Positions 1-7,227 of a DNA stretch of 7,227 nucleotides are shown piece after piece. Below the pieces are notes generated by a model, which saw only the letters and a list, made by a program, of their open reading frames with translations, ran no database searches and was not told where the DNA came from. The number at the start of each line of letters is the position of its first letter. The stretch's first letter is position 1. Source of the stretch: Nanobdellota archaeon (GTDB taxonomy: Archaea; Nanobdellota; Nanobdellia; Nanobdellales; Nanobdellaceae); the NCBI GenBank assembly GCA_020697515.1, contig JAIXNB010000032.1, forward strand, positions 1 through 7,227, written 5' to 3'. The translations under genes were made by a program, and so were the position numbers.

Positions 1-1033
1 AACCAATATCACAAACTACTGTACAGGTTTCGCCTGGTTCACATATATTGTTATTATTATTATCATCATTTATTGTACATGTTCTAGATCCTACATTAGT
101 ATTATTATAGACGTTGATAATACCGATTTCTACTCTATAAATGGTCCTATCGGAAATTGGATATACATCAAATTCCATTTCTGTTGTATAACCATATAAT
201 ATCTGCTTGATATTATCCTTCCTCAAATATGTTATAATATCTGCTTTTACACCACCTACGTCTTCACCTGAATTATCATCATCCATATCAAACCCTATTG
301 CTAGGTAATTACGAGTTTCACTTTTATCAATATCACAAACTACTGTACAGGTTTCGCCTGGTTCACATATATTGTTATTATTATTATCATCATTTATTGT
401 ACACTGAGAACCTCCGACAACATCATTAAAATTCTTATCATTTGTCCAGATAACACCTACCCCATAAATATGTTCACTGGGTCCAAGCGTTATTTTAAAT
501 TTTAGTTCTACAGAACTATCTCTTAATTTTTGAAGGATACTTTCTTTTTTCCAATAATAGATTTTATCTGCTCCTATATCACCCACCTTAGTCCCAGTGT
601 CAGTACCATCCATATCAAACCCTACCACTAGATACCATCCGGGTCCCCTGTGGGGGGCAGTTCCTAAATCAATATCACAAACTACTGTACAGGTTTCGCC
701 TGGTTCACATATATTGTTATTATTATCATTTATTGTACATGTTCGTTCTTCCATAAAATCTGTGGCGTCATTAAACCCATAACCAGTGTACCAAGCAATA
801 TCTACTCCATGAATAGTTTCACCGGGACCTGGGGTTATTTTGAATGTTAATCTATGATAATCCTCCCCAATCCATGCTACTTCTCTGCTATTATCCCAAT
901 AGTGCTCTAGAACTACATCTGAAATACTTAAAGCACACACACCATTTGCTGATAATACTACAATGGCGAGGATACCTAATAGCAAAAAATTGCTTATTGA
1001 CATATTAATAGCTTTTATCAGTTTTTTCTCCAT
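1..1033 (-). CDS. Secreted/surface repeat protein, N-terminal 344 codons (C-terminus runs off the window start): signal peptide plus at least 3 tandem ~108-114-aa modules, each with a 4-Cys cassette
   Basis: Absent from the supplied track because there is no stop in the window. My hand translation of the minus strand from ATG 1033..1031 stays open to position 2. N-terminus MEKKLIKAINMSISNFLLLGILAIVVLSANGVCA/LSISD has a hydrophobic core and a V-x-A cleavage-like site. An alternative in-frame ATG lies at 1003..1001. Recurrent motifs are (K/T)FKIT.GP.E.I.GV, CTIND(D)N4-5ICEPGETCTVVCDI and GFDMD(D/G). A TATA-like octamer sits at -30..-23. Confidence 0.75.
   Translation of the reverse strand, partial: MEKKLIKAINMSISNFLLLGILAIVVLSANGVCALSISDVVLEHYWDNSREVAWIGEDYHRLTFKITPGPGETIHGVDIAWYTGYGFNDATDFMEERTCTINDNNNNICEPGETCTVVCDIDLGTAPHRGPGWYLVVGFDMDGTDTGTKVGDIGADKIYYWKKESILQKLRDSSVELKFKITLGPSEHIYGVGVIWTNDKNFNDVVGGSQCTINDDNNNNNICEPGETCTVVCDIDKSETRNYLAIGFDMDDDNSGEDVGGVKADIITYLRKDNIKQILYGYTTEMEFDVYPISDRTIYRVEIGIINVYNNTNVGSRTCTINDDNNNNNICEPGETCTVVCDIG
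4..79. repeat. 76-bp direct repeat, copy 1 (encodes CTINDDNNNNNICEPGETCTVVCDI on the minus strand)
   Basis: caatatcacaaactactgtacaggtttcgcctggttcacatatattgttattattattatcatcatttattgtaca is identical base for base to 328..403 by my comparison. Confidence 0.95.
328..403. repeat. 76-bp direct repeat, copy 2
   Basis: Identical to 4..79. The start-to-start offset of 324 bp equals 108 codons, so it is in frame. Confidence 0.95.
670..739. repeat. 70-bp direct repeat, copy 3 (same unit with a 6-nt in-frame deletion in the TAT/CAT triplet run)
   Basis: The first 57 nt and last 13 nt are identical to the other copies, and tatcat is missing, giving INDNNNNIC instead of INDDNNNNNIC. The offset from copy 2 is 342 bp, or 114 codons. 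Confidence 0.95.
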
Positions 1034-1055
1034 AAATATGCTAATCAATACCTCG

Positions 1056-1063
1056 TTTATAAA
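1056..1063 (-). promoter_or_regulatory. Archaeal TATA/box-A candidate for the surface-protein gene (leaderless mRNA implied)
   Basis: The minus strand reads TTTATAAA exactly at -30..-23 relative to the A of ATG 1033. Confidence 0.4.
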
Positions 1064-1115
1064 AGTTATTTTTACCACTCTATCATAAGTGCATAGGAAT
1101 CATCTATCTAGATAA

Positions 1116-1199
1116 CGCCGCGGGCGGGATTCGAACCCGCGCCCCCTTACGGGGAACGGATTAGCAATCCGTCCCCTTGGGCCGCTCGGGCACCGCGGC
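1116..1199 (-). tRNA. tRNA-Ser(GCU): tRNA-Ser (anticodon GCU), class II, 84 nt, no intron, no encoded CCA
   Basis: Minus strand, folded by hand: GCCGCGG UG CCC GAGCGGCCCAA GGG G ACGGA UUGCUAA UCCGU UCCCCGUAAGGGGGC GCGGG UUCGAAU CCCGC CCGCGGC G. It has a 7-bp all-G:C acceptor stem, a 3-bp D stem, a long variable arm (CCCC/GGGG), a GTTCGAATC T-loop, A37 and discriminator G73. Confidence 0.93.
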
Positions 1200-1203
1200 A
1201 ATG

Positions 1204-1287
1204 TGCGGGGGCGGGGATTCGAACCCCGGACGGCCCTTAGCCACCGGGACCTAAACCCGGCCCCTTTGACCGCTCGGGCACCCCCGC
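1204..1287 (-). tRNA. tRNA-Leu(UAG): tRNA-Leu (anticodon UAG), class II, 84 nt, no intron, no encoded CCA
   Basis: Minus strand: GCGGGGG UG CCC GAGCGGUCAAA GGG G CCGGG UUUAGGU CCCGG UGGCUAAGGGCCGUC CGGGG UUCGAAU CCCCG CCCCCGC A. All stems pair, with G37, discriminator A73 and a long variable arm. It lies 4 nt (CAUU) upstream of tRNA-Ser on the same strand. Confidence 0.93.
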
Positions 1288-1312
1288 AATAACTAATTAT
1301 TTTGAATGGAAC

Positions 1313-1322
1313 TATTTAAAAT
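1313..1322. promoter_or_regulatory. Shared, near-symmetric TATA element between the divergent tRNA operon (-) and the DHH gene (+)
   Basis: The plus strand reads TATTTAAAAT, with TTTAAAAT at 1315..1322, which is -30..-23 of ATG 1345. The minus strand reads TTTTAAATA at -34..-26 of the tRNA-Leu 5' end (1287). It is the only TATA-like element in the 57-bp spacer. Confidence 0.45.
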
Positions 1323-1344
1323 TAACTAAAGATCCTATCTTACA

Positions 1345-2385
1345 ATGATCTACAAAAAAATTGCAAACACCATAAAGAAAATTGATAATGCATTAGTTGT
1401 TACAGATAATGATCCGGATGGTATTTCTGCAGCAATTTTAATGAAAGTGATACTAAACAGGTTGGGTAAAGAGTACGGTATAGTGGTTAGAGATCATAGG
1501 AAGTTAGATAATTTAAGGGACATCATTAAAAATCATTCATCTTACAGTTCATATATTTTCTTAGACTCACCCTTTCCAGACAAGGATCTAATAGAAATGG
1601 CAACAAATTATAAGGATAGAGTATTTATTTATATAGATCATCATAAAAGAGCGATTCCAGAAGAATTACCAGAAAATCTGAAATATTATGATATACGTGC
1701 TTTAGGAATGGAAATAGGATCTACCGCTGGTATAGCTTATAAAGTAGGAAAAACTTTATTTAAAAATGATTTCAAAAGATATTCGATAATAGCAATGATT
1801 GGGGCGATTGGTGATTGGATGGTTGATGAAGACATATTGGAAGATTTTAATTCTGAATACAAAAATAGATTTGTTCAAAATAAAATATTTCTTTATCCCA
1901 CCTTTATTCTATTCAATACTTTCTTATTCGGTAACAGTAAAGAGCTTGTGGAAAATGGAGAGCTATTGATAGATAATCCTTATGCATTTTTTAGTAGTAT
2001 AGATTATGATTTTATTTCTAAGAGGATTAAATCTTTCTATAAAAAAATTGCCAATTTAGAGAAGATATATGAAAGTGAAAAATTACTAGTTTTTAAATCT
2101 AAGGGTACTATATCTATAATCGCGTCATTTATTCATGTATTATATCCAAGTAAAATACTGATAATAGTATCAAATACTGCTGATAACTTTTTAGAAAAAA
2201 TATTCCCAAGAAAATATAAGGTATCTGTTAGATGTAGTTTGGAAAAAATGGATGTAGGAAAACTTATGAGTGAGTTCACAAGCAGATATGGGATATATGG
2301 AGGAGGTCACCCAGCAGCCGCGGGAGGGAAGATTTGGATAAAAGATTTAGGAAAGTTAATAGAATTTTTGGAAAGCAGAATATGA
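1345..2385 (+). CDS. DHH/DHHA1-family phosphoesterase (archaeal RecJ/Cdc45-GAN-like or NrnA-like nuclease/phosphatase), 346 aa
   Basis: The DHH motifs are all present: VVTDNDPDGISAA (motifs I/II), YIDHHKR (DHH at 1636..1644), GAIGDW (motif IV) and the DHHA1 signature GGGHPAAAGG near the C-terminus. The stop TGA 2383..2385 overlaps the next ATG. Confidence 0.85.
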   Translation: MIYKKIANTIKKIDNALVVTDNDPDGISAAILMKVILNRLGKEYGIVVRDHRKLDNLRDIIKNHSSYSSYIFLDSPFPDKDLIEMATNYKDRVFIYIDHHKRAIPEELPENLKYYDIRALGMEIGSTAGIAYKVGKTLFKNDFKRYSIIAMIGAIGDWMVDEDILEDFNSEYKNRFVQNKIFLYPTFILFNTFLFGNSKELVENGELLIDNPYAFFSSIDYDFISKRIKSFYKKIANLEKIYESEKLLVFKSKGTISIIASFIHVLYPSKILIIVSNTADNFLEKIFPRKYKVSVRCSLEKMDVGKLMSEFTSRYGIYGGGHPAAAGGKIWIKDLGKLIEFLESRI

Positions 2386-4166
2386 GGCAAATAAAATTTT
2401 ATCAAGCACTCCTAATATTTGTAAGTGCTATTGCAGGTACAGGTATATTTTTTACCCCGATAATATTGACTAAACATACCAATCTAGTTATATACCAAAT
2501 TTATCTATGGATCTTTATTGGAATATTATTTGTACTATTTTCCGTGGTTTTTGCAAATATGATATACATACTTCCTAAAAAAGGAGGAATCTATGACTAT
2601 GTTAAACACCTCAATAAACATATAGGATTCTTAGCGGGATGGTTAGAATACTTCTCCATTGTAATAGTTTCTGCATTTCTTCTGAATTTATCTCTAACTA
2701 CTCTATCTCAGTTTTTTAGTATTAATACAATTATAGTTAGCATACTACTTATTTCGTTTTTCACAATTTTAATTCTCCTTGGTGCCAGAATAAGTTTGAA
2801 TGTTCTTACAGCATTCGGACTATTTACTCTGATCACTTTTATATCAGTATTTTTTTATAGCATTTTTTCTTTAATCCATATAGACTTCTCTAGGTTGTAC
2901 ATAAACCAAGAGGAACATTGGATATTATACTTGCCTATAATGATAGCTGCTATATTCGAGACTTATGCGGGTATAGAGATATTAGGATACTTTGCAAATA
3001 GAGATAATGCGAGGAAATTATCAAAAGCTACAATTTTTGGATCAATAGTACTCTATATACTATATATATTCCTAACCGCTTTTATGATAATTTGTTCCTA
3101 TTACTTTAGAGAATTTTATGAGCTATCATTTATCGGAAAGGTTCTATTATTGTTAGTAAGTCTGCAGATGTTTGGAACAATATTCGCATGGATGACTAGT
3201 GCCCCAAATTTATTATATAGAATGGCGGAGGATGAAAACCTTCCCTCAATATTTAAACGGATTAATAAGTACAGAGTACCGTCCTTATCCGTATTGCTAA
3301 CAGGGTTACTAATTTTATTTTTCTTTTTAACAGGGGCTTTCGAGTCTTTAATAAAATATTATTTTATATCAATAATAACAATATACTCCTTAGTTTCTTT
3401 TACGTACTTAAAGCTATCCAACACCAAAAAGCCGTTTTTACCTAAAAGGATATCAAAACTCTGCGCGGTTCTATCAATTATTCTATCAATACTTCTATTA
3501 ACACTGTATAGCAAGGAAGCTATCTATCTAACTCCTTTATTAATCGTAGGTTTATCTTTTTATATTGCTAAAGAAATTCAGAGGAATAAAATCCTTATAA
3601 GGGTGTTCCATGAAATATTCTCTCCAATTATAGACAAATTTTGGGTATTATTCACTAAAGATGACATAAGAATTATCGAAAGGTTAGTAGGGGATCTAAA
3701 TAACAAAATAATACTAGATTTTGGGGCATCTACTGGTCCAATTAGTATATATCTTGCGGAGAGATATAATTGTATTGTATACTCCTCTGAAATATCCAAA
3801 CATGCATTAAAAATCCTGAAGAAAAAAATACAGAAAAAGAAAATTACAAATATTATACCCATCCTAGATGAACCTGATAGGATTTTTGAGAAGTTTGAGG
3901 AATTCTTTGATATTGTAATAGCATATAACACTTTATCATTTCTAAAAGAGAGAGATTTGTTTTTCAGAGATCTTTATAGAGCTTTGAAACCTGGAGGAGT
4001 TTTTGTTGCAATAGTTTATGATAACATTTTCAAAATATTCGAGGCTCCGAGTTGGATCAAAGATATTGACATCATTTTGTCAAGATATGGGTTTGAGGCA
4101 GTAGTTATTAAAGAAAAACACATAATGTGGGATAAGATTATTATTTTTGCTAAGAAAATCAGATGA
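2382..4166 (+). CDS. APC-superfamily amino-acid/polyamine-type permease (12 predicted TM helices) fused to a C-terminal class-I SAM-dependent methyltransferase domain, 594 aa from ATG 2382
   Basis: The track ORF begins at 2334 inside the DHH gene. I prefer the in-frame ATG 2382, which forms ATGA with the upstream stop and immediately precedes TM1. Permease motifs are AIAGTGIFFTP, PKKGGIYDYV, ETYAGIE and YRMAEDENLPSIFKRINKYRVP, with 12 hydrophobic segments counted by eye. The reading frame continues without a stop into the MTase motifs. Confidence 0.85.
   Translation: MRQIKFYQALLIFVSAIAGTGIFFTPIILTKHTNLVIYQIYLWIFIGILFVLFSVVFANMIYILPKKGGIYDYVKHLNKHIGFLAGWLEYFSIVIVSAFLLNLSLTTLSQFFSINTIIVSILLISFFTILILLGARISLNVLTAFGLFTLITFISVFFYSIFSLIHIDFSRLYINQEEHWILYLPIMIAAIFETYAGIEILGYFANRDNARKLSKATIFGSIVLYILYIFLTAFMIICSYYFREFYELSFIGKVLLLLVSLQMFGTIFAWMTSAPNLLYRMAEDENLPSIFKRINKYRVPSLSVLLTGLLILFFFLTGAFESLIKYYFISIITIYSLVSFTYLKLSNTKKPFLPKRISKLCAVLSIILSILLLTLYSKEAIYLTPLLIVGLSFYIAKEIQRNKILIRVFHEIFSPIIDKFWVLFTKDDIRIIERLVGDLNNKIILDFGASTGPISIYLAERYNCIVYSSEISKHALKILKKKIQKKKITNIIPILDEPDRIFEKFEEFFDIVIAYNTLSFLKERDLFFRDLYRALKPGGVFVAIVYDNIFKIFEAPSWIKDIDIILSRYGFEAVVIKEKHIMWDKIIIFAKKIR
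3580..4163 (+). other. Methyltransferase domain of the fusion protein (Methyltransf_11/25-like)
   Basis: Motif I is ILDFGASTG (3711..3737). Also present are the acidic post-I residue in VYSSEIS, FDIVIAYNTL and the LKPGGVFVAIV motif. There is no in-frame Met between TM12 and motif I. Confidence 0.7.
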
Positions 4167-4208
4167 GAGCGAGGCTCTTCATTGATCAAGGCCCCGAATC
4201 CTCATCAC
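4159..4208 (-). ncRNA. Candidate archaeal C/D-box sRNA (2'-O-methylation guide)
   Basis: Minus strand: C box GUGAUGA (4208..4202), 12-nt guide GGAUUCGGGGCC, D' UUGA (4189..4186), loop UCA, C' AUGAAGA (4182..4176), 13-nt guide GCCUCGCUCUCAU, D box CUGA (4162..4159), followed by UUUUCUU. It sits in the only GC-enriched intergenic patch. AA/UU could close a short terminal stem. A weak TATA-like CATATAAG lies ~25 nt upstream of the C box. The D-guide end overlaps the stop codon of the permease gene in antisense. Confidence 0.6.
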
Positions 4209-4216
4209 TTATAATT
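4209..4216 (+). promoter_or_regulatory. TATA/box-A candidate for the PP-loop/NFACT operon (leaderless mRNA implied)
   Basis: TTATAATT lies exactly at -30..-23 relative to the A of ATG 4239. Confidence 0.4.
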
Positions 4217-4226
4217 TTTTGTTTTT
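4215..4226 (+). terminator. Oligo-T tracts (T6 G T5), candidate archaeal terminator for the DHH-permease transcription unit
   Basis: ttttttgttttt lies ~50 nt after stop 4166. Archaeal RNA polymerase terminates at oligo-T runs. The tract overlaps the next promoter. Confidence 0.35.
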
Positions 4227-4238
4227 CAGAAAGCTTAT

Positions 4239-5486
4239 ATGCAAATATACGTTAGGGCAAGAAAAGATAAAGCCCTTTTGGACTATGTAAATGAGAAGGT
4301 ATATAATAGTTCGCTTACAATTAAAACATTTTGTGGAAAAAGGAAAGAAGAATTAATAGAGGAGATAAAACATCTGAAAAACAATCCCAAGGATTTTACA
4401 ATAGTTCTTCTTGGAAACGAAGATCGAAAATGGATAGATGAGGATATATCAGATGCTGTTACCAAGCTATATTTTGTTTCTAAGAAAAAAGTCAGAAATA
4501 CAAAGCCTAAAGCAATAGTTAAAGAAATAGAGATGGCAAAATCAAGATTTATTTTGGATATAGTGCTTGTAGAAGATTACTATAGATTAGGCAAAATGAG
4601 TAATTTCCTAAGGGAATTGATACCAGGATCAGACATATATTTGATATATTACAGTAATTACAAGGAAGTGCTCTCTAACTTCATAGAAATAAACAACTAC
4701 CCACTAGTATGGCATGTTAGAGACATAGACTATATATACTCGGCGGATAAGCTTATCGGAAAGATATTTAGGCCTCTAGACGGATTACTAAAATTTGTAA
4801 AATTAGGAAATGAAATAATAAATATTAATCTAGATAGAACTATCAAACATAATTTAGATTACATAAAAAGAAAAGAGAGGATGACTGTAGAAAAAATAAG
4901 GTTCTTGATGAATAAAATAGAGTTTGATAGAGTTATAGTTCCATGGTCTGGTGGTAAAGATTCTACATTACTTGTTACTCTACTGAAGAAACATAAAATA
5001 GAGTTTACACCTATATATGTAGATACTGGGTTAGAATTCGATGAGTCTAAAAAGTATATAGATAAAATTGCTAAAAGACTTGGTATAAAATATGAAACAG
5101 TATATGCAGAAATAGATAAAGCTCTGCGAAGTAATTCTTACGACCTCTTATTAGGCAGAAAATGTACTTTACTAAAAATATCCAACTTATACAAAAAAAT
5201 AGAAGAGATTGCAGAGAATCCCTTAATTATAAATGGAGATAGAATATCAGAATCTGAAAGTAGAAGTTTTAGACCCGAGCTAAGGAAAGATACTTTCTGG
5301 GTGCTTAGTCCTATAAAATACTGGTCATATTTGGACGAACAACTCTATTTTATTACAAACAATATTCCAGTAAATCCACTATATGAACTAGGTTTTTATA
5401 GAGTGGGTTGTTGGGTTTGTCCTTTTATAGATGTTTTTGAAAAATTTTTACTAAAAGAAACAAAATATGCAGATAAATTTCTATGA
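4239..5486 (+). CDS. PAPS-reductase-family PP-loop ATP pyrophosphatase domain (aa ~205-415) with an unrecognised ~200-aa N-terminal domain
   Basis: Motifs are VIVPWSGGKDSTLLV (SGGKDS at 4947..4964), PIYVDTGLEFDES, RKCTLLK, INGDRISESESR, SPIKYWS, NPLYELGFYRVGCWVCPF. This is colinear with the PF01507-type family (CysH/APS reductase/DndC). I recognise no family motif in aa 1-200. Confidence 0.85.
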   Translation: MQIYVRARKDKALLDYVNEKVYNSSLTIKTFCGKRKEELIEEIKHLKNNPKDFTIVLLGNEDRKWIDEDISDAVTKLYFVSKKKVRNTKPKAIVKEIEMAKSRFILDIVLVEDYYRLGKMSNFLRELIPGSDIYLIYYSNYKEVLSNFIEINNYPLVWHVRDIDYIYSADKLIGKIFRPLDGLLKFVKLGNEIININLDRTIKHNLDYIKRKERMTVEKIRFLMNKIEFDRVIVPWSGGKDSTLLVTLLKKHKIEFTPIYVDTGLEFDESKKYIDKIAKRLGIKYETVYAEIDKALRSNSYDLLLGRKCTLLKISNLYKKIEEIAENPLIINGDRISESESRSFRPELRKDTFWVLSPIKYWSYLDEQLYFITNNIPVNPLYELGFYRVGCWVCPFIDVFEKFLLKETKYADKFL

Positions 5487-6486
5487 GCTGCTGAAATGGC
5501 TGAGAGAGAACAAGAAAAAAATAAATAATACTTTAATAAAAAAAATTTACAAAACTTACAGAAATGGAATAATATTGGAACTTTTTAAGCCAGGTTTATC
5601 TAAAAAATATTTGTATTTAATCCCTGGTTTAGCTGTTTTTCTATCAGACAAAAAGATTAGTTTGCCTGCAGATAACTTTGTAATGCGTCTAAGAAAAGAT
5701 TTTGATGGCAAGAGAATCGAAATAGATATATATGATAATGAACGAATAGTTGTCGTTCGATCTAACGACAATAAGAAAATTTTTGTCGAACTGTTTCCGC
5801 CTGGTAACATAGTCGTCGTGGATGATAACGACACTATACAATATGCTTTGTTACAAAGAAATTTTGGAATAAGGAAAATAAGAAGAGGAGAAAAATATAT
5901 TCCACCACCAAGTAACTTTAAAATTCCAAATAACTTTGAGGAATTCAAGGAAATAATAGTAAATTCTAAAAGAAAAGATATTGTTAGGGCATTGGCAATT
6001 GATTTAAGGTTGGGAGGAAAATATGCTGAATTCTTGCTGGGTAAATTAAAGATAGATAAAAATAAAAAGCCTAAAGATTTATCTAATAGTGAGTTAGAAA
6101 TGTTATGGGTTGCATATAAGTCTTTCTTAACTAATAATAAAATTTATTATGACGGGTGGTCTAGAGACATTAATGAATCTATAGAAAAATATTATCTAAA
6201 GTATTTGGAAGAGGAAAGTTTAATTAAACTGAAGGAAAAAAAAGAAAAACTAGAAAACATATTAAAAACTCAATTAGAAAGTAAGTACAGATTACAGAGA
6301 GAGATAGAGAGATTACAGAAAATTGGCAACTTTTTAATGATTTATTCTTGGATTTTTGAGGAATACAACCCAAAGAATATTAAAAAAGAATTTGAAAAAT
6401 TAGGGGTAAAATTAGAAGTAAAAGATGATGGACCAAAATTAAAAATTAATATACGGGAGGAGGATTTAGAGAAACTTATAAGCTGA
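5467..6486 (+). CDS. NFACT-N domain protein (archaeal Rqc2/NEMF/RqcH, 'FbpA'-like ribosome quality-control factor), short form of 339 aa lacking NFACT-R/DUF814
   Basis: FVMRLRKDFDGKRIEIDIYDNERIVVV...IFVELFPPGNIVVVDDNDTI...RRGEKYIPPP is colinear with the RqcH segment FCMLLRKHIEG..IEKIEQ..LDRI...YVEI.G..SNIILTD...G.DYKLPP as I recall it. It is followed by an HhH-like segment (DIVRALAIDLRLGGKYAEFLL) and a coiled-coil segment (LKEKKEKLENILKTQLESKYRLQREIERLQ). The start overlaps the upstream gene by 20 nt. Confidence 0.8.
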   Translation: MQINFYELLKWLRENKKKINNTLIKKIYKTYRNGIILELFKPGLSKKYLYLIPGLAVFLSDKKISLPADNFVMRLRKDFDGKRIEIDIYDNERIVVVRSNDNKKIFVELFPPGNIVVVDDNDTIQYALLQRNFGIRKIRRGEKYIPPPSNFKIPNNFEEFKEIIVNSKRKDIVRALAIDLRLGGKYAEFLLGKLKIDKNKKPKDLSNSELEMLWVAYKSFLTNNKIYYDGWSRDINESIEKYYLKYLEEESLIKLKEKKEKLENILKTQLESKYRLQREIERLQKIGNFLMIYSWIFEEYNPKNIKKEFEKLGVKLEVKDDGPKLKINIREEDLEKLIS

Positions 6487-6489
6487 TCT

Positions 6490-7227
<738 letters not shown>

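What the first reader, a model, noticed from the sequence alone, without database searches (positions are those of the whole stretch)
1..1033. A 76-bp nucleotide-identical Cys-cassette occurs three times inside otherwise diverged modules of a secreted repeat protein
Seen in sequence: 4..79 and 328..403 are 76/76 identical, and 670..739 is the same unit minus 6 nt in a TAT/CAT triplet run. All offsets (324 and 342 bp) are in frame. Each copy encodes CTIND(D)N4-5ICEPGETCTVVCDI, with 4 Cys spaced C-x10/11-C-x5-C-x3-C. The surrounding ~110-aa modules share only scattered residues. Compare TFKITPGPGETIHGVDIAW, KFKITLGPSEHIYGVGVIW and EFDVYPISDRTIYRVEIGI, plus a GFDMD(D/G) acidic loop. Synonymous sites in the cassette have therefore not drifted while the flanks have. 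This points to gene conversion, recent cassette spread, or a nucleotide-level constraint rather than simple old tandem duplication. The poly-Asn tract is a slippage-prone triplet microsatellite, and the one difference between copies is a two-codon length change. With its signal peptide this looks like an extracellular Cys-knotted, possibly Ca-binding, adhesin-like protein. If the organism is an ectosymbiont, it could be a host-contact factor with a variable linker length.
Basis: partly seen in the sequence, partly recalled or inferred. Interest (0 to 1): 0.7.

Follow-up and report, generated by a model that had tools for sequence, protein, structure and literature searches.

The report
Gene-converted Cys hairpin in nanoarchaeal adhesin
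Three old, diverged domains at the tip of a giant surface protein of a Nanoarchaeota ectosymbiont share a 76-base stretch that is identical base for base, most likely because short-tract gene conversion keeps re-copying it; the process is known, but the protein domain is undescribed.

Summary
The ORF lies on the minus strand (ATG at 1033) and runs off the left end of the window. Copies at 4-79 and 328-403 are 76/76 identical, and 670-739 is the same unit minus 6 nt. In the cassette dN = dS = 0. In the flanks dS is about 1.1 and amino-acid identity is 27-36%.

The window is a whole 7227-nt contig of a "Candidatus Nanopusillus sp." MAG. Other assemblies gave the full gene: 1719 aa, made of a signal peptide, exactly three 4-Cys domains, about ten Ig-like domains and a C-terminal region.

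The only other lineage with this domain has a syntenic ortholog with one cassette. It keeps the peptide CEPGETCTVVC but shares only 6 of 11 codons and is about 75% identical in nucleotides. Paralogs are therefore identical where orthologs have drifted, which is concerted evolution by intragenic gene conversion and not a nucleotide-level constraint.

The same gene holds a second identical tract of 231 nt. The Asn/Asp tract of domain 1 has three length alleles among assemblies.

The process is a known kind. The 4-Cys domain matches no described family. A host-contact role is inferred, not shown.

The parts
1..1033 (-). 5' 1033 nt (344 codons) of the gene for a 1719-aa secreted surface protein; it runs off the contig end
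   Evidence: Open frame from ATG 1033. The full gene is recovered in L059 (P0023, 1719 aa, with stop). L054 is 100% identical to window 1-1345 and continues further.
932..1033 (-). Predicted Sec-type signal peptide (residues 1-34; likely cleavage VCA|LS)
   Evidence: Lys-rich n-region and the only strongly hydrophobic stretch of the protein (KD15 maximum 2.72 at residue 13). The ortholog has the same layout (VYA|FN). Heuristic only; SignalP was not run.
1056..1064 (-). TATA-box-like TTTTATAAA 22 nt upstream of the ATG; probable archaeal promoter of a leaderless or short-leader mRNA
   Evidence: The block GTGGTAAAA.ATAA.T.TTATAAACG is conserved between the window and the ortholog locus L001, although the intergenic region is otherwise diverged. 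Promoter function is inferred.
566..916 (-). 4-Cys domain 1 (residues 40-156), ortholog of the single 4-Cys domain of P0001
   Evidence: Alignments. AF2 model all-beta, pLDDT 60.7.
670..739 (-). Cassette copy in domain 1 (70 nt; CTINDNNNNICEPGETCTVVCDI)
   Evidence: It is 6 nt shorter than the other two copies. Length alleles D-N4, D-N5 and DD-N5 occur among assemblies.
713..730 (-). Asn/Asp triplet tract of domain 1; length-polymorphic between strains
   Evidence: A 3-nt insertion at about window 727 in L055, L053 and L056. P0022 has N5. L059 has +6 nt.
239..565 (-). 4-Cys domain 2 (residues 157-265)
   Evidence: AF2 model pLDDT 61.4, seven strands.
328..403 (-). Cassette copy in domain 2 (76 nt; CTINDDNNNNNICEPGETCTVVCDI + G)
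   Evidence: Invariant in every assembly that spans it.
1..238 (-). 4-Cys domain 3, N-terminal two thirds (residues 266-344); completed in L053, L054, L055 and L059
4..79 (-). Cassette copy in domain 3 (76 nt); the contig ends 3 nt beyond it
   Evidence: The window length equals the longest contig on record for its proteins, 7227 nt.

Best explanation
The window holds the start of a 1719-aa secreted, adhesin-like surface protein of a Nanopusillus-type nanoarchaeote. After the signal peptide come three tandem all-beta domains of about 110 aa that belong to no described family.

In the middle of each domain is a hairpin: strand CTIND, an Asp/Asn-rich loop plus ICEPGE, then strand TCTVVCDI. Its four cysteines most likely form two disulfides. 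The peptide is under strong purifying selection.

The three domains are old duplicates. The 76-nt segment encoding the hairpin has been homogenised recently, and probably repeatedly, by short-tract non-reciprocal homologous recombination (intragenic gene conversion) between the in-frame copies. Conversion is possible only where selection on the peptide has kept the DNA similar enough to pair. That explains why the tract ends sharply where peptide conservation ends.

The short GAT/AAT triplet run in the loop changes length, by slippage or by partial conversion, and gives loop-length alleles in domain 1.

Shown: the identity pattern, the paralog-versus-ortholog contrast, the gene architecture and the length alleles. 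Inferred: the conversion mechanism itself, the disulfides, the hairpin (low-confidence model) and any role in host contact.
For: - Cassette dN = dS = 0 against flank dS 1.12-1.15. The chance of identical codons given the peptide is 5e-8 for a pair and 2e-13 for a triple, and the rare codons GGC and ACC are shared.
- Concerted-evolution test. Flank amino-acid identity is D1-ortholog 37%, D1-D2 36%, D1-D3 27% and D2-D3 31%. Cassette nucleotide identity is 100% among paralogs and 74-75% to the ortholog.
- The ortholog P0001 is syntenic. Its locus starts with 32 nt identical to the 3' end of tRNA-Ser and has a conserved promoter block. It keeps CEPGETCTVVC 11/11 but shares only 6 of 11 codons.
- A second, independent homogenised tract lies in the same gene: 231 nt 100% identical, 630 nt apart, with unrelated flanks upstream and about 55-60% identical flanks downstream.
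- It is not an assembler product. The same three cassettes appear in L054, a contig named k127_, whose name suggests an assembly k-mer of 127, longer than the 76-nt repeat. L054 runs through all three cassettes and stops exactly 127 nt into the 231-nt repeat. The cassettes also appear in L055 (a different haplotype), L053 and L059.
- In L059 the domain-1 cassette is 76/76 identical to those of domains 2 and 3, on a background otherwise identical to the window over 2.1 kb. This is as expected from a recent conversion.
- Both AF2 models place the cassette as strand-loop-strand, and it is the best-scoring part of each model.
- All other cysteines of the mature protein come in one pair per Ig-like domain, which fits a disulfide-bonded extracellular protein.
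- Short, discontinuous conversion tracts that separate markers 20-30 nt apart are documented in a hyperthermophilic archaeon (PMC3367456).
Against: - No conversion event was observed directly. The L059 allele could be an assembler's path choice inside a repeat.
- Only one outgroup exists, so the timing rests on a single comparison.
- The tract boundaries are nearly the same in all three copies. This needs the argument that heteroduplex cannot extend into flanks that are about 50% identical.
- The AF2 models are low confidence (pLDDT about 61), and Foldseek found only generic Ig-like sandwiches with TM-scores below 0.5.
- If the habitat is strongly reducing, extracellular disulfides may not persist, and the four Cys could bind a metal instead.
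- The recombination genes of this genome were not examined.
Confidence: 0.75

Rival explanations
1. The identical cassettes are kept as in-frame recombination joints. Crossovers or conversions at them would swap, delete or duplicate the inter-cassette segments between copies, strains or silent donor loci. That would give programmed, antigenic-variation-like diversity of a host-contact protein.
For: - The gene is hypervariable between strains: 32 nonsynonymous against 8 synonymous SNPs between L059 and the window+L053 composite, and 5 of 6 SNPs nonsynonymous in domain 1 between haplotypes. The neighbouring genes are 99.7-99.96% identical.
- The ortholog has one 4-Cys domain and this gene has three.
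- Assemblies often break at these repeats.
- Nanoarchaeota surface proteins are reported to carry excess nonsynonymous SNPs (PMC6142677).
Against: - Every assembly that spans the region has exactly three cassettes with the same 342/324 spacing and the same inter-cassette segments.
- No silent donor copy lies in the 7.2-kb window or the 14-kb L059.
- No other cassette-bearing DNA was found in the collections scanned.
- Most strain SNPs lie outside the cassette region, at codons 701-1654.
Confidence: 0.08
2. The 76 nt are conserved because the nucleic acid itself is functional, for example as an RNA structure, a protein-binding site, an antisense promoter or a translational pause through rare codons.
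For: Perfect identity includes the rare codons GGC and ACC. Sigma-70-like hexamers lie on the opposite strand of each cassette, but the organism is an archaeon.
Against: - The ortholog encodes the same core peptide with 5 of 11 codons changed and is 75.7% identical in nucleotides. It uses common codons where this gene has rare ones.
- Folding energy is no better than shuffles on either strand (z = -0.10 and +0.65).
- There is no Rfam match apart from the two tRNAs.
Confidence: 0.03
3. The identity is an artefact of metagenome assembly: near-identical repeats collapsed to one consensus, or paralogs or strains joined chimerically through a shared k-mer.
For: - The window contig ends 3 nt beyond a cassette.
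- L053 has a 100-N scaffold gap between two cassettes.
- L054 and L055 end in or at the 231-nt repeat.
- One or two SNPs could have been removed by the assembler's merging of near-identical sequence variants.
Against: - Five assemblies from several samples, apparently made with different assemblers, give the same structure.
- The contig name of L054 suggests k = 127, which is longer than the 76-nt repeat.
- The copies are told apart by a 3- or 6-nt indel in most assemblies.
- Each inter-cassette segment is a unique sequence bounded by cassettes on both sides, and the ORF stays open for 1719 codons.
- Even if a few SNPs were collapsed, the contrast with flanks that are about 50% identical would remain.
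Confidence: 0.03
4. The domains duplicated recently, and the flanks then diverged very fast under diversifying selection or targeted hypermutation, while the hairpin was frozen by purifying selection.
For: Flank dN/dS is high, 0.57-0.98. Strain-level changes in this gene are mostly nonsynonymous.
Against: - Flank synonymous sites are near saturation (dS about 1.1), and the flanks differ by several indels.
- In the flanks domain 1 is as close to the ortholog as to its paralogs, so the duplicates are about as old as the species split.
- Purifying selection on a peptide cannot freeze synonymous sites, as the ortholog shows.
- Pfam listings for the genes of the window and L059 show no reverse transcriptase, and the copies do not differ in an adenine-specific way as in diversity-generating retroelements.
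Confidence: 0.05

Closest known systems
Concerted evolution of tandem domain repeats in microbial surface proteins by intragenic gene conversion or unequal recombination (for example the streptococcal alpha C/Rib repeats; from my own knowledge)
   Same: In-frame repeats within one surface-protein gene are more alike at the DNA level than divergence elsewhere predicts. Paralogs are more alike than orthologs.
   Different: Here only a 76-nt sub-domain segment (and separately a 231-nt one) is homogenised inside domains that are otherwise 27-36% identical. The organism is an archaeal ectosymbiont. No copy-number variation was seen.
Segmental gene conversion systems of antigenic variation (Neisseria pilE/pilS with conserved cys regions, Borrelia vlsE, Anaplasma msp2, Babesia ves; from my own knowledge, and PMC7485966 appears in the list)
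   Same: Short conserved stretches, in pilin also cysteine-containing, bound variable segments and can serve as pairing sites for short conversion tracts in a surface protein.
   Different: No silent donor archive, no expression-site architecture and no variant modules were observed. The conserved stretch is homogenised within a single gene.
Bacterial Ig-like (Big_7, Big_13, Big_3_3) multi-domain adhesins
   Same: The remainder of the protein matches these Pfam families above threshold. It is a long chain of beta-sandwich domains with one Cys pair each, behind a signal peptide.
   Different: The three N-terminal 4-Cys domains match no Pfam or NCBIfam model. They have no specific structural neighbour.
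Triplet-repeat length variation in surface proteins (for example staphylococcal Ser-Asp repeats, PMC3324548 in the list)
   Same: An in-frame triplet run in a surface protein differs in length between strains.
   Different: The run is very short, 2-3 perfect AAT units plus 1-2 GAT. The changes are one or two codons and stay in frame, so there is no on/off switching. Partial conversion from the sister cassettes explains the alleles equally well.

Membership tests
Concerted evolution by intragenic gene conversion | Paralogous segments within a genome are more similar to each other than to the orthologous segment of a related genome, while their flanks are not | tested here: met
   cassette paralogs 100% nucleotide identity against 74-75% to the ortholog. 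Flank amino-acid identity D1-ortholog 37% against D1-D2 36%, D1-D3 27% and D2-D3 31%.
Concerted evolution by intragenic gene conversion | Synonymous sites are homogenised inside a tract with sharp boundaries | tested here: met
   dS = 0 in 23-25 codons against 1.12-1.15 outside. Identity drops within 0-5 nt of each end of the tract.
Concerted evolution by intragenic gene conversion | Independent conversion tracts or polymorphic conversion events in the same locus | tested here: inconclusive
   A second 231-nt identical tract exists. The L059 domain-1 cassette equals those of domains 2 and 3 on a window-type background, but this could be an assembler's path choice.
Concerted evolution by intragenic gene conversion | Homologous recombination machinery (RadA and partners) present in the genome | not tested
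   Only 7.2 kb plus about 14 kb of the genome was available.
Programmed antigenic-variation cassette system | Silent donor cassettes elsewhere in the genome, and variant modules at the expression site among clones | tested here: not met
   No further cassette copies lie in the window or L059. All assemblies carry the same modules. A genome-wide search was not possible.
Simple-sequence contingency locus (phase variation) | A repeat tract whose length changes switch expression by frameshift or promoter spacing | tested here: not met
   Length alleles exist but are multiples of 3 inside the ORF. The tract has only 2-3 perfect units.
Diversity-generating retroelement target | Template and variable repeat pair differing at adenines, with a nearby reverse transcriptase | tested here: not met
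   The copies are identical rather than adenine-mutated. Pfam listings for the genes of the window and L059 show no reverse transcriptase.
Bacterial Ig-like domain surface proteins (Pfam Big_7, Big_13, Big_3_3) | Match to the Pfam models above the gathering score | tested here: met
   on the 1662-aa composite: Big_7 83.2 bits (cut-off 24.1), Big_13 52 bits (27), Big_3_3 47.9 bits (27). All hits lie downstream of the window part. The 4-Cys domains themselves have no hit.
Sec-dependent secreted protein | N-terminal signal peptide: positive n-region, hydrophobic h-region, small residues at -3/-1 | tested here: inconclusive
   Manual criteria are met in the window protein and the ortholog. No dedicated predictor was available.
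Functional RNA or structured nucleic-acid element | Stable or conserved secondary structure, or a match to an RNA family | tested here: not met
   z = -0.10 and +0.65 against shuffles. Rfam finds only the two tRNAs. Synonymous sites are not conserved in the ortholog.

The most novel reading that the evidence does not exclude
The nucleotide-identical hairpin cassettes and their triplet run form a built-in variation device of an archaeal ectosymbiont. In this reading conversion and slippage at the cassettes tune the loop length, and crossovers at them occasionally reshuffle the half-domains between them, at the distal tip of the main host-contact adhesin. It would be an archaeal counterpart of bacterial segmental-conversion antigenic variation, acting on host or virus recognition.
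Probability: 0.1. Interest if true: 0.75.

Novelty: new member of a known kind. Interest (0 to 1): 0.42.

Why it matters
Nanoarchaeota must attach to a host archaeon to live, and the molecules that make contact are unknown. This gene is a concrete candidate:
- It is a giant protein with a predicted signal peptide and Ig-like adhesin-type domains.
- It varies strongly between strains.
- Its N-terminal domains belong to no described family.

It also shows short-tract gene conversion shaping a surface protein within an archaeal gene. It is also a practical warning. The repeats break most short-read assemblies, and the gene is deposited only as partial 'hypothetical protein' fragments. As a result protein clustering hid it from the homology searches.

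Tried and rejected
- Degenerate-codon scans for C-E-P-G-E-x-C-x-V-x-C in genome contigs, metagenome contigs and viral contigs returned only unrelated high-GC bacterial proteins or nothing.
- Pfam and NCBIfam gave nothing for the 4-Cys part.
- phmmer against 1.84 billion representatives and the word-indexed search found only P0001.
- A profile of the four domain copies found nothing, not even P0001.
- Searching with P0001 hit only its Ig-like domains in other proteins.
- RNA folding and Rfam were negative.
- Tandem Repeats Finder saw nothing, because the modules are too diverged.
- Literature searches for the sample ids and for the motif CEPGETC returned nothing.
- An exact look-up of the window's DHH protein failed at first. 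The route that worked was listing of cluster members followed by the look-up of encoding contigs on cluster siblings.
- A lipobox and a class III (pilin-type) signal were considered and rejected by eye. The Cys in the signal region is Tyr in the ortholog, and no G/A cleavage motif precedes the hydrophobic stretch.
- A Ca-binding loop was considered but not supported, because GFDMD is absent from the ortholog.
Full report
**What is in the window**

The ORF behind the finding is on the minus strand. It starts at the ATG at 1033 and is still open at position 1, giving 344 codons.

The repeat finder confirms that 4-79 and 328-403 are 76/76 identical. 670-739 is the same unit lacking 6 nt. The offsets of 324 and 342 nt are in frame. 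The 39-nt core occurs three times in the window and never in 200 shuffles.

Each copy encodes CTIND(D)N4-5ICEPGETCTVVCDI. The Cys spacing is x9 in domain 1 and x11 in domains 2 and 3, then x5 and x3. These twelve cysteines are the only ones in the mature part seen in the window.

**Cassette versus flanks**

| Measure | Cassette | Flanks |
|---|---|---|
| Nucleotide identity between copies | 100% over 23-25 codons | 42-55% |
| dS (Nei-Gojobori) | 0 | 1.12-1.15 |
| dN (Nei-Gojobori) | 0 | 0.66-1.13 |

- The flanks also differ by several indels.
- At flank positions with the same amino acid, 38 of 56 codons match, against 27 expected from independent draws. Flank synonymous sites are therefore close to saturation.
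- Given the peptide and the codon usage of the other genes on the contig, two copies would share every codon with probability 5e-8, and three copies with probability 2e-13.
- All copies use GGC (6% of Gly codons) and ACC (14% of Thr codons).

**Organism and context**

- The neighbouring genes are archaeal: RLI/ABCE1, an archaeal RqcH N-terminal half, a RecJ-like DHH protein and a PAPS-reductase-like protein.
- Two tandem tRNAs of 72-74% GC sit in a contig of 30% GC.
- Members of the 90%-identity clusters that hold the window's proteins are named 'Candidatus Nanopusillus sp.' in NCBI MAG records. The longest contig on record for the window's own proteins is 7227 nt, so the window is a whole contig.
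- Nanopusillus belongs to Nanoarchaeales. Cultured members of that group are obligate ectosymbionts of other archaea (PMC6142677).
- The sample names (ANDE17-1, FS848) look like deep-sea vent metagenomes. That is my recollection and was not tested.

**Getting the whole gene**

Exact look-ups of cluster siblings led to other assemblies of the same locus.

| Assembly | Relation to the window | Extent of the gene |
|---|---|---|
| L054 (contig name k127_) | 100% identical to window 1-1345 | 285 nt further |
| L055 (NCBI DQUC01000075.1) | a second haplotype | 389 nt further |
| L053 | carries a 100-N scaffold gap between two cassettes | 3955 nt further |
| L059 | no nucleotide difference over the first 2.1 kb of the CDS except a 6-nt indel | complete gene: P0023, 1719 aa, with stop |

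The gene has exactly three cassettes. Its architecture is as follows:
- a signal peptide;
- three 4-Cys domains;
- about ten Ig-like domains: Pfam Big_7 83 bits, Big_13 52 bits, Big_3_3 48 bits, each above the gathering score, with one Cys pair per domain;
- a C-terminal region shared with P0001.

There are 27 N-X-S/T sequons and no hydrophobic stretch other than the N-terminal one. The ORF is therefore intact, and the protein has the make-up of a giant secreted adhesin-like protein.

**The ortholog and the key test**

Two searches of billions of proteins found one other protein with this domain, P0001 of 557 aa.
- Its locus L001 begins with 32 nt identical to the 3' end of the window's tRNA-Ser.
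- It shares a conserved TATA/BRE-like block 22 nt upstream of the ATG. It is therefore a positional ortholog from a related organism.
- It has a single 4-Cys domain followed by Ig-like domains.
- Its cassette keeps CEPGETCTVVC 11/11, but only 6 of 11 codons are the same. Nucleotide identity is 75.7%.

In the flanks domain 1 is as similar to the ortholog (37% aa) as to its own paralogs (36% and 27%). In the cassette the paralogs are 100% identical and the ortholog is 74%. This is the signature of concerted evolution.

A nucleotide-level constraint would be conserved in the ortholog, and it is not. A recently spread cassette would not sit at the same place in a homologous domain of the ortholog, and it does.

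RNA folding of either strand is unremarkable. Rfam finds only the tRNAs.

**More evidence for conversion in this gene**

A second pair of segments, 630 nt apart, is 100% identical over 231 nt. Their upstream flanks are unrelated, and their downstream flanks are about 55-60% identical. The boundaries are the same in two strains. These segments cover the first three quarters of an Ig-like domain in an old two-domain duplication.

Short, patchy conversion tracts are documented for Sulfolobus acidocaldarius (PMC3367456). This makes tracts of 76-231 nt and partial conversions plausible in a hyperthermophilic archaeon.

**Is it an assembly artefact?**

The repeats clearly disturb assembly:
- the window contig ends 3 nt past a cassette;
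- L053 has a gap between cassettes;
- L054 ends exactly 127 nt into the 231-nt repeat;
- L055 ends exactly at the far edge of that repeat.

Even so, five assemblies from several samples agree on the structure. The contig name of L054 suggests k = 127, longer than the 76-nt repeat, and that contig passes through all three cassettes. The copies are distinguished by an indel in most assemblies. Collapse of one or two SNPs cannot be excluded, but it would not change the picture.

**Variation between strains**

The domain-1 cassette has three length alleles:
- D-N4 in the window and L054;
- D-N5 in L055, L053, L056 and P0022;
- DD-N5 in L059, where it is 76/76 identical to the cassettes of domains 2 and 3.

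The cassettes of domains 2 and 3 are the same in every assembly that spans them.

The two haplotypes differ at six positions in the first 1033 nt. Five of these are nonsynonymous, at codons 25, 71, 86, 87 and 88, just before the domain-1 hairpin.

L059 and the window+L053 composite differ at 40 positions, 32 nonsynonymous and 8 synonymous, all in codons 701-1654. The neighbouring genes are 99.7-99.96% identical.

This fits the excess of nonsynonymous SNPs reported for putative surface proteins of Nanoarchaeota (PMC6142677). No variation in module number was seen.

**Structure**

Two AlphaFold models built on four-sequence alignments are all-beta, with pLDDT of about 61. In both, the cassette forms strand-loop-strand and is the most confident part. 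Foldseek against PDB gives only generic Ig-like or jelly-roll sandwiches with TM-scores below 0.5.

The hairpin, the two disulfides and any Ca binding are inferences. The GFDMD loop is not conserved in the ortholog.

**Verdict**

The cassette is a peptide-constrained beta-hairpin segment kept nucleotide-identical by intragenic gene conversion. It lies inside an old three-fold domain expansion at the N-terminus of a giant, strain-variable surface protein of a nanoarchaeal ectosymbiont. Its short triplet run is length-polymorphic.

The process is well known, so I rate this as a new member of a known kind. The 4-Cys domain itself is undescribed and seen in two lineages only. One caveat applies to that count: the searches see only cluster representatives, and this gene's own cluster is represented by a C-terminal fragment without the cassettes.

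A role as a host-contact factor, or as a deliberate variation device, is possible but not shown.

Noticed in passing
L053 2937-3167 and 3567-3797; L059 1456-1686 and 2086-2316 (same gene, beyond the window's left end): A second homogenised tract: 231 nt 100% identical, 630 nt apart, covering three quarters of an Ig-like domain. Upstream flanks are unrelated and downstream flanks are about 55-60% identical. The boundaries are the same in two strains.
   Followed up: yes
L059 259-5418 against window 1-1033 plus L053 1-3955: The gene is hypervariable between near-identical strains: 40 SNPs, 32 nonsynonymous and 8 synonymous, all in codons 701-1654. Between the two haplotypes 5 of 6 SNPs in domain 1 are nonsynonymous (window 960, 822, 777, 775, 770; the synonymous one is at 461). 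The neighbouring genes are 99.7-99.96% identical.
   Followed up: partly
window 5467-6486 (+): The 339-aa ORF matches only positions 4-322 of the 645-position archaeal RqcH model, and the next gene is RLI on the other strand. The ribosome-rescue gene therefore looks split or truncated.
   Followed up: no
window 2334-4166 (+): A single ORF fuses an APC-type amino-acid permease (residues about 20-420) to a class I SAM-dependent methyltransferase domain (about 445-565). It overlaps the end of the DHH gene by 52 nt. Other assemblies call it with a later start (594 aa).
   Followed up: no
window 1115-1287 (-): tRNA-Ser(GCT) and tRNA-Leu(TAG) lie 2 nt apart and have 72-74% GC in a 30% GC contig. Several assemblies of this locus start inside them (L049 at 1133, L050 at 1237). 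The ortholog locus L001 starts with 32 nt identical to the end of tRNA-Ser.
   Followed up: partly
window 1034-1114 (-) and L001 33-115: A conserved block GTGGTAAAA.ATAA.T.TTATAAACG lies 22 nt upstream of the ATG in both the window and the ortholog locus, inside an otherwise diverged intergenic region. It is probably a BRE/TATA promoter of a leaderless or short-leader transcript.
   Followed up: partly
protein searches: The gene's own 90% cluster was invisible to the homology searches, because its representative (P0021) is a C-terminal fragment without the cassettes. A profile that contained P0001's own domain did not return P0001. Claims of an 'orphan family' made from these searches are weaker than they look.
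   Followed up: partly
L059 5818-14188: Downstream of the full gene lie DJ-1/PfpI, two large proteins without confident Pfam hits (548 and 674 aa), SecY, L34e and a KOW-domain protein. The adhesin-like gene therefore sits in ordinary chromosomal context and not on an obvious mobile element.
   Followed up: no

What the first reader, a model, noticed from the sequence alone, without database searches (positions are those of the whole stretch)
2382..4166. In-frame fusion of a 12-TM APC-type permease with a cytoplasmic SAM-methyltransferase domain
Seen in sequence: a single ORF runs from APC-family permease motifs and 12 hydrophobic helices (ending ~3575) directly into class-I MTase motifs (ILDFGASTG at 3711..3737, FDIVIAYNTL, LKPGGVFV). 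There is no stop and no in-frame Met in the linker, so the MTase cannot be made separately from an AUG. An even TM count with the usual N-in APC topology places the MTase in the cytoplasm. I do not recognise this domain architecture as a characterised one. The inference is that the protein couples uptake to immediate methylation of the imported substrate (amino acid, polyamine or similar), or that the MTase fold acts as a SAM/SAH-sensing regulatory domain. The second motif-I Gly is Ser (GASTG), so catalytic competence is uncertain. The gene is also start/stop coupled (ATGA at 2382..2385) to the DHH phosphoesterase gene.
Basis: partly seen in the sequence, partly recalled or inferred. Interest (0 to 1): 0.65.

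Follow-up and report, generated by a model that had tools for sequence, protein, structure and literature searches.

The report
Archaeal amino-acid permease fused to methyltransferase
The fusion is real: one gene in a tiny symbiotic (DPANN) archaeon encodes a 12-helix amino-acid-type membrane transporter joined rigidly to a cytoplasmic SAM-methyltransferase, and it belongs to a widespread but unstudied family whose function is still unknown.

Summary
ORF 2382..4166 (594 aa) scores above Pfam thresholds for AA_permease_2 (aa 5-373) and Methyltransf_11 (aa 445-542). It has 12 hydrophobic helices and a 24:4 positive-inside bias, which places the methyltransferase (MTase) in the cytoplasm.

The fusion is not an assembly artefact. 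An independent contig carries an 86%-identical, indel-free orthologue. Synonymous sites are near saturation, and dN/dS is 0.05 (permease), 0.13 (linker) and 0.08 (MTase).

The architecture is not unique:
- About 69 clusters at 50% identity share it.
- At least 561 metagenome stretches encode relatives.
- Every member that carries an organism name is from DPANN archaea. None has a functional name beyond 'amino acid permease' or 'hypothetical'.
- Six literature searches found nothing on it.

AlphaFold gives pLDDT 92.8 and pTM 0.89. TM12 continues into a 34-residue helix and then a compact seven-stranded MTase. However, this protein replaces six family-conserved non-SAM residues that I infer line the substrate pocket.

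Function remains inferred. My best guess (about 0.4) is uptake of a cationic amino acid or amine coupled to its methylation. The main rival (about 0.28) is a SAM/SAH-sensing regulatory domain. I class it as a new variant of known kinds, of moderate interest.

The parts
2382..4166 (+). Complete fused gene (594 codons plus stop): APC-type permease, linker helix and class I SAM methyltransferase.
   Evidence: ORF list. Pfam hits for both domains above gathering cutoffs. An 86%-identical orthologue without indels and under purifying selection.
2382..2385 (+). ATGA start/stop overlap with the upstream DHH/DHHA1 (RecJ-like) gene 1345..2385.
   Evidence: Sequence and ORF coordinates. The same 4-nt overlap occurs in L001.
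2382..3581 (+). Permease domain, aa 1-400: 12 transmembrane helices with an APC/LeuT-type fold.
   Evidence: AA_permease_2 E=8.6e-23. Twelve hydrophobic peaks. PDB sequence hits to xCT, AdiC, LAT2 and BasC. Foldseek TM-score 0.71-0.78 (normalised to target) to LAT1, Asc-1, BasC and AdiC. K+R 24 inside against 4 outside.
2436..2444 (+). TM1 G19-T20-G21 motif. It corresponds to G25-S26-G27 of AdiC in the unwound part of TM1.
   Evidence: Alignment to AdiC. Conserved in the family: G 128, T 116, G 123 of 138. Its role in binding the substrate alpha-carboxylate is from published AdiC structures (my own knowledge).
2958..2978 (+). TM6 segment E193-T-Y-A-G197-I-E199. E193 aligns with the AdiC gate residue W202 and E199 with AdiC E208.
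   Evidence: Alignment to AdiC. E193 in 127, G197 in 134 and E199 in 130 of 138 sequences.
3588..3689 (+). Long cytoplasmic helix, aa 403-436, joining TM12 directly to the methyltransferase core. It is conserved in length across the family.
   Evidence: AlphaFold secondary structure: H378-401, then H403-436. The permease and MTase profile matches abut within 1-6 residues in all fused members. dN/dS 0.129.
3705..4163 (+). Class I SAM-methyltransferase core, aa 442-594: seven beta strands in Rossmann-like order.
   Evidence: Methyltransf_11/25/12/31/23 above cutoffs. AlphaFold strands 443-447, 465-470, 491-495, 509-515, 535-547, 571-579 and 584-592. Foldseek matches to PMT-2, 3dh0, UbiG, Coq5 and PmtA. 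Profile against PDB sequences: AtPMT2 at 9.5e-27.
3711..3737 (+). Motif I, ILDFGASTG (aa 444-452), the SAM-binding loop.
   Evidence: Coordinates. G448 in 131 and G452 in 133 of 138. Position 450 is S in 81, G in 35 and N in 7.
3789..3791 (+). E470, the acidic residue at the end of beta-2. In class I methyltransferases this residue binds the SAM ribose hydroxyls.
   Evidence: D or E in 127 of 138 family members. Strand 465-470 in the model. The ribose-binding role is general class I MTase knowledge.
3909..3941 (+). Beta-4 and the loop after it, D510-IVIAYNTLSF-520. D510 is conserved, but A514, N516 and F520 replace the family consensus S, G and Y.
   Evidence: D510 in 119, S514 in 122, G516 in 111 and Y520 in 112 of 138.
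4014..4016 (+). V545, just after beta-5, where the family has an acidic residue.
   Evidence: D in 74 and E in 45 of 138 at this position. V occurs in only 5.

Best explanation
The gene encodes a single polypeptide of a DPANN archaeon. A 12-TM APC-superfamily permease (N-in, C-in) continues from TM12 into a long helix and then a compact class I SAM-dependent methyltransferase that sits under the cytoplasmic face of the transporter. It belongs to a family known so far only from DPANN archaea and environmental metagenomes, and nobody has characterised it.

Most likely mechanism (inferred, not shown): a transport-enzyme unit.
1. An amino-acid-like cationic solute, such as a basic amino acid or another amine, enters through the permease.
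2. It is methylated at the cytoplasmic exit by the tethered enzyme.
3. Methylation either traps it in the cell or produces a compound that is exchanged back out, as in the precursor/product antiport typical of AdiC-type APC transporters.

Shown here: the fusion, its topology, purifying selection on all three parts, retention of the SAM-binding motifs and a confident rigid two-domain model.

Inferred: the nature of the substrate, that the MTase is catalytically active, and that it acts on the transported solute. In this particular sub-clade the presumed substrate pocket is derived, so specificity or activity may differ from the rest of the family.
For: - Fusion real and selected.
- Recurrent in about 69 clusters at 50% identity. 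48-50 of the 53 aligned members hit each Pfam domain family. At least 561 metagenome stretches encode relatives, and the best 80 are all full length.
- The junction has a fixed length and no flexible spacer. AlphaFold gives pLDDT 92.8 and pTM 0.89 for the two-domain chain.
- The permease keeps the APC substrate-site signatures: TM1 G-T-G, TM6 G197 and E199, and a near-invariant Glu (127 of 138) at the position of AdiC W202. This fits an alpha-amino-acid-like cationic ligand.
- The MTase keeps motif I, the beta-2 acid and D510. It also has a set of strongly conserved residues outside the SAM motifs, many of them aromatic or acidic: S514, G516, Y520, D/E545, Y546, F550, W558. Conservation there is what I would expect of a substrate pocket rather than of a bare SAM sensor.
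- The nearest sequence and structural neighbours are small-molecule methyltransferases, led by phosphoethanolamine N-methyltransferases.
Against: - No substrate, SAM binding or activity could be tested.
- No operon partner is conserved across the family that would name a pathway.
- The MTase matches no NCBIfam equivalog. All hits are far below cutoff and spread over BioC, MenG/UbiE, UbiG and ArsM.
- This protein substitutes six family-conserved non-SAM positions: A514, N516, F520, V545, E554 and L566.
- The MTase domain is small and has little lid beyond the linker helix.
- APC-fold transporters with cytosolic C-terminal domains that are regulatory, not catalytic, are well known. KimA and NKCC/NCC appeared among the structural matches.
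Confidence: 0.4

Rival explanations
1. The methyltransferase fold is a SAM/SAH-sensing regulatory domain. It gates or tunes the permease according to the cell's methyl-donor status, for example by feedback on uptake of methionine or another amino acid, and it does not methylate the transported solute.
For: - Structural matches of the full model include APC-fold transporters whose cytosolic C-terminal domains are regulatory: KimA with c-di-AMP, and NKCC1/NCC.
- APC permeases fused to USP, HD and signalling domains turned up in the homologue search.
- A small CBS-pair protein is encoded directly downstream and in the same direction in three mutually divergent family members, L032, L033 and L034. 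From my own knowledge, this domain type binds adenosyl ligands, including SAM.
- In this protein the SAM motifs are kept while six conserved non-SAM positions are replaced, yet dN/dS stays at 0.08.
- SAMTOR is a precedent for an MTase fold used as a SAM sensor (my own knowledge).
Against: - Across the family the residues outside the SAM motifs are as conserved as the SAM motifs themselves. That is more typical of an enzyme.
- A free-standing copy of the MTase module exists (P0091, 195 aa, on a 285-kb contig).
- The CBS neighbour is absent from the window and from most loci.
Confidence: 0.28
2. The methyltransferase is a membrane-tethered enzyme that acts on something the permease does not carry, such as a lipid head group, a membrane-soluble compound, a protein or an RNA. 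The permease either works independently or serves mainly as an anchor.
For: - Structural neighbours include enzymes that work at the membrane surface: UbiG, Coq5 and the bacterial phosphatidylethanolamine N-methyltransferase 8ys9.
- Ubie_methyltran is hit by 45 of 53 members, best E=2.7e-20. MenG/UbiE models are hit by 22-23 of 29.
- The helix that follows TM12 holds the domain next to the membrane.
Against: - The permease's substrate-site motifs are very strongly conserved (G68, G69, E193, G197, E199, P300 in over 90%), so it is a working transporter and not just an anchor.
- All quinone and lipid MTase model hits are far below their cutoffs.
- DPANN archaea are generally thought to lack quinone and lipid biosynthesis (my own knowledge, not tested here).
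Confidence: 0.15
3. The permease carries SAM itself, or exchanges SAM for SAH, and the fused Rossmann domain captures or consumes the imported cofactor.
For: - SAM is an alpha-amino acid with a cationic centre. That would fit the TM1 G-T-G site plus the conserved TM6 Glu.
- Yeast Sam3 is an APC-superfamily SAM permease (my own knowledge).
- DPANN archaea depend on imported metabolites (my own knowledge).
Against: - No direct evidence.
- I could not check whether these genomes lack metK or ahcY.
- A single tethered MTase would not explain how the rest of the cell's methyltransferases are supplied.
Confidence: 0.1
4. The fusion is an artefact of sequencing or assembly: a missed stop or frameshift between two adjacent genes.
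For: One related locus (L030) was called as separate permease and MTase genes.
Against: - An independent contig carries the same uninterrupted 594-codon ORF, with pS about 0.6 and no indels.
- 93 fused ORFs were found across independent metagenomes.
- The L030 split lies in an A8 homopolymer, and the +1-frame ORF continues the conserved linker.
Confidence: 0.01

Closest known systems
APC-superfamily amino acid/polyamine transporters with solved structures (AdiC, BasC, GkApcT, ApcT, LAT1/SLC7A5, Asc-1, xCT)
   Same: 12-TM APC/LeuT-type fold. Pfam AA_permease_2 and AA_permease pass their cutoffs. TM1 has the G-[ST]-G motif and TM6 the G..E motif. TM-score is 0.71-0.78 normalised to the target.
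   Different: Sequence identity is only 16-21%. It reaches no NCBIfam subfamily cutoff (TIGR00905: 68 bits against 409). A Glu replaces the aromatic TM6 gate residue (AdiC W202). A 195-residue methyltransferase module follows TM12, which none of these transporters has.
Class I small-molecule SAM methyltransferases of the Methyltransf_11/UbiE type (phosphoethanolamine N-methyltransferases PMT-1/2, UbiG, Coq5, Aquifex 3dh0)
   Same: Seven-stranded Rossmann-like fold, motif I, an acidic residue at the end of beta-2 and D510. The profile E-value to AtPMT2 is 9.5e-27, and Foldseek probability is 1.00.
   Different: Only the core aligns. There is no substrate-binding cap domain and no equivalog-level match. 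Motif I is G-[CA]-S-x-G in most members. The domain is covalently joined to a transporter.
APC-fold transporters with cytosolic C-terminal domains (KimA potassium importer, SLC12 cation-chloride cotransporters)
   Same: An APC-fold membrane domain, followed after TM12 by a helix and a cytosolic alpha/beta domain. These appear as whole-chain structural matches.
   Different: Their C-terminal domains are not methyltransferases. They bind c-di-AMP or serve in dimerisation and phospho-regulation. RMSD over the whole chain is 13-17 A, so the domain arrangement is not shown to be the same.
SAMTOR (a methyltransferase-fold SAM sensor of the mTORC1 pathway)
   Same: A precedent for a class I MTase fold used to sense SAM rather than to catalyse. 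This comparison is from my own knowledge only.
   Different: It is eukaryotic and soluble. No sequence relationship was tested or found here.
Transporter-enzyme fusions such as MprF (flippase plus lysyl-PG synthase) and LplT-Aas
   Same: The concept of a membrane transporter covalently joined to an enzyme acting on the same molecule (my own knowledge).
   Different: Unrelated folds, substrates and chemistry. No homology.

Membership tests
APC superfamily permease (Pfam AA_permease_2 / AA_permease) | Profile score above the curated gathering cutoff | tested here: met
   AA_permease_2 scores 81.4 bits against 27. AA_permease scores 48.1 against 24.6.
APC superfamily permease (Pfam AA_permease_2 / AA_permease) | 12 transmembrane helices with N-in/C-in topology | tested here: met
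   Twelve hydrophobic peaks, twelve long helices in the AlphaFold model, and K+R 24 inside against 4 outside.
APC superfamily permease (Pfam AA_permease_2 / AA_permease) | APC/LeuT-type fold with unwound TM1 (G-x-G) and TM6 | tested here: met
   Foldseek TM-score 0.71-0.78 to LAT1, Asc-1, BasC and AdiC. G19-T-G21 and G197 align to AdiC G25-S-G27 and G206. The model shows breaks at residues 19-24 and 195-197.
APC superfamily permease (Pfam AA_permease_2 / AA_permease) | Transport of an amino acid, polyamine or organocation | not testable with these tools
   Needs uptake assays.
APA family (basic amino acid/polyamine antiporters, TIGR00905) | Score above the NCBIfam subfamily cutoff | tested here: not met
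   68.4 bits against a cutoff of 409.
Class I SAM-dependent methyltransferase (Methyltransf_11/25/12/31) | Profile score above the curated cutoff | tested here: met
   Methyltransf_11 scores 49.7 bits against 21.2. Methyltransf_25, _12, _31 and _23 also pass.
Class I SAM-dependent methyltransferase (Methyltransf_11/25/12/31) | Motif I glycine-rich loop and an acidic residue at the end of beta-2 | tested here: met
   D446-F-G448-A-S-T-G452 and E470. Family conservation: G448 in 131, G452 in 133 and D/E470 in 127 of 138. The middle position is Ser in 81 of 138.
Class I SAM-dependent methyltransferase (Methyltransf_11/25/12/31) | Seven-stranded beta sheet in a Rossmann-like fold | tested here: met
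   Seven strands in the AlphaFold model. Foldseek probability 1.00 to many class I MTases.
Class I SAM-dependent methyltransferase (Methyltransf_11/25/12/31) | SAM binding and methyl transfer | not testable with these tools
   Needs binding and activity assays. Six family-conserved non-SAM residues are substituted in this protein.
Phosphoethanolamine N-methyltransferase (PMT) | Full-length match including the substrate-binding cap and its catalytic residues | tested here: not met
   Only the Rossmann core aligns: profile positions 34-166 to AtPMT2 residues 270-398. TM-score normalised to the target is 0.31-0.36.
UbiE/MenG, UbiG, BioC, ArsM equivalogs (NCBIfam) | Score above the equivalog cutoff | tested here: not met
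   All hits are far below their cutoffs, for example UbiG at 28-31 bits against 103.
DPANN permease-methyltransferase fusion family (defined here) | End-to-end alignment over both domains with a fixed-length junction | tested here: met
   About 69 cluster representatives match both sub-profiles, and the matches abut within 1-6 residues. The window protein is 86%, 37%, 39% and 33% identical to P0002, P0006, P0007 and P0008.
DPANN permease-methyltransferase fusion family (defined here) | Family-conserved residues outside the SAM motifs (S514, G516, Y520, D/E545, P554, F566) | tested here: not met
   The window has A, N, F, V, E and L at these positions. P0007 and P0008 keep S, G, Y and E.

The most novel reading that the evidence does not exclude
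This would be the first transporter-methyltransferase unit, a family known so far only from DPANN archaea. Either it performs 'vectorial methylation', in which the solute is methylated as it leaves the permease (a group-translocation-like trapping or precursor/product exchange driven by SAM). Or it uses an MTase fold as a built-in SAM/SAH sensor that gates amino-acid uptake in organisms with minimal regulatory machinery.
Probability: 0.35. Interest if true: 0.75.

Novelty: new variant of a known kind. Interest (0 to 1): 0.55.

Why it matters
DPANN archaea have tiny genomes and live on metabolites taken from hosts, and how they acquire and process those metabolites is largely unknown.

A conserved, abundant protein that welds a nutrient permease to a SAM-dependent enzyme or sensor is a defined target that can be expressed and assayed. 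It could reveal a new way of coupling transport to chemistry (methylation-driven trapping or exchange). Alternatively it could reveal a new mode of transporter regulation by the methyl-donor pool.

It would also correct current annotations. These proteins are labelled simply 'amino acid permease', 'methyltransferase domain-containing protein' or 'hypothetical'.

If it turns out to be only a generic MTase tethered to a generic permease, the value is mainly better annotation.

Tried and rejected
- The word-indexed homologue search with the MTase part alone found nothing. With the 53-sequence alignment it returned only unfused permeases. The exhaustive HMMER search was what revealed the family.
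- The genome-collection scan failed with the 53-sequence alignment because it had no conserved stretch. It was repeated with a 6-sequence alignment.
- I looked for a genuine split version, as Rosetta-stone evidence for functional coupling:
  - L030 looked split but is a frameshift in an A8 run.
  - P0077 'stand-alone' is a chimera with an Illumina adapter.
  - P0138 sits on a 706-bp contig and is uninformative.
  - Only P0091 appears to be a genuine free-standing MTase.
- I looked for a conserved operon partner. Clustering of 627 flanking ORFs gave mostly housekeeping synteny: a Dph2-like gene, DnaG and ribosomal proteins. I do not take the divergently oriented Dph2 neighbour as functional evidence. 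The CBS-pair neighbour is confined to three loci plus one convergent case.
- NCBIfam and PDB profile searches gave no specific methyltransferase subfamily.
- Six full-text searches and one paper found no description of this fusion.
- The tools do not return model coordinates, so the orientation of the SAM pocket relative to the transport path could not be measured.
- An arsenite-methyltransferase reading was considered because of sub-threshold ArsM hits. I dropped it because the hits are non-specific and cover only the Rossmann core.


Full report
**1. The observation**

The window has about 30% G+C. It carries archaeal housekeeping genes:
- a RecJ-like DHH/DHHA1 protein at 1345..2385;
- a PAPS-reductase-like protein of the PRK08576 type at 4239..5486;
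- the N-terminal half of archaeal RqcH at 5467..6486;
- the C-terminal part of ABCE1/RLI at 6490..7212 on the minus strand;
- two tRNA genes.

The ORF in question runs from the ATG at 2382 to the stop at 4166 and encodes 594 aa. Pfam places AA_permease_2 on aa 5-373 (E=8.6e-23, 81 bits against a cutoff of 27). It places Methyltransf_11 on aa 445-542 (E=5.8e-13, 50 bits against 21), with four more generic class I MTase models also above cutoff.

Twelve hydrophobic peaks end at aa ~399. Loops assigned to the inside hold 24 Lys+Arg against 4 outside, so both termini, and with them the MTase, are cytoplasmic.

- ILDFGASTG is at 3711..3737.
- There is no Met in aa 396-445. One in-frame GTG lies at codon 408.
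- The ATGA at 2382..2385 overlaps the stop of the DHH gene.

**2. Not an artefact**

An independent ENA contig (L001) carries a 594-aa orthologue that is 86% identical and has no indel. Its neighbours are the same and it keeps the same 4-nt overlap. Between the two genes the synonymous difference is 0.53-0.62 per site. dN/dS is 0.047 for the permease, 0.129 for the linker and 0.081 for the MTase. All three parts are therefore maintained by selection as one reading frame.

**3. Not unique: a family**

- The exhaustive HMMER search of 1.84 billion cluster representatives gave 1443 hits. The top of the list aligns end to end.
- Splitting the family profile into a permease half and an MTase half showed 77 proteins with both halves, which is about 69 distinct clusters at 50% identity. 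The two matches always abut within 1-6 residues.
- 50 of 53 aligned members hit AA_permease_2, and 48-50 hit the Methyltransf families.
All 80 loci it retained are full length.
- I found 93 fused single ORFs in the loci examined.

Source names, where any exist, are Aenigmarchaeota, Woesearchaeota, Nanopusillaceae or 'archaeon'. Product names are 'hypothetical protein', 'amino acid permease' or 'methyltransferase domain-containing protein'. In the GTDB species set the full-length matches are a Woesearchaeota MAG and a Nanoarchaeia MAG. On this evidence the family looks confined to DPANN archaea. That scan used patterns from the window's own clade, so it does not rule out members elsewhere.

Six full-text searches found nothing on this architecture, and neither did the main text of a systematic survey of archaeal fusion proteins.

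**4. Anatomy**

AlphaFold2 with the 53-sequence alignment gives mean pLDDT 92.8 and pTM 0.89. No segment falls below pLDDT 50. For a two-domain chain that points to a confidently fixed arrangement. TM12 (378-401) is followed after one residue by a 34-residue helix (403-436). Then comes a seven-stranded Rossmann-like MTase core with almost no additional cap. The domain-only model agrees, with pLDDT 93.2.

The whole model matches LAT1, Asc-1, BasC and AdiC at TM-score 0.71-0.78 normalised to the target. Over longer alignments it also matches KimA and NKCC1/NCC, which are APC-fold transporters with cytosolic C-terminal domains.

The MTase domain matches small-molecule methyltransferases: nematode and plant phosphoethanolamine N-MTs, Aquifex 3dh0, UbiG, Coq5, TleD, Bud23 and bacterial PmtA. 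The family profile finds AtPMT2 at 9.5e-27, but only over the Rossmann core. No NCBIfam equivalog comes near its cutoff. The hits scatter over BioC, MenG/UbiE, UbiG and ArsM.

**5. Conserved residues (138 distinct family sequences)**

This set is weighted towards the largest sub-family, because 80 of the loci came from one scan.

Permease:
- TM1 G19-T20-G21: 128, 116 and 123 of 138.
- G68-G69: 134 and 135.
- TM6 E193, G197 and E199: 127, 134 and 130.
- P300: 136.

In the HMMER alignment to AdiC, G19-T-G21 falls on G25-S26-G27, E193 on the gate Trp W202, and E199 on E208. From the published AdiC structures (my own knowledge), the TM1 motif binds the substrate's alpha-carboxylate. A near-invariant acidic side chain at the TM6 gate position suggests a cationic amino-acid-like ligand. 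This is an inference, not a result.

Methyltransferase:
- G448 in 131 and G452 in 133 of 138.
- D/E470 in 127 and D510 in 119.
- The 'second glycine' of motif I is Ser in 81 and Gly in 35.
- Outside the SAM motifs the family conserves S514 (122), G516 (111), Y520 (112), D/E545 (119), Y546 (109), F550 (117), P554 (116), W558 (109), F566 (129), G570 (133), W583 (116) and K592 (129).

The window protein has A514, N516, F520, V545, E554 and L566. Its 86% orthologue differs from consensus at the same positions. The relatives P0007 and P0008 keep S, G, Y and E. Many of these positions lie in the loops after beta-4 and beta-5, so I infer that they line the substrate pocket. On that reading this sub-clade has a derived pocket with SAM-binding motifs intact, and it is still under purifying selection.

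**6. Genomic context**

Nothing is conserved across the whole family. The DHH and PAPS-reductase neighbours are shared only with the 86% orthologue.

Clustering 627 flanking ORFs from 89 loci gave housekeeping synteny within the largest sub-family:
- a short Dph2-like gene, immediately upstream and divergent in 19 loci, and among the flanking ORFs in 25 loci in all;
- DnaG;
- ribosomal protein S7.

I treat these as inherited gene order rather than as functional linkage.

The one suggestive partner is a 154-172-aa CBS-pair protein. It is encoded directly downstream and in the same direction, 6-56 nt after the stop, in three members that belong to different identity clusters of the family. The window has no such gene.

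A true split form was not found:
- L030 is a frameshift in an A8 run.
- P0077 is an adapter chimera.
- P0091 is a real 195-aa free-standing copy of the MTase module. It lies beside the S7/S12 genes, the same neighbourhood as the fused gene in L003. It may therefore be a remnant of a fused gene.

**7. Mechanism**

Shown:
- one polypeptide with a cytoplasmic MTase;
- a rigid junction of fixed length;
- selection on every part;
- intact transporter and SAM-binding signatures.

Inferred: everything about substrate and activity.

I rank the readings as follows.
- *About 0.4: uptake or exchange of a cationic amino acid or amine, coupled to its methylation.* The family conserves a likely substrate pocket beyond the SAM site. 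The nearest relatives are small-molecule, largely N-directed methyltransferases. APC antiporters classically work in precursor/product pairs with a cytoplasmic enzyme.
- *About 0.28: a SAM/SAH sensor that regulates transport.* Regulatory C-terminal domains are common on APC-fold transporters. There is a CBS partner in some lineages. This protein's pocket is derived while its SAM site is intact.
- *About 0.15: a membrane-tethered MTase acting on an unrelated target.*
- *About 0.1: a SAM or SAM/SAH carrier.*
- *About 0.01 or less: an artefact.*

**8. Verdict**

The architecture is real, conserved and common in DPANN archaea. It is unannotated beyond generic names, and I found no description of it in the searched literature. 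Both halves belong to well-known superfamilies, so I class it as a new variant of known kinds rather than as something categorically new.

Interest is moderate (0.55). The family is a clean, testable candidate for either a new transport-chemistry coupling or a new regulatory principle. No computation available here could tell those apart.

Noticed in passing
window 1..~1030, minus strand: An ORF runs off the left edge of the window. It has an N-terminal signal/TM segment (MEKKLIKAINMSISNFLLLGILAIVVLSANG). At least three roughly 95-aa protein repeats follow, each ending in CTINDDNNNN(N)ICEPGETCTVVCDI. There is no Pfam hit and no DNA-level tandem repeat. It is probably a secreted or surface Cys-rich repeat protein.
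   Followed up: partly
window 5467..6486 (+): The RqcH_arch match covers only model positions 4-322 of 645 in a 339-aa ORF, and the convergent ABCE1 gene follows immediately. The NFACT-R half must therefore be absent or encoded elsewhere. In L023 a separate 262-aa NFACT-R protein is present, which suggests a split RqcH in these archaea. The gene also overlaps the PAPS-reductase-like gene by 20 nt.
   Followed up: no
window 1115..1287 (-): tRNA-Ser(GCT) and tRNA-Leu(TAG) lie only 2 nt apart on the minus strand, next to the G+C-richest part of the window.
   Followed up: no
L032 6130..6594; L033 6857..7366 (ORF from 6848); L034 6859..7326: A small CBS-pair protein (154-172 aa, with a hydrophobic insert between the two CBS motifs) sits directly downstream of the permease-MTase gene, in the same direction, in three divergent family members. 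It is absent from the window.
   Followed up: partly
25 metagenome loci, e.g. L076 2496..3194 (-): A short (~232 aa) Dph2-like diphthamide-synthesis protein (PF01866, matching profile positions 91-286 of 302) is the commonest neighbour of the fusion gene in the largest sub-family. It lies immediately upstream and divergent in 19 loci. It is another SAM-using enzyme, but the link may be only inherited gene order.
   Followed up: partly
L030 1636..1730: The apparently split permease and MTase genes are joined by a +1 frameshift in an A8 homopolymer. The shifted ORF continues the conserved linker, so this is a sequencing error or a recent pseudogene.
   Followed up: yes
L027 ~110..170: This public metagenome contig contains Illumina adapter sequence (AATGATACGGCGACCACCGAGATCTACACTCTTTCCCTACACGACGCTCTTCCGATCT) fused to an MTase-domain fragment. 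The 'stand-alone' protein P0077 is therefore a chimeric artefact.
   Followed up: yes
L028 5001..5588 compared with L003 5992..7881: A genuine free-standing 195-aa copy of the MTase module (P0091) lies beside the ribosomal S7/S12 genes, the same neighbourhood as the full-length fused gene in a Nanoarchaeia genome. This suggests secondary loss of the permease half.
   Followed up: partly
P0022, P0028, P0039, P0048 (827-858 aa): Some family members carry about 200 extra residues after the MTase. One of them (P0028) hits DUF3108 at aa 674-787.
   Followed up: no
L025 8650..9903 (-): In Aenigmarchaeota the fusion gene is divergently paired with a second, unfused APC permease (417 aa). Tyr/Trp-type and Met-type tRNA synthetase genes follow it.
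   Followed up: no
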